In this document: positions 1 through 64,000 of the stretch, in pieces
Position numbering within the stretch: position 1 is the stretch's first letter
How the letters are laid out: each line of letters begins with the position of its first letter
From: Vulcanimicrobiota bacterium
GTDB taxonomy: Bacteria; Vulcanimicrobiota; Vulcanimicrobiia; Vulcanimicrobiales; Vulcanimicrobiaceae
NCBI GenBank assembly: GCA_963812155.1
Contig: CAWETW010000001.1
Span: forward strand, 128,001-192,000
DNA: 64,000 bases
Reading direction: 5' to 3'
Notes under the pieces: generated by a model
What the model was told of the DNA's origin: nothing
Database searches by the model: none
What the model saw: only the letters and a program-made list of their open reading frames with translations
Position numbers and translations under genes: made by a program

Positions 1-74
1 AGGGAACTGGCCGATCGCAGTGGCTCGCGACGCGGTGTTGTAGCCCTCGCGCGGCGCCGCAATAACTGCCGAGA

Positions 75-641
75 ATGACCCCGTTCGACTATCTGACCGT
101 CCTCGTGTCGATCGTGATCGGGTTGGCGATTGCGAACGTCCTCACGCGTCTTTCGGTCGTCATTACGGCGCGCGAGCGAGTCGACTTCTACTGGCCGCCC
201 GTAGCGTGGGCGATCTGGCTTTTCTTCGTCGCGGTGCAGCACTGGTGGGCACAATGGAGCGTTCGCCATACGCGGGAATGGAACTTTGGCACGTTCTGCT
301 TGGAACTGGCAGTTCCGGTGCTGTTATTTTTTATCTCCGCGCTCGTGCTGCCTGAGCGGGAGGAGAATGGAAGGCTGGATCTCGGCGAGTGGTATTTCCA
401 CAATCGCGCGTGGTTCTTCGCGGCGCTGTTCTTCGTGCCGGCCGCAAGCCTCGCCGAAGAGCTAACGCGAACCGGCCATATCGCCTCGCCGGTTAATCTG
501 GCGTTCTTGTTGTTCTTCGAAGTGACCATCGCCGCAGCGTACGCGCTCAAGTCGCGACGAATTCAGGAGATCATTACCGCGCAGGCGATGGCAATGACGC
601 TGCTGTACGTGATCGTTCTCTTCATTCGACTGCCCGGATAG
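75..641 (+). CDS. Integral membrane hypothetical protein
   Basis: 188-aa ORF with about 6 hydrophobic segments; no family I can name with certainty. Confidence 0.75.
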   Translation: MTPFDYLTVLVSIVIGLAIANVLTRLSVVITARERVDFYWPPVAWAIWLFFVAVQHWWAQWSVRHTREWNFGTFCLELAVPVLLFFISALVLPEREENGRLDLGEWYFHNRAWFFAALFFVPAASLAEELTRTGHIASPVNLAFLLFFEVTIAAAYALKSRRIQEIITAQAMAMTLLYVIVLFIRLPG

Positions 642-738
642 CACGTCACCTCCATCTGCTCCGGCCCCCGGCAAGGGGCGTCGAAGGCTCGCTCCCGAAA
701 GGCGAACGTTCGGCCGCTTCTCCGTCCTGGAGGTTACC

Positions 739-1944
739 ATGAGTCAGAAGCGTTCCACTACGTTAGCCCGCATGATCGCGCCGGCGTGCGTCGCGGCGCT
801 CGCAGCATGCGCCGGCCGGTCGACGATGCCGGCCGCAGGTCAACCCGGAGCGATCGACGCTCGCATCGCCGCTCCCGATGCCGGCTTCTCGGTGCTGTAT
901 ACGTTTGCCGGCCAGCCCGACGGCGCCGTTTCGGTCGCCGGCATGATTGCCTCGAACGGTACGCTGTACGGTACGACGCAAGTTGGTGGCCAAGGCGGGG
1001 CGGGCTCGATCTTTACGACGAGCACCGCCGGGAAAGAGAAGGTCATCTACAGCTTCGGTTCCGGCAACCCCGACGGCGTTTTCCCCGTCGCCGAACTCAC
1101 CCTGATGTCGAGCACGTTCTACGGCACGGCGTCTTCAGGCGGCAGCCATGGATTCGGCGCGATCTTCAAGACCGATAAGAGCGGCCACGAGAGCCTCGTC
1201 TACAGCTTCAAGGGCGGCAGTGACGGTTCGGCGCCGTACGCGCGACTGGTCGCGCACAACGGCGTTTTCTACGGCACGACCTACACAGGGGGCGGAAGTG
1301 CGAACTGCCCGCAAGGATGCGGCACCGTCTTTTCAGTGACGCCCGGCGGGACCGAACACGTCTTGCATGCGTTTAAAGGCGCCAGCGGCGACGGCGCTGG
1401 CCCGATCGCCCCGCTGCTGTTGGTAGGCTCGACGTTTTACGGAACGACCGGCGGAGGCGGCAAGTTCGGCACCGGCACGATCTTCAAGACGAGTTTGTCA
1501 GGGAAAGAGCAAGTGCTGCACCACTTCGGAGCGTCGATGGACGGCTCCGAGCCGGAGGCCGGCCTGGTCAGCCTGGGCGGAAAGCTGTACGGCACGACCA
1601 ACACCGGCGGAACGCACGCCGATGGAACCGTTTTTTACACGTCTTCGGCCGGCGGCGCAACGGTAACGTACAATTTCAAGGGAGGCGCGGACGGTGCAAA
1701 TCCGGAGGCCGCGCTCACCGTCTACAAGGGCAAGCTCTACGGAACGACGGCCGCCGGCGGTTCTTCCAATCAGGGAACCGTGTTCACCGTGGGCACGGGC
1801 GGGAGCGAGAGCGTGCTGCACGCGTTCAAGTCACAGGAAGGTTCGGACCCGCGCGCGCGGCTGGTCGTCGTCAACGGGCAACTCTACGGCACGACGTCAC
1901 TGGGCGCGAAGGGATTCGGCACGATTTTCAAAGCGTCGCCGTAA
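739..1944 (+). CDS. Lipoprotein with choice-of-anchor GloVer (Gloeo/Verruco) tandem repeats
   Basis: GGAGG RBS upstream; lipobox LAAC; about 7 repeats of LYGTT-xx-GG---GTVF---E-VLH-F---DG--P. Confidence 0.85.
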   Translation: MSQKRSTTLARMIAPACVAALAACAGRSTMPAAGQPGAIDARIAAPDAGFSVLYTFAGQPDGAVSVAGMIASNGTLYGTTQVGGQGGAGSIFTTSTAGKEKVIYSFGSGNPDGVFPVAELTLMSSTFYGTASSGGSHGFGAIFKTDKSGHESLVYSFKGGSDGSAPYARLVAHNGVFYGTTYTGGGSANCPQGCGTVFSVTPGGTEHVLHAFKGASGDGAGPIAPLLLVGSTFYGTTGGGGKFGTGTIFKTSLSGKEQVLHHFGASMDGSEPEAGLVSLGGKLYGTTNTGGTHADGTVFYTSSAGGATVTYNFKGGADGANPEAALTVYKGKLYGTTAAGGSSNQGTVFTVGTGGSESVLHAFKSQEGSDPRARLVVVNGQLYGTTSLGAKGFGTIFKASP

Positions 1945-2038
1945 GCGTTTTTCGCGCCGGCCTGTGTTGCTAAACGTCGACTCGAGCGACAGCGTGTAAT
2001 CGGCGCGAGTCGTCCCCCTCGCACGGGCTCGCCTCTCA

Positions 2039-2065
2039 TTAAACGCACGTTAAAAGCGCGTTAAA
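2039..2065. promoter_or_regulatory. Three TTAAA direct repeats at 11-bp period (candidate OmpR/PhoB-family binding site)
   Basis: TTAAA at 2039, 2050 and 2061 in a GC-rich intergenic region ~100 bp upstream of the 2169 gene. Confidence 0.45.
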
Positions 2066-2168
2066 CGCGCAATGGAGCGAGCACTCGATACCAAGGAGAA
2101 GCCGAAGCTGCAAAAAAGGCCGGGTCAAGCCCGCGTGTGGCGGGCAGCGTGCTGACCGGAGATAACTC

Positions 2169-3164
2169 ATGATGCAACCATCTTCTTACGTGAAAATCGC
2201 GACCGTCTCGATTGCGCTGGCGCTAACGTTGTCCGGCTGCGGCGGAAACGGATCGTTACCGGGCGGTAGCGCCGGCGTCTCGCAAGCGCCGTCGCAAATA
2301 CCGGCGCTGCAACCTGAAAAGGCTCCACCGGCGGCACTGTACGTCAGCGACTTCTACGGGAAATCGGTGTTCCGGTTCGTACGCCGCACCGACGGGACGC
2401 TGCAGACACCGGCCGGATCGTCGCTCGTCCTGCCGTATAATCCCGGCCCGATCGCCATGGGCAGGAACGGTAATCTTTTCGTCACCGACGAGCAGAACGA
2501 ATCGATCGAAGTGTACCGCAAAGGCGCCACTGGGTCCGCACAACCGTCGCGAACGCTGCTGTTGCCATTCGTTCCGAGCTGCGTCGCGGTAGACGCCGCG
2601 GGTTACGAATACGCCGGCGGTTTTTCCAATGGATACGTTGCCGTCTACGCGCCTGGCGCGCACGGGCTTGCGAATACGATTGCGCGTATCGCCCTTCCCG
2701 ACGGACATCCCGACGTCAACGGCGTCGCGGTGGACGCGTCGGGAAATCTCTACGTCTCCGACTCGAACGAGATCAGCGAATTTTCTACGCCGGCTACGAA
2801 TCCAACGCTCCAACGAGCGATCGTGGGCTCCGGCCAGGAGAGTTCGCCGGCCGGGCTGGCGTTGGAGCAGGCCAACGGCGAACTCTATGCCGCCAACACC
2901 GGCGACAACAACATCCTCGCCTACGGACCGGACGCGAACGGCCACGATGCACCGGACCGCACGATTTCGTCGCAGAATCCTGCGCTCAAGAACCCGCCCG
3001 GTGTTGCCGTTCACGATGCCGTACTGTATTCGACGAGCGGAACGTCGCTCAACGGGCCGCCCTCGGTGTTCGTTTTCAACGATCGCAAAGGCGCGCAAAC
3101 TCCAAGGCAGGTCGTGACCGGTTCCTACCTGTCGTCGCCGATCGGCGCAGCGCTAGGACCGTAA
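2169..3164 (+). CDS. NHL/beta-propeller lipoprotein
   Basis: Lipobox LSGC; repeated P-GIA-D--GNLYV motifs. Confidence 0.8.
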   Translation: MMQPSSYVKIATVSIALALTLSGCGGNGSLPGGSAGVSQAPSQIPALQPEKAPPAALYVSDFYGKSVFRFVRRTDGTLQTPAGSSLVLPYNPGPIAMGRNGNLFVTDEQNESIEVYRKGATGSAQPSRTLLLPFVPSCVAVDAAGYEYAGGFSNGYVAVYAPGAHGLANTIARIALPDGHPDVNGVAVDASGNLYVSDSNEISEFSTPATNPTLQRAIVGSGQESSPAGLALEQANGELYAANTGDNNILAYGPDANGHDAPDRTISSQNPALKNPPGVAVHDAVLYSTSGTSLNGPPSVFVFNDRKGAQTPRQVVTGSYLSSPIGAALGP

Positions 3165-3207
3165 GCGCGCCGCCTCCGGCCGGCTTCGGGGCATTCTCCT
3201 TCACGTA

Positions 3208-3229
3208 CCGCCGCTTCGCGAAGCGGCGG
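3208..3229. terminator. Perfect 22-bp palindrome, possible terminator or processing hairpin
   Basis: CCGCCGCTTCG-CGAAGCGGCGG downstream of the 2169..3164 gene; only a weak T-tract follows. Confidence 0.4.
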
Positions 3230-3255
3230 CATCGTTTGCTATGAAGGAGGTTCTG

Positions 3256-3750
3256 TTGAAACGTTACCATCTCGCGGCCGCTCTCGCTGCATCGTTGGCG
3301 AGCGCCTGTGCGCACACGGGGTCGCTGCCGTTTGCAGGCACCGGCGGCACGAACGCGCCGGCGAACGCGCGCGTTACCGCGTACATCGAACCGGCGAGTG
3401 ACTTTGTCCCACCGCGCGGCGACGGGGCCGACGCCGCGCCTTGCCGGCACCCACAGTTTCCCGTCGTGTGCGTCAAGCGCGGGCATTCGGCTACGCTCGG
3501 CATCAAGATCACGTGCACGAGAAACGGCAACCCGGTTGCCTGCGGCACCGTCACGTGGTCGACCAAACCGAGTAACAAAGGCTTGACCGCCTCGTTCGAA
3601 CCGAATCCGGGTAATCCGACCACCGAGACGATCCGCGCCGCCAAGACGCTTCGGCTTGGAAAATACTCGCAGTCGATTACGACAAAATGCTCGAACGTGC
3701 CGGATTGTCCCAAAGACTACCTCGCGCCGATCTACGTCGTCGCGAAATAG
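3256..3750 (+). CDS. Cys-rich hypothetical lipoprotein
   Basis: AAGGAGG at 3244-3250 places the start at TTG 3256; lipobox ASAC; six further Cys. Confidence 0.65.
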   Translation: MKRYHLAAALAASLASACAHTGSLPFAGTGGTNAPANARVTAYIEPASDFVPPRGDGADAAPCRHPQFPVVCVKRGHSATLGIKITCTRNGNPVACGTVTWSTKPSNKGLTASFEPNPGNPTTETIRAAKTLRLGKYSQSITTKCSNVPDCPKDYLAPIYVVAK

Positions 3751-3875
3751 CAACGAACCGGCCGGAGCGGGCGCGAAGGTGCGTCCCGCCCCGGCCGCTT
3801 TCCGAACGCCGGGCCGGGCAGGAGAAGAGCCCGGCACGTTCTATCTAACGGGGTTCCCGGCGCGACCAGCGATCC

Positions 3876-3957
3876 GGGCACGTGGCGGAACTGGCAGACG
3901 CGCTGGATTTAGGATCCAGTGGGGCAACCCGTCAGAGTTCGAGTCTCTGCGTGCCCA
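3876..3957 (+). tRNA. tRNA-Leu(TAG)
   Basis: Acceptor stem GGGCACG/CGTGCCC, anticodon stem CTGGA/TCCAG with TAG at 3910-3912, long variable arm, GTTCGAG T-loop; CCA not encoded. Confidence 0.95.
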
Positions 3958-3964
3958 CGTCGCC

Positions 3965-4107
3965 GGCGAACCCCGAAGTGTGCTTTGCACTCGAGGGGTG
4001 GCCAACAATCCGATTGACAAAAAGGATTTTTGGTAAGCGCTAGGCGGCGAGCCCTCGAAGCGTGCTCTGCACGTGAGAGGCGAGCCAACGAAGCGATTAG
4101 CAAAAAG
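3965..4107. repeat. Two imperfect ~60-bp direct repeats, each a hairpin, in the inter-tRNA spacer
   Basis: 3965-4024 and 4046-4107 share GGCGA-CCC-CGAAG-GTGCT-TGCAC--GAG-GG-G-GCCAAC-A--CGATT--CAAAAAG. Confidence 0.7.
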
Positions 4108-4109
4108 AC

Positions 4110-4184
4110 GCGGAAGTAGCTCAGTGGTAGAGCATCGCCTTGCCAAGGCGAGGGTCGCGAGTTCGAATCTCGTCTTCCGCTCCA
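4110..4184 (+). tRNA. tRNA-Gly(GCC)
   Basis: GCGGAAG/CTTCCGC acceptor stem, GCC anticodon 4142-4144, GTTCGAA T-loop, encoded CCA. Confidence 0.97.
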
Positions 4185-4209
4185 TATTCCCGTTCACAGG
4201 AGTCCGCTG

Positions 4210-5502
4210 CTGTCCACCTCGACCCTAACCCGCCTGGCACCGACGCAAGTCGAACTTGACATTCCCATCGGCGCCGACGAGTTGAGCGCAGCCGAGGAGC
4301 GAGCCTTCCGGCGGCTTGCCAAGAACGTGCGATTGGCGGGTTTTCGTAAGGGCAAAGTCCCGCGAAAAGTCTTCGAACAGGCATACGGTACCGGCGCGAT
4401 CACGCACGACGCCGTCGAAGACGTCGTGCCGGAAGCGTACGCGCGTGCGGTGCGGGAGCACGACTTGGAACCGGTCGAACGCCCCAAGATCGAAGTCGTA
4501 GCGGAAGACGAAGGACGTCCGACGCGCGTTAAGGCCACCGTCGCAGTGCGGCCCGAAATCGTACTACGCGACTACAAGGGCGTCGCCGTCACGATACCGC
4601 ACGCGATCGTATCGGACGACGACGTGGAACGAACCGTGTCGGCGTTGGCCAAAGAGCGCGCGACGCTGGTTCCCGTCGACCGCGCGGCCGAAACCGGTGA
4701 CGTCGTCACGATCGACTATAGCGGCGCCATCGACGGCGTTGCCTTCGAAGGCGGCACCGCGGCCGGCGAGACCGCCGAGTTGACCGAAGGGCGCTTCATT
4801 CCCGGTTTCGTCTCCGGCATCGTCGGCATGCAGGCGGGCGAAACCAAAGACGTGCGCGCTCGCTTCCCCGACAACTACGCGCAACCCGATTTAGCCGGCA
4901 AGGAAGCCGCATTCGACGTGACGCTGCACGAAGTGAAACGCTACGATCTGCCGGCAATCGACGACACATTTGCGTCCGCCGTTTCGGACAACGCGACTGC
5001 AGACGAGCTGCGCGCCGACGTCCGCAAGCGGCTCGAGGCGATCGCCACGCAACGCGAGCGACGTGCGATCGGCAATGCGGTGCTCGACGCACTATTGCGC
5101 GATCACGAGTTTGCGCTGCCGCCGAGCATGGTCGACGGCGAGATCGATCACTTCGTCAACGAGACCGTATCGGCCGCCGCGCAGGCCGGTGAGACCTTCG
5201 AACGTTATTTGGAACGCATCGGAAAGAGCGAAGACGAACTGCGCGCCGCCTACCGCGCCGACGCCGAGACGCGCGTGAAGACGACCTTGCTCGTGGAGCA
5301 GATTGCGAAAACCGAAGGCGTCGTGGCGACGCCCGCCGACGTCGCGACCGAAGTGGAGGCGCTCGCCCGGCAATACGGCCAGTCGCCCGACCGGGTGCGA
5401 AAAGCGCTGGGTAACAACCTGCTGTCGCTGATGGGCGCGATCGTGCGGAACAAAACGCTCGACTTTCTCGTAGACCATGCCAAGGTGACGATTCCGTCCT
5501 AG
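4210..5502 (+). CDS. tig: Trigger factor
   Basis: GFRKGKVP ribosome-binding motif, FKBP domain (FEGG, FIPGF, FPDNY); precedes clpP-clpX; start extended to CTG 4210 behind AGGAG. Confidence 0.95.
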
Positions 5503-5599
5503 CAGGCGACCGGCGAAGAAACCCTGGGCGCCGCGCCGTAGTTACAGCAGGCGAGCGCGGCGTGACGATTGCCGCGGGAAGGACAGCGTAAGAAGAGTT

Positions 5600-6208
5600 A
5601 TGGGACACCTGGTTCCGATGGTGGTCGAGCAAACGGCGCGCGGCGAACGCGCGTACGATATCTATTCGCGTTTGCTCAAAGATCGCATCGTCTTCGTCGG
5701 CGGACCGATCGACGATCATTTGGCAAACTTAGTCATCGCGCAGTTGCTCTTTCTGGAAAAGGAAGACCCCGACAAGGACATCGACATGTACGTGAACTCG
5801 CCGGGGGGCGTCGTACCGGCCGGATTGGCGATGTACGACGCGATGCGCATCATCAAGCCCGACGTGGCCACCATCTGCATGGGCATGGCCGCGTCGATGG
5901 GTTCGATTCTGCTGACGGGAGGCGCGCCGGGCAAGCGCTATGCGCTGCCCCACGCAAAGATCCTGATCCACCAGCCGTGGGTCTCGCAGATCGGGGGCCA
6001 GGCGACGGACGTCGAAATCGCGGCTCGCGACCTCATCGCGACGCGCAATACCGTCGCCCGAATCTACGAAGAAACGACCAAGAAGCCGCTCGAACAGGTT
6101 CTGCGCGACATCGAGCGGGACTACTACATGACCCCCGAGGAAGCCAAGGATTACGGGATAATCGACCAGATTCTCGAAGACCGTCGCAACCTGCCGGCGC
6201 CGGTATAG
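5600..6208 (+). CDS. clpP: ATP-dependent Clp protease proteolytic subunit
   Basis: [31 protein letters not shown] motifs. Confidence 0.98.
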
Positions 6209-6235
6209 GGAGCCGAGGGAGGACGTTCGTTCGCA

Positions 6236-7490
<1,255 letters not shown>

Positions 7491-7492
<2 letters not shown>

Positions 7493-7584
7493 GCCTCTGG
7501 TTGGATCCAGGATCGTCGTCGCCGGCGGCCTATTTGCGCTGCAAACCACGGCCGCCGCTCTAGCCCTGAATCAACCAGAGGCCT
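7491..7584. other. 94-nt nested inverted-repeat element between convergent genes
   Basis: Outer 13-bp perfect IR AGGCCTCTGGTTG/CAACCAGAGGCCT plus inner stems GGCGGCC/GGCCGCC and TTTGC/GCAAA. Confidence 0.55.
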
Positions 7585-7604
7585 GGCGCATTCCTTAGGT
7601 AGTT

Positions 7605-8696
7605 TTAGGGTGCGAGGAACAAGTGCTCTGGCTTGTTGCTGCACAAATCCGCGCCGCCGATGCACGCAAACTTCAACGTCGGGGTCGCCGTTTGAGCCAT
7701 CGGAAGAGCGTACACTTCGAGCCGTCCCGTCGTTTGATCGAGTGCGTAGAAGAGGTTGCGCGGCGCATCGGCGGCGATCGCACCCACGATCGTATTCGCG
7801 GTAGCATCGGGGAAGAGACCCTGCACCGGATTGAGCGGCTGCGCAAACTGCGCGAGCCGGTCGACGGGCGGCGGTGGCGGCTGCCCGGGCGGAGGCGATT
7901 GCAGCGAGCCGTTATACTGACCGAGAATAACCGGCACGGGATTGGGATTGGTCGGCAAGTATTGGCTGCTGTCGACGAAGTCGGCGAAATCCAGATTTAG
8001 TCCCGTCCCGCCAGGTGGCTTCGCGTACGGAAAGCTCGTCTTGAACAGGCGTGCCGAACTGATGCCCGCGGCAGGGGCGGCAAAGACGTACAACGTGGCG
8101 TTGACGTCGAAGCTTGCATGCACCGGGGTAAAGCCGGACGTCTTGGTTCCCGGAGCGCCAAACTGAACGGTGACCGAAGCGCTTTGGGTCGATCGCGAGA
8201 TCGGAGCCGCCAACTCCGATACCTCCCCGAGGACGTTCACGAGCCAAAGGTTTCCGTTGGGGTCGTACTCGACGTCGCCGAGTTGGGCTCCCGCCTGTCC
8301 GACCTGCGTCATTGCGGGCGTCAATGGAATCAACACTTGTGCGCGCCCAGGTTCGAACGAAACGATCGGCGGCTTGAACACACGAACCGTGGTCGCCGTG
8401 ACGATCGCGATCTTTCCGTATGGGTTGACGGCGAGTTGCGGCGCGAAACTCGAGTCCGGTGCTTCGACCAGCCGGCGTACGGGTTTGGACGCCGCCTTCA
8501 GCGGGAGCGCGTATTCATAGAGGATTCCGTTGTGATCCACATAGAGCTTGTTGGGCGCCGGCGTCGGCGTCGGCAGCGGCGGGGACGAGATCGCAACCGG
8601 CGCGGGGCCGCTGCCGCCGCCGCCGCAGCCTGCGACGGCGAGCGTCGCTGCGAGCAGCGCCGAAAAGCAGAAGAAAATCGTACGCGCTGCGTTCAT
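7605..8696 (-). CDS. Hypothetical lipoprotein (propeller-like)
   Basis: Lipobox VAGC, Pro-rich linker; overlaps the upstream gene by 4 nt. Confidence 0.75.
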   Translation of the reverse strand: MNAARTIFFCFSALLAATLAVAGCGGGGSGPAPVAISSPPLPTPTPAPNKLYVDHNGILYEYALPLKAASKPVRRLVEAPDSSFAPQLAVNPYGKIAIVTATTVRVFKPPIVSFEPGRAQVLIPLTPAMTQVGQAGAQLGDVEYDPNGNLWLVNVLGEVSELAAPISRSTQSASVTVQFGAPGTKTSGFTPVHASFDVNATLYVFAAPAAGISSARLFKTSFPYAKPPGGTGLNLDFADFVDSSQYLPTNPNPVPVILGQYNGSLQSPPPGQPPPPPVDRLAQFAQPLNPVQGLFPDATANTIVGAIAADAPRNLFYALDQTTGRLEVYALPMAQTATPTLKFACIGGADLCSNKPEHLFLAP

Positions 8697-9469
8697 AGAT
8701 CCATATTTCCGAAGACGGGGCCGCCCGTGCTGCCTTGGCCTGCATCTAACACGAAGAGCGACAGCCGCCCCGCATCATTAAACGGCAGTACGTTTTCGGT
8801 GTCGAGCGAAGCGACGTGCGAGAGTGGAAGCGTTCCGTTGGGTAGCGGCCTCGTCCCGGTGCCGACGTATCCCCCGAAATCCGACACGCTCTTTCCGAGC
8901 GAAACCGTAGCGAGATTGCCGAAGTGCGCGCTGCCGAGTTTCTTGAAATTCGAATCCGTCGACACCGTGAAGCTCCCGAAATCCGCATTCGGAAACGACG
9001 GCGAAGCCTCGTACAGCGCGAGCGTTGCGTTTGCAGCCGGAGCTGGCTCTTCAAACGTGAGCGCGCTGTATTTCGGATAGGTCCCAACCAGAACCACCGT
9101 ATAGGACTTTCCGGCCGCAAGGGCTGCCGACGTTTTTACGGGAGTTATCGCGTTTCCAAAACTGTCACGGGCTACGAGCGAGAGTGCGCCGGCAGGCATC
9201 GGAACAAACGGCGTTCGGGTGCCGTAGCCGAACTCCGACGCCACCGTGGCTCCGTTGACGGTGAGGTACGGACTGCTGATCTGCTGCACGACGCCGTTGA
9301 TCAGCGCCTCGAGACTGGGTGCGCCTTCGACGAATCGTACCTGCGCCTTCGTGCCAGCGACCGTCGACGGCGTCGAATTCGATCCGCTGCACGCGCAGAC
9401 AGCGAATGCAAGGGCGACAACCGCCGAAAACCGGAAAGCCCCCGCGCGCGCCGCACCGGAGTGCGGCAC
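8693..9469 (-). CDS. DUF4397-like lipoprotein
   Basis: Signal ending VCAC; AQVRFVEGAP and LAAGKSYTVVLVG resemble DUF4397. Confidence 0.65.
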   Translation of the reverse strand: MPHSGAARAGAFRFSAVVALAFAVCACSGSNSTPSTVAGTKAQVRFVEGAPSLEALINGVVQQISSPYLTVNGATVASEFGYGTRTPFVPMPAGALSLVARDSFGNAITPVKTSAALAAGKSYTVVLVGTYPKYSALTFEEPAPAANATLALYEASPSFPNADFGSFTVSTDSNFKKLGSAHFGNLATVSLGKSVSDFGGYVGTGTRPLPNGTLPLSHVASLDTENVLPFNDAGRLSLFVLDAGQGSTGGPVFGNMDL

Positions 9470-9502
9470 GCGCAGTGCACGTGGAACGATGTCGCAACGT
9501 GA

Positions 9503-10947
9503 TTACGGGTTGAGGCAGGGGTGTACCGCTCCGTGTCCGTTGAGAGCTTTCAAAACGGCTTTGTGGAAGGTCGCGCTCAACGGTGCGTATTCGAGCTTGT
9601 TGATGAGCGCGCTTGCGGGTTTCGACGTGAGGTAGTTAACGAGCGTCTTCAAGTCGCCGTACTTCGGGTTGTTCTTTTCGTAGAACAGCCCGTAGCGTGA
9701 GGCCGACGATCGGGTAGTCGCTCGAGGGCGGCGAAACGAACGTGCTCTGCGGTACGAACAGGATGCACTCCGGGCGCGAGCTGCCGCACGTCGCGAGATC
9801 GTTGCACTCGCCGAAGTGGATGGCCGCGTTCGTAACGCCCGCCAGAGCGCCCTTGATCGCGGCTTTGTTGGTCGGATCGACGAAGGCCGTGCCGGTTCCC
9901 TGAAGGATCGCTTGACTGACTTTCGGGTTGGCCGACTTCGCATACGCGCCTTCGACGTACCCGGTCCCGTATTTGGTGGATTGCACGCCGGCGAGAACGC
10001 CGGGGTTGCCGCTGGCACCCTCGTAGGTGCCGCCGCCCGGTCCTACTTGCCCGGTCTGAAGGCCCGGCCAGCTGCCGGTCGACGGTCCGAACGTCCACTG
10101 GGCGCTATGACCGGTCGATTCGTAGGGCAGCGGAATTGTAGGGCGCCGGCCAGCTGCTGCCGCACGCCGATTGGAGCTTCGTGACGAAGATTTGCGTCGT
10201 TCCGCTGCCGTCGGAACGGAAGTAGAACGTTATCGGCGCCGAAACGCCGCCGGTCACCGAGCCGCCGTTGTCGGCGGTGATGGCCGGATCGTTCCAGTCG
10301 CCAACGGTTCCTTCGGCGATCGCGCAGTAGGTCCAGGTCGAGAGCTTGACGTGGCTGACGCTGAAGTCTCCCGGACGGTAGCCGAAAACGATCGGTCCGC
10401 CCAGCGTCGGGAACATGAAGGGCTCGCCCTGCGTCGACTTACGATTAGCGGCGTAGACGCCGTATTCGGTCGAGCTGATCATAACGTCGCTGGCGTCGAA
10501 GTCGATCGGGTCGGTCCGTCCGCCGAAACCCGTAGCCGTGTCGCCGAGTCCGGCGCACGCGGCCGTACCGCTCAAGCGACCCGGATCGCCGTCGAACTGC
10601 TTGCGGCCTGCACCGCTGCCGGTCAAGCAGTAGAAGATCGTGCCGACTCCGCCGTACTGGGCGAAGAGCGAGTTGGATCCCGGCGGCGCTTGCGGCTGGT
10701 TGAACGTGCCGACGGGTTGGCTTGCGGTATTGTATGCCTGTGCCGGGAACGTTGCGCCGCCGGCGTGGAGGCTCGAGGGGCCGTTGTCATTGGATTTCAT
10801 GTGGCCGCCCGGTTGATTGCTTTGAGCCGACGCGGCGTTCGGTATCGTTCCCATACCGGTCGTGCCGTTAGCGGAGCTGCCGTTACACGCGCTCAGCGCG
10901 AGCGCACATACGACAGCCGACGCCATGATGGCGAGGGTCTTATTCAT
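9503..10947 (-). CDS. pstS: PstS-family phosphate-binding lipoprotein (two apparent +1 frameshifts, ~10128 and ~9696)
   Basis: Lipobox LSAC; GGATFP, TGSGAG, RSDGSGTT, GYVE, YPIVG motifs spread over three frames that rejoin into ~480 aa. Confidence 0.8.
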
Positions 10948-11006
10948 CGTTAACGTATCCTTATAAGGCGTGTGAGTTAGACACGTGGGCCGGGCGCATG
11001 TAGCCT

Positions 11007-13001
11007 TCATGGGTGCATGCGTCCGTTTCTAACCGGCCGCGCCGCGACGCGGTCGGAACTTGGTGCGACGAACACCGCGATGGGTGCGTTGAGACCCGTC
11101 GCGGCCCCGGCGATGCGATGCGTCGGCTTGACCGTTCCGCCCTTACCCGACGAGAACGTACCGATCGCATTGTTGAAATCGTCGGCGACGAAGAGCGTCG
11201 AGCCGTAGAGCGCGATTTCGGGGAAGTACGGCTGGAGCAAACTTGTGAACGAGACGCAGTCCGGATTCTGCGTGTAGACACCGTCGAGCGTCAGCGTGCG
11301 CAGCGGCGGCTCGTCCGTGACGCCCGAGTCCGCGCCGGCCGCATAGACGTTGACCTTCCCCTGGCACGACGTGTTGCTGCTAGGGTTCGAGACGAGTTGC
11401 GTCGCCACGAGAATCTCACCGCTGGAATCGATCCCCACGTTTGACGTTTGGAACGGCGTCAATTTCGTCACGTCGTCCCACGGGATCGTGCGCGATGGAT
11501 TGGCTTGCGGATTGCCGATGTCCGCGGCGGCCGCGACGAAGATGCCGAAGCTCGGTCCGAGCGAGCCGTGAAGCGCACCCGCGTAGTACACGTTACCCGA
11601 AGCGTCGAGGGCGAGTCCGGTCGGACCCGCGTACGGGCCGCCGTACGAGATCGTCGGGAACGCGAAGTCGAGTCCGCTTTGCGGGGGCGTCATTCCCGTT
11701 GCGCCCTTCGGATACGTCAGCACGGCATCGCCCGCGTTGCGATCGACCGACGTGGCGCCGTAAGTGACGAGCCCACCGGCTGCGTTGAGCGCGCCGAAGA
11801 GCGGATAGAGCAGCGTGCTCGTGCTCGGATCGGCGACGAGGGTGCTTACCGGCTGATCGTTTCCGCTGGCGCCGGGCGCGAAGATTGCGACCAGATTACC
11901 GCTGTCCGGCAAGTTCGAACCATCGAATCCGAACTCGGAATCGAAGTACCCGACGTCGAGGTTGCCGGCTCCATCGACGACGATGCTGCGCGCGTAGAGT
12001 TTCGGATTCAAATTCAGCGTGCGCAACGGCGCAACGTTCCCGTTGGCGTTTCCGTCGTACTCGGTCACGGTGGCGCCGAGGCCGTTCTTAGCGCCCATAT
12101 TCAGCACGTAGATCGTTCCCGGCGGCGGCGGCGGTCTGTGCCCTTGCAGAACGAACGGCGCGTTGACGCCGGGATCGCTCGGAGCCGTCGCGGCCAGCGT
12201 GATCGACGACGCTTGTGGGTTGCCATCGTAGGAAAGCGTGATGCCCGATAGCGGCTTTTCGATAGAGAGCGAAGATCCCGACGCGCCCGCGCCGTGCAAT
12301 GTGAACGAATGCGTTGCGTCGCCCTGGATGCTCAGTTCGATCGGCGATTGGTAGTTGCTCGCGCCGACGATCTGCGCTCCGCTCGCATCGAACGCGTGCA
12401 GCGTCACGCCGGCGGTCGCCGGGTCGCCGCGCTTGGCGCGATTCGGCGAGATCGCCACCGACAGACTTGCGATCACGCCGTCGATTGCGATCGACAGCTC
12501 GTCGCTGATCGGGAGTCCTCCGCCGCCTTTGCCGATTTGAACCGAAGCCGTGCCGACCGAAAGGATCGCGCCCGTCGCGTTCACGGCGCCGTACGTCGCG
12601 ACGTTGAAGACGTCGGCGCCGGGCGAACCTTGAATGGTCGCCGTGCAGACGGTGTCGTTGCCGCGCACTTTGCAGTTGTGCGAGTTCGGCGTCGTGTTGA
12701 CGACCGAGGCGCTGACGCCGCTGACGCCGTTGCCGTCCACGGATGCGAGCTGCACGGAGACCGATTGCGTGTTCGGCGAAATGTACGAGGGATGCATTAG
12801 GTGCGGTCGACCCGTCGCCGAAACGGAAACGGTGAGCTGGACGGCGACCAGCTGCGTCGGGGGCGGCGCGTGTCCGCCGGTCGAGCCGACGAACGACCCG
12901 AACGGCGTGTTCGATCCGCCGCCGCATGCGACCAAGCACGCGGATGCAACCGCAGACGTGCAGCCGGCGGCGAGACGGCGAATCGCTTTGTGCGCGATCA
13001 C
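11007..13001 (-). CDS. Large lipoprotein with beta-rich N-part and propeller-like C-part
   Basis: GTG start overlaps the upstream TGA (GTGA); lipobox LVAC; ~664 aa; DGAGNL/DASGNVY repeats. Confidence 0.75.
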   Translation of the reverse strand: MIAHKAIRRLAAGCTSAVASACLVACGGGSNTPFGSFVGSTGGHAPPPTQLVAVQLTVSVSATGRPHLMHPSYISPNTQSVSVQLASVDGNGVSGVSASVVNTTPNSHNCKVRGNDTVCTATIQGSPGADVFNVATYGAVNATGAILSVGTASVQIGKGGGGLPISDELSIAIDGVIASLSVAISPNRAKRGDPATAGVTLHAFDASGAQIVGASNYQSPIELSIQGDATHSFTLHGAGASGSSLSIEKPLSGITLSYDGNPQASSITLAATAPSDPGVNAPFVLQGHRPPPPPGTIYVLNMGAKNGLGATVTEYDGNANGNVAPLRTLNLNPKLYARSIVVDGAGNLDVGYFDSEFGFDGSNLPDSGNLVAIFAPGASGNDQPVSTLVADPSTSTLLYPLFGALNAAGGLVTYGATSVDRNAGDAVLTYPKGATGMTPPQSGLDFAFPTISYGGPYAGPTGLALDASGNVYYAGALHGSLGPSFGIFVAAAADIGNPQANPSRTIPWDDVTKLTPFQTSNVGIDSSGEILVATQLVSNPSSNTSCQGKVNVYAAGADSGVTDEPPLRTLTLDGVYTQNPDCVSFTSLLQPYFPEIALYGSTLFVADDFNNAIGTFSSGKGGTVKPTHRIAGAATGLNAPIAVFVAPSSDRVAARPVRNGRMHP

Positions 13002-14201
13002 GGATACGTCCCGTTCAGAATGTCGGAGGTCGTGACGTCCGCCTGGCCGTTGCTTCCGCGAATGCGCGGCAGTTGCGCCAGATTCTGGGGATAGGAAGCT
13101 TCGTACGCCGGGTAGTCGGTGCCGGCAGCGTAGACTTGATAGCTGCCTTCGGGGCAAATCGTTGCGCTCGGCTGTCCCGTGCTCGTCTGGGGGCCGATGT
13201 CGTCGGGCAGCGTGAGTTGGGAGAAGCCGGCGTGCGTGGCGACCATCGTATAGTATGCATCGTTGGTGTGTGCGAGGGTGCAGTCGCCGGGTGTCCCGCT
13301 ATTGCGCAGCGCCTTGACGACGATTAGCGCTTCGGTCGCGCCGCCGGGAACCCGCACGGTGACCTTCCCGCCGCCTTTTCCGTCGGCCGCAAACGCCGGG
13401 ATTGGGAACGCAGGCAGCCCGCTGAGATCCGAGAGTTGCGCGCTGACGGCAAGGACGCCCGGCGGCGGCGTGGGCGAGCCGCCCGGATTGGGGCTCGGCG
13501 TCGGATTCTGCGGCGTCGTAAATGCCGGCGGCACGGCGGCGTAGAGGTGATAGACGCCGATGACCGGTTGCACCGCAAAGTCGGTAAAGCCCAGCGAGTA
13601 GCCTTGCCACCCGAGCGCGAGCACCGCCGGATCTGCCTGCGGAAACGCCGGCGGTCCGCCGTAAAAGACCTCTTGGTCTTGGACGTTGTTGTACACGGGC
13701 AAGCTAAAGGCTTGAAAGACCGGCGACGTGCCGTTGACCGGCCCCGAATCGGAGTTACACGGACAGAATCCGTACCCGAACGCCCCCGTTGTCGACGCCT
13801 TCTGGCCCCGCGTGCCGCGCGTCCACTGCGGCTGGTTCAGCGTCGACCACGTGATGTGATTCGTACCGAAATCGGAACCGGCCGACTGCACGTCGCTTCC
13901 CGTTTCGGTGGACGTGAGCACGTTGAAACTCGTCGGGCCGATGATCTGCGGAACGTTATACAGCGTGCCCGAGAGACCGTCGGCCTGACGCAGCGTCAGC
14001 ACCGTGTTGAGCCCATGCGCGACGCTCTGACCGTTGTTGTACGACAGCGTCGCGACTCCGACCGCGAACTGCAGTTTGCTCGTCGACGGCCGGATCGAGC
14101 GACGTCACCGGCGGCTCCGACGCGCCGCCGTTGCCGCAGCCCACCGCGATGGCCGGCAGGCTCAGCGCTGCAGCGATGATGAGAAAACTCGGCAGTCTCA
14201 T
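12998..14201 (-). CDS. Hypothetical lipoprotein (apparent +1 frameshift ~14089)
   Basis: ATGA overlap with receptor stop; lipobox AVGC; removing one base joins ORFs 13956..14201 and 12998..14002 into ~400 aa. Confidence 0.7.
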
Positions 14202-17200
14202 AAGAGCACCTGATAGTAGAGCCGGAACGAAATCGGCGGCTCGTTGGGATAGGTGAGATACGGTTGCGAACCGTGCGCCGTCACGTCCGGCGGCGAGTAC
14301 TGCGGCGTCGAGAACGTGCAGGGCGACGAGCCGTTGGTCAGCCCGGTCGTCACCGGATTGCCGTAACAGCCGTTGACGATGGGCACGTTGTAGAGCTGGT
14401 TGAACAGGTTCTGCACTTGCAGTCCGAACGTCGATTTAGCGAGCTTTCCGGCAGGCGGGCTGTACTCGAAAGTGAGGTCGGCATTGACGCGCGGCGTCGT
14501 AAGGAACCCGCCGGGCAGGCCGCTTTCGTGAATGCCGCGCGTGGCGGCGATATTCGGCTTGGTGCACGAACCCGGATCGAGCGGATCGATGTAGCCGGGC
14601 GTCTGCGAGTAGATCACCGAGAGCGCCGTGTTGGGGACGATCACCGGGATGCCGTTACAATACACGGCCGTGTAGTAGCCGCCGCCGTAGGGATAACCGA
14701 CGTTGAAACCGATCACCGGATTGATGCGCCAGCCCTTGATCGTCTTATAGTCGAACGCCGCATTCATCTGAAACGGCGAGAGATCGGGCGAGCGATACGT
14801 CACGCCGAGCGCCAGCGCCGCCGGCTGGAGAAACGCACCCGGCGGTTCGTTGCCGAACTGACTGATGTACGTCGCGCCGATCTGCATCGACAGCCCGAGC
14901 GGCGACTCTCTGTTGTACAGCAGCTCGACTCCGGCGGCTTTTTGAATGCCGAGATTCGAGTACTGCACGTTCCCGTACACCGGGGTTCCGGTGTCGGCGT
15001 TGAAGCCGATGATCGACGCCGTCTGTTCGATGACGTTGTAGCCGCGGCGGTAGAACGGTGTCACCTTCACGGCGGAACCGTCCTTGAACTCGTGTGCCCA
15101 CGACAGATCGACGTTGGTGAAGGTCGCGCCGACGAGTGGCGCTTCCAGCGTCGAAGCGCCGAAGCGGTAGTCGCGCGTCAGCCAATACAACTGGTCGGCG
15201 TAGCTCGTGCACGTTTGGTTGACGTGCGGACCGCAATACTGCGCCGCCTGACCGGTCGTGTTGTCGTACGACGGGATGTGCGCGTATGCCTGATACGGAA
15301 TCTGACTCACGTCGGCGCCGAGCTGGCTCGGCAGCGGCACCGAGAGGGTATGACCGAAACCGAAGCGGATCGTGTCGCGCGCGTCGGGGGCGTACGAGAC
15401 GTCGAAGTGCGGCTCGTAGAGCCGCTGGTGCTGCACCGCGCCGACGGTCGGCGGCGCGCCCGCTTGCGTCGGAATCGCAAAGTTGTAGCCGTCGAGCCGT
15501 AGGCCCAGTTCGGTCTTCCACTTGTTCGACATGTCGATCGTGTCTTGCGCGTACAGACCGTAGATCTGCTGCGAAACCGTCGCGACGTCTTGCTCGTACG
15601 GAAAGCGCACGCCCTTGGGAAAATACGAACTCAGATAGCCGCAGTTGAGCGACATGCGCAGCTGCTGGCAGACCGGCTGTGAAAAGAAATCCTGTTCGAG
15701 GCCGCTCGGTACCGACGGGTTATTATTTGGAATCAGTCCGGTGTAGGTATAAGGGAGCGGCAGCGGTTGATTCGGATGCGTGATCGCGTACGTCACGATG
15801 AACTCCGGCACCGTGAACGCCGTGTACGACGTGTAGTCGAAGCGATCGCCGAACGGCCGGGCGAACTCGTAAATCGCGCCCGCTTTGATCGTGTGCTTCG
15901 AACCGACCTGCGTGATCGTGTCGATCTGGCCGGCGGTGCGGTTGCCGCCGTACGGCGACGCGAAGATGCCTTGTGCCGGCATGTCCTGCGACTGCTGCTG
16001 GAACGTGCGCCAGTAGCGTGCCGTCAGTTGCGACGAGCTTCCAATGTTCGTGCCGTATTCCAACTTATAGGCCAGGAACGGGCTTTGCAGCGTATCCGGC
16101 GAGGAAACGAATGCGTAGGTATTGGGCTGGCCCGGAAAGAGCGGGATGAGGTTGTTGCACGCGAAGTTCTGCGATGGCGAGTTGACCGGTTGGCCGCCCG
16201 GACCGATCACCGGGAAGCTCGAGCACTTTCCGGACGTCGAACCGCCGGAGATGTACGGCAGAAATTGAAATCCGCCGTAATCGAGCTTCTGCGTGATCTG
16301 TTGATCCTGGATGAAAAACTGCAGCCGCTGTCCCTGGTTTTTGCCGAAACGCCAAATCAGGTTGTCGACAAAGTCGTTCGTCGAAAGAAACTGCGGCGCG
16401 TAGTAGACGAGGTTCGGATCGATGACGCTCCCGAGCGTCGCGGCATTGGTCCCCAGCGTTCCCAGCGTGTTGGCCGCCGTACCGGGAATGCCGTACTGAT
16501 AGTTTTTTCGCACGCCGATGAAGCCGGCGTAGTTCGAAAGGCGCTGTTTGGGATCGGCCCAGCCCCATTCGAGACCCAACTGATGCAGGTACGGGAACAC
16601 CAGCGCTTCGGTATCGACGTGTACGTACTGCGGATTTGTGCCGTGTTTGGCCGTGAAGAGCACGAGGCCCGTGCCGGTGTTGCCGTGGGTGGCGTCGCCG
16701 CCGCCGGGGATCAACTGCACGGCGCCCACCCCGTTGAGCAAGTTGAAGTTGCCGACGTTCTGCAGCGTGTTCTGGAGATTGGCGTTGGGCGTCGTGTAGT
16801 CGATGCCTTCGAACTCGTAGGCTGCCTCGAACGCGAACCCGCCACGGATCGAAACCGTTCCGCTCTTGTCGATCGTTACGCTCGGGATGCTGCGCAGCAA
16901 CTGCGTCTGGTCGGTGTTGAACTGCTTACCCTGCACCATGGTGATTTGGTTACCGGTCACGGTGTAGGTGTCGATCGTCATGCCGTGCTGAAAAGCGCTG
17001 CCGGCCGAGCGTGCCCGCGTGGTGGCAATCGTCTTGAGCGACGTCGATAGCGATACGTTGACGCTCTGCTGGGAGCCGTTGATCACGACGACGATCGTCG
17101 AAAACGGGGCGTATCCCGTATGGGTGAACGAGAGCGAATAGTTGTCGGGCAGCATGCTCAAGAAACGGTAGCGTCCTTGGGCATCCGTTGCCGTCCGGTA

Positions 17201-17389
17201 CGTAGCACTCGGCGATTTGGCCACGATCGCGACGCCCGCCACGGGTGCGTGCGAGCGGTCGTCAGTCACCGTGCCCGAAACGAGACCGCCGGTTTCGGCG
17301 ATTGCATTGGATGAAGAAAGAAAGACGAAGAAACCCAAGACGAAGACGCTTTTCACCCGCAACAGGGTACGAATCAACGGCGGCTCCAT
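14198..17389 (-). CDS. TonB-dependent-type outer-membrane receptor with N-terminal carboxypeptidase-regulatory-like domain
   Basis: Signal peptide; VSGTVTD...TDAQGRYRF..L.PDNYSL domain; plug-like LLRSIPSV...SIRGG; GLYAQD, GLRLD, PHFDVSY barrel motifs; aromatic C-terminus. Confidence 0.85.
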   Translation of the reverse strand: MEPPLIRTLLRVKSVFVLGFFVFLSSSNAIAETGGLVSGTVTDDRSHAPVAGVAIVAKSPSATYRTATDAQGRYRFLSMLPDNYSLSFTHTGYAPFSTIVVVINGSQQSVNVSLSTSLKTIATTRARSAGSAFQHGMTIDTYTVTGNQITMVQGKQFNTDQTQLLRSIPSVTIDKSGTVSIRGGFAFEAAYEFEGIDYTTPNANLQNTLQNVGNFNLLNGVGAVQLIPGGGDATHGNTGTGLVLFTAKHGTNPQYVHVDTEALVFPYLHQLGLEWGWADPKQRLSNYAGFIGVRKNYQYGIPGTAANTLGTLGTNAATLGSVIDPNLVYYAPQFLSTNDFVDNLIWRFGKNQGQRLQFFIQDQQITQKLDYGGFQFLPYISGGSTSGKCSSFPVIGPGGQPVNSPSQNFACNNLIPLFPGQPNTYAFVSSPDTLQSPFLAYKLEYGTNIGSSSQLTARYWRTFQQQSQDMPAQGIFASPYGGNRTAGQIDTITQVGSKHTIKAGAIYEFARPFGDRFDYTSYTAFTVPEFIVTYAITHPNQPLPLPYTYTGLIPNNNPSVPSGLEQDFFSQPVCQQLRMSLNCGYLSSYFPKGVRFPYEQDVATVSQQIYGLYAQDTIDMSNKWKTELGLRLDGYNFAIPTQAGAPPTVGAVQHQRLYEPHFDVSYAPDARDTIRFGFGHTLSVPLPSQLGADVSQIPYQAYAHIPSYDNTTGQAAQYCGPHVNQTCTSYADQLYWLTRDYRFGASTLEAPLVGATFTNVDLSWAHEFKDGSAVKVTPFYRRGYNVIEQTASIIGFNADTGTPVYGNVQYSNLGIQKAAGVELLYNRESPLGLSMQIGATYISQFGNEPPGAFLQPAALALGVTYRSPDLSPFQMNAAFDYKTIKGWRINPVIGFNVGYPYGGGYYTAVYCNGIPVIVPNTALSVIYSQTPGYIDPLDPGSCTKPNIAATRGIHESGLPGGFLTTPRVNADLTFEYSPPAGKLAKSTFGLQVQNLFNQLYNVPIVNGCYGNPVTTGLTNGSSPCTFSTPQYSPPDVTAHGSQPYLTYPNEPPISFRLYYQVLL

Positions 17390-17579
17390 AGAAACGCGAG
17401 GCGTGAAGAGGCGCGAGATGGTCCAACGCTTCTCATCCCGACTCTACGCGGGCGCAGCACCGGGCCGCATCCCGGACGAAAACCAAAACGTTAATGGAAT
17501 GGCGGTTTTGATTACGGCGCCTTAAGACAATTTCGCCTCGCGTTAACAAATGGTGCGCGTGTCCGGTACTGCGGCACCG

Positions 17580-18860
17580 CTACTCGGCGGCCGGACTGCT
17601 CAGGTCGACGATTTGCCAGCGCGAGCGCAGGCCGAGGCGCGAAAGGATCGAGCTGACGTGACGCTCGACGGTGTGTTCGCTGATCTGCAGGGTGTGGGCG
17701 ACCTCGCGATTCGAGGCGCCGCGGCGAATGAGATGCGCCACTTGACGCTCGCGCCCCGTCAGCGAGAGGGCGCTCGGACGGCGCCGCGGCGGCGCCGAAT
17801 CGGCGGCGTGGTCGTGCACGAGCAGGTTCATGGCCTCGTCGGTCCAGCACCGCAAACCCATCGCGTCGAACGCGCGCGCAGCGTCGCCGGCGCTGTCGAC
17901 GGCATCGGAACGCTTTCCGAATCGCGCGCACCAATGCGCGCGTGCGAGCAAATAATGCGCGTAGAGGTACGGCCGGCGCGGAGCAAACGCCGCCCGCAGT
18001 CCGTCGAGGCCGAAACCGGCGTCGTCGGCGTCGCCGAACCGGGCCGCGAGCGAGAAGAGTTCGGGAGCCACGGACGCATTGTCGCAGCGCACCAGCGCGC
18101 GACGCAGCGCGGCCGAGGGAAGTGCGCCGCCGCCCACGCCGGCGGCATGCACGCAGGCGACCGCCGCGCCGATGGACGATGGAATTTCGAACGCGTTGAG
18201 CGCGACGTCGAGAATTTCCGGCGATGTCCAGGTTTGCAGCGCGGCGGCGTCACCGTTGGCCAGTGCCAGCCGCACGCCCACCGGCGCAAAGAGCGCGCGC
18301 ACCCCGGCGCTCTGCGCCGCCGCCTCGGACGTGAGGCGTTCGGCTCGCGCGAAGTCGCCTACCCCGACGGCAAGCGTTGCGATCGTCGCCGCGGCGACCC
18401 TCCTCCACTCGTGCAAACCGTGCTGGGCCGCGAGGTCGAACGTCGCCGCGCCGCCGGCGTGCGCTTCCACGAGATTTCCGAAGAGCAGCGCGTGGTGCGC
18501 GATTCGCTCGTGTAACGCTGCGGCCAGATGGGGTGCCTCCGACGGCACCGCGCCGGCGCCGTCACGCCAAGAGCGCAGCGTCTCGGTTTCATCTCCCGTC
18601 CACGAGTTTGCGATCGCCGCAGCGGCGTGATCGAACCACTGCGCTCCGCCGGAAAGCGTTTCGAGATAGCCGTTCCCGCGGCCGTTGGCACCGAGCAGGT
18701 GCGGATCGATCGCCGCTGCCATCGCCTTCTCGGCACCCGCGAGGGCGAAGATGCCGGCGGAAAACCGTCGCAGTTCCTCCACCGCGCCGGCAACTGCCGT
18801 GCACGCGGCCGTGAGCCGAGCCTGCGCTAGCATTGCGTGAACTCGATCCGCGCCGGTCAT
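17580..18860 (-). CDS. LuxR-family HTH transcriptional regulator
   Basis: C-terminal LTGRERQVAHLIRRGASNREVAHTLQISEHTVERHVSSILSRLG; Ala-rich helical N-part. Confidence 0.85.
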   Translation of the reverse strand: MTGADRVHAMLAQARLTAACTAVAGAVEELRRFSAGIFALAGAEKAMAAAIDPHLLGANGRGNGYLETLSGGAQWFDHAAAAIANSWTGDETETLRSWRDGAGAVPSEAPHLAAALHERIAHHALLFGNLVEAHAGGAATFDLAAQHGLHEWRRVAAATIATLAVGVGDFARAERLTSEAAAQSAGVRALFAPVGVRLALANGDAAALQTWTSPEILDVALNAFEIPSSIGAAVACVHAAGVGGGALPSAALRRALVRCDNASVAPELFSLAARFGDADDAGFGLDGLRAAFAPRRPYLYAHYLLARAHWCARFGKRSDAVDSAGDAARAFDAMGLRCWTDEAMNLLVHDHAADSAPPRRRPSALSLTGRERQVAHLIRRGASNREVAHTLQISEHTVERHVSSILSRLGLRSRWQIVDLSSPAAE

Positions 18861-18971
18861 TTGGGCCAGATGCTAGCAGGCTACCATTAAGCCCCGATTA
18901 CGGCGGGCGGCGGAGCGAGCCCAGCGTTCGGCATGACCCGGCGCCAAGCGCGCGGAACGCTGGGCGGACCC

Positions 18972-21586
18972 ATGCACCTTGCCAAGCAGTACGACCCGAA
19001 AGCGGTCGAGCCGCGCCTCTACGCCCGGTGGGAGCAGTCCGGCTACTTCCATGAGGAGCCCGACCCGGCACGGCCTCCGTTCATTATTTGCATGCCGCCG
19101 CCGAACGTGACCGCGCGCGCGCATCTGGGGCACGGCTCGACGTATCCGCCGATGGACGTGCTCACGCGCTACCATCGGATGCTGGGCGAAAATGCGGATT
19201 GGCTGCCCGGACTCGACCATGCGGCGATCGCTACCGAGGCCGTGCTGCTAAAGAAGATTGCCGCCGAAGGACTCACGCGCGAAGGCTTAGGCCGCGAGCG
19301 ATTCCTCGAGCGCGCGTGGGAGTGGTCGCGCACCTACGGCCGCGAGATCAACGACCAGTTTCGCGTACTGGGCTTCGGGCCGGACTGGAAGCGCGAGCGT
19401 TTCACGATGGACGACGCGCTTTCGGCGGCGGTGCGCAACGTGTTCGTGCGCCTCTACCGCGAGGGCCTCATTTATCGCGGCAAGCGCCTCGTCAACTGGG
19501 ATCCCAAGGGGAAGACGACGGTCTCCGATGCGGAAGTCGACCACGTCGAACGCGACGCGGTGCTGTGGCACGTCGCCTATCCCGCAGTCGACGGCGGCGA
19601 CGGCGTGACGATCGCAACCACCCGTCCCGAAACGATTCTCGCCGACATCGCAATCGCGGTGCATCCTGACGACGACCGTTATGCGGCGCTGGTCGGACGC
19701 AGCGTGCTCGTGCCGCCGTTGCTCGAGCGTTCCATTCCGGTAATCGCCGACGCAGCGGTCGACCCCGCATTCGGGACGGGCGCCGTCAAGGTGACGCCGG
19801 CGCACGACGCCACCGACTACGAGATCGGAACGCGCCACGGCTTGCCGATGCCGTCGGTCATCGGCTTGGATGCGGCGATCTCGGCGAGCGACGTCGCCGT
19901 CGGTCCGTACGAAGGTCTCGACCGTTTCGAGGCGCGCGCGCGCATCGTCGAGGACTTGCGCGCGAAAGGGTTGCTCGTGCGCGAGGAGCCGCACCGCCAC
20001 GCCATTGCGGTGAGCGAGCGCACCGGCGACGTGATCGAGCCGCTGCTTTCGCTGCAATGGTTCGTGCGGATGGAATCGCTCGCGCAGCCGGCGCTGCAAG
20101 CCTACCGCGACGGGCGCCTGCGCTTCGTGCCGGAGCGCTACGGACGCACTTACGAGCAGTGGCTGACGAACATTCGCGACTGGAACGTCTCGCGGCAACT
20201 CTGGTGGGGACATCAACTGCCGGTCTGGTACACGCCCGACGGCACGCCGGTCGTGGCCGAGACCGAAGAAGAAGCGCGCGAGATCGCGTTGCGCGAACAC
20301 GGGACCGGCGATCTCGCCCAAGATCACCGACACGCTCGACACGTGGTTTTCGAGCGGCCTTTGGCCGTTCTCGATCCTGGGGTGGCCGAAGCAGACGCCG
20401 GAACTTGCGTGCTGGTATCCGTCGCAAGTGATGATCACCGGGTGGGAGATCATCTTCTTGTGGGTCGCGCGCATGGTCATGCTCGGGTTGCACCTCACCG
20501 GAAAGCTGCCGTTTGCGAACGTCTTCATCACGCCGCTCGTCTTCGACAATCAAGGGCGCAAGATGTCGAAGTCGCTTGGAAACGCGATCGATCCGCTCGA
20601 CGTCATCGACAAATACGGCGCCGACGCGTTTCGCATGGGCATGCTTCGGCAGATGCGCCTCGAGGGCCAAGAGATTCGCTTTCAAGAGTCGCGCTGCGAA
20701 GAAGCGCGTAACTTCAACAACAAGGTCTGGAACGCGACGCGCTACATGCTGTCGCTTCCCGAGAAACTCCCCGGTGCGTTGCGGCTGCCGCCTTCGAGCG
20801 CGCTCACCGAGGCCGATGCGTGGATTCTGACGCGTCTGCACGAAGCCGCCGTCCACGTCGCACGCGCGCTCGACGGTTTCGACATGGGCGAGGCGGCGGA
20901 AACCATCTGGCGATTTATTTGGCACGAATTCTGCGACTGTCTACGTCGAAGCGACGAAGGTCGAAGAGAATCGGGCGACGCGCGCGGCGGTCTTGTCGTT
21001 CGTCTGGAACAATGCGATGCGCTTGCTTCATCCGATCGCACCGTTCATCAGCGAGGAGGTCTGGCTTGCGATTCCGCACGACGGCCAGACCATCATGACG
21101 GCCACCTGGCCGGATCCGCTCGAAATTCCCGTCGACGACGCGGCCGCGGCGACCTTCGATGCGCTGATGCGGGCGGCCGAACGCGTGCGCGCGCTGCGCG
21201 CGACGATCGGACTTCACCCCAAGGAACGCATCGACGTCGAGGTGCCCGGCAACGTTCCGGCACGCGTGGCCTCCGCGCTGGCACACCTCGCGACCGCCGA
21301 GGTAACGTACGTCGACGCCTCCGGCGGCAGCATCCCCGACGCGCTCGCCCACGTCGTCGCGCGCGCGCCGCGCGGCGTCCTTTTCGAGCGCTATCGCAAA
21401 GACGCGGACCGTTTGCGCGGCGAGGTCGAGCGTCTGGAGCGCAAGCTCGGCAACGCGGACTTCGTTGCCAAGGCCGCACCTGACGTCGTTGCGAAAGAAC
21501 GCGAGAAGCTAGCCGGCTATCGCAACGACGCCGCTCGCGTCGAAACGGAATTGGCGTCGCTGCGTTCCCAAGGAGAAAGTGCGTGA
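18972..21586 (+). CDS. valS: Valine--tRNA ligase (two apparent +1 frameshifts, ~20326 and ~20938)
   Basis: PPPNVT..HLGH, DHAAIAT, DWNVSRQLWWGH, DTWFSS (after correction), KMSKS, C-terminal coiled coil; ~870 aa when joined. Confidence 0.95.
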
Positions 21587-22122
21587 CGGTGACCACGGGG
21601 CGAGTGCTGCTCCGCAGCGACGAGATCGACCGCGTGATCGCGCGGCTCGCACATGAGGTGCTCGAGCCGAACGACGCGCAGGAGGGACTCGTTCTGCTGG
21701 GCGTCCGCCGGGGCGGCGAGGCGCTCGCGATTCGGCTGGCGGGCGAAATCGAACGCATCGGCAACGTCGCTCCGGCGCTCGGATTTCTCAATATCGATCT
21801 CTACCGCGACGACCGCGTGCGGCACGAACTTCCCGACTCCCAAATTCCGGTCGACGTTTCGGGTCGCGTCGTCGTCGTCGTCGACGACGTGCTCTTCACC
21901 GGACGCACCATGCGCGCGGCGCTCGATGCGGTCACCGATTTCGGCCGGCCGTCCGCAATCCGGCTTTGCGCGCTGGTCGATCGAGGCTTGCGGGAACTGC
22001 CGATTCAACCCGACTACGTCGGCCGCACGATACCGACGAGCCGCAGCGAACGCGTGACCGTCACGCTCTCCGCGCAACCGTCGCCCGCCGACGAGGTTTC
22101 GGTCGTTGCGGATTCGCCGTAG
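21583..22122 (+). CDS. pyrR: Pyrimidine regulatory protein / uracil phosphoribosyltransferase
   Basis: LYRDD, VVDDVLFTGRT, DRGLRELPIQPDYVG. Confidence 0.95.
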   Translation: MTVTTGRVLLRSDEIDRVIARLAHEVLEPNDAQEGLVLLGVRRGGEALAIRLAGEIERIGNVAPALGFLNIDLYRDDRVRHELPDSQIPVDVSGRVVVVVDDVLFTGRTMRAALDAVTDFGRPSAIRLCALVDRGLRELPIQPDYVGRTIPTSRSERVTVTLSAQPSPADEVSVVADSP

Positions 22123-23011
22123 TCTACTCGATCTCGACGATCTCGACGCCGACGAGCTGGCCTACGTTTTCGAGCGCACGCAGGCGTTCGAGAAGAAGCC
22201 GCCGGGGCCGCTGTTGCGCGGCACGGCCTGCATCAATTTGTTCTTCGAGCCGAGCACGCGGACGTTCACGTCGTTCAACCTCGCGCAGCTCCGCTTATCC
22301 GCCGACGTCGTCAACCTCTCGCCGCGCGATCTGAGCCTGACGACGAAAGGCGAGACGGTCGAGGACACCGCGGTGACGCTCGCCGCGATGGGCGTCGGCG
22401 TTCTCGTCGTACGCCATCCGGAGGCCGGCTTTCCGCAGCACATCGCAATGTCGTTCGACGGCCACGTCGTCAACGCGGGCGACGGCGGACACGCGCATCC
22501 GACGCAAGGACTGCTCGACATCTACACGCTGATCGAAGAATTCGGCGACCTCAGCGGGCGCACCGTCGCCATCGTCGGCGACGTCGCGCACAGTCGCGTC
22601 GCGCATTCGACGATTCGCGGTTTGCGCCGGCTGAATGCAAACGTCGCGCTGGTGGGGCCCGAGGCGTTTCTTCCGCTCGACTATGCTACCGAAGGAATTT
22701 CCGTCGAGCGCGACTTCGACGGGATTCTTCCGAACGTCGACGCCGTCGTGCTCCTGAGGATTCAACGCGAGCGCTTCGACGAGATGCCGCTCTCCGACGA
22801 AGAGTACGTCGCCAGGTACCGGCTGGACGCCCGCCGTTTGAAAATGCTGCGTTCCGACGCGGTCGTGATGCATCCCGGCCCGTACAACCGCGGGATGGAA
22901 CTCGACGACAGCGTGCTCGAGTTCGCCGGCTGGCGCTATCTCAAACAGGTGCGCAACGGCGTGTCGATCCGCATGGCCGTTCTCGATTTTCTCGTCAACG
23001 GCAGGCGATGA
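22106..23011 (+). CDS. pyrB: Aspartate carbamoyltransferase catalytic subunit
   Basis: FFEPSTRT, NAGDG.HAHPTQ, HSRVA, RIQRER, MHPGP. Confidence 0.97.
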   Translation: MRIRRSLLDLDDLDADELAYVFERTQAFEKKPPGPLLRGTACINLFFEPSTRTFTSFNLAQLRLSADVVNLSPRDLSLTTKGETVEDTAVTLAAMGVGVLVVRHPEAGFPQHIAMSFDGHVVNAGDGGHAHPTQGLLDIYTLIEEFGDLSGRTVAIVGDVAHSRVAHSTIRGLRRLNANVALVGPEAFLPLDYATEGISVERDFDGILPNVDAVVLLRIQRERFDEMPLSDEEYVARYRLDARRLKMLRSDAVVMHPGPYNRGMELDDSVLEFAGWRYLKQVRNGVSIRMAVLDFLVNGRR

Positions 23012-24302
23012 GCCGCGGCAGCCTGCTGATCAAGGGCGGCCGTCTGGTGGACCCGTCGCTGGCGCTCGACGCCGTGCGCGACGTGCGCATCGTCGGCGGC
23101 ATCGTGTACGCAATCGGTGAAGACCTCGCCGTCCGCGACGACGAGCCGGTTTTCGACGCGACCGGCGCGGTCGTCGCGCCGGGTTTCATCGACATGCACG
23201 TGCACCTGCGCGAGCCCGGATTCACCGAAAAGGAAACGATCGCCAGCGGTACGCGTGCGGCCGTCCGCGGCGGGTTTACCGCGGTCGCGTGCATGCCGAA
23301 CACGCGGCCGCCGCTCGACGACCCGGCCGCCGTCGAAGGCGTGCTGCGGCGAGCCGCCTCAGACGCAGCGTGCTCGGTCTATCCGATCGCCGCGATCACG
23401 CGCGGCCGTGCCGGAATGGAGCCGTGCGATTTCGGGGCGCTCGCGCACGCCGGTGCCGTGGCATTTTCCGACGACGGCGACAGCGTCGCCGATCCGCGCG
23501 TGCTGCGCGCAGCGGCGCTGGCAGCGCGCGACGTCGAGGGCGTCTTCATCTCGCACTGCGAGGATGCCGGACTCAAGGGCGACGGCGTCATGACCGAGGG
23601 TCAAACGTCGCGCGAACTCGGACTCGCCGGCAGTCCGGCGCTCGCCGAAGACGTCATCGTCGCGCGCGACCTGCTGATCGCCGGGGAGACGGGCAAGGCG
23701 TGGCACATCGCACATATCTCGCACGCGCATTGCGCTGGATCTCGTTCGCCAGGCGCGCGCGCGGGGGGTCGTCGCGACCTGCGAAGTGACGCCGCATCAT
23801 CTCAACTTGACGGCCGATTCGGTACGCGAACTGGGCGTCGCGCGCAAAGGTCAATCCGCCGCTGCGAACGCAAGACGACGTTCGCGCGCTTCGCGAAGCC
23901 GTGCGCGACGGAACGATCGATGCGTTCGCCACCGATCACGCACCGCACACTGCGGCGGAAAAATCGGCCGAGATCGACGGGGCGGCCGTCGGGTTTACCG
24001 GATTGGAGGTGGCCGTCGGAGCCTATGCACTCGCGTTGCCGGATCTTCCGGCGCTGCGCTTCGTCGAATTGCTCTCCGTCAATCCGGCGCGCATTCTCAA
24101 GGTCGAGGGCGGCACGCTGGCCGTCGGTTCGCGCGCCGACGTCACGATCTTCGCCGACCGGCCGTGGGTCGTCGATCCGGCGAGGTTTGCGTCGAAAGGA
24201 CGCGCGACGCCGTTCGAAGGCCGAACGCTGCCGCGTTGCGTTCTCGCGACCGTGGTCGCTGGAACGCTCGCATTCGACGCCCGCACCGAGGTGACGGCGT
24301 GA
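23008..24302 (+). CDS. pyrC: Dihydroorotase (two apparent +1 frameshifts, ~23722 and ~23843)
   Basis: DMHVHLREPG, MPNT, SDDG, EVTPHHL, KVNPPLR (after correction), ATDHAPH. Confidence 0.93.
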
Positions 24303-25388
24303 CGCATCCCGCGGCGCTCTTTCTGGCCGACGGCAGCCGCTTCGACGGACACGGGCTCGGGGTCACGGGTACCGCGTTGGGCGAGGCCGTTTTCTTTACG
24401 GGCATGACGGGCTATGAGGAAGCGCTGACCGACCCTTCGTATGCCGGACAGATTCTCACGTTCACCTATCCGATGATCGGCAACTACGGCATTTCCGGCG
24501 ATGCCGCACAATATTGGCGCGCCTGCGTCGCCGGCACGGTCATCAAGAACGTCGCATTTCATCCGTCGCACCATAGCTCGCGCACCGATCTTCCGTCGTG
24601 GCTCGACGAGCAACGGGTGCCGGCGCTCGTCGGCGCCGACACGCGTTCGATTACGATCGCGCTTCGCGAGCACGGCACGATTTGGGCCGCGCTCGCCGTC
24701 GGAGAAGACGAACTGGCGCAGGCCGACCGCCGGCTCGCGGAGTTCGTCCGCACGGCGGGAACCAAAGACCTCGTTCGGAGCGTTGCAACCAGCCGGCCCA
24801 CGCTCATCTCGGGAACCTCGGCCGCACGCGTCACGCTGCTCGATTGCGGCGTGAAGCGCGCCGTTCTCCGCGAACTCCAAGCTCTCGGCGCTGAGATAAC
24901 GGTGTTGCCGTACGATGCCACGCTCGACGACGTCATGGCCGCAAATCCGGACGCCATCGTCGTCTCTCCGGGTCCGGGCGATCCCACCGACTTGCCGCAG
25001 ACCGTGGAACTCTTGCGGCGTTTGTCGGCCGAAAAGCCGGTGTTCGGCATTTGCCTCGGCCATCAGTTGCTCGCGCTCGCGCACGGCGCGCGAACGTACA
25101 AACTTCCCTACGGACACCGCGGCGGCAATCAGCCGGTCAAAGACGTCGTCAACGGGCACGTGCTGATCACCGCGCACAATCACGGCTACGCCGTCGACGC
25201 GGAGTCGCTGCCCGACGAACTCGAAGCGACGATGGTCAATCTCAACGACGGCACGAACGAAGGGCTTCCGGCACCGCTCGCTGCCGGTGGCAGCCGTACA
25301 GTTTCATCCGGAAGCTTCGCCCGGACCGTTCGACGCGCGCGGACTGTTTTCAGAGTGGTTCGACTCCGCCGGCTTACCGCGCCGCTGA
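24299..25388 (+). CDS. carA: Carbamoyl-phosphate synthase small subunit (apparent +1 frameshift ~25263)
   Basis: [40 protein letters not shown] appears after removing one G; stop TGA 25386-25388. Confidence 0.95.
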
Positions 25389-26245
25389 TCGTCGCGCTCG
25401 CCGTCGCGGCGCTCGCGCCTCCGGTGGCCGCACAATCGCTGCAGCGACTGACCGTGCTATCGTTTGCGCTCGGCAGCGACACGACCGCGCCGGCCGCGGG
25501 CGTCCCGTTTCGGTTGATCGTAACGCTGCGAGTGCGCGAGCGCGTGACCCGCATCGACAACCTCGAACTGCCGCTGCTCGCCGAACTCGAGCTGCTCGGC
25601 GACGAACGCCATTTGAAAAGCGGCCCCGGCGGCACCGAGTATCGCGAAACGATTACCGTCGTCGCGCATCAGGCGGGCTCGATCTCCATCGCTCCGGCGC
25701 TGCTGCAAGCGGTCGACGCTCGCGACGGACGCGCGAAGCAGTATGCGACCAACGGGCTAGTCCTGCGCGTTGCCGGTGCCGCGCCGTCGCTGCAAGGCGC
25801 CGCAAGCGCCGCCGAAAACCTGACCGCGAGCGCGCTCAGGGTCGTGCTGCTGATTCTCGGCGTCGCGTGCGCCGTCGCGATCGTGGCGTTGCTCTTCCGC
25901 CGCCGGGCGCTCCCGGCGCCCCCTCCGGAACCGGCGATAGCTCAGCCCGTTTTGCCGCCCGCGCGCACCGTGCGTGACGAAATTGCCGACGCGCTGGCAG
26001 TGCTGAGCGCCGATCCGTCGCGCGCGACGGCGGTACGCGTTCGCAGCTTCGTTTGGAGCCTGCTCGGTGCGCAAGAGGGTGAAACGCTCTCAGACGTGCT
26101 CGTGCGACCGGCGGCGGGTACGTCCGTCATGCGCGAGCTGCTGCGCGCGCTCGAGCGCGCCGCGTTTACCTACGATGCCGATCTCTCCGCAGCGATCGCA
26201 AGCGCGCGCGCGGCGCTCGCACATTTTCTGGAGGTGATGACGTGA
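25355..26245 (+). CDS. Secreted/membrane protein, BatD-like
   Basis: GTG start, signal peptide ending VAA-Q, beta-rich domain, TM helix, helical tail; precedes MoxR-DUF58-VWA. Confidence 0.6.
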
Positions 26246-27213
26246 CGGCGCAACGCCCGGCCGATTTAAGTGCGGCGCTCTCGCAAACGATCGTAGGGCA
26301 GCGAGGCGTCGTCGAAGCGCTGCTGCTGGCGCTGCTCGCCGACGGACACGTTCTGCTCGAAGGACCGCCCGGGCTCGCCAAGACGCTGGCCTGCCGCTGC
26401 CTCGCGGCGGCGCTGGACGGCGTCTTCAAACGCATACAGTTCACGCCCGACTTGCTGCCGAGCGACATCGTCGGAACGCGGATTTTCGATCAGCACGAGG
26501 CGGCCTTTGCGACCGTCCTCGGACCGATCTTCGCCAACGTCGTGCTGGCCGACGAAATCAACCGCGCTCCCGCGAAAGTGCAATCGGCTTTACTCGAGGC
26601 AATGCAGGAACGCCAAGTCACCATCGGCCCGGAAACGCACGCGCTTCCCGACCCGTTCGTCGTCATGGCGACGATGAATCCGCTCGATGCCGAAGGGACG
26701 TACGCGTTGCCGGTCGCGCAGATGGACCGCTTCCTCATGAAGGTCAACGTGGGCTATCCGTCGGCCGATGAAGAGCTGCAGATCCTCGAACGCTTTGCGA
26801 TCGCAAGCGCACAGCCGCTGCGCGACGTCGCGTCGCTCGACGACGTTCGCGCGTGGCGCGGGCAGGCGCGCGCGGTGCACGTCGACGAGAAGCTCAAGCA
26901 CTATATCGTCGCGCTCGTCACCGCAACGCGCGATGCCGCCGGCATCCCGCTCCAACGCAGCAACGGTTCGCCGCTTGCGGCATCCGATTTCATCGAGTAC
27001 GGCGCGAGTCCGCGAGCGACGCTAGGCCTGACCAATTTGGCGCGCGCGCGAGCGCTGCTCGACGGTCGCGATTTCGCGCTTCCCGACGACGTGCGCGCGG
27101 TCGCGGCGCACGTTCTGCGGCATCGCATCGGTTTCAACTACCGTCTCGCCACCGAAGGACTCGCGGCGGACCGGATCATCGAAGCGATCGTCGCGGCGGT
27201 TCCCGCGCCGTGA
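26242..27213 (+). CDS. moxR: MoxR-family AAA+ ATPase
   Basis: GHVLLEGPPGLAKT, RIQFTPDLLPSD, DEINRAPAKVQSALLEAMQE, GASPRA. Confidence 0.93.
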   Translation: MTAQRPADLSAALSQTIVGQRGVVEALLLALLADGHVLLEGPPGLAKTLACRCLAAALDGVFKRIQFTPDLLPSDIVGTRIFDQHEAAFATVLGPIFANVVLADEINRAPAKVQSALLEAMQERQVTIGPETHALPDPFVVMATMNPLDAEGTYALPVAQMDRFLMKVNVGYPSADEELQILERFAIASAQPLRDVASLDDVRAWRGQARAVHVDEKLKHYIVALVTATRDAAGIPLQRSNGSPLAASDFIEYGASPRATLGLTNLARARALLDGRDFALPDDVRAVAAHVLRHRIGFNYRLATEGLAADRIIEAIVAAVPAP

Positions 27214-28037
27214 CGATCCGCGAGGCGCTGCTGCGCGGGCGGCGGCGCCCGCGCAATCTGGGCGCAGGCTCTCCGACGATCTATCGCGGCGACGGTTACG
27301 AGTTCGTCGAACTGCGCGCCTACGTTCCAGGTGACGACGTGCGCCGCATCGATTGGGCTGCAACGGCGCGCTCGGGCGATTTGCAGACGCGCGTCGTTCT
27401 GGAGGACGTCGCGCTGACGCTTGCCGCGATCGCCGACGCGTCGCCGTCGATGCACGTCGGCCGGCGGCGCCCGCTCATCACCGCGGTCCGCGAGGCGGTT
27501 GCTGCCTGGTTCGGCGCGGCGTCTTCCGACGACCGGTGCATCGCCGTTGGGGCCGACGCCGTTACGCCCCCGGCGCTGCAGCGGCGCGCTCATGCCGTCG
27601 TTGCATCGCTACCGTCGGGTTTCCAAGCGTTCGATCTCGAGCGCGCGTTTCGGACGGCACTCGGTGCGCTTCCGAGAGGAACCGCGCTACTCGCGCTCGG
27701 CGACTGGTACGAACTGCGGGAGACGCACGACGCGCTGTTGGCCGCGCTCGGCACGCGCTTCGACTGCACCGCGCTCGTGGCGCGCGACCCGTGGTACGAC
27801 GGTCTCCCGCTGCACGGCATCGTGCGCCTTCGCGGCGCCGAAGGCGGCAGCGTGCGCGCCTTCATCGGCGCGCGCGAACGCGCGGCGCACGCGCGCGCGG
27901 TGCGGCAACGCGAGAACGACGTGCTGGCGCGTTTTGCGCGCGCCGGCTGGCGCACGGGCGTGCTTCGCGAAGATGACGGCGCCGCGTCGTTGGCGGACGC
28001 GTTCGGGCTTCACGCGACCGGGGCCGCCGCGCGATGA
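27210..28037 (+). CDS. DUF58 domain protein
   Basis: GDGYEFVELRAYVPGDDVRRIDWAATAR; GTGA overlap with moxR. Confidence 0.9.
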   Translation: MTIREALLRGRRRPRNLGAGSPTIYRGDGYEFVELRAYVPGDDVRRIDWAATARSGDLQTRVVLEDVALTLAAIADASPSMHVGRRRPLITAVREAVAAWFGAASSDDRCIAVGADAVTPPALQRRAHAVVASLPSGFQAFDLERAFRTALGALPRGTALLALGDWYELRETHDALLAALGTRFDCTALVARDPWYDGLPLHGIVRLRGAEGGSVRAFIGARERAAHARAVRQRENDVLARFARAGWRTGVLREDDGAASLADAFGLHATGAAAR

Positions 28038-28954
28038 GCTTCGACCGCCCGCTCTGGCTCGCCGTCGCGATTGCGGCGGCCGCCGGATTCGCGATCCTTT
28101 ACGGTCGCCTGCAGCGGCGCGTCACCGAACGCGATCTCGCGTATTCGAACGTCGAGTTCTTCGCCGCAGCCGTTCGTCCGCGCGCGTGGATACCGCGCGC
28201 GCTGCAGGCGTTGTGGATTGTTGCCGTGGCCGTCGCGCTGTTGGCCGTCGCCGGCCCACACGTCACGCTGCCGATGCCGGCGCACGACGGCCGAGTCTTT
28301 CTCTGCATCGACACGTCGGGGTCGATGGCGTCGACGGACGTCACGCCGAGCCGCGCGGCGGCCGCAAAAGAGGCCGCCCGCGCGTTCATTTCCGAGACGC
28401 CGCCGGGAACGAAAATCGGCATCATTGCATTCTCCGGACAGGCCGGCGTCGTGCAGCCCTTGAGCGCCGATCGGCGCCAGGTCGCTGCGGCGCTCGACGA
28501 CGTTCCGCTGCCGGATGGTGCGACCGCGATCGGCGACGCGCTCAGACTCGCCGCGCAAAACCTTCCGGCCACCGGACACCGCGTCGTAATCCTCATCACC
28601 GACGGCGTCAATAATGCCGGAACCGATCCAATGGAGATCGCGCAGTGGATGGGCGCGCACCACATTCCGGTGTATACGATCGGCATCGGAACGCAAAACG
28701 GCGGCATCATTCCGGGAACCGGCGACGAGGCGACGATCGACGAAGACGCGCTGCGCGCATACGCGAACGCGAGCGGCGGCGCATACGCGCGCGCCGAGGA
28801 TGCCGGCCAACTCCGCGACGCGCTCGCGCGTCTCGGACGCATGACGGCGGTCGAGCGCACGACCGTCGACGCCTCGCTGGCGTTTGCGATCGCCGGCGCC
28901 TGCGGCATGCTGCTCGCGTTTCTCGCCGGCTTCGGTTTGGGCCGCTACCCGTGA
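28034..28954 (+). CDS. VWA domain membrane protein (BatA-like)
   Basis: MIDAS DTSGSM, TAIGDAL, ILITDG, VYTIGIG; N- and C-terminal TM helices. Confidence 0.9.
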   Translation: MSFDRPLWLAVAIAAAAGFAILYGRLQRRVTERDLAYSNVEFFAAAVRPRAWIPRALQALWIVAVAVALLAVAGPHVTLPMPAHDGRVFLCIDTSGSMASTDVTPSRAAAAKEAARAFISETPPGTKIGIIAFSGQAGVVQPLSADRRQVAAALDDVPLPDGATAIGDALRLAAQNLPATGHRVVILITDGVNNAGTDPMEIAQWMGAHHIPVYTIGIGTQNGGIIPGTGDEATIDEDALRAYANASGGAYARAEDAGQLRDALARLGRMTAVERTTVDASLAFAIAGACGMLLAFLAGFGLGRYP

Positions 28955-29559
28955 GACCGCCGGGCCGGAGGGACGTCAGCGCCGAGAGCGACCCGATCGA
29001 TCTCCTGCGGCGCTGGATCGACGATGCGGCCGACGCCGGAATCGCCGAGCCGGCGGCGATGTGTCTGGCCACCGCGGATGCGGCCGGACGACCGTCGGCG
29101 CGCTTCGTGCTGGCACGCGGCATCGACCGGGGCGGCGTGCGCTTCTTTACGTCGTATCTTAGCCGCAAAGGCTGCGAACTGGCGCAGAATCCGCGAGCCG
29201 CTGCCGTCTTTTATTGGGCGCCCTTGGCGCGCCAAGTTCGCCTCGAAGGGACGGTCGAGATACTTTCGGAGGAAGAGTCCGACGCCTATTTTGCCGCCCG
29301 TCCGCGCGGTCACCAAATCGCCGCGTGGGCGTCGGAACAGAGCGAACCCGTCGAATCCCGCGAACTCCTCGACGATCGGTACGCGCACTTCGAGGAGCGA
29401 TTGGCAGAAGAACCGGTCGCGCGCCCGCACTCGTGGGGCGGCTACGTCGTCAAGCCCGAGCGCCTCGAGTTCTGGGAAAGCCGCCCCAACCGCATGCACG
29501 ACCGGTTCGAGTTCGTGCTGACCGGCGGTGCGTGGGAACTCCGCCGCCTGCAGCCCTAG
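28951..29559 (+). CDS. pdxH: Pyridoxamine 5'-phosphate oxidase
   Basis: LATADAAGRPSAR, SRKG, RQVRLEG, WASEQS, RPHSWGGY, EFW..RPNRMHDR. Confidence 0.93.
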   Translation: MRPPGRRDVSAESDPIDLLRRWIDDAADAGIAEPAAMCLATADAAGRPSARFVLARGIDRGGVRFFTSYLSRKGCELAQNPRAAAVFYWAPLARQVRLEGTVEILSEEESDAYFAARPRGHQIAAWASEQSEPVESRELLDDRYAHFEERLAEEPVARPHSWGGYVVKPERLEFWESRPNRMHDRFEFVLTGGAWELRRLQP

Positions 29560-29563
29560 TGTC

Positions 29564-30010
29564 CTAGTTCAGTCGCGTTGCGTTCGGAACGGGACGCTTT
29601 TCGTCGAGATCGAGTAAGTCGAACCACGTCACGACGTCGTCCCGTCCGGGCGCGACCTCGTCGCGCAGCTTCGTAAAATAGTCGTAACTGTGCGAGCCGG
29701 GCTCGGGGTGCCAGCGCATCCGCTGCGTGTTGAACGTCTCGATCTCCGCCGGCGTCTTCTTGGAAAGCAGCTCCGAGCGCACCCATTGCTCGACGGCATC
29801 GTCGGTTTTCAGTTCTTCGACTTTCTTTGCGAACGTCGTGCCGTCGGTGCCCAGAAACTCAAAGAGCGGCTTGTCGTGCGGGCAGTCGTAGTCGTATTCG
29901 CCCAACGTCCCTTCGTTGTGCGCGCGTGCCTTGTCGAGGGTGCGCTTGAGCGACACCAATCCGGCCATCTTGTCTTTGGCGCTGCGAGGCGCCGTCGTCG
30001 TGAGGTTCAT
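29564..30010 (-). CDS. DUF5069-like protein
   Basis: PRS...AGL..L.RTLDKARA...GTLGEYDYDCP.D..LF.FLG and C-terminal TWFDLLDLDE. Confidence 0.75.
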   Translation of the reverse strand: MNLTTTAPRSAKDKMAGLVSLKRTLDKARAHNEGTLGEYDYDCPHDKPLFEFLGTDGTTFAKKVEELKTDDAVEQWVRSELLSKKTPAEIETFNTQRMRWHPEPGSHSYDYFTKLRDEVAPGRDDVVTWFDLLDLDEKRPVPNATRLN

Positions 30011-30101
30011 TCCGGCGTTATACCCGGTCGCAGCCAAAGCGACCCCTAGGAGAGCGCCTGCTGGCGTGAGGACTCTCCGCGGGGGAAACGAATAGTCCAC
30101 C

Positions 30102-31442
30102 GTGGTGCGAATTATCGTCGCCTTGACGTGCGCGCTCGTTTTTGCGTCGTGCGCCGTCCAATCCCAAGAGCCCGCCGTTCCGGGCGATCGCGCGAACGGC
30201 GCCATGGACCCGAATCGCTTCCACTCGCCGATTAAGCACGTCGTGATCCTCGTCCAGGAAAATCGGACCTCGGACTATCTCTTCCAAAACGTCCCCGGCG
30301 CCGACATCGCAAAGACGGCAATCGACTGGCACGGCCACGTCGTCGCGTTAAAGCCGATGTCGTTGGCCGCACCCTACGACCTCGATCACGGGCACGGCGC
30401 CTTCGTTCGCGATTACGACGGCGGAAGGATGGACGGCTTCGACAAGGCGCTGACCCAGACGCAAAAACAGGGCGGCGGCCCGTTCCGTTACGCACCGCGC
30501 AGCGAAGTTCGACCCTATCTCGCGTTGGCGACCCAGTACGTTTTCGCCGACCGGATGTTCCAGAGCGATCAGGCCGGAAGCTTTCCGTCCCATCAGTATC
30601 TGATCAGCGGGTCGTCGGCCGCGCTGCCGCTCACGCCGTTCGACGACTCGAGCGATCCTTTCGACAAAGTCACCCTCGAGAAGGGAGACGCGGGCTGCGA
30701 CGCGCGCAAGGACGTCGTCGTGAATACGATCAACCCGCACAACGGAGCCCCCGGGCCGACGCCCTTTCCATGCTTCGATCGACCGGTGCTCTCCGATTTT
30801 CTCGACCAGCGCGGCGTGTCGTGGCGCTACTATCAGAACCATCTCGGTCCGGGTCTGTGGCACGCCTTCGACGCGATCTCGCACGTGCGCTACGGCCGCG
30901 ACTACGCCAACGTCGTGACGCCGCCGGAGACGGTTCTCGCCGACGCGCGTCACGGCGCGCTTGCGGGCGTCTCCTGGGTGATGCCCGCCGACGCTAAGCA
31001 CTCCGACCACGCGAACAGTGAAAGCGCCGCGGGGCCGTCGTGGGTCGCCGCCGTGGTCAATGCAATCGGCCAAGGCCCTGAGTGGAACTCGACGGCGATT
31101 TTCATTACGTGGGACGACTGGGGCGGATGGTACGATCACGTTTCGCCCCATCAGTATTCGAACTACTTCGAACTCGGCTTTCGCGTGCCGCTCGTCGTCG
31201 TTTCACCGTACGCGAAGAAAGGTTACGTCTCGCACGTCGACCACGAGTTCGGCAGCATCTTGGCGTTTTGCGAACGGGTTTTCGGCATTTCAAAAGGAGC
31301 GCTCCACTCCACCGACGTGCGCGCCGACGCCTTGATGGACGCGTTCGATTTCACGCAGTCTCCGCGCACGTTCGTACGCATCGTCGCACATCGCTTCGTC
31401 CCGGCGCGCGACGACGGGGCGGCATCCGCGGAGGATCCGTAA
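30102..31442 (+). CDS. Phosphoesterase / phospholipase C family lipoprotein
   Basis: IKHVVILVQENRT.D, SFPSHQ, ITWDDWGGWYDHV, GFRVPLVVVSPYAK; lipobox FASC. Confidence 0.9.
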   Translation: MVRIIVALTCALVFASCAVQSQEPAVPGDRANGAMDPNRFHSPIKHVVILVQENRTSDYLFQNVPGADIAKTAIDWHGHVVALKPMSLAAPYDLDHGHGAFVRDYDGGRMDGFDKALTQTQKQGGGPFRYAPRSEVRPYLALATQYVFADRMFQSDQAGSFPSHQYLISGSSAALPLTPFDDSSDPFDKVTLEKGDAGCDARKDVVVNTINPHNGAPGPTPFPCFDRPVLSDFLDQRGVSWRYYQNHLGPGLWHAFDAISHVRYGRDYANVVTPPETVLADARHGALAGVSWVMPADAKHSDHANSESAAGPSWVAAVVNAIGQGPEWNSTAIFITWDDWGGWYDHVSPHQYSNYFELGFRVPLVVVSPYAKKGYVSHVDHEFGSILAFCERVFGISKGALHSTDVRADALMDAFDFTQSPRTFVRIVAHRFVPARDDGAASAEDP

Positions 31443-31493
31443 CGGTCTCGCGGTCGCTTGCATGGCGGCGGCTGCCTTGGGTAAGAGCACGGC

Positions 31494-31782
31494 ATGAGCC
31501 ACACGAGCATGCACGACGCGGAGCCGAGCGAACGCCGGCTCACGCTCAACCTCACCTTTCACGGCGTCGCCCGGCAAAACGAACCCCTCGGAGAAAGCGT
31601 CGCGTACCGTCTCGATCCGGTAGGATTCTGGGACGAACGCAGCGCCGGAGGTGCCGGGGAAGACCCGACGCCGAAAAATTACCGAAACCGTTGCCCGCAC
31701 GCTCGCCGAGCATTTCGACGCCGCCGAGCTGCGCGCCGTACTCTCACACCTGACCGCACTTGCGAAGTACCTGCCAACGTGA
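31494..31782 (+). CDS. Small hypothetical protein (apparent +1 frameshift ~31641-31670)
   Basis: Shifted frame reads KITETVARTLAEHFDAAELRAVLSHLTALAKYLPT-stop, ending in a GTGA overlap with the next gene. Confidence 0.5.
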
Positions 31783-32048
31783 CCGGCTGGTCGCAGCGCG
31801 TCACGCGCACGAGCAACGCACTCGATTTGGAGGCGGGCGTTTTCGAAAAAGACGACCCGCGCGCAATTGCGCGTTCGCTGAAACGTTCCGCCGAACACAG
31901 CACGCGGCGCAAGTCCTCCCCATACCGCTCCGCAATGTCGATGCTCACGTTCTACGTCAACCGCGCCGGGAAAACGATGACGAAGAAGCGGCGCGAGGTG
32001 CTCGAGCGAGCAAAAACCTGTTTGCGCGAGGAGTTCGGGCGAGAGTAG
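31779..32048 (+). CDS. DUF3175 domain protein
   Basis: WSQRVT..SNALDLE.GVF...DP..IA.SLKRSAE.S.RRKS.PYRSAMSMLTFY.NRAG. Confidence 0.85.
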   Translation: MTGWSQRVTRTSNALDLEAGVFEKDDPRAIARSLKRSAEHSTRRKSSPYRSAMSMLTFYVNRAGKTMTKKRREVLERAKTCLREEFGRE

Positions 32049-32086
32049 GAGTCGCCGCTCGAGCGGGCTAATACAGCGGCCCGAGC

Positions 32087-35000
32087 ATGCCCCGCCGGAA
32101 CGTGATGGTCATCGGGTCGGGACCGATCGTCATCGGTCAGGCTGCCGAGTTCGATTACGCGGGCGTTCAGGCATGCCGCGCGTTACGTGAGGAAGGTCAC
32201 CGCACCATCCTCGTTAACTCCAATCCCGCCACGATCATGACGGATCCGGAGATCGCCGACGCGGTCTATCTGGAACCGCTGACGGTCGCTTCCATCGAGC
32301 AGATCATCGCACGCGAGCGTCCCGACGCGCTCTTGCCGACGCTCGGCGGCCAAACCGGTCTCAATCTCGCGGTCGAACTGCACGAAGCGGGCGTCCTCGA
32401 ACGCCACGGCGTCGAACTCCTCGGGACGCCGGTCGAGACGATCAAGCTTGCCGAAGACCGCCAGCGATTCAAGCAGAAGATGCTCGAAATCGGCGAGCCC
32501 GTGCCCGAGAGCGAAATCGTTACGCAGGTCGATCAGGGAATCGCGTTCGCGCGGCGCAGCGGGTATCCATTAGTCGTGCGACCGGCATACACGCTCGGCG
32601 GCACGGGCGGCGGCATCGCCTACGACGAGGCGCAACTGCGCGAGACGCTGGATGCCGGACTCGCCGCCAGCCTTATCGGACAAGTGCTGCTGGAAACGTC
32701 TTTACTCGGTTGGAAGGAGATCGAGTACGAAGTCTTGCGCGATCGCGCCGGCAACTGCATCACGGTCTGCAACATGGAGAACATCGATCCCGTCGGCGTG
32801 CACACCGGCGACTCGATCGTCGTCGCGCCGTCGCAGACGCTTTCCGACTACGAATATCAGCTGCTGCGAACCGCGAGCATCAACGTCGTGCGCGCGCTGG
32901 CCGTGCAGGGCGGGTGCAACATTCAGTTCGCACTCCACCCGTTGCGCAGCGAATACGCCATCATCGAAGTCAATCCGCGCGTATCGCGCAGCTCGGCGCT
33001 GGCGTCCAAAGCTACCGGCTACCCGATTGCGAAGATCTCGACCCGCATCGCGCTCGGGCAGACGCTCGACGAGATTCCGAATCCGGTCACCGGGGTGACG
33101 AAGGCCGCATACGAGCCGGCCCTCGATTACGTCGTCGTGAAAATTCCGCGCTGGCCGTTCGACAAGTTTCCGCTCGCCGACGTGCATTTGGGCACGCAGA
33201 TGAAATCGACCGGCGAAGCGATGGGCATCGGACGAACGTTTCGGGCGGCCCTCATCAAAGCGGTGCGCGGGCTGGATCTCAAACGCGAAACTCTGACCGG
33301 TGGTATGGAAGAATGGAGCCGGACGGAACTCGAAGCGATCGTTGCGCGGCCGACCAACGACCGGCTGTTCGCCATCTGCGAGCTGCTGCGGCGCGCGCTC
33401 TATCCCGACACGCTCGACTTCGCCGGCGGCAGAAGTGCGGCCATCGCGCGGATCGCCGAACTCAGCGCCATCGACCGGTTTTGGCTCGACGAACTCGCCG
33501 AACTCGTCGAACTGGAAGAACGCTTGCGCGCGGATCCCAGCCGCGCGGACCGCACGCGGGCGCTCGAATACGGCTACGCATCGCGAACGTTCGGATCGCA
33601 CGGGAACGCGGATCCGCCCGCCGCTTTTCGTATGGTCGACACGGCTGCAGCCGAGTTTCCGGCGAAATCTCCCTACTACTATCTCTCGCGCGGCGAGTCC
33701 GACGAGATGCGGCCGACGCCGCACGAAGCCGTCGTCGTGGTCGGCAGCGGACCGATTCGCATCGGCCAAGGCATCGAGTTCGACTATAGCTGCGTCCACG
33801 CGGCGTGGGCCCTGCGCGCCGCCGGTAAATCACCGGTGGTCGTCAACAACAATCCCGAGACGGTCTCGACCGATTTCGACGTGTCCGACGTGCTCGTCTT
33901 CGAGCCGCCCGGCGCCGACGAAGTGGAAGCCGCCTATCGCGGCACCCGCGCGCGCGGAGTCATCCTCGCCTTCGGCGGCCAAACCGCGATCAATCTCGCC
34001 GCCGAACTGAATGCGCGCGGCGTTCCGATGGTGGGCAGCGATCGCACGTCGCTCGACATGGCGGAAGACCGCGAACAGTTCGACGCCGCGCTCGCGCGGC
34101 TCGGCGTCGCACGTCCGCAGGGTAAGGCCGCGCGCAGTTTTCGCGAAGCGCGCGCGATCGCCCGCGAACTGGGGTTCCCGGTTCTCGTGCGCCCGTCGTT
34201 CGTGCTCGGCGGGCGCGCAATGGAAATCGTTTATAACGAGGGACAGCTCGCATCGTACGCGGAGTCGGCGCCGCCGATCCTGCCCGACGCGCCGCTGCTG
34301 GTGGACAAGTATCTCCGCGGACTCGAGATCGAAGTCGACGCCGTCTTCGACGGCGAGGATCTGCTCGTGCCCGGCATTTTCGAGCACGTGGAACGCGCCG
34401 GCATTCATTCGGGCGACTCGATTAGCGTCTATCCGCCGCAGACCATCGAGGCAGCCATGGAGGAGCGAATCGTCGCGGTCACCGCAGCGATCGCGCGGGA
34501 ACTGGGCATTCGCGGTTCGATCAACATTCAGTTCGTCATCCACGACGGCACCTTGTACATCATCGAAGCCAATCCGCGCGCCAGCCGTACCGTGCCGATC
34601 ATCCAAAAAGCCACGGGCATCAACATCGTCGCCGCCGCAACGCGCGTTGCACTCGGCGAAAAGCTGCGCGACATGCCCTACGGAACGGGTTTGCATCCGC
34701 GGGTTCCGTACGTCGTCGTCAAAGTGCCCGTTTTCTCGTTCTCGAAGATGCGCGGCGTCGAGACCATCCTCGGCCCGGAGATGAAGTCCACGGGAGAGGT
34801 GTTGGGAATCGACGCGACGTTCGCAGGCGCGCTGCTCAAGGGCTTTCTTGCGGCCGGCGTGCGCCTGCCCGGAAGCGGCGGACGCATCCTCGTCTCGATC
34901 GCCGACGAAGAGAAGCGCGAATCGGTCGACGTGTTGCGCCGTTACGCGCGAATGGGGCACGCGCTGGTTGCGACGCCCGGGACGCGCGCCGTTCTGGAGT

Positions 35001-35284
35001 CGGCCGGCATTCCCGCCGCACCGATCAACAAGATCGCCGACGGCTCGCCGCACGTCATCGACTTGATTGCATCGCGCGGCGTGGATCTCGTCATCAACGA
35101 TGCCAAGGGCTCGCGTGAAATCTCCGATAACTACAAGATTCGCCGCACGGCGGTAGAAGCGGGTATTGCGTGTTTGACCAGTTTAGACACGGCACGGGCG
35201 CTGGCGGAGGCGCTCGAAAGCACGGCCGGACCTCCGCGGAGCCTGCAAGAGTACCGCACGGCGGAACCGACAGCGGCGCGTTGA
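32087..35284 (+). CDS. carB: Carbamoyl-phosphate synthase large subunit
   Basis: GSGPIVIGQAAEFDY, two ATP-grasp halves, GSGPIRIGQGIEFDY, C-terminal MGS domain. Confidence 0.98.
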   Translation: MPRRNVMVIGSGPIVIGQAAEFDYAGVQACRALREEGHRTILVNSNPATIMTDPEIADAVYLEPLTVASIEQIIARERPDALLPTLGGQTGLNLAVELHEAGVLERHGVELLGTPVETIKLAEDRQRFKQKMLEIGEPVPESEIVTQVDQGIAFARRSGYPLVVRPAYTLGGTGGGIAYDEAQLRETLDAGLAASLIGQVLLETSLLGWKEIEYEVLRDRAGNCITVCNMENIDPVGVHTGDSIVVAPSQTLSDYEYQLLRTASINVVRALAVQGGCNIQFALHPLRSEYAIIEVNPRVSRSSALASKATGYPIAKISTRIALGQTLDEIPNPVTGVTKAAYEPALDYVVVKIPRWPFDKFPLADVHLGTQMKSTGEAMGIGRTFRAALIKAVRGLDLKRETLTGGMEEWSRTELEAIVARPTNDRLFAICELLRRALYPDTLDFAGGRSAAIARIAELSAIDRFWLDELAELVELEERLRADPSRADRTRALEYGYASRTFGSHGNADPPAAFRMVDTAAAEFPAKSPYYYLSRGESDEMRPTPHEAVVVVGSGPIRIGQGIEFDYSCVHAAWALRAAGKSPVVVNNNPETVSTDFDVSDVLVFEPPGADEVEAAYRGTRARGVILAFGGQTAINLAAELNARGVPMVGSDRTSLDMAEDREQFDAALARLGVARPQGKAARSFREARAIARELGFPVLVRPSFVLGGRAMEIVYNEGQLASYAESAPPILPDAPLLVDKYLRGLEIEVDAVFDGEDLLVPGIFEHVERAGIHSGDSISVYPPQTIEAAMEERIVAVTAAIARELGIRGSINIQFVIHDGTLYIIEANPRASRTVPIIQKATGINIVAAATRVALGEKLRDMPYGTGLHPRVPYVVVKVPVFSFSKMRGVETILGPEMKSTGEVLGIDATFAGALLKGFLAAGVRLPGSGGRILVSIADEEKRESVDVLRRYARMGHALVATPGTRAVLESAGIPAAPINKIADGSPHVIDLIASRGVDLVINDAKGSREISDNYKIRRTAVEAGIACLTSLDTARALAEALESTAGPPRSLQEYRTAEPTAAR

Positions 35285-36018
35285 CGGGCGAATCGGAGGA
35301 AGAACCCCGCGTCTTCGTCATCGGCGGCAATTCCAGCACGCTGGCGTTGGTCAACAGTTTCGTTCCGCAGGGCGGCGCCATCACGACGCGGCTGCTGCCG
35401 CTGGCGGTGACGCCGATCGGCACGGTCATCGGCGATGCATGGCAGAACGCCGGAATCGCGTTGAACGGTTTGTTCGATTGGGTCGAGCGCACGTTTCCGC
35501 CCGAAGACGAGCGCGCATTCGTCGTCGCGCCCCGCGACATCGAGCTGCTGATCCGCGTCGGCTGGCACGCGCCGCTGCCCGAAGCGATTTCCGAAGCCAC
35601 CGTGCTCAACATTGAAGACCTTCCCGACGACGTCGCGGAAGCGATCGCGCACGGTCCCGAAGCGATCGTGCAGTGCGCCGCCTGCCGCCGCTTGTGCGTT
35701 CGCGACGACTTCGTGTGGAAAGAGAAGCAGTTATGCGCCTGGGACTACCACGCGCAAGTGTTCGGCCGGCGCGGACCCTGGCGAAACGGCCCGTACGAAG
35801 AACGGCATTTCGAAACGCTTCCGTCGGCCGGGTACGTCGCGCCCGCGTTGCTGGGAGAGGGTGGCGTGGACCTCGTCCTGGGTCTCAATGCCGTCGACGA
35901 AGCGACCGCACGCAAGGCGATCAACGTCGTCCTCGAGGACGATGCCAAGCGCTCGCACATGGCGGTGCGGACGAGCGGAGGTTTCAACGTGTTGCGTGAG
36001 ACGGACGCATCGGAATGA
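35281..36018 (+). CDS. Hypothetical protein with Cys/His cluster
   Basis: TTGA overlap with carB and ATGA overlap with the PBP gene; CAACRRLC...LCAWDYH. Confidence 0.7.
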   Translation: MTGESEEEPRVFVIGGNSSTLALVNSFVPQGGAITTRLLPLAVTPIGTVIGDAWQNAGIALNGLFDWVERTFPPEDERAFVVAPRDIELLIRVGWHAPLPEAISEATVLNIEDLPDDVAEAIAHGPEAIVQCAACRRLCVRDDFVWKEKQLCAWDYHAQVFGRRGPWRNGPYEERHFETLPSAGYVAPALLGEGGVDLVLGLNAVDEATARKAINVVLEDDAKRSHMAVRTSGGFNVLRETDASE

Positions 36019-37421
36019 CGAACCGCGCCATGGCCGCGCTGTCGACGGTTTTCGCGCTGCTCTTCGTGGTCGTGTTCGCGCGCCAGTTCTACGTCCAGAC
36101 CATCGGCGCAGCGTCGATCGCGGCGAAACCCGGTAATCCGCGCCACGCTTTGCTCGACGCCTATCGCGGGCGCATCTTGGCGACCGACGGCACCGTCTTG
36201 GCCGAAAGCCGTGGCGGCGCACGCGCGTACCCGTTCGCAGACGCGCTCGCGCAAACGGTCGGCTACGTCTCGGTGCGGTATGGAACGAGCGGCATCGAGG
36301 ACGCCTACGACCGTGCGTTAACGCCGCCCGAGACGGCCGGCGATCCGCTGGCGCAACTCGACGAAATTCGCGCCGCGCTAAGCGGCACCTCACTCGTGAG
36401 CCGCGGCGCCGACGTCGTAACGACGATCGAGCCGCCGGTGCAGCAGCGTCTGTACGATCTGCTGGCGCACTACCGGCGCGCCGCCGGCGTCGTGCTCGAT
36501 CCGCGCACCGGCGCGGTGCTGGCGATGGCCAGCGTCCCCAGCTACGATCCCAATCACCTGGATGCGGAATTTTCCAGCCTCACGTCCGACCCGGGCAGTC
36601 CGTTGCTCAATCGGGCCCTCGACGGCAGCTATCCGCCGGGATCGACCTTCAAAATGTTCACGGCCGCCTCGGCTCTCGATAACGGCACCGTCACGATGGA
36701 TTCGCATTTCGACGATCCCGGCTATCTCGTCATCGGAAACTACACGCTCCACGACAACGAAAGCGAAGCGACCGGCTACCAAGATCTCACCAACGCCTTT
36801 GCACTCTCGAGCAACGTCGACTTCGCGCAGATCGCGCTCAAAATGGGCAACGCCGATTTCTATCGCTACCTCGACCGTTGGGGCATCGGCAACTCACTGG
36901 ATTTCCAATTGCCGGCGCAGAGCGCGTCGGTACCGCCGAAGGCCGATATCGTTCCCGGAGAACTCGCCCAAATGGGGTTCGGTCAGGGCGCGCTGCTCGC
37001 TACGCCGCTGCAGATGGCGTTGATCGGTGCAACGATTGCCGGCGGCGGAGTAGAGCCGCGCCCGTTCGTCGTGCGCCAAGTCGTGCGCGACGGCGCAGCT
37101 GCGAGCGTTTCGCCCCAAAGCTCGTTGGCGAACCCGGTATCCGCCGACGTGGCCGCGAACGTGACGAAGATGATGATTGCGGTCGTGGAACGCGGCACCG
37201 GGACCCCGGCGCGGCTCCCCCACATAAGCGTTGCCGGCAAGACGGGGACGGCGACCAATCCGCTGGGCCGTTCGCACGCTTGGTTCGTGTGTTTTGCGCC
37301 CGCCGGCCATCCGCGCGTCGCCGTTGCCATCGTCGTGGAGAACGTCGGCTACGGTGCGACCTACGCCGCACCGATCGCGCGCGACGTGCTCGAAACGGCG
37401 CTCGAGTACCCCGGGAGTTGA
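36015..37421 (+). CDS. Class B penicillin-binding transpeptidase (PbpA-like)
   Basis: N-terminal TM, RGRILA.DG, STFK, SSN, KTGT motifs. Confidence 0.92.
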   Translation: MTNRAMAALSTVFALLFVVVFARQFYVQTIGAASIAAKPGNPRHALLDAYRGRILATDGTVLAESRGGARAYPFADALAQTVGYVSVRYGTSGIEDAYDRALTPPETAGDPLAQLDEIRAALSGTSLVSRGADVVTTIEPPVQQRLYDLLAHYRRAAGVVLDPRTGAVLAMASVPSYDPNHLDAEFSSLTSDPGSPLLNRALDGSYPPGSTFKMFTAASALDNGTVTMDSHFDDPGYLVIGNYTLHDNESEATGYQDLTNAFALSSNVDFAQIALKMGNADFYRYLDRWGIGNSLDFQLPAQSASVPPKADIVPGELAQMGFGQGALLATPLQMALIGATIAGGGVEPRPFVVRQVVRDGAAASVSPQSSLANPVSADVAANVTKMMIAVVERGTGTPARLPHISVAGKTGTATNPLGRSHAWFVCFAPAGHPRVAVAIVVENVGYGATYAAPIARDVLETALEYPGS

Positions 37422-37431
37422 GGAACCTCCG

Positions 37432-39522
37432 ATAGACGAGCGCATCTTCAACAATCGCTATCGCCTCGACAGCAAGTTGGGCGAAGGCGGAATGGCAACG
37501 GTTTTCTGCGGCACGGACACCGTGCTGCGCCGTCGCGTCGCCATCAAGGTTTTACGCGAACAGTACGCCGCCGATCAGGAGTTCGTACGCCGCTTCTACC
37601 AAGAGGCCGAGTCGGCCGCGCGTCTGTCGCATCCGAACATCGTCAACACCTTCGACGTCGGCCGCGAGGGCGACACGTATTACATCGTCATGGAGCTCGT
37701 CGACGGATCGTCGCTGGCCGAAATCATCGCCGCCGACGGAAAACTTCCCGAGCCGGTCGCCCTCGACTATGCGGCGCAGATCGCCAGCGGTCTCGCCTAC
37801 GCCCATCGCGTCGGGCTGCTGCACCGCGACATCAAACCGGCCAACATCCTCATCACGAAAGACGACGTCGTAAAACTTTCCGATTTCGGCATAGCGCGGG
37901 CCGTCTCGGAACACACGATGACGCTCACCAAACCGGGGCTCGTGATGGGCAGCGTCTACTATATTTCTCCCGAACAGGCACAGGGGCACGAGTTGCACGA
38001 CACCTCGGACTTGTACAGCCTCGGCGTGGTGCTCTATCAAATGCTCACCGGAGCGCTGCCCTTTTCGGGAGAGTCGCCGGTTACGGTGGCGCTCAAACAC
38101 ATCGGCGACCCGGTTCCGACGATCGACACGCGCCGCGTCGGCGTGAGCCCCGCGCTCGCCGCAATCGTCAACAAACTGCTGCAGAAGAAGCCAGAGCACC
38201 GATTCGGCTCGGCAAGCGATTTGGCGAGCGCTCTGCGCGAAGCGCGCGAACGTCCGGCGGTGGCCGGCTACCGGCTCGCCGACGACGCGCCGACGCAAAC
38301 GCTGCGCCTCTCACGCTCGCTGCCGCCGCGCCGGTCGCCGCTTCCCGACCGGCCCTATGCCGACGGCGACGAACGCGACGAACGTCCGCAGGGCCGGGGC
38401 TGGATCGTCGCACTGCTTGCCGTATTTCTCATCGCCGCCACGGCCGGCGGGTACTATCTCTTCGGGCGCCCGCTGCCGAACTTCGCGGCGACCGTTGCGG
38501 TTGCGGACTACACGAATATGGCGGACGTGCAGGCCCAGCAGGCGATCGTCAACGCCGGGCTGCGCGTGCGCTTCGTCAAGAGCCCGAGCGACACGGTCGC
38601 AGCTAATCACGTGATCCGGCAAAATCCGCCGGCCGGCACCGCGGTCGCGCGCGACGCGCTGGTCGAACTCGTCGTCAGCAACGGAAAGCCGCTGGTCGGC
38701 CTGCTCGACGTGCGCGGCTACTCCGCGCTCGACGCGCAGCGCACGCTGCAAGCGCAGGGATTCGCCGTGACCGTCGTGCGCAAGTACGACAGCAGCGCGA
38801 AGGACAACGTCATCGATCAGCAGCCGAAAGCGGGAGCGCAGGTTCCGCAGGCGAGCCGGGTCACGCTGGTCGTCTCCAACGGCGCGCAGCCCGTCGAGGT
38901 CCCGAACTTCGTCGGCATGTCGGCAGCGAAGGCGCGCGATGCGGCCGCGCGCGCCGGAATCTCGCTCGATACGTCGCAGCAGTCCGCGATCGCGGGCGTT
39001 CCGGCCGGCACGATCGCTTCGCAGGATCCGCCCGCGGGCTCACATCTGCAGAAGGGCGCGGGCGTAAGCGCCGTCGTGAGCACCGGCGTACAGGCGCTCC
39101 CGCCTGCCGCTCCGGCGGGCGTGACGACGATCACCGTTCCGACCGTCGTCGGCAAGAAGTATCAAGAAGCGATCGACGCGACCTTGGCCGGCGGTTTCCG
39201 AGCCGCGGTACAGTTCCAAGTGCTGGCGTCGGGCAACGGCACGATCGTCAGCCAGCAGCCGCCGCCTTCGACACAGTTGGCGCAAGGTTCGCCGATCACG
39301 CTCGTTCTCTCGGTTTCCGGCGAAGTGCCCGACACCGAGGGCATGACCGTCGAAGGTGCGCGCGCGACGTTATCGTCGTACGGCTACGGCGTCGCGCAAA
39401 CGCGCTTCACGACGTCGGCCGGCGCGGGAGGGCGCGTGGTCGGCACCGACCCCGCGGCCGGAACGACGCTCAGCCCGGGATCGGGCGTGGTGCTCATCGT
39501 TAACGGCACCGGACCTCCGTAA
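37432..39522 (+). CDS. pknB: PASTA-domain Ser/Thr protein kinase (Stk1/PknB family)
   Basis: GEGGMA, VAIK, HRDIKPAN, DFGIA, SPE; TM helix; about five PASTA repeats; start placed at ATA 37432. Confidence 0.93.
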   Translation: MDERIFNNRYRLDSKLGEGGMATVFCGTDTVLRRRVAIKVLREQYAADQEFVRRFYQEAESAARLSHPNIVNTFDVGREGDTYYIVMELVDGSSLAEIIAADGKLPEPVALDYAAQIASGLAYAHRVGLLHRDIKPANILITKDDVVKLSDFGIARAVSEHTMTLTKPGLVMGSVYYISPEQAQGHELHDTSDLYSLGVVLYQMLTGALPFSGESPVTVALKHIGDPVPTIDTRRVGVSPALAAIVNKLLQKKPEHRFGSASDLASALREARERPAVAGYRLADDAPTQTLRLSRSLPPRRSPLPDRPYADGDERDERPQGRGWIVALLAVFLIAATAGGYYLFGRPLPNFAATVAVADYTNMADVQAQQAIVNAGLRVRFVKSPSDTVAANHVIRQNPPAGTAVARDALVELVVSNGKPLVGLLDVRGYSALDAQRTLQAQGFAVTVVRKYDSSAKDNVIDQQPKAGAQVPQASRVTLVVSNGAQPVEVPNFVGMSAAKARDAAARAGISLDTSQQSAIAGVPAGTIASQDPPAGSHLQKGAGVSAVVSTGVQALPPAAPAGVTTITVPTVVGKKYQEAIDATLAGGFRAAVQFQVLASGNGTIVSQQPPPSTQLAQGSPITLVLSVSGEVPDTEGMTVEGARATLSSYGYGVAQTRFTTSAGAGGRVVGTDPAAGTTLSPGSGVVLIVNGTGPP

Positions 39523-39538
39523 AGGGAACCGGCCACTC

Positions 39539-40036
39539 GTGATAGTGCTCGGCATCGATCCCGCGCTGCGCACCACCGGCTACGGCGTGATCGATGCCGG
39601 CGGGCGCCGCGTGCGCTTGGTGGAAGCCGGCGTCGTCGCGCCGCGCAGCGATTCGCCGCTCGAACGCCGGCTGCACGCGCTCCATGCGGGCATCGCCGAA
39701 GTCATCGCACAAACGCGCCCCGAGCTCGTCGTCATCGAAGAACTCTACACCTCGTATCGCAACCCGGGAACGGCACTGCTGATGGCGCACGCGCGCGGCG
39801 TGCTGTGCTTGGCGGCCGCCGAGGCGGGCGCCGCCGTGCATACGCTCGGGCACGCGCGCGTCAAACGGGCGCTCGTCGGTTCGGGCAGCGCGCGCAAGTC
39901 GCAGGTCAACGCGATGGTAACGCATCTGCTCGGCTTGCGCACCGCGCCCAAGCCCGACGACGTTTCGGACGCGCTCGCACTCGCACTGGCCTTCGTAAAC
40001 ATCGCGCAGGCGCGGCGTTCCTTAAGAGGCGCCTGA
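39539..40036 (+). CDS. ruvC: Holliday junction resolvase
   Basis: VLGIDP..TTGYGVI, VIEE, VKRAL.GSG.A.K.QV, DDVSDALA. Confidence 0.95.
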   Translation: MIVLGIDPALRTTGYGVIDAGGRRVRLVEAGVVAPRSDSPLERRLHALHAGIAEVIAQTRPELVVIEELYTSYRNPGTALLMAHARGVLCLAAAEAGAAVHTLGHARVKRALVGSGSARKSQVNAMVTHLLGLRTAPKPDDVSDALALALAFVNIAQARRSLRGA

Positions 40037-40662
40037 TGTTCTCGCGCATCACCGGTTCCCTGATCGAGCGCAGCGGCGACCGTGCGATCGTCGAAGCGGC
40101 GGGCTTGGGCTATGAGATCGTGCTGCCGCCGTGCGTCGCAGACAAAATTGCGCCGGCGCCGAACGGCCCGCTGACGCTGGAGATTTACGCCGTGCTGAAC
40201 GTCGAGGGCAACAGCGGCCGATTCACCTACTACGGCTTTACCAACGCGATCGAGCGCGAGTTCTTCGAAGCGCTAATCACGGTGGCATCGATCGGCCCGC
40301 GCTCGGCGGCACGGGCTTTTTCGCAGCCGATGTCGGCGATCGCGCGCGCGATCGATCGCGGGGACCACGCATACTTGAAAAGCTTGCCGGGCATCGGTCA
40401 GCAGAAGGCGCGCGACATCGTCGCCAAACTCCAGGGGAAGGTGGCGAAGTTCTTGCTGATTCAAGACGCGCCGCCTGCGGCGGCGCCGGAGATGCCGGAT
40501 TTCGCCGGGGAGGCACTCGCCGTGCTGCTGCAGCTCGAGTATAAACGCTCCGAAGCCGAAGCGATGATCCGAGAAACGCTCGAAGCGGCACCGCAGATCG
40601 CCGACGCCGAACGCCTGCTGGCGGAGATTTACCGCCGTAAAGCGTCGAAAGAGCCGTCGTGA
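40036..40662 (+). CDS. ruvA: Holliday junction branch migration protein
   Basis: Between ruvC and ruvB; GLGYEI, YGF...ERE.FE.LITV..IGP, LPGIG HhH motifs. Confidence 0.92.
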   Translation: MFSRITGSLIERSGDRAIVEAAGLGYEIVLPPCVADKIAPAPNGPLTLEIYAVLNVEGNSGRFTYYGFTNAIEREFFEALITVASIGPRSAARAFSQPMSAIARAIDRGDHAYLKSLPGIGQQKARDIVAKLQGKVAKFLLIQDAPPAAAPEMPDFAGEALAVLLQLEYKRSEAEAMIRETLEAAPQIADAERLLAEIYRRKASKEPS

Positions 40663-41747
40663 ACGAGAACCCCGCTCGCAAACGGCTGCTTGGGCCCGAC
40701 GACGTCCGCGACGAGGCGTCTTCGGCCTTCGAGGGGCGCGTCATCGATCCGAACGACACGCTCGAAGACGAGGTCTACGGTGCGAGCCTTCGCCCGCGCA
40801 CGTTCGAGGACTACGTCGGCCAAGAAAGCGTCGTCGAAAATCTCCGCATCTCGATCGACGCTGCGCGGCGCCGCGGCGAGCCGCTCGAGCACGTCTTGTT
40901 CTACGGCCCCCCAGGCCTCGGCAAGACGACGCTTGCGGGTCTCATCGCGCGGGCACTGGACGCCAACTTCCGGCCGACCAGCGGTCCGACGCTCGAAAAG
41001 CCGAAAGATCTGGTCGGAATACTCACCGCGCTCGAAGACGGCGACGTCTTTTTCGTCGACGAGATTCATCGCCTCGGCCGCGTCGTCGAAGAGTTTCTCT
41101 ATCCGGCGATGGAGGATTTTCAAATCGACTTCATCGTCGATCGCGGAGCCTACGCCAAGACGCTCAAACTGCCGTTGAAACGCTTCACCCTCGTCGGTGC
41201 GACGACGCGCGCCGGCATGCTGACCGCTCCGTTGCGCGAGCGCTTCGGCATCGTGCATCATCTCGACTACTACGCGCCGTCCGATCTCGAACGCATCGTG
41301 CGCCGCTCGGCGACCGTGCTCGGCGTACCGATCGACGAAGACGGTGCGGCAACGATCGCGCGCCGCAGCCGCGGAACGCCGCGCATCGCCAATCGCCTGC
41401 TGCGTCGCGTTCGCGACTTCGCCGAGGTGCGCGCCGGCGGCAGCATCACCGCCGCCGTCGCCGCCGAAGCGCTGCAGCGTGAAGGCGTCGACGAACTCGG
41501 GTTGGATCGCCTCGACCGCGCGTTCTTGCGCACCATCGTCGAGCAATATCGCGGCGGCCCGGTCGGGATTGCGGCGATTGCGGCAACGCTCACCGAAGAT
41601 GCCGAAACGCTCGAAGACGTGGTCGAGCCGTATTTGCTCAAGCAAGGTTTCGTGACGCGGACGGCCTCCGGACGGCGTGCGACGCCCAACGCCTATCGGC
41701 ATCTCGGCGTCGCGGTCCGCGAGTCGCTCCAGGAGCGTTTGCTCTGA
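40659..41747 (+). CDS. ruvB: Holliday junction branch migration helicase
   Basis: LRP..FEDYVGQ, GPPGLGKTT, DEIHRL, GATTRAG, SRGTPRIANRLLRRVRD. Confidence 0.98.
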   Translation: MNENPARKRLLGPDDVRDEASSAFEGRVIDPNDTLEDEVYGASLRPRTFEDYVGQESVVENLRISIDAARRRGEPLEHVLFYGPPGLGKTTLAGLIARALDANFRPTSGPTLEKPKDLVGILTALEDGDVFFVDEIHRLGRVVEEFLYPAMEDFQIDFIVDRGAYAKTLKLPLKRFTLVGATTRAGMLTAPLRERFGIVHHLDYYAPSDLERIVRRSATVLGVPIDEDGAATIARRSRGTPRIANRLLRRVRDFAEVRAGGSITAAVAAEALQREGVDELGLDRLDRAFLRTIVEQYRGGPVGIAAIAATLTEDAETLEDVVEPYLLKQGFVTRTASGRRATPNAYRHLGVAVRESLQERLL

Positions 41748-41752
41748 CGCGA

Positions 41753-42745
41753 ATGAGCCGTGCGGCATTCGTCGCGCTGGCGGCCGCTGCCGCCGCGTAT
41801 CCGCGCTCGCTGCGCGCGAGCGACGACGCCGACCCGGCCTCCCAGAGTGCGTCGCCGGCGCTGCGCGTGCTGCTCGGTCCGGGCGACGCGCAGCCGTCAC
41901 CGGGCGGCGGATTTTTTTTCAACGGGCGCCCGTACCGCGGCACGTTTCAACGATTGCCGGACGGGACGATCGTCAACGTCGTCGACGTCGAGCAGTATCT
42001 GTACGCGGTCGTGCCGCACGAAATGCCGTCGTCGTGGCCGGCAGCGGCATTGCAGGCGCAAGCCGTCTGCGCGCGCACCTACGTGCTGCAGCGCAGCGAT
42101 CCGCGGCGCGCCTACGATCTCGTTCCGTCGGAAGCCGATCAAGTCTACGCAGGCGCCGGCGCCGAGTCGCCGGCCGGCCGTTCCGCGGTCGATGCGACCG
42201 CCGGCCAAGTGCTGCGATTCGGCGCCGGGTACGCGTCGATCGCGTATTCATCGTGTTGCGGGGGGCACACGGAGGCCGCGGCCGACGCGTGGAGCGGCGG
42301 CGCGCTGGTCCCGTATCTTTCCGGCGTTTCCTGTCCGTACTGCACGCAGTCACCGAACTACCGCTGGAGCGTTTCGGTCGCAACGGCCGACGTCGCGCAG
42401 CGCTTTTCAACGCAACTGGCCGGCGCCGGCACGCTGCACGACGTGCGCGTCACGGACCTCGACGGGAGCGGACGCGCGCGCGCCGTTACGCTCGTCGCCG
42501 ATCGCAGCGTCACCATCAAGGGCAGCGTCTTTCGCCTCTCGATGGGGCCGCGCGTCGTGCGCAGCCTCCTGTTGACGAACGTCCGTGCCGACCTGCGTCT
42601 TGCCACGGTCGAAATCGACGGCGGCGGTTTGGGTCACGGCGTCGGAATGTGCCAATGGGGAGCGCGCGGCATGGCGCAACTCGGCCGTACGTCGAACGAC
42701 GTGCTCTCGTTGTACTTTCCCGGCACGACGGTCGGCACGTTCTGA
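41753..42745 (+). CDS. SpoIID/LytB domain protein
   Basis: YRG, EQYLYAVVP.EMP.SW..AAL.AQAV.ARTY, DQVY, GHGVGMCQWGA. Confidence 0.92.
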   Translation: MSRAAFVALAAAAAAYPRSLRASDDADPASQSASPALRVLLGPGDAQPSPGGGFFFNGRPYRGTFQRLPDGTIVNVVDVEQYLYAVVPHEMPSSWPAAALQAQAVCARTYVLQRSDPRRAYDLVPSEADQVYAGAGAESPAGRSAVDATAGQVLRFGAGYASIAYSSCCGGHTEAAADAWSGGALVPYLSGVSCPYCTQSPNYRWSVSVATADVAQRFSTQLAGAGTLHDVRVTDLDGSGRARAVTLVADRSVTIKGSVFRLSMGPRVVRSLLLTNVRADLRLATVEIDGGGLGHGVGMCQWGARGMAQLGRTSNDVLSLYFPGTTVGTF

Positions 42746-42757
42746 AACGAATCCATC

Positions 42758-43828
42758 GTGAGCGCCGGCGCAAATCAAGAGCGGCTCACCGAGAACTATT
42801 CCTACGATCTACCGCCGGAGCTCGTCGCGCAAGCGCCGGCTGCGGTGCGCGATGCAGCGCGGCTCATGATCGTGCGCGAACGCAACGAAGACGCGCGCTT
42901 TGCCGACTTGCCGCAGTATTTACGCACCGGCGACGTTCTCGTGCTCAACGAGACGCGCGTGATCGCGGCGCGGCTCATCGGCAAACGGCTGCCGGGCGGC
43001 GGCCGCGCGGAACTGCTGCTCCTACATCCCGCGGGATCGGAACGGTATGACGCCGGCGCGATACGGTGGATCGCGCTGGCGCGACCCGCGCGCCGATTGC
43101 GCGAAGGCGCGCGCATCGCGTTCGATGGCGGCATTGCGACCGTCATGGCGGTGCTCGACGAGGGTGCGCGCGAGGTTGCATTCGAGCTCGACGAACCGTT
43201 CGAATCGTTTCTCGAGCGTGCCGGCCGTCTACCGTTGCCGCCGTACGTGCGAAACGACTCACCGGAAGCGCAGCGGGGCTATCAAACGGTGTTCGCGCGC
43301 GTTCCGGGGAGCGTTGCCGCGCCGACCGCCTCGCTCCATTTTACGCCGGAACTGCTGGCGCGCATTGAAGACGACGGCATCGAGATCGCGTGCATCGCGC
43401 TCGACGTCGGACTCGGCACCTTCCGGCCGATGACCGCCCGCCGCATCGACGACCACGCGATGCACGCCGAAGCCTACTGCATTCCGGCGGCGGCGGCTGC
43501 GGCGATCGAGCGCGCCCGGGAAGAAGGGCGCCGCATCGTCGCCGCCGGCACGACGGTCGTCCGGGCGCTCGAAGGCAACGTCCAAACGCACGGGAGAATC
43601 GTTGAAGGAACGTGGCGGACCGATCTCTTCATCGCGCCGGGCTTCGAGTTTCGGCTGGTTGACGCACTGATCACCAACTTTCACTTGCCGCGCTCGACGC
43701 TCTTAGTGCTCGTCAGCGCGTTTGCCGGACGCGAGCGCATCCGGCGCGCCTACGCCGATGCCGTGGCACGGCGCTACCGGTTCTTTTCCTTCGGCGACGC
43801 CATGCTGCTGGAGCGCGCGCACACGTGA
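42758..43828 (+). CDS. queA: S-adenosylmethionine:tRNA ribosyltransferase-isomerase
   Basis: YDLP.ELVAQ, PLPPY, YQTVFA..PGSVAAPTA, GTTVVRALE, TNFHLPRSTL, YRFFSFGDAM. Confidence 0.97.
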   Translation: MSAGANQERLTENYSYDLPPELVAQAPAAVRDAARLMIVRERNEDARFADLPQYLRTGDVLVLNETRVIAARLIGKRLPGGGRAELLLLHPAGSERYDAGAIRWIALARPARRLREGARIAFDGGIATVMAVLDEGAREVAFELDEPFESFLERAGRLPLPPYVRNDSPEAQRGYQTVFARVPGSVAAPTASLHFTPELLARIEDDGIEIACIALDVGLGTFRPMTARRIDDHAMHAEAYCIPAAAAAAIERAREEGRRIVAAGTTVVRALEGNVQTHGRIVEGTWRTDLFIAPGFEFRLVDALITNFHLPRSTLLVLVSAFAGRERIRRAYADAVARRYRFFSFGDAMLLERAHT

Positions 43829-45606
43829 GTTTGACGCAGCAATGGACGTGGACGTTGGACGCGCCGCGCGCACGTCTGTGGCGCTACCTTGCCGATACCG
43901 ACTGGGTCAACCGGCACGCGGGTTTGCCGCCGATCGCCGCACGCTACGAGCCGCTCCCCGGCGGCGGCGCTCGCCGCTTTGCATCGTTCAAGCGAGGGCC
44001 CCTGCGCGTCGAGTGGGAGGAGCGCCCGACGGAGTGGGAAGCGCCGTCGTTCTTTGCGGTCGAACGCGACTACCTCCACGGGCCGCTCTCGAGGTTCGTC
44101 AGCCGAACGTCGCTCGATGAGGACGGAAGCAATCGAACGCGTGTCGTCGTCGACGTGCGTTTGGAAGCCGCAAACGCGCTCGCGGAACCATTGCTGCCGC
44201 TGCTCGCCGCCCACGGGAGAAGGGGCGCGGACCGCGCCTTTCGCCTGGCGACGAAACTCGCGCACTCGGCCGGCGCGCGCGACGGCGAGACGCACGACGA
44301 TGCAAGCCGCGATTTGGGACCGTGGAACCGTTTGCGCGAGGCCGGCGCAAGCGCCGGCGTGGTCGCGCGCCTCGCGGCGTTCGTCGACGACGCCGAGGAT
44401 GCCGACCTGCAGCGCATGCGCCCCTACGAGCTCGCCGATGCGTGGCGCTTGCCGCGGCGCGACGTCTTGCGCGCGTTTCTCATCGCGACGCGGGCGGGAC
44501 TGTTCAACTTGCGGTGGAGCGTGCTCTGTTCGTCGTGCCGCGGTCCGAGCGAACCGGCCGCGTCGCTCTCCGACGTGCGTCCTACGTACCACTGCGACTC
44601 GTGCAACGTCGCGTTCGGCGCCGCCTTCGACCGTTCGGTCGAAGTGACGTTCGACGCACGCCCGCTCGGACGCACGACCGACGTTCCACCGTTCTGCATT
44701 GCCAATCCCCGCCGCAGCCCGCACGTTCACGCGCAAACCTCCGTCGATGCTCGCGCCGAACGCACCCTCCAACTTGCGCTGCTTCCGGGCAACTACAATC
44801 TCACCGTCACCGGTGCAGGGTCGACGCCGTTCGCGGCGGCGCCTGACGCCAATCGCGAAGCCGTCGCGACGATCGACGCCAGCGGCGCGGTCGACGTTCC
44901 GGTGGAACTCGGGGCCGGCGCCCTTTCGCTACGCGTCGTCAACCGGCTCGATCGCGAAGCCGTGGTGCGCGTCGAAGACGGCGAGTGGCCCGACACGATC
45001 GTGACGGCCGCACAGGTCACCGCGCTGCAAGAGTTTCGCGACACGTTCTCGTCCGAGGTGCTCGCGCCGGGGCTCGATCTCGGGATCGAAACGCTTGCCG
45101 TGCTATTCACCGACGTGGTCGGTTCGACGGCGATCTACTCGAAGACGGGCGACGCGCCGGCATTCCGCATCGTCAGCGACCATTTTGCCGCGATTCGTGA
45201 AACGGTGGCACGCTGCGACGGTGCGATCGTCAAAACGATCGGCGACGCCGTGATGGCGGCCTTCACCGATCCCGCACGGTGTTTGGAAGCGGCGCTCGAT
45301 CTCGATGCGCGCGTGCGCATCATCGCCGCCGCCGGCGCACCGCTGCGGCTGCGCGTCGGGTTTCACGCCGGCCCGTGCATCGCAATGCGCGCCAACGACC
45401 GCATCGACTATTTCGGAACGACGGTGAACCTCGCGGCGCGGCTGCAGAAGCTCGCCGGCGCCGGCGAGGTCACCCTCGCACGCAGCGTCGCCGAACGCCC
45501 GGATATTGCCGAACGCCTGCGCGGACTTGCGACCGCCGTCGCGAGCGAAACGCTCGAAATCAAAGGCTTTTCGCAGCGCATCGACGTGGTGCGCGTCCGG
45601 CCGTAG
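43825..45606 (+). CDS. Class III adenylate/guanylate cyclase with SRPBCC-like and DUF5939-like domains
   Basis: LFTDVVGST, VKTIGDAVMA, DYFGTTVNLAARL; central CxxC...CxxC; N-terminal APRARLW.YLADT. Confidence 0.88.
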   Translation: MSLTQQWTWTLDAPRARLWRYLADTDWVNRHAGLPPIAARYEPLPGGGARRFASFKRGPLRVEWEERPTEWEAPSFFAVERDYLHGPLSRFVSRTSLDEDGSNRTRVVVDVRLEAANALAEPLLPLLAAHGRRGADRAFRLATKLAHSAGARDGETHDDASRDLGPWNRLREAGASAGVVARLAAFVDDAEDADLQRMRPYELADAWRLPRRDVLRAFLIATRAGLFNLRWSVLCSSCRGPSEPAASLSDVRPTYHCDSCNVAFGAAFDRSVEVTFDARPLGRTTDVPPFCIANPRRSPHVHAQTSVDARAERTLQLALLPGNYNLTVTGAGSTPFAAAPDANREAVATIDASGAVDVPVELGAGALSLRVVNRLDREAVVRVEDGEWPDTIVTAAQVTALQEFRDTFSSEVLAPGLDLGIETLAVLFTDVVGSTAIYSKTGDAPAFRIVSDHFAAIRETVARCDGAIVKTIGDAVMAAFTDPARCLEAALDLDARVRIIAAAGAPLRLRVGFHAGPCIAMRANDRIDYFGTTVNLAARLQKLAGAGEVTLARSVAERPDIAERLRGLATAVASETLEIKGFSQRIDVVRVRP

Positions 45607-45640
45607 CAGATCGCGTTACGTTGGAAAACCCGCTCCGAGA

Positions 45641-46573
45641 TTAAAGCCGAGTTATCAGCAGCGCCGTCGGCAGCGTGACGCCATTGGTCATCTTCGCGTA
45701 CGGCGTATATTCTCCGCGATGGTAGAGGTAGACCGCGGCTTGCTCGACATCCCCGATCGCGACGGTGCCTGCGTGCCCCGGCGTCGACTGAATCGAGATC
45801 GACTGCGGATAGAAGAAGCCGCCGACCGTCTGAATCGGCGTCGTCGACCCCGGCGCGTACACTTCAACGTCGCCTTCGAATCCATCGGTCACCCACAGAT
45901 CACCCGTCCTCCGATCGACGGCGACGCCGGTGGGGTACTCGAGATCCACCAAGTGAAGCGGCGTCAGCGTCGTCGTGCCCGCTTTAACCTCGAATACCTG
46001 GATCGCGCCGTAGTCCGCGATGAAGAGATTTCCGCGCGCATCCGTCGCAAGGCCAAGCGGTTTGTTCAGTCCTTGACCCGTGATCTTCACGGACGGGGCT
46101 TTGCGGCCGTCCGGATACTCTTTGATCGACGCAGGGAAGAGGCCGCTCACGTACAGCGTTCCGCGACCGTCGATCGCGAGCCCGGTCGCATCGTGGATGC
46201 CGTTCGTAATCACCGTGCTCGCCACCGTCGAGCCCGCGGGGAACTCTTCGACCTCGTTCGTTTGGCAATCGTCGGCGACGTAGAGAGTGCCTTTCGAATC
46301 CATCGCCAAGCCGAGAGGACAACCGGAAACCTGAATCTTTGCGATCCGCGGAGCGTTCTCGGCGACGTCTTTCAACCGATAAACGTTAACGACGTCTTTG
46401 TTTTGTTCGCCCTCGAAGAGGAGCGAGCTGCGCGTTTCGTACGCCGGCGCAGGTGCGTTGTTCGGTGCCGCGCCTCGCCCAGGCTCGTAGAGCGCAGACG
46501 GCGGGGCCGCGCAGCTGCAGACGGCGACGACCGCGGAGACGGCAAGCAGTACACGCGCGCGATTCGATGCCAC
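45641..46573 (-). CDS. NHL-repeat beta-propeller lipoprotein
   Basis: Signal ending VCSC; repeated PLGLA.D..GTLYVAD. Confidence 0.8.
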   Translation of the reverse strand: MASNRARVLLAVSAVVAVCSCAAPPSALYEPGRGAAPNNAPAPAYETRSSLLFEGEQNKDVVNVYRLKDVAENAPRIAKIQVSGCPLGLAMDSKGTLYVADDCQTNEVEEFPAGSTVASTVITNGIHDATGLAIDGRGTLYVSGLFPASIKEYPDGRKAPSVKITGQGLNKPLGLATDARGNLFIADYGAIQVFEVKAGTTTLTPLHLVDLEYPTGVAVDRRTGDLWVTDGFEGDVEVYAPGSTTPIQTVGGFFYPQSISIQSTPGHAGTVAIGDVEQAAVYLYHRGEYTPYAKMTNGVTLPTALLITRL

Positions 46574-46651
46574 TTCAAGACCCTCCGTAGCGGCTTTTTC
46601 GGTATCGCTGCGCTACAGGCTTTCCGGAGCCTTCGAGCAACGCACGCCTGG

Positions 46652-47633
46652 ATGCGATACGTGAACCTCCCGGAATTCGGGGATGCGGACGTCATGACGA
46701 TCGCCGAAACGGCGGCGCCCCAGGCTGCGACGCGGTGAGGTTTTGATTGCGGTGGAGGCGGCGGGAATTTCCCGCGCCGACGTTCTGCAACGCAAAGGCC
46801 TGTATCCGCCGCCGCCCGGAGCGTCGCCGATTCTCGGACTCGGCGTCGCCGGAACGATTGCCGAAGCCGGTTCCGGGGTCACGCGATGGCGTACCGGCGA
46901 TCGCGTCTGTGCGCTGTGCAACGGCGGCGGGTATGCCGAACGTGTCGCGGTTCCGCAAGGCCAAGTGCTCCCGCTTCCGCAGGGATGGAGCGCCGTCGAG
47001 GCGGCGACGCTGCCGGAGAATGCGTTTACCGTCTACGACAACCTCTTCACGCGCGCGCACTTGCGGCCGGGCGAAACGCTCTTGGTGCACGGAGGCAGCG
47101 GCGGCATCGGTTCGACCGCGATCATGTTTGCGGCCGCGCTAGGCTCGAGCGTCATCGCAACCGCGGGCAGCAATGCCAAAGTTGCAGCGTGTTTGCGCTT
47201 GGGTGCGCAGGCCGCAATCGATTACCGCACGCACGATTTCGTCGCGGAGGTTTTACGCGTTACCCAAGGTCGCGGGACCGACGTCGTGCTCGACGTCGTC
47301 GGCGGCGAGTACGTCGCGCGCGATCTGCAATGCCTCGCGCTCGATGGGCGCATTGCCTGCATTGCGACGCAAGGCGGCCGGGCGGCTGAGATCGACCTCG
47401 GCGCGCTGCTGCGAAAACGCGCGACGATTCTCGGCTCGAGCCTGCGTCCGCGCACTAGCGCGCAAAAAGCCGCCATCGCCCGTCATCTCGAAGCGCGCAT
47501 CTGGCCGCTGCTCCCGCAGCGAACCGCAATCGTACCGGCGGTCGATTCGACCTACCCGCTGGAACGCGCGGCCGACGCGCACGCGCGGCTCGAATCCGGC
47601 CAAACGGTCGGGACGATCGTCCTTACGACGTAG
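46652..47633 (+). CDS. NAD(P)H-quinone oxidoreductase, PIG3 family (apparent +1 frameshift ~46720)
   Basis: EVLI.V.AAG, G.YPPPPGAS.ILG, GGGYAE, LVHGGSGGIG, GSSLRPR; N-terminus MRYVNLPEFG in the adjacent frame. Confidence 0.9.
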
Positions 47634-47689
47634 GCTTACATAACGCTCGATGACGCCTTGTCTGCTCGGACGCCGGAGTGAATGGCCTG

Positions 47690-47698
47690 TGCTATAGT
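47690..47698 (+). promoter_or_regulatory. Candidate extended -10 promoter (TG-c-TATAGT)
   Basis: Directly upstream of AGGAGG (47705-47710) and the GTG at 47715. Confidence 0.45.
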
Positions 47699-47714
47699 CT
47701 TTTCAGGAGGGCTC

Positions 47715-47957
47715 GTGCACGCTCCACTCGAGGCGCGGATAGCCCATGTCGAGGGCGCCGTCACTCAGATTAACGAACGGCTCGGTAGCATCGACCGGCG
47801 GCTCGATGCGGTTGACGCACGCTTTAACCACATCGACCAACGTTTCGACCGCGTTGACGCCCGATTCAATTGGGTAATCGGCACACTGATGTGCGCCTGG
47901 GTCACAATGATGGCGGCCCAAGTCGGGACGATACTCGCGGTCGTCGCCCACCGCTGA
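47715..47957 (+). CDS. Small heptad-repeat coiled-coil protein with C-terminal TM helix
   Basis: AGGAGG RBS; repeats RLDAVDA-RFNHIDQ-RFDRVDA-RF followed by a hydrophobic tail. Confidence 0.7.
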   Translation: MHAPLEARIAHVEGAVTQINERLGSIDRRLDAVDARFNHIDQRFDRVDARFNWVIGTLMCAWVTMMAAQVGTILAVVAHR

Positions 47958-47996
47958 GGTCCTTACCCTGACGACGACGCCGAAACGCGGCGCGCT

Positions 47997-48503
47997 TCAG
48001 TGGTAGATCGACTGGTGCGGACCGGTGACCATGAAAAAGAGCATCGGGATCGAAAGCATGGTGTTGACTCGCGACGCCAAGAAGGCGACGCGGCGCGCCT
48101 TGACCTTTTGCTCGTCGGTCGCCGGAACGAGGCCGAGAATCTTCTTTTGATTCATCCAGATAAACGTCCACACGTTGATCAGCATGATCGTGCCCAGCCA
48201 CGCGCCGATGCCGATCGGCGCCATGTTGCTCTGCAATGCAAATGCCGCCGCGAATCCGTTCATACCGTTCGCGGCGGTCATGCTGCCGAGCAGGGCCGCG
48301 CCGAAGATCCACGTCACGACCGCGCCCCAGCGGAAGAAGAGCAGCGCGCGCGGCACGACGTACTTCGAAATCGGCGCTGCCTCACCGGCGGCGGTGGCTT
48401 CCTTGACCGCAGCGGCGTTCACGAAGTTGAAGAAATAGAGCAAGCCGATCCACATGATGCCGGCCAGGACGTGAAGCCAGCGAAGGATTGCGTCGGTCAG
48501 CAT
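47997..48503 (-). CDS. PuuD/DUF989-like membrane protein (no cytochrome c domain)
   Basis: RWLHVLAGIMWIGLLYFFNF, FRW, NVW.FIW.NQKK, SR.NT.LSIP. Confidence 0.8.
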   Translation of the reverse strand: MLTDAILRWLHVLAGIMWIGLLYFFNFVNAAAVKEATAAGEAAPISKYVVPRALLFFRWGAVVTWIFGAALLGSMTAANGMNGFAAAFALQSNMAPIGIGAWLGTIMLINVWTFIWMNQKKILGLVPATDEQKVKARRVAFLASRVNTMLSIPMLFFMVTGPHQSIYH

Positions 48504-48614
48504 TTACGCGCCCGCCGACTGTGAAACCAGCATCTGCGCGAGATAAAAGAGCACGCCGGTCAGAACGACTCCCAAGATAATCGTCCACCAGAGCGAGTCC
48601 AGAGGATTTTTCAC
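48504..48614 (-). CDS. 36-aa single-TM protein
   Basis: GGAGGGA RBS, GTGA overlap with NFACT gene; KNPLDSLWWTIILGVVLTGVLFYL; TAA abuts the next ATG in frame. Confidence 0.65.
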   Translation of the reverse strand: MKNPLDSLWWTIILGVVLTGVLFYLAQMLVSQSAGA

Positions 48615-50185
48615 GATCGAAGGTCCCTCCCTCGTCCGGTGGTTTGCGCGTTCGGGACGGTCGCATCCTTCGGCGGAGCGGAGTCCGGAAGCGCCACGAT
48701 CGTTTTGGGGTTGACGTACCATACCAGCCCCGGCGGTGCGTTGCGTTGTTTGCGCACGTGTTTGCGCTGCGTGTAATCGACCGGTACTTTCGCGCTCGCC
48801 TTCGCCTTCGAATGTTGCGCCGCAAGGGCGGCGGCCGCCGCGACGTCTTCGGCCGGCGGCTCGGCGCGGTCGTCGCGCGAGAGAATCACGTGCGCACCCG
48901 GGATTCCTTGGGCGTGGAACCAGAGATCCTCCGGCCGAGCCAGCGCGAAGGTCACGTGCGCGTTTTCGGCCGGCGAGCGTCCCACGACGATGCGCGAGCC
49001 GGACGGCGTGCGCACCTCGAGCAAGGCGCGGCGCCGCTTCCGCGCCGCCGGTTTTGCCGGCTGCGCGCGGCGATTGCCGAGCGTCGCGATTGCGGCTTCC
49101 AACTCGTCGAGATCGTCGGGCGCTACGCGCTGCGCTTCCCACGCGAGGTCCTCCACGGCGGCCACGTGCGCGCGCAGTTCGCCTTCCCGCTTCGCGAGAT
49201 GCGGCAGCGATGCGCCGAGTTTTTTGTAGCGGGCGAAGAGCGCCGCCGCACGATCCTTCGCCTCCTCACGCTCTTCGGCCGGCAGCGTATGCAGTTCCGC
49301 GAAAACCGCCTCGCCTTCGGCGCGAAGCGCATCGCGCGATGCCGCACGCTCGCGTCGCAGCTCGATCGCTGCCAGTTCTTCGTTCAGCTTGCGTTCTCGC
49401 TCGCGAAGACGTTTCGCGACGCGGTCGCGACGGCGCTGGGTGCGTTCCCGTTCGCCGCGGCCGCGCAGCTGCCGGTGGAGTTCGGACAGGACGTCGAGCA
49501 GCGAATCCGCGCGCGTTTGCTGCGCATCGTCGAAGCCCGGCAGCGGAACCACGTGCGCCTGGAGGAGCGCGCCGTCGCGGCGATAGACGAAGATCGGCTC
49601 GCGCATCGCGGCATCGCTCTCGGCGTATGCGACGGCGTCGCCGCCGGGGACGGCGGCCTGTTCGAGCGACTTCGGCGTTCGCGGCGCGCCGGCGAGCGGA
49701 GGCAGTTCGTACGGCTGTCCGAGGCTTACGCTGCGACGCTGATTCTCGGCCGGCGTAAACTCTTTGGCAGCGGCCACCACGGTGTCGCGCTTGACGAGCA
49801 CCAGATTCCCGAACCGCGGCACGAGTTCGGCATAGAGTTCGATGCTGTCGCCGACGCCGAAACGCGAGCGGCTCGCGAACGTCAGCCGGAGGAGCCGATC
49901 GCCCCGGCGCGCCCGGACGCCGGCGAGCGTCGTGCCTTTCAGCGCGGCCGCGGCGGCGCGGACGAACCCCGGCTCCGCCACGATGCCCAACTCGCCGGTT
50001 TCGACGGTCAGCAGCGGGGGCGACGCGAACACGTCGGCCGCCAACAACCGGCTTTCCCCGCGGTGCCGCAGGACGATCGCGAACCGCCCGTCTGCAAGCA
50101 AGCCGGCATCGGTGACCCGGGAGCCGCCCAGCCGTTGCTCGAGCTCGTAGCCGAGCCGGCGGACGAGTAGCCAATCCGTAACCAG
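48611..50185 (-). CDS. rqcH: NFACT / RqcH (Rqc2, FbpA) family protein
   Basis: DRLL.L.F, YAELVPRFGNLVLV, coiled coil, C-terminal VGRS..EN...DLWFHAQGIPGAHV...VDYTQRKHVRK; start placed at CTG 50185. Confidence 0.85.
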   Translation of the reverse strand: MVTDWLLVRRLGYELEQRLGGSRVTDAGLLADGRFAIVLRHRGESRLLAADVFASPPLLTVETGELGIVAEPGFVRAAAAALKGTTLAGVRARRGDRLLRLTFASRSRFGVGDSIELYAELVPRFGNLVLVKRDTVVAAAKEFTPAENQRRSVSLGQPYELPPLAGAPRTPKSLEQAAVPGGDAVAYAESDAAMREPIFVYRRDGALLQAHVVPLPGFDDAQQTRADSLLDVLSELHRQLRGRGERERTQRRRDRVAKRLRERERKLNEELAAIELRRERAASRDALRAEGEAVFAELHTLPAEEREEAKDRAAALFARYKKLGASLPHLAKREGELRAHVAAVEDLAWEAQRVAPDDLDELEAAIATLGNRRAQPAKPAARKRRRALLEVRTPSGSRIVVGRSPAENAHVTFALARPEDLWFHAQGIPGAHVILSRDDRAEPPAEDVAAAAALAAQHSKAKASAKVPVDYTQRKHVRKQRNAPPGLVWYVNPKTIVALPDSAPPKDATVPNAQTTGRGRDLRS

Positions 50186-50251
50186 GGTTAGGGTGCCTCC
50201 GCTATGAACTGAAGATGGTTTGCTGAGCCTGCCGCTCCTCGGGGAGTTCGC

Positions 50252-50872
50252 GTGATCACCGGGCCCGGTCTGCTCTTCGTGATCTCGGGTCCATCGGGCG
50301 CCGGTAAGGATACGCTGGTCGAGGCGCTCATTCGACGGGTCGGCAGACTTCGCTACTCGATTTCGATGACGACGCGCGAGCCGCGGGCCGGCGAGCGCGA
50401 CGGGGAGCACTACTACTTCGTTACTCGGGCGGAGTTCGACCGCCGGCTGGCCGCCGGAGCCCTGCTCGAGACGAGGGAGTACGGCGGGAACCTGTACGGC
50501 ACGCCGCGCGAACCGATCGAAGAACGTCTGAGGCAGGGTGACGACGTCATCGTCAAGCCCGAAGTCAACGGGGCGCTGGCCGTCAAGGTTGCCTACCCCG
50601 ACGCCGTGCTGATCTTCCTCGTACCGGACCGGTTTTCGCACCTTCGCGAGCGTTTGCTCGCGCGGCGAACCGAGACGAACGAAGAGATCGCGCGGCGGCT
50701 CGAAATCGGCCACAAGGAGATGAGCTTCATCCGCAGGTTCGATTACCTGGTCGTCAACGAACAAGACCGGCAAGAAGAAGCGATCGGCGATCTGCAGGCC
50801 GTCCTGCACGCCGAGCGTCTCAAAATCCACCGTTACACCGACGAATCCATAAAGAAAGTGCAACTAACCTAA
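50252..50872 (+). CDS. gmk: Guanylate kinase
   Basis: SGPSGAGK, SMTTREPR.GE.DG..YYFV, YGT, FDYLVVN. Confidence 0.97.
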   Translation: MITGPGLLFVISGPSGAGKDTLVEALIRRVGRLRYSISMTTREPRAGERDGEHYYFVTRAEFDRRLAAGALLETREYGGNLYGTPREPIEERLRQGDDVIVKPEVNGALAVKVAYPDAVLIFLVPDRFSHLRERLLARRTETNEEIARRLEIGHKEMSFIRRFDYLVVNEQDRQEEAIGDLQAVLHAERLKIHRYTDESIKKVQLT

Positions 50873-50874
50873 TC

Positions 50875-51147
50875 ATGGCATCATCCGTTTTCGGCGACTT
50901 GGAGAAGCTGCTCACGCATGCGGATTCCAAGTTCAGCCTCGTCAATATCGTCACCAAACGCGCTCGCCAGCTGAACAACTGGATCCGCGTGCAGCAGCAG
51001 CCGCCGACCGATCGGCGCGAATATTTCGCCAGCGAGCCGCTCGTCGACAAAGATACGATCAACCCCAACAAAGCGGTCTCGATCGCGCTCGACGAGATCG
51101 CCGAAGGGAAAATCGCCTATCACCGCACCCGCGAGGGCATCAAGTAG
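50875..51147 (+). CDS. rpoZ: RNA polymerase subunit omega
   Basis: SKFSLV....KRARQL, K.VSIAL.EI.EGK; follows gmk. Confidence 0.93.
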   Translation: MASSVFGDLEKLLTHADSKFSLVNIVTKRARQLNNWIRVQQQPPTDRREYFASEPLVDKDTINPNKAVSIALDEIAEGKIAYHRTREGIK

Positions 51148-51173
51148 CCGCGGCGTAGGGAGGTTCGTTAGAT

Positions 51174-53015
51174 ATGTGCGGCATCGTCGGCTACGTCGGC
51201 CCCAAGAATAGCGTTCCGATCATTCTCGACGCGCTCGGCCGTCTCGAATACCGCGGGTACGACAGCGCCGGCATTGCCGTCATCGACGAAAACGGCGCGC
51301 TCGTCGGCTCCAAGGCCGAGGGCAAGCTGTCGCGCCTGGCCGAGCGGCTCAACAATGGCGAGCCGCTCAGCGGTGCGGTCGGGGTCGGGCATACGCGCTG
51401 GGCCACGCACGGCCGCCCTTCCGACGCCAACGCCCATCCGCACATGGATTGCACCGGCCGCATCGCGGTCGTGCACAACGGCATCATCGAAAACTACGCC
51501 GCCTTGCGCGCGCGCCTGATCGAGGCCGGACACATTTTCGCCAGCGAGACCGACACGGAAGTGCTCGCGCACCTCATCGAGGCGCACGACGCCGGCTCGC
51601 TCGTCGAAGCGGTGCGTAAGACGCTGCACGAAGTGCGCGGCGCCTACGCGCTGGGCGTGATCTCCAGCGACGATCCCGAGCATTTGGTCTTCGCGCGCAA
51701 CGGCGCGAGCCCGCTGGTCATCGGCATCGGCAACGGCGAGATGTACGTCGCGTCCGACACGCCGGCGATTCTGCCGTACACGCGCAAAGAGATCATCCTG
51801 CAGGAGGGGGAGATCGCGGTCGTCGGGCGCGACGGCTATCGTCTGACCGACTACGACGGCAATCGCATCGAACGCGAACCAATCCAAGTGACGTGGGATG
51901 CGGGCTCCGCGGAGAAGAGCGGCTTCAAGCATTTCATGCTCAAGGAGATCTTCGAGCAGCCCAACGTCATCAAGGAGACGTTGGCGGGCCGTATCGACGA
52001 GCGCGGCGACGTGCACCTCGGACGCGAACTCGGCCAGATTTCTCGCGACTTTCTGCGCGGCATGAGCAAGATCGCGATCACCGGCTGCGGCAGCGCGTAC
52101 CACGCGGGGCTGGTCGGCATGTACCTGTTACGTTCGCTCGTCCGGCTTCCGGTGGAAATGGAGCTCGCCAGCGAGTTTCGCTACGGCGACCCCGTCATCG
52201 ATCCCACGACGCTGGTGATTGCGATGTCGCAATCCGGCGAAACCGCCGATACGATCGAAGCGGTGCGCATCGCCAAGCAAGAAGGCAGCACGGTCCTCGG
52301 CATCTGTAACGTCCTCGGATCGCACCTGAGCCGCCTCGCCGACGGGACGCTGTTCACGCGCGGCGGTCCCGAGATCGGCGTGGCCGCGACCAAGACCTAC
52401 GTGTCGCAGGTGACGCTGCTAACGCTCTTCGCACTCTATCTGGCGAAACTGCGCGGAACGACCGGCGAACGGCGCCTGCACGAGATCGCCGACGGAACGA
52501 AACTGCTGCCGGCGGCGGTCGACGTGGTGCTCAACACGTCGGACGAAATTCGCAAGGCGGCGCGCAGCATCCGCAAAGCAAACAGCATTCTTTTCCTCGG
52601 CCGCTACGTCAACTTCCCGACCGCGCTCGAAGGCGCGCTCAAGCTCAAAGAAATCTCGTACATCCACGCTGAGGGCTATCCCGCCGGCGAGATGAAGCAC
52701 GGACCGATCGCGCTGCTCGATTCCGGCGTGCCGGTCGTCGGCGTCATGACCGACGATCGCGTGCGCGAGAAAATGCTCTCGAACCTGATGGAGTCAAAAG
52801 CGCGCGAAGCGCCGGTCTTCGTGGTTGCCAATCACGGCGACGAGGAAGCCAAAGCCGTCGCCGACCGCGTCTTTTGGGTGCCTAAGGTCGACGAACTGCT
52901 CTCGCCGATCGTCAACGTCATTCCGCTGCAGCTGCTCGCGTATCACATCGCCGATATCGAAGGCAAAGACGTCGACCAGCCGCGGAACTTGGCGAAAACC
53001 GTCACGGTCGAGTAG
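51174..53015 (+). CDS. glmS: Glutamine--fructose-6-phosphate aminotransferase
   Basis: MCGIVG, LEYRGYDSAG, GHTRWATHG, SQSGET, EGALKLKEISY, PRNLAKTVTVE. Confidence 0.98.
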   Translation: MCGIVGYVGPKNSVPIILDALGRLEYRGYDSAGIAVIDENGALVGSKAEGKLSRLAERLNNGEPLSGAVGVGHTRWATHGRPSDANAHPHMDCTGRIAVVHNGIIENYAALRARLIEAGHIFASETDTEVLAHLIEAHDAGSLVEAVRKTLHEVRGAYALGVISSDDPEHLVFARNGASPLVIGIGNGEMYVASDTPAILPYTRKEIILQEGEIAVVGRDGYRLTDYDGNRIEREPIQVTWDAGSAEKSGFKHFMLKEIFEQPNVIKETLAGRIDERGDVHLGRELGQISRDFLRGMSKIAITGCGSAYHAGLVGMYLLRSLVRLPVEMELASEFRYGDPVIDPTTLVIAMSQSGETADTIEAVRIAKQEGSTVLGICNVLGSHLSRLADGTLFTRGGPEIGVAATKTYVSQVTLLTLFALYLAKLRGTTGERRLHEIADGTKLLPAAVDVVLNTSDEIRKAARSIRKANSILFLGRYVNFPTALEGALKLKEISYIHAEGYPAGEMKHGPIALLDSGVPVVGVMTDDRVREKMLSNLMESKAREAPVFVVANHGDEEAKAVADRVFWVPKVDELLSPIVNVIPLQLLAYHIADIEGKDVDQPRNLAKTVTVE

Positions 53016-53050
53016 CGGGAATCGGCGGCGCGCAACCCTAACCGCCGTTC

Positions 53051-53788
53051 ATGACTCGCAGCGACGGGCGACGCGCGGACGAGATTCGTCCCGTCACCAT
53101 CGAACCGGGCTTCTTGAAATATGCTGAAGGCAGCGCGCTCATCAGCGTGGGCAACACGCGCGTGCTGTGCGCCGCGACCGTGGAAGAGCGCGTACCGCAG
53201 TGGATGAAGGGGCGCGGCACCGGTTGGGTGACGGCCGAGTACGCAATGCTTCCTCGTGCCACGCACGACCGCACGCAGCGCGAGGCCGTGAAGGGCCGTT
53301 TGGGCGGGCGCACGCACGAGATTCAGCGCATCATCGGACGCGCGTTGCGCGCCGTGACCGACACCGTGAAACTCGGCGAACGCACGATTTGGGTGGATTG
53401 CGACGTGCTGCAGGCCGACGGCGGCACGCGCACGGCAGCGGTGACCGGCGCATACGTCGCGCTGGCAATCGCGCTTCGCGCGCGCTTTGACCCCTCGGAC
53501 GCCGCGCGCTGGCCGTTGAGCGGCGCGATCGCCGCCACCAGCGTCGGCATCGTCGACGGCCGCACCATGCTGGATCTCGCTTACGACGAAGACAGCCGCG
53601 CGCACGTGGATATGAACGTGTTCATGACCGATGCCGGCCGTTTCGTCGAACTGCAGGGCACCGCCGAAGCCGCGCCCTTCGACCGGCGCGATCTCGACGC
53701 GCTGCTGGAACTCGCCGCACACGGTATCGAACGCCTTTTTGCCGTTCAACGCGCCGCGCTTTCGGCAGAAACCGCGCATGCCGGTTGA
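53051..53788 (+). CDS. rph: Ribonuclease PH
   Basis: [40 protein letters not shown]. Confidence 0.97.
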
Positions 53789-54119
53789 ACCGCAGGTGGC
53801 GGCACTGGCCGAGCGCGTCGGCTCGTTTCACATTACGGAGCGCGCCATGAAGCACGCGCAACGCGAGATCGAACGGGCCATCGCCGCCGGAGACGTGGGC
53901 GAGCGCGCGCGCGACGACTACTTCGCCGCGGTGCGCCGCTACTTCGAAGGCTTTGGACGCGAGGCGCGCGCTCGTTTGCGCGACGTCGACCGGCGCCTCG
54001 TGCACGTGAACCAAGTGCAGTTCAACTTGACCGCCGAACGCGGGGTCGCCGTGAAGCGGATCGAAGCGACCGACGCGGTGCTGCACGCGCTCGCCGCGGC
54101 ATCGGAAGCGCAGCCGTGA
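53778..54119 (+). CDS. Helical/coiled-coil hypothetical protein
   Basis: ATG overlapping the rph end; GTGA overlap with mlaE; 113 aa. Confidence 0.65.
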
Positions 54120-54892
54120 AAATGCTCGACCGGGTCGGACGCGCGACCCAAAACTTCTTCGAGTACGCAGGGGGCATCACACTGCTCTCGGCCGAGTCGG
54201 CCGGCTTCATGGTGCAGCTGCGCATTCGCGTGGGCGAAACGATTTCGCAGTCGTATCTGCTCGGCGTGCAATCGTTGATCATCGTTCTGCTCACCTCGCT
54301 GTTCACCGGCATGGTGATCTCGCTGGAATCGGCTCAGCAGGCCGTGCAGTACGGCGTCGGCAGTCTCGTCGGCGCGGCTGTCGCGTATGCGTCGGTGCGC
54401 GAACTCGGCCCGATGCTCACGGCGGTCGTCGTGGCGGGGCGGGTCGGTGCGGCAATCGCCGCCGAGCTCGGCTCAATGGTCGTGACCGAACAGATCGAGG
54501 CACTGCGCTCGATGGGTCTCGAGCCGTCGCGCTTCCTCGTGGTGCCGCGGCTTCTCGCGCTGCTGATCACGCTGCCGCTGCTGACGATCTTCGCCGACGT
54601 CATCTCGATCGCCGGCGGCATGTGGGTCGCCCAGACCTACGCGCACATCTCGGCCGACACGTTTCTCTCGGCCGCGCGACAATCGATCGGCTTCGAAGAC
54701 GTGCTCAAGGGTCTCCTCAAGTCGGTCGTGTTCGCCTGCATCATTGCGATGGTGGGCGCCTACCAGGGGCTGACGACGCGCGGCGGAGCGGCCGGCGTCG
54801 GCCAATCGACGACCGGCTCGGTGGTGCTCTCGATCATTCTCATTTTCATGTCGAACTTCGTGCTCTCGTTCTTGCTCTTCGGCGGAGGTTAA
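54116..54892 (+). CDS. mlaE: MlaE-family ABC permease
   Basis: RELGP..TAVVVAGRVGAAIAAELGSM.VTEQIEAL, GGAAGVG. Confidence 0.95.
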   Translation: MKMLDRVGRATQNFFEYAGGITLLSAESAGFMVQLRIRVGETISQSYLLGVQSLIIVLLTSLFTGMVISLESAQQAVQYGVGSLVGAAVAYASVRELGPMLTAVVVAGRVGAAIAAELGSMVVTEQIEALRSMGLEPSRFLVVPRLLALLITLPLLTIFADVISIAGGMWVAQTYAHISADTFLSAARQSIGFEDVLKGLLKSVVFACIIAMVGAYQGLTTRGGAAGVGQSTTGSVVLSIILIFMSNFVLSFLLFGGG

Positions 54893-54902
54893 CGACCTCG
54901 TC

Positions 54903-55661
54903 GTGGCCGGCAATCTCATCGCAAAGCTCGACGACGTCTCGCTGGCATTCGGCGAACGCGTCGTTTTGAAAAACTGCAACCTCGACATCGTCGAAGGGGC
55001 GATCACGTGCATCGTGGGCCTCTCCGGCGCCGGCAAGTCGACGATTCTGCGGCTGCTCGACGGCCTGATTCAACCGCAGTCGGGCCACGTCTTCCTGCGC
55101 GGCCAAGACATCTGCCACATGAGCGAAGACAAACTTATTCCCGCGCGGCAGAAGATCAGTCTCGCCTTTCAGTTTGCGGCGCTGCTCGACAGTCTGACGA
55201 TCGGCGACAATATCGCGCTGCCGCTTCAGGAACACACCAAACTCTCGGCCGCCGAAATCCGGCAGCAGGTCATGGACGCGCTCGAGAGCGTCGGCTTGGA
55301 CGGAACGTACAATAACTTGCCGAGCGAACTTTCCGGCGGCATGCTCAAGCGTGCCGGCTTCGCGCGCGCGATCGTTACGCGTCCCGACTTAATTCTCTAC
55401 GACGAGCCGACGACCGGACTCGATCCGATCGTCACGCACCTCATCACCAACACTATCGTGAAACTGCGCAAGAAGCTCGACGGCACGGCGGTCGTCATCT
55501 CGCACGACCTGCAGTCGATCTTCATGATGGCCGATTTCGTCGCCATGCTCTTCGAAGGGGCAATCATCGCGTGCGACACGGTCGAGAACATCCGCCGCTC
55601 GAGCAATCCGATCGTGCAGCAGTTCCTGCAAGGCTCGGAAGCGGGGCCGATACCGATTTGA
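54903..55661 (+). CDS. mlaF: MlaF/Mkl-family ABC ATPase
   Basis: GLSGAGKS, PSELSGGM.KR, YDEPTTGLDPI, ISHD, V.QFL.G. Confidence 0.92.
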   Translation: MAGNLIAKLDDVSLAFGERVVLKNCNLDIVEGAITCIVGLSGAGKSTILRLLDGLIQPQSGHVFLRGQDICHMSEDKLIPARQKISLAFQFAALLDSLTIGDNIALPLQEHTKLSAAEIRQQVMDALESVGLDGTYNNLPSELSGGMLKRAGFARAIVTRPDLILYDEPTTGLDPIVTHLITNTIVKLRKKLDGTAVVISHDLQSIFMMADFVAMLFEGAIIACDTVENIRRSSNPIVQQFLQGSEAGPIPI

Positions 55662-56611
55662 CGACCGAGCTGCCGGTGAATTTCGACGAGGCGCAGGTCG
55701 CGGCGCTGCTCGACTGGGACGCGCTCATCGATGCGATGGAACGCGCACTCATCGCCTTCTCGACGGGCGGCGCGATTCAACCGGTGCGCACCGTGCTCGC
55801 GGTCGAAGAGGGACGGCGGTACTTCGGCGTGATGCCGGCAATCGCGGGCGACGTGATGGGCGCGAAACTCGTGAGCTTCTATCCCGTCAACGAGAGCGCG
55901 GGTTTGCCGACCCATCACGGCACGATCGTGCTGTTCGACGCACGCACGGGCGTGCCGGCCGCGACCATGGACGGGCGGCTCATCACCGAGATGCGCACGG
56001 CGGCCGTTTCGGCGGCCGTCGCGAGACGCTTGATGCCCGAACGCTCGCACGTGCTGGCTTTGCTCGGCAGCGGCGTTCAAGCGGGTGCGCATCTGCGCGC
56101 GCTGGGCCGCGTGGGAGCGTTCGAGGACGTCCGCGTGTGGAGCCGCACGCCCGAACACGCCGAGCGCTTCGCGCGCGAACACGGCGCGCGCGCGACCGAT
56201 GCGCAGGCCGCGGTCGCGGGAGCCCACGTCGTCGTCGTCGCGACCTCGGCGAGCGAACCCGTGCTGCGCGGCGAGTGGCTCGACCCGGGCGCGCTCGCGA
56301 TCGCCGTCGGCGCAAACCACCCTTCGTGGCGCGAACTCGACGACGCGGCGATGCGCAACGTGCTCGTGGTCGACTCGCGCGAGGCCGCCGCGCGAGAGTC
56401 GGGCGACGTCATTCTCAGCGGCGCGCGCGTCTACGCCGAAGCCGGCGAAATCCTCGCCGGGCAAGCGGCGTTACCGCCCGCGCATGCAACGCGCGTATTC
56501 AAATCGCTCGGGCTCGCCGTCGAGGACCTCTATGCGGCGCAGCTCGTGGTGCAGGCGCACGCGGCGGCCTCGCACGGGCGCTCGACGAGGCCCCTGGAAG
56601 CGAAAGGATAA
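55658..56611 (+). CDS. Ornithine cyclodeaminase / mu-crystallin family protein
   Basis: P.R, MPA, T..RTAAVSA, GSGVQA, FKSLGLAVED. Confidence 0.9.
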   Translation: MTTELPVNFDEAQVAALLDWDALIDAMERALIAFSTGGAIQPVRTVLAVEEGRRYFGVMPAIAGDVMGAKLVSFYPVNESAGLPTHHGTIVLFDARTGVPAATMDGRLITEMRTAAVSAAVARRLMPERSHVLALLGSGVQAGAHLRALGRVGAFEDVRVWSRTPEHAERFAREHGARATDAQAAVAGAHVVVVATSASEPVLRGEWLDPGALAIAVGANHPSWRELDDAAMRNVLVVDSREAAARESGDVILSGARVYAEAGEILAGQAALPPAHATRVFKSLGLAVEDLYAAQLVVQAHAAASHGRSTRPLEAKG

Positions 56612-56621
56612 TACGACCGGC

Positions 56622-58199
56622 ATGACACGCCAGGCTCAAGTCGGCGCCTTCACCATCGTCGCATTGCTCTTGCTCTTCGGCGTGTTCTACGTCATCACGG
56701 ATTTCGGCACGCGCCACACGGGATATCAGATCGGCGTGCACTTCCGCTCCGCGGCCGGTTTGACGCCGGGCGCGCTGGTCTATTTCAGCGGCGTCAACGC
56801 CGGGTCGGTGGAAGACATCGGGCTGCAGCCCGACAACACGGTCGAAGTCATCCTTGCCATCAAGAACGACATCGACGTGCCCGTCGACTCGAAGTTCTTG
56901 ATTCAGGCGCCGCTCACGGGTTCACCCAACGTCATCATCGTGCCGCCGCAGCACGAGCGTCCACCCTTCGCGCTGCTGCCGCGTAAGGTGCTTCCGATCG
57001 AACAGCAGCCCCAGGGCGCCAACACCGCGACGATCGCCGACCTCCTCCAGCAGGGCCAGGGCGAGGTCAAGCGCTTCGACGTCGTCATGTCGCAGATCGA
57101 AGCGCGCACGCCCAAACTGCTCGATACGCTGCAGACGACGCTGAACAACGCCAACGATCTCACCGTGACCACGAAGGCATCGTTGGGCCAACTCTCGTCG
57201 GAGTTGCTGGCGCTGGGATCGACGCTGCAGGGCGACCTCTCCACGGCCGGCACCAACGTCGTGCAACTCACCGGAACGCTCAACTCGTCGGCCACGGTCA
57301 ACTCCAAGAAGCTCGGGCGGCTGCTCGATCAACTCGAGGCGACGTCGGTTTCGCTCAACAAGTCGATGGGCGCCGTCGAAGATCTCGCCACCGATCCGCA
57401 GTTGAAATCGAACGTCCTCACGACGACGCAGAGCATCGCGAGCGCGACCCAGACGCTGGCGCAAATGACTCAAGACTTGCGTACGATTACCGGGAATCCG
57501 CAGACGCAAGCGCAACTGCGCGACACGATCGCCAATCTCGACGCGACGATGCAAAAAGCCAACTCGCTCTTGGGGCAACTCGGCGGCACGAGCAGCGTCT
57601 ACGGCGTGGATGCCGCAGCGACGCCGCCCCCGCCGGTCGTGCCCGGGGTCTCGCCGTATCCGTTGCCGCCGCAGCCGCATGCCGCGCCGACGCCTTCGCA
57701 TACCGCAGCGACGACGTCGCAGGCCCGCGAGCGGCTGCAGGGCGCGATCGGCAAGGCGCTGCGCAATCTCGTTGCGGTGCAGTTACGCTTCAGCGGCCTG
57801 TCGCCGCAACACAATGCCGGGCTCAATCCCGTGTTGACCCCGAGTCAGGGACCGCTCGGCGACATCAATCTCGTCGTTCTGCCGCACGCGACGACGAGCT
57901 TCATGGTCGGGGCCAACGCCATCGGCAACAACACGACGTGGAACGCCGTCGTGATGAAAGGGACGGAGAGCGGATTTCGCATCGGCGGCGGAGTGCTCTA
58001 TTCGCAGATCGGCATGCTCGCGCAACTCAACGCGCTCAAGGGCTTCGGGGTCGAGACGCGCATCTACGATCTCACCTATCCGATGATCGACCTCTACGGG
58101 AATATCCATCTTGGCAGCAGTGCGGAACTCTTTTTCGGTCAACGCGACGTGAACCACGCGAGCCGCCGCAACACGTTTGGTTTCCAATACCAGTTCTGA
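56622..58199 (+). CDS. mlaD: MlaD/MCE protein with long helical stalk and probable C-terminal beta-barrel
   Basis: N-terminal TM, F.SAAGL.PGA.V...GV..G.V MCE motif, heptad stalk, Pro-rich linker, amphipathic strands ending FGFQYQF. Confidence 0.88.
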   Translation: MTRQAQVGAFTIVALLLLFGVFYVITDFGTRHTGYQIGVHFRSAAGLTPGALVYFSGVNAGSVEDIGLQPDNTVEVILAIKNDIDVPVDSKFLIQAPLTGSPNVIIVPPQHERPPFALLPRKVLPIEQQPQGANTATIADLLQQGQGEVKRFDVVMSQIEARTPKLLDTLQTTLNNANDLTVTTKASLGQLSSELLALGSTLQGDLSTAGTNVVQLTGTLNSSATVNSKKLGRLLDQLEATSVSLNKSMGAVEDLATDPQLKSNVLTTTQSIASATQTLAQMTQDLRTITGNPQTQAQLRDTIANLDATMQKANSLLGQLGGTSSVYGVDAAATPPPPVVPGVSPYPLPPQPHAAPTPSHTAATTSQARERLQGAIGKALRNLVAVQLRFSGLSPQHNAGLNPVLTPSQGPLGDINLVVLPHATTSFMVGANAIGNNTTWNAVVMKGTESGFRIGGGVLYSQIGMLAQLNALKGFGVETRIYDLTYPMIDLYGNIHLGSSAELFFGQRDVNHASRRNTFGFQYQF

Positions 58200-58213
58200 G
58201 TCCGGAAACCACG

Positions 58214-59152
58214 GTGGCTGAGCGAACGCAGGTCGGCATCATCGGAGCGGGCGCCATGGGCACCCTCTTCGGATTCCACCTCGCCGAGCATTGCGACGTG
58301 CGCGTGCTCGAACGCAATGCCGAATTGAGCGCCGCCATCGCGCGCGACGGCCTGGCGGTCAACGACGCGCCCGCGCGCCGCGTCGCCGTGGCCGAAAATC
58401 CACGCGACCTCTACGGTTCTCGCGTGTTCTTTCTCTTCGTCAAAGCGGTCGACACGCTGCGCGCGCTGCGGCCGTTTGCGGGAGAGTTGAATCCCGGCGC
58501 CCCGTTCGTGTCGCTGCAAAACGGCGTCGGCAACGAAGACGCCATCAAGACCGCGCTGGGCGGCGAGGTGCCGGTCGTCTTGGGCATCACGACCGAGTCG
58601 TCGCAGAGCGTCGGACCGGGCCGCGTCCGCGTGACCGCCGAGGGCCACTCGATTCTCGGCTCGACGTCGGCGGCGCCGGCGACGTCGCGCATGGTCGCCG
58701 ACTTGCTGACGCGCAGCGGCCTGCAGGCGTCGGTCGTCTACGACATCCGCCCGCACCTGTGGGGCAAACTCGTCGCGAACGCAGCCATCAACGCACTCTC
58801 GGCGCTACTGGATTGCGAAGCCGGCGCAATCCCCAAGGATCCCAACGCCGCACGCGTGGCCGAAGTGCTCGCCGAAGAGGCCGCTTCGGTCGCCGCCGCA
58901 CTCAAGATCAACTTACCGTTCGTGAACCCTTGGCAATACGTCACCGAGGTCATCGCGCTGGGAGCCGATGCGAAGAGTTCGATGGCCTACGATCTCGAGA
59001 CCGGACATCCGAGCGAAATCGATCACATCAACGGCGCGGTCGCGGCGTTCGCACGGCGCACCGGCACGCCGGCACCTTATAACGAAGCGATGGTGCGGCT
59101 GATCAAGGCGCGCGAAGCGCTGCATTCAAGCCTGCGGGTGCAGACGCAGTAA
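58214..59152 (+). CDS. panE: 2-dehydropantoate 2-reductase
   Basis: GAGAMG, FVKA, LQNGVG, WGKL..NAAIN, SSM..D, EIDHINGAV. Confidence 0.93.
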   Translation: MAERTQVGIIGAGAMGTLFGFHLAEHCDVRVLERNAELSAAIARDGLAVNDAPARRVAVAENPRDLYGSRVFFLFVKAVDTLRALRPFAGELNPGAPFVSLQNGVGNEDAIKTALGGEVPVVLGITTESSQSVGPGRVRVTAEGHSILGSTSAAPATSRMVADLLTRSGLQASVVYDIRPHLWGKLVANAAINALSALLDCEAGAIPKDPNAARVAEVLAEEAASVAAALKINLPFVNPWQYVTEVIALGADAKSSMAYDLETGHPSEIDHINGAVAAFARRTGTPAPYNEAMVRLIKAREALHSSLRVQTQ

Positions 59153-59848
59153 TCGGATCGTCCCGGTTGAGGTCTCCACGTCGATCGCGTGCGAGCCGCC
59201 GCCGTTGACGCTGCCGTCGATCGTCTCGGCGGTGCCTTGCGCGGATCCGCGTAAATCGAAATCGGTGAAGAGCGTCCCGCGATCGGTGTGAAGGCGGACG
59301 TCGAACTTCGCGTTTTCGTTGATCCAGAGTTCGATATTGCCGCGTTGGGTCGAGAAATGCAGCGTGCCGGGCCATCCCGTCGAGCCCATCGTTACCGAGA
59401 CGTTTCCGCGGCCCGCGCGCACCTGGGCGTAGCCGGGAATCAATACCTGAACGTCGCCTTGCAGCGCAACGACGGTGGCGTTCCCTTCGATCCCGGTCAC
59501 GTGCACGTCGCCGCGGTCGGATCGCACGGCCAAATTGACGCCGTCGGGAACGCGCACGAGCAGCTCGGCCAGCGGAGCGAGCGCGTCGACGGCGATGCCG
59601 CCGGGGCGCGCGCGCAGCCGCGGCGGAGGAGGCGGCGTCGATCGCGCGAGCGCCGTTGCCGCCACCGTAAACCGGTTGCGCGCCTCGCCGCCGGCCGGCT
59701 GATAGGCGCCGACCGGTGCCGCTGCGACACGGACGCTCAACGTCGAGCCCGGCGCGAGCACGCCGACCGTGGTCACGTACGGCGTTTGATTCGCGCAGGC
59801 GGTAACCGGAAGAAGAAGCAGAAGGAATGCGAGACGCTTGGGGATCAT
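59126..59848 (-). CDS. DUF4097-like (putative adhesin) lipoprotein
   Basis: Lipobox VTAC; repeats GDVHV/GDVQV/GNVSV/GNIEL; ending G.VNGGG..IDVETSTGTIRL. Confidence 0.7.
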   Translation of the reverse strand: MIPKRLAFLLLLLPVTACANQTPYVTTVGVLAPGSTLSVRVAAAPVGAYQPAGGEARNRFTVAATALARSTPPPPPRLRARPGGIAVDALAPLAELLVRVPDGVNLAVRSDRGDVHVTGIEGNATVVALQGDVQVLIPGYAQVRAGRGNVSVTMGSTGWPGTLHFSTQRGNIELWINENAKFDVRLHTDRGTLFTDFDLRGSAQGTAETIDGSVNGGGSHAIDVETSTGTIRLLRLHPQA

Positions 59849-59872
59849 GCTCGAGCAGAATAGGCCGCACAG

Positions 59873-60733
59873 ATGCGCATTTCCGCCTGCCTCCTTTTCG
59901 CATTCGTTCTTTCGGCGACCGCCGGCTGCGGCGGCCGCTCCTCGGAATCGTCGCTTCCCGCTTTGAGCGCGGGAACGCCCGGCGCCGCCTCGGCCCGGAG
60001 CGCCGCGCTCTGGATTCCGGCGGCGGAATCGACGTTCGCCATCCAATACGGCGGCAAGAGGCTCGATACGAACGTCGACGCCGCGATCTACGACGTCGAC
60101 GGCTTCGATACGACCGCGGCGACGGTGGCACAGCTTCACGGAATGGGACGGCACGTCGTCTGCTACATCGACGTCGGCACGTGGGAAAACTGGCGGCCCG
60201 ACGCCGGCACATTCCCCAAGAGCGTCCTCGGAAAACCCGACGGCCACTGGAAGGGCGAGCGCTGGCTCGACATCAGCCAACTCTCGGTACTCCAGCCGAT
60301 CATGTCGGCGCGCTTCAAGATGTGCGCGCGCAAAGGCTTCGACGCAATCGATTCTGACAACATCGACGGCTACGAGAACCGAACGGGATTCAAACTCACG
60401 GCCGAGCAGCAACTGACCTACGATCGCTGGGTCGCCAAGCGCATCCACTCGTTCGGACTCTCGGCGGCGCAGAAGGGCGACAACGATCAAGTTGCGGACT
60501 TACGCCCGAGCTTCGATTGGGCCGTCCTCGAAGAGTGTTACAAGCAGGGATGGTGCAAGCAGTTTACGAGCTACACCGACGATGACCGGCTCGTCGTCGA
60601 CATCGAATACGGGCTGAAGAAATCCGAGTTTCTCAACAAAACCTGTCCGCAAATCAAAGGCTACAAAGAAACGGCGCTCCTCAAGCATCTCAATCTCGAC
60701 GCCTGGGTCGTCACCTGCTCTAAGGATCGCTAG
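59873..60733 (+). CDS. GH114 endo-alpha-1,4-polygalactosaminidase-like lipoprotein
   Basis: YDVDGFD, VCY..VG.WE.WRPD, W.GERWLDI, KGFDAID.DNIDGY, EECY. Confidence 0.88.
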   Translation: MRISACLLFAFVLSATAGCGGRSSESSLPALSAGTPGAASARSAALWIPAAESTFAIQYGGKRLDTNVDAAIYDVDGFDTTAATVAQLHGMGRHVVCYIDVGTWENWRPDAGTFPKSVLGKPDGHWKGERWLDISQLSVLQPIMSARFKMCARKGFDAIDSDNIDGYENRTGFKLTAEQQLTYDRWVAKRIHSFGLSAAQKGDNDQVADLRPSFDWAVLEECYKQGWCKQFTSYTDDDRLVVDIEYGLKKSEFLNKTCPQIKGYKETALLKHLNLDAWVVTCSKDR

Positions 60734-60753
60734 CGCGTGGAGGGCGGTTGTCG

Positions 60754-62430
60754 TCAGGCGCGTCGAATCTCGCCCTGGGTAATCAGCACTCGGCGCCCGT
60801 CAAGCCTCGTGACGGAAAAGCCCGCGAAGTGCTCGTTGTACGTTCGGCTGTAGTCGGCAAGTAGTCCGAGCGCTTGCTGCTCGCCGACGAGCAGACCCTG
60901 CATGCTGTCGGACCGAAAGTGCACGCCCGCTGAGTCGCGACCGAGCGCGACGTTCGCGGCCAGCTTGTCGATCTCGTTGCCGAGCGTAAGGGTCGGCCCC
61001 GTCCATGCCTCCAACGCCGAACCGTCGGACGTCGCTTGCACCGGGTTCGGAATCGGAAAATCCTCGTTGAAGAACGCCTTCAGCACGGTGATGCACGCGC
61101 CGGCAGTGGCGGCGTGTGCGGCCGGGTACGACGGATGCGTCGGGCTGCCCTCAGGGAAAGCAAGCGGCAGCAGACGGGTGCCGTACGCCGCTTTCGTACG
61201 GGCGACCACCGCGCTGCGCACGATCTCTTCCGAAATATCGTACTGCTTCGTTCCGCCGGCCTGCAGTTCGACGCGTGCCGCGTAGACTTCCGGCCGGGCG
61301 CGCCGATGAAGCAGCCACTTCTGATACCACGACCCCTTCTGGCCGATCAAGGCGGCCTGCGCCAACAGTGTCAACACGTTCTTGTTGCCGAATGTGATGT
61401 CGCCGAACTCGACCTTGTAGGATCGGTACGGGTTGGTCGGCGACATGGCGTCGAGCCCCCACTGGAGAACTGCGAGCGCGGCACCGAGATACGGTTGATA
61501 ACTGAAATCCTGGTGCACGTATTCGGCGAGTTCTCGAAAGCTCGAGATGAAGCGCGGCGTGGCGTCGAATTGAAGTTTCGCGGACGGCCGCGCACCGCGT
61601 TGGCACGCAAGCCATTCCGGCATGCTGGTGAGAAACTGTTGATTGCGAATCGGAAAGCGGTACCGTTGCTCGATTCGGGCGATGCCGAATGGAATTTCCA
61701 TCCACAGGAATTGGCTGATGTACGGCCCGGCGCTGCAACCGGGCCTTTCACCTCGGAAAATCGTCGCCGGGGAGACTTTTCCAAGCGCTGCGCTGGACGG
61801 CACCGAGAAAGCGTTGAGATCGGCAGCCGCGGCGGCGATCAGCGGGCTCTCTTCAAACGCTCGAAATGGAACGTCGCGCACGAGCGCCCGCCAATAGACC
61901 TCGGCCATGTCGGATGCGGCCGCGGCGCTTGCAAAAGCGGGCGGCGGGACGATGCGCGTCGCGTTCGAGTCGACGCCCGCGAGTTCGAACGCGAAGGCTG
62001 CCTGCGGGTTGTTGAGTTTGGCCGAACAGCCCGGTGCTTGCGGTATCCGCTCGAAGTCGCCGGGATTGGCACTCTTGAGTGCCGCTAGCAATGCCCCGTA
62101 CGCGGCTGGGTCGACTTCGCCCAGGTCGTCGCTCGGCAGGGTCTTGGTAAAGCTCGCGCGGCGGTCGGCATAGCGCTCGTCGTCGCCGTTGGTGATCGGC
62201 GGAGACGGCTGCCTCGAAAGATATGCGCGCGCCGCTTCGCAGCGAATCGATTCGGCGCGATGCGCACGCGCAGCGGAAGAAGAAGGTCCGATCGCTTGCG
62301 ACGCGGCCGCACCGGGAACGGCTGCCGCACCGAGTGCCGTGCTCGCCGACAAGACCGCACCCGCACCGGCACCGGCGCGCAAGAATTCCTCGCGGGATAA
62401 CCGCGAGCGATCGTCGTTTGAAGGCCTCAT
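60754..62430 (-). CDS. Vanadium-dependent haloperoxidase (PAP2 superfamily)
   Basis: GPYISQF, WYQKW..HRR.RPE, EGSPTHPSYPAAH, KLAANVALGR..AGVHFRSD; Tat-like N-terminus; ~558 aa. Confidence 0.9.
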   Translation of the reverse strand: MRPSNDDRSRLSREEFLRAGAGAGAVLSASTALGAAAVPGAAASQAIGPSSSAARAHRAESIRCEAARAYLSRQPSPPITNGDDERYADRRASFTKTLPSDDLGEVDPAAYGALLAALKSANPGDFERIPQAPGCSAKLNNPQAAFAFELAGVDSNATRIVPPPAFASAAAASDMAEVYWRALVRDVPFRAFEESPLIAAAAADLNAFSVPSSAALGKVSPATIFRGERPGCSAGPYISQFLWMEIPFGIARIEQRYRFPIRNQQFLTSMPEWLACQRGARPSAKLQFDATPRFISSFRELAEYVHQDFSYQPYLGAALAVLQWGLDAMSPTNPYRSYKVEFGDITFGNKNVLTLLAQAALIGQKGSWYQKWLLHRRARPEVYAARVELQAGGTKQYDISEEIVRSAVVARTKAAYGTRLLPLAFPEGSPTHPSYPAAHAATAGACITVLKAFFNEDFPIPNPVQATSDGSALEAWTGPTLTLGNEIDKLAANVALGRDSAGVHFRSDSMQGLLVGEQQALGLLADYSRTYNEHFAGFSVTRLDGRRVLITQGEIRRA

Positions 62431-62497
62431 ACTGACGTCGCCATTTTTTGAAGACGAACGCGTCACCCCTGGTGCCCGCCACGCGACGGCAGCGGAT

Positions 62498-63457
62498 TCA
62501 GGTTTCGTCCATCCGGTCGCGCGGGTGCGCTTTGTCGTACGCGCGCTTTTTGTGCTGCATCGACATCTTGAGATAGATGCCGGTCGTTGCGAGGCTCTCG
62601 TGGCCGAGAAACTCGCGAATGGTCTCGAGGTCGACTTCGTTCTCGGCCAAATGCGTGGCAAAGGAGTGGCGCAGCGTATGCGGGCTGGCATGCTGCCCGA
62701 TGCCGCTGACTTTGTAGATATCGCGGAAGATCCGCCAGACGTGCATGGCGCTGAGACGCTTTCCGCCGCGTCCGACGAAGAGCGCGTCGTCGCGCGTTTG
62801 GGGCCGCACCCGCAGATACGCCTCGATTGCGGCGGCCGCACTCCGATTGAAGACGGCCACGCGTTCTTTGCTGCCTTTGCCGTGGACCCGAATCTCGCGG
62901 TTGCCCAAGTCGACGTCCTTGAGGTTCACGGAAGCCACCTCGGCGCGGCGCAAGCCGCTCGCGTAGAGCAGCTCCAGGATCGCCAGATCGCGGCGCCGCT
63001 GCATCTCGGAGCGCCCCGCCAGGGTCGTCCGCAACAGCGTGCGGACGTCGGACTCGCCGAGATGTTCGGGCAGCTTGCGCTCGAGCTTGGGGCCCGAGAC
63101 GATCGTGGCCGGGTCGTCGTCGCGCAGCCCGAGGAGTTTCATGTAGCGGTACAGCGCCTTGACCGACGACAGTTTGCGCCGGACGGTCCGCATGTCGTAA
63201 TGCTTGTCGCCGGCGAGCCGCATCACGTAACGCCGGACGTCGGAGGTCGTCGCCGCGCGCAGCTGCGGATAGGCGCGTCCGACGGGGGATTCGCCCGCCG
63301 GCACGCCCGCCAAAAACGCTCCGAACTCTTGCAGATCGCGCGCGTAGGCCTCGACCGTCAGGCGGCTGCGATTGCGCTCGAGCCGCAGGTAGGTCATCAG
63401 GTCGAGGATCAGCTCGTCGGCGACCGGCCGAAAGGTCCGCTTTTCGCGCTTTTCCAC
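62498..63457 (-). CDS. xerC: XerC/XerD-family tyrosine recombinase
   Basis: N-domain YL..ER..S..TVEAY..DL; catalytic R (LYASGLR), K (GKGSKER), HTLRHSFATH, LGH, Y (TTGIY); XerC versus XerD not resolvable by eye. Confidence 0.9.
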   Translation of the reverse strand: MEKREKRTFRPVADELILDLMTYLRLERNRSRLTVEAYARDLQEFGAFLAGVPAGESPVGRAYPQLRAATTSDVRRYVMRLAGDKHYDMRTVRRKLSSVKALYRYMKLLGLRDDDPATIVSGPKLERKLPEHLGESDVRTLLRTTLAGRSEMQRRRDLAILELLYASGLRRAEVASVNLKDVDLGNREIRVHGKGSKERVAVFNRSAAAAIEAYLRVRPQTRDDALFVGRGGKRLSAMHVWRIFRDIYKVSGIGQHASPHTLRHSFATHLAENEVDLETIREFLGHESLATTGIYLKMSMQHKKRAYDKAHPRDRMDET

Positions 63458-63478
63458 GCTCTTCTCGCCTCACACGGT

Positions 63479-63506
63479 ATGCAATATAATAACAGTTTTA
63501 CTGCAT
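63479..63506. other. dif-like tyrosine-recombinase site (11-6-11)
   Basis: ATGCAATATAA-TAACAG-TTTTACTGCAT; arms 9/11 inverted-identical; 21 bp upstream of the xer start. Confidence 0.6.
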
Positions 63507-63737
63507 TCGAGCGGAAGAATGCGCCTCCTGCGGCCATGCGGGGGTGCTGTCCGTTCGGTGTCCGTGAAGAGCGTCAGCACGAGTGCGGGGATGAACCGGT
63601 ACAAGATCTCGGGTACGGTGACCAACGTCGGCTCGGAATCGCAGGGGCCGCGAGACTACTCTGCTGCGCGTGACCGAGCCGAAACAGCGCGCCGCGCTCA
63701 AGTCGGCGCTCGAGGATCTTTCCGACCGCCGGCTGCG

Positions 63738-64000
63738 CGCGGCGTCTATCTCGACGATCCGCGCTACTATCCGTTCTGGGAGCGGGTCGTGGAGCTCGAC
63801 GTGCCGGTCTATATCCACCCAGCCGATCCGGCCGTGCAACCGCGCGTCATCGAAGGATATCCCGAAATGCAGGGCGCCGTTTGGGGATGGAGCACCGATA
63901 ATTCGACGCACTTCCTGCGCACGCTGTTTTAGCGGCTTGTTCGACCGCTATCCGCAGTTGACGATCATCCTGGGCCATATGGGCGAAACGTTGCCGTACT
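63738..64000 (+). pseudogene. Amidohydrolase_2 (aromatic acid decarboxylase-like) fragment, apparently 5'-truncated; runs off the window
   Basis: YLDDPRY.PFWE...ELDVPVYIHP, WGW...S.H.LR, then after a +1 shift ~63928 SGLFDRYP.L.IILGHMGE.LP; no matching N-terminus upstream. Confidence 0.7.

Follow-up and report, generated by a model that had tools for sequence, protein, structure and literature searches.

Single-recombinase Xer/dif systems have been described in several lineages. In streptococci and lactococci, XerS (356 aa) acts on difSL, a 31-bp site with an 11-bp centre that is found directly upstream of its gene, at the terminus and with no other conserved neighbour (PMC1914069; PMC5357621). 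In Campylobacter and Helicobacter, XerH (353-363 aa) acts on difH, which is usually linked to its gene, at distances that vary from 16 bp to 215 kb, and lies 0.8-90 kb from the skew peak (PMC2731167). Single enzymes with 11-6-11 sites or long inverted arms are also described for archaea (XerA) and Legionellales (XerL) (PMC5357621; PMC9765430). Some archaea have a linked xerA-dif module; XerA is described as FtsK independent with a dif that is usually not antipodal (PMC5357621; PMC9765430), and in L. pneumophila xerL is more than 400 kb from dif (PMC9765430).

Here we analysed a stretch of 64,000 nucleotides (the window) from a Vulcanimicrobiota (Eremiobacterota) genome of 2.96 Mb (G000), in which a 28-bp inverted repeat precedes an xer gene. 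Comparison with related genomes makes it very probable that this repeat is the chromosomal dif site of the lineage and that the adjacent gene is its one Xer. A first-pass annotation had proposed that one XerC/D-like enzyme resolves chromosome dimers here; our results support this reading, and none of the computational tests that could have refuted it did so. Judging from the sequences, the system would work like XerS/difSL and XerH/difH while being a member of neither family.

The locus shares with XerS/difSL the single recombinase, the site directly upstream of the gene, the lack of any other conserved neighbour and the terminus position. It differs in the size of the protein (319 aa) and in the spacer (6 bp). 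On the XerS model the protein scores 123.4 bits, in its catalytic half only, against a cut-off of 267 and scores of 381-385 for true members. Identity is 28-30% over part of two XerS-family proteins, with which it does not group.

With XerH/difH, the locus shares the single recombinase and a site of 11-6-11-like layout, in which an inner AAAA is followed by a spacer that has C as its first base and then by TT. For example, difH of C. jejuni RM1221 reads AAAA-CTGTAA-TT (PMC2731167, Table 2) compared to AAAA-CTGTTA-TT here. The likeness to difH that the first-pass annotation pointed out is therefore real for the core, but does not extend to the outer arms: the difH consensus TGAAAAC---A-TTTTCAAA is not matched beyond the inner AAAAC...A-TT, and the outer arms are unrelated to difH and vary widely by clade. 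The protein is also shorter than XerH, which it matches over residues 126-304 only (E 4.7e-15, compared to 2e-36 for XerD).

Protein size, fold family, the 28-bp 11-6-11 geometry and the FtsK gamma domain are common to the locus and to the two-enzyme XerCD/dif systems of E. coli and B. subtilis (CodV/RipX). In contrast to these, there is no second paralogue, the arms are near-symmetric, the gene is at the site and the protein falls below both curated cut-offs. The single enzyme and the inverted arms recall XerA/dif and XerL/dif, the latter compared with our system by description only.

The xer gene and its adjacent site

The gene (62498..63457, minus strand) encodes an intact Xer-type tyrosine recombinase of 319 aa, identified by ORF, HMM and domain searches, in agreement with the XerC/D type first assigned to it. 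The protein combines an N-terminal SAM-like core-binding domain with a Phage_integrase catalytic domain (Pfam) and ends in a XerC-like YxxAHPR. SGLRR (at 167), GKGSK (192), HTLRH (260), LGH (284) and TTGIY (291), which we take to be the catalytic motifs of Xer proteins, are all kept, leaving the tyrosine-recombinase catalytic residues intact. A purine-rich stretch before the GTG start (63460..63470, minus strand) is probably the ribosome-binding site.

XerC is the best-scoring family model (TIGR02224, 277.6 bits for a cut-off of 335), followed by XerD (246.4 for 329.6), XerA (206.8 for 220) and XerS, yet every curated cut-off is missed. The Xer of one relative reaches 222.2 bits on the XerA model (cut-off 220), and XerC scores higher for it too. 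The best sequence match in the PDB, aligned over 290 residues, is chain 14 of 9i5v (401 aa, labelled RaiA), which looks like a fused XerC-RaiA or a mis-called ORF. A single-sequence structure model of the protein was set aside (mean pLDDT 42).

The predicted dif site occupies 63479..63506 on the minus strand, in the same orientation as xer and 21 bp upstream of the GTG at 63457. Its coordinates and sequence are exactly those first annotated: two 11-bp arms, identical at 9 of 11 positions, flank a 6-bp asymmetric centre (63490..63495, minus strand). This centre is the predicted strand-exchange region, by extension from other tyrosine-recombinase sites (PMC5357621). The gene-distal arm (63496..63506, minus strand) ends in AA and the gene-proximal arm (63479..63489, minus strand) starts with TT; these inner bases are invariant in all 52 distinct sites from the class, while the outer positions co-vary.

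The palindrome by itself is not exceptional, so that the case depends on comparison with relatives: G000 contains 1,396 palindromes of 11-6-11 geometry with at least 9 of 11 matches, of which 6 have at least 19 A/T, five of them besides the candidate. A profile of the relatives' sites, trained on a set that included the G000 site itself, gives 45.7 bits at this site and 15.1 bits for the runner-up in G000. The site shows the properties used to recognise dif by Carnoy and Roten 2009 and in a Legionella study (PMC9765430), namely about 28 bp, inverted arms, a 6-bp centre, low G+C and an intergenic position. It is also single copy, with one site in G000 and no second att-like copy in the whole-genome profile scan, and one exact-pattern match in each of three relatives (G072, G075 and G141).

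A canonical dif elsewhere in the genome, which the first-pass annotation named as evidence that would count against its reading, was not found in G000. A motif that we take to be the canonical XerD arm matched 47 places at 9 of 11 positions or better, and by inspection none of them has a matching opposite arm.

Conservation of the site

A related site could be assigned to 69 of the 80 class loci, namely 52, two further out (G043 and G072) and 15 of 20 held-out loci. Since many sites were called by their nearness to the xer start, the held-out set is the sole blind test. Its 15 sites match a known site at 19 or more of 22 arm positions (reversed-sequence control, 17 at most) and lie between -30 and +107 bp relative to the projected start. 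Five of the 11 loci with no site have only 1.5 kb of flank and one has no upstream DNA. All class sites, read on the strand of the gene, are upstream of xer.

The mean arm match in the 52 distinct sites is 8.0 of 11, compared to 5.57 with shuffled right arms (none of 5000 shuffles reaches 8.0), the significance from such shuffles being overstated because the relatives are not independent. Position 5 is complementary in 49 of the 52 (24.5 expected) through three pair types. The best-fitting spacer length is 6 bp, and none of the 52 distinct spacers is palindromic. Symmetric, co-varying arms are in line with one protein for both half-sites, and a fixed, asymmetric spacer is in line with directional exchange.

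As the first-pass annotation anticipated, the site is kept upstream of orthologous xer genes, with variable flanks. Alignments of close relatives often start 7-13 bp before the site and stop at the xer stop codon, the neighbours being different; comparable borders are reported for difSL-xerS (PMC1914069). The linkage to the gene is not universal, given that the site can also be kilobases away or on another contig. For example, it persists 0.4-13 kb upstream of xer behind unrelated genes (EAL/GGDEF, luciferase-like and T5orf172-domain genes). The genome G081, one of the single-contig chromosomes considered below, is colinear with G000 over 80 kb; at about 92% identity it is not an independent case.

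At three loci (L010, L019 and L045), T5orf172/MUG113-domain genes are found directly behind the site, abutting the xer start. Integrated elements at dif as a cause of displaced sites are not supported: the intervening genes are mostly ordinary and there is no convincing second site. In one clade (L021-L023, L026, L032, L034, L129, L132 and L133), inverted CCACA/TGTGG words are found about 10 bp out on both sides of the site. They are similar to what we take to be the DnaA-box consensus, and their sequence makes accessory-protein or DnaA sites at the terminus possible.

We also searched 54 whole genomes of other classes with a palindromic pattern drawn from eight linked sites. The pattern occurs in 48 of them, mostly once (reversed-pattern control, 4 genomes), and has no match in the remaining 6. 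Of these 48 genomes, 16 have the site next to xer and 31 have it on a different contig; its placement is unclear in one. The unlinked sites have less evidence for a terminus position: around three of them, GAAGAAG is polar in G142 and not in G129 or G120, and the skew peaks are at -5.6, +0.5 and -27 kb, respectively. A G-rich word, found post hoc, is biased 37:7 around unlinked sites.

About 11 of the 48 genomes have 2-3 copies of the pattern. Extra sites with different spacers are found at L330 (G083:C7, about 90.3 kb) and in G082, G092, G093, G096, G104, G122 and G152, and one extra copy with an 8-bp centre is located about 50 bp from the main site, near a contig end. These extra copies are candidate sites of plasmids or integrated elements. 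In G083 and G089, contigs end beside the other-class site.

Position at the replication terminus

In all nine single-contig genomes, xer is found at 0.449-0.494 of the chromosome from dnaA; a genome in two contigs gives 0.490. In G000, the cumulative GC skew peaks at C1:149,743, 42 kb from the site (C1:191,479), and in relatives the peak is up to 45 kb away. GC skew is therefore too coarse, and we dropped it as a terminus marker on its own. The skew inversion expected at the site was thus not found close by, yet its distance is inside the range tabulated for difH. The skew of G000 is very uneven between replichores (C3 +14,168; C1 about -1,300 and C2 about -2,300).

We then screened strand-biased 7-mers in regions of G000 outside C1:100-300 kb. 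GAAGAAG has the highest z (245:77 and 112:49), with a bias present on the sense (190:57) and antisense (122:55) strands of genes and in intergenic DNA (45:14). As the first-pass annotation expected of a KOPS-like word, it converges on the site: its last forward copy is 1.2 kb to the left, and its first reverse copy 1.55 kb to the right. The nearest pair of copies directed at the site is at 62276..62285 (plus strand, word count), and the window contains 15 copies on the plus strand and one on the minus strand, overlaps counted separately. A change-point model for G000 gives a 95% interval of about 172-202 kb with 0.73-0.79 of the mass within 10 kb of the site, compared to at most 0.004 at the GC-skew peak.

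The same heptamer is the top switching 7-mer around xer in nine other genomes pooled (212:45). Of the 12 genomes besides G000 that have a site with wide flanking sequence, 8 have the site inside the unique maximal interval, 3 (G043, G053 and G054) inside a tied span and one (G072) outside. In G009, where the site is +6.07 kb from the gene, the flip occurs at +4.8 to +7.3 kb, so that polarity follows the site and not the gene. In G072, 13.1 kb separate the site from the gene, and by a single count the maximum for GAAGAAG (-3.6 kb) falls nearer the gene. The polarity switch of G038 (+7.4 to +10.8 kb) holds only weak site candidates. With the exceptions of G072 and of other-class genomes, the site is found at the terminus and at the convergence point of the motif.

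Gene direction is also in line with a terminus. According to our own gene model, 32 of 39 predicted genes at 19-61 kb of the window face the site, as noted in the first annotation, and over the next 42 kb past it 31 of 43 are directed back toward it.

Octamers that we assume to represent the E. coli-type and B. subtilis-type KOPS are non-polar in G000 (36:38 and 15:17; 17:14 and 5:2). In L. lactis, experiments have defined GAAGAAG, the heptamer that is polar in this class, as the KOPS that FtsK reads; as a caution, many genomes are enriched in words similar to GAAGAAG (PMC3384302). G000 encodes one FtsK with a gamma domain, and the domain is found in 29 of 30 relatives. GAAGAAG is probably read by the FtsK of this lineage.

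Among the FtsK gamma domains compared (L247, L339-L367), the helix has GHPRAV in the class where GAAGAAG is polar, and the three other-class proteins have GY(A/P)RA there. Judging from these sequences, a differing helix may go with a different guide motif.

Overlap with a candidate promoter and possible autorepression

The first-pass annotation placed an extended -10 inside the site. This TG-t-TATTAT is present (63486..63494, minus strand) but weakly conserved, and may be a by-product of the arm sequence: TGnTAnnnT accompanies 21 of 75 sites, at varying positions. The xer promoter is more probably a SigH-type element overlapping the left arm, to judge by its sequence, with a candidate -35 AGGA (63526..63529, minus strand) 17 bp from a candidate -10 GAAT (63505..63508, minus strand), the latter having 2 bp in common with the distal arm. 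This agrees with the SigH consensus AGGA-17/18-GAAT (PMC12456013). G000 has a SigH gene above the cut-off (336 for 294.8), and the pattern occurs at the same exact position at 20 of 75 sites, nearly all in the window's clade. Where genes are inserted behind the site (L010 and L045), the pattern moves with the site.

A sigma-70 scan at the locus returned no -35/-10 pair, nor was a terminator found there. Genome-wide dyad discovery did not place the SigH pattern among its top 30. A related pattern, AGG[AG]-15/16-CGAA, is strand-biased in G000: tandem gaps contain 18 in sense and 5 in antisense orientation, and there are 21 in divergent gaps compared to 1 in convergent gaps.

The bases shared by the SigH-type -10 and the distal arm would place the transcription start inside the site, where bound Xer would block it. 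We tentatively suggest, with slightly less than even confidence, that Xer on its site covers this -10 and represses its own gene. Autoregulation has already been speculated for xerS (PMC1914069). It cannot be the general purpose of the site, because unlinked sites exist.

The first-pass annotation also raised the alternative that the 28-mer is only an operator, for autorepression by Xer or for another repressor in a divergent promoter, dimers being resolved elsewhere or not at all. Of 60 tabulated sites, 37 have the projected start no more than 60 bp away, the SigH-type promoter overlaps the left arm as described above, and the five further AT-rich palindromes of G000 show that operators could take such a shape. 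The plus-strand TATAAT that suggested a divergent promoter is present at 63485-63490 and recurs near 8 of 75 sites. Nonetheless, 11 of the 60 sites are more than 400 bp from the start, sites are kept kilobases or even contigs away from the gene, and a single-copy site whose polarity in G009 tracks the site itself is not what an operator predicts. Furthermore, the genes on the far side are neither conserved nor consistently oriented. We therefore consider it very improbable that the site is merely an operator.

Copy number of Xer and proposed mechanism

The closest public relatives (55-99% identity) carry the labels Ca. Eremiobacteraeota, Vulcanimicrobiota, Ca. Tumulicola or Ca. Baltobacteraceae. 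As to paralogues, which the first-pass annotation proposed to count, G000 has one XerC/D-type gene: tblastn returns one strong match, followed by E 5.6e-6. In the family, 74 of 81 genomes have a match at E<=1e-20 and 70 have exactly one. In the phylum sample, 118 of 121 have a match at E<=1e-30 and 112 exactly one. These counts include six genomes flagged as unpublished (G051, G021, G028, G008, G019 and G169), and one G051 site is in the site alignment; no conclusion rests on them.

With the XerD model at E<=1e-45, exactly one match was found in 15 of 17 phylum genomes (three in one, none in one), compared to at least two in 12 of 14 genomes of other phyla searched in the same way. One conserved Xer-type gene per genome is thus the rule in G000 and its relatives. 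Because G000 is 83.85% complete, a second Xer could be absent from the assembly, but closed relatives speak against it. In G157 (single contig, 97% complete) FtsK was found, with no XerC/D-type gene and, using two site patterns, no site, reflecting either true loss or an assembly gap.

An integrase and the attachment site of a mobile element could by chance be found near the terminus. An integrase beside its site is typical of such elements (PMC1914069), and in our data the Xer tree conflicts with taxonomy and the flanking genes turn over. However, Xer is found, nearly always once, in almost the entire phylum sample, it is antipodal to dnaA in all nine closed chromosomes, and G000 has no second att copy. 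The top matches in phage records are 34-37% identical, with none at 60% or above, the best match in viral contigs is 39%, and the site pattern has no match in viral contigs. Ubiquity and fixed position largely exclude this explanation, which we regard as highly improbable.

Least probable of all is a two-enzyme system in which the gene provides the XerC-like subunit and its divergent XerD-like partner was missed elsewhere: the protein is XerC/D-sized with XerC as its best score, arm positions 7 and 9 often differ between arms and G000 has three other Phage_integrase genes (342-392 aa), but these are weak matches (E>=5e-6 by tblastn), other weak matches vary by genome, six distinct sites are 11/11 or 10/11 palindromes as expected of a homomeric binder, and the search recovers both paralogues in outside genomes.

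We thus favour a chromosomal dif site with a single Xer. Two monomers of the enzyme would bind the two near-symmetric arms. After replication, FtsK, probably oriented by the GAAGAAG motifs converging on the site, would join both sites of a dimeric chromosome at the septum. A Xer homotetramer would then swap strands across the 6-bp spacer, whose asymmetry would set the direction so that dimers are resolved. By analogy with known systems, for which binding, catalysis and activation by FtsK are described (PMC5357621), we infer binding by Xer, recombination and dependence on FtsK.

Possible exchange of enzyme and site

In a quick tree of 67 proteins, the site type follows the Xer clade closely. 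The Xers of the class form their own clade in both outgroup trees (support 99-100), without a supported grouping of this clade with XerS or with any named XerC or XerD group. For the phylum as a whole, a mixture-model quick tree without XerS places Xer on one side of a branch with SH-aLRT 97, consistent with a single origin. An LG+G4 tree that includes XerS does not show this; there, the other-class clade is joined by the long branch of XerS (94).

The Xer tree conflicts with taxonomy and with FtsK. The family of the second order (f3) is one clade of 6 rows in the FtsK tree (SH-aLRT 99), in which one misextracted f1 row (L360, wrong frame) is to be disregarded. Its Xers are found in four places of the Xer tree. 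Holding seven of them together is rejected (AU p = 0.00067), the constraint group being set by taxonomy label and tested after the first tree was seen. Similarly, G000, G054/G040 and G009 group by FtsK (95) yet have three different Xer-site types.

These conflicts suggest whole-module swaps, and it is somewhat more probable than not that lineages of the class have exchanged enzyme and site as one unit. For example, G111 has two tandem xer genes. The upstream gene has a perfect 11/11 site, and its protein falls within the f1 proteins; the downstream one is of the f3 type, with catalytic residues kept and the HPR tail lost, and no f3-type site was found in this genome. The arrangement would be explained by replacement through the insertion of a foreign unit made up of site and gene. 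An old duplication with differential loss is a possible alternative. A close mobile carrier of this Xer was found neither in phage records nor in viral contigs.

More speculatively, and with confidence just short of even, Xer and dif may be a swappable terminus cassette. At least seven clade-specific pairs within the class, possibly not cross-acting, would have replaced one another across family and order lines while FtsK and GAAGAAG stayed with the host, G111 seeming to be caught mid-swap. In the window's clade, the site would cover the SigH-type promoter and couple the level of Xer to occupancy.

Significance and neighbouring genes

No paper on Xer or dif in this phylum was among the matches listed from the open literature, where a glacier-virome paper mentions the phylum; this agrees with the first-pass annotation, which knew of no such module for the lineage. 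PMC3025954 does not include the phylum in its table of phyla. PMC8138268 mentions a candidate-phyla subgroup, and its datasets or supplements could include these proteins.

The results define a terminus, a predicted dif site and a probable FtsK guide motif for a little-studied phylum of soil bacteria, nearly all knowledge of which comes from metagenomes, and dif-xer could be used as a marker for closing and orienting Vulcanimicrobiota (Eremiobacterota) genomes. They would also add a one-enzyme Xer system based on a XerC/D-sized protein that is, by family tests, unrelated to XerS or XerH. Dozens of natural enzyme-site pairs make site choice by a homomeric Xer, and which strand is cut first, testable. 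The same pairs allow a test of horizontal exchange of a core segregation module, where vertical inheritance is reported for XerCD (PMC8138268). Cre-like tools are possible if the pairs are orthogonal and independent of host factors.

Finally, the genes next to the module differ even between close relatives. On one side, a 558-aa ORF (60754-62430, minus strand) has a weak PAP2 match (26.1 bits for a cut-off of 27.2) and motifs resembling those of vanadium haloperoxidases. This ORF is absent at the same place in G081, indicating recent gain or loss beside xer. On the other side (63519-63999, plus strand) is a broken amidohydrolase remnant, with an Amidohydro_2 match at residues 54-131, frame changes and a stop. 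Just beyond the promoter, the corresponding region is 1.4 kb in G081 compared to 0.2 kb in G000.
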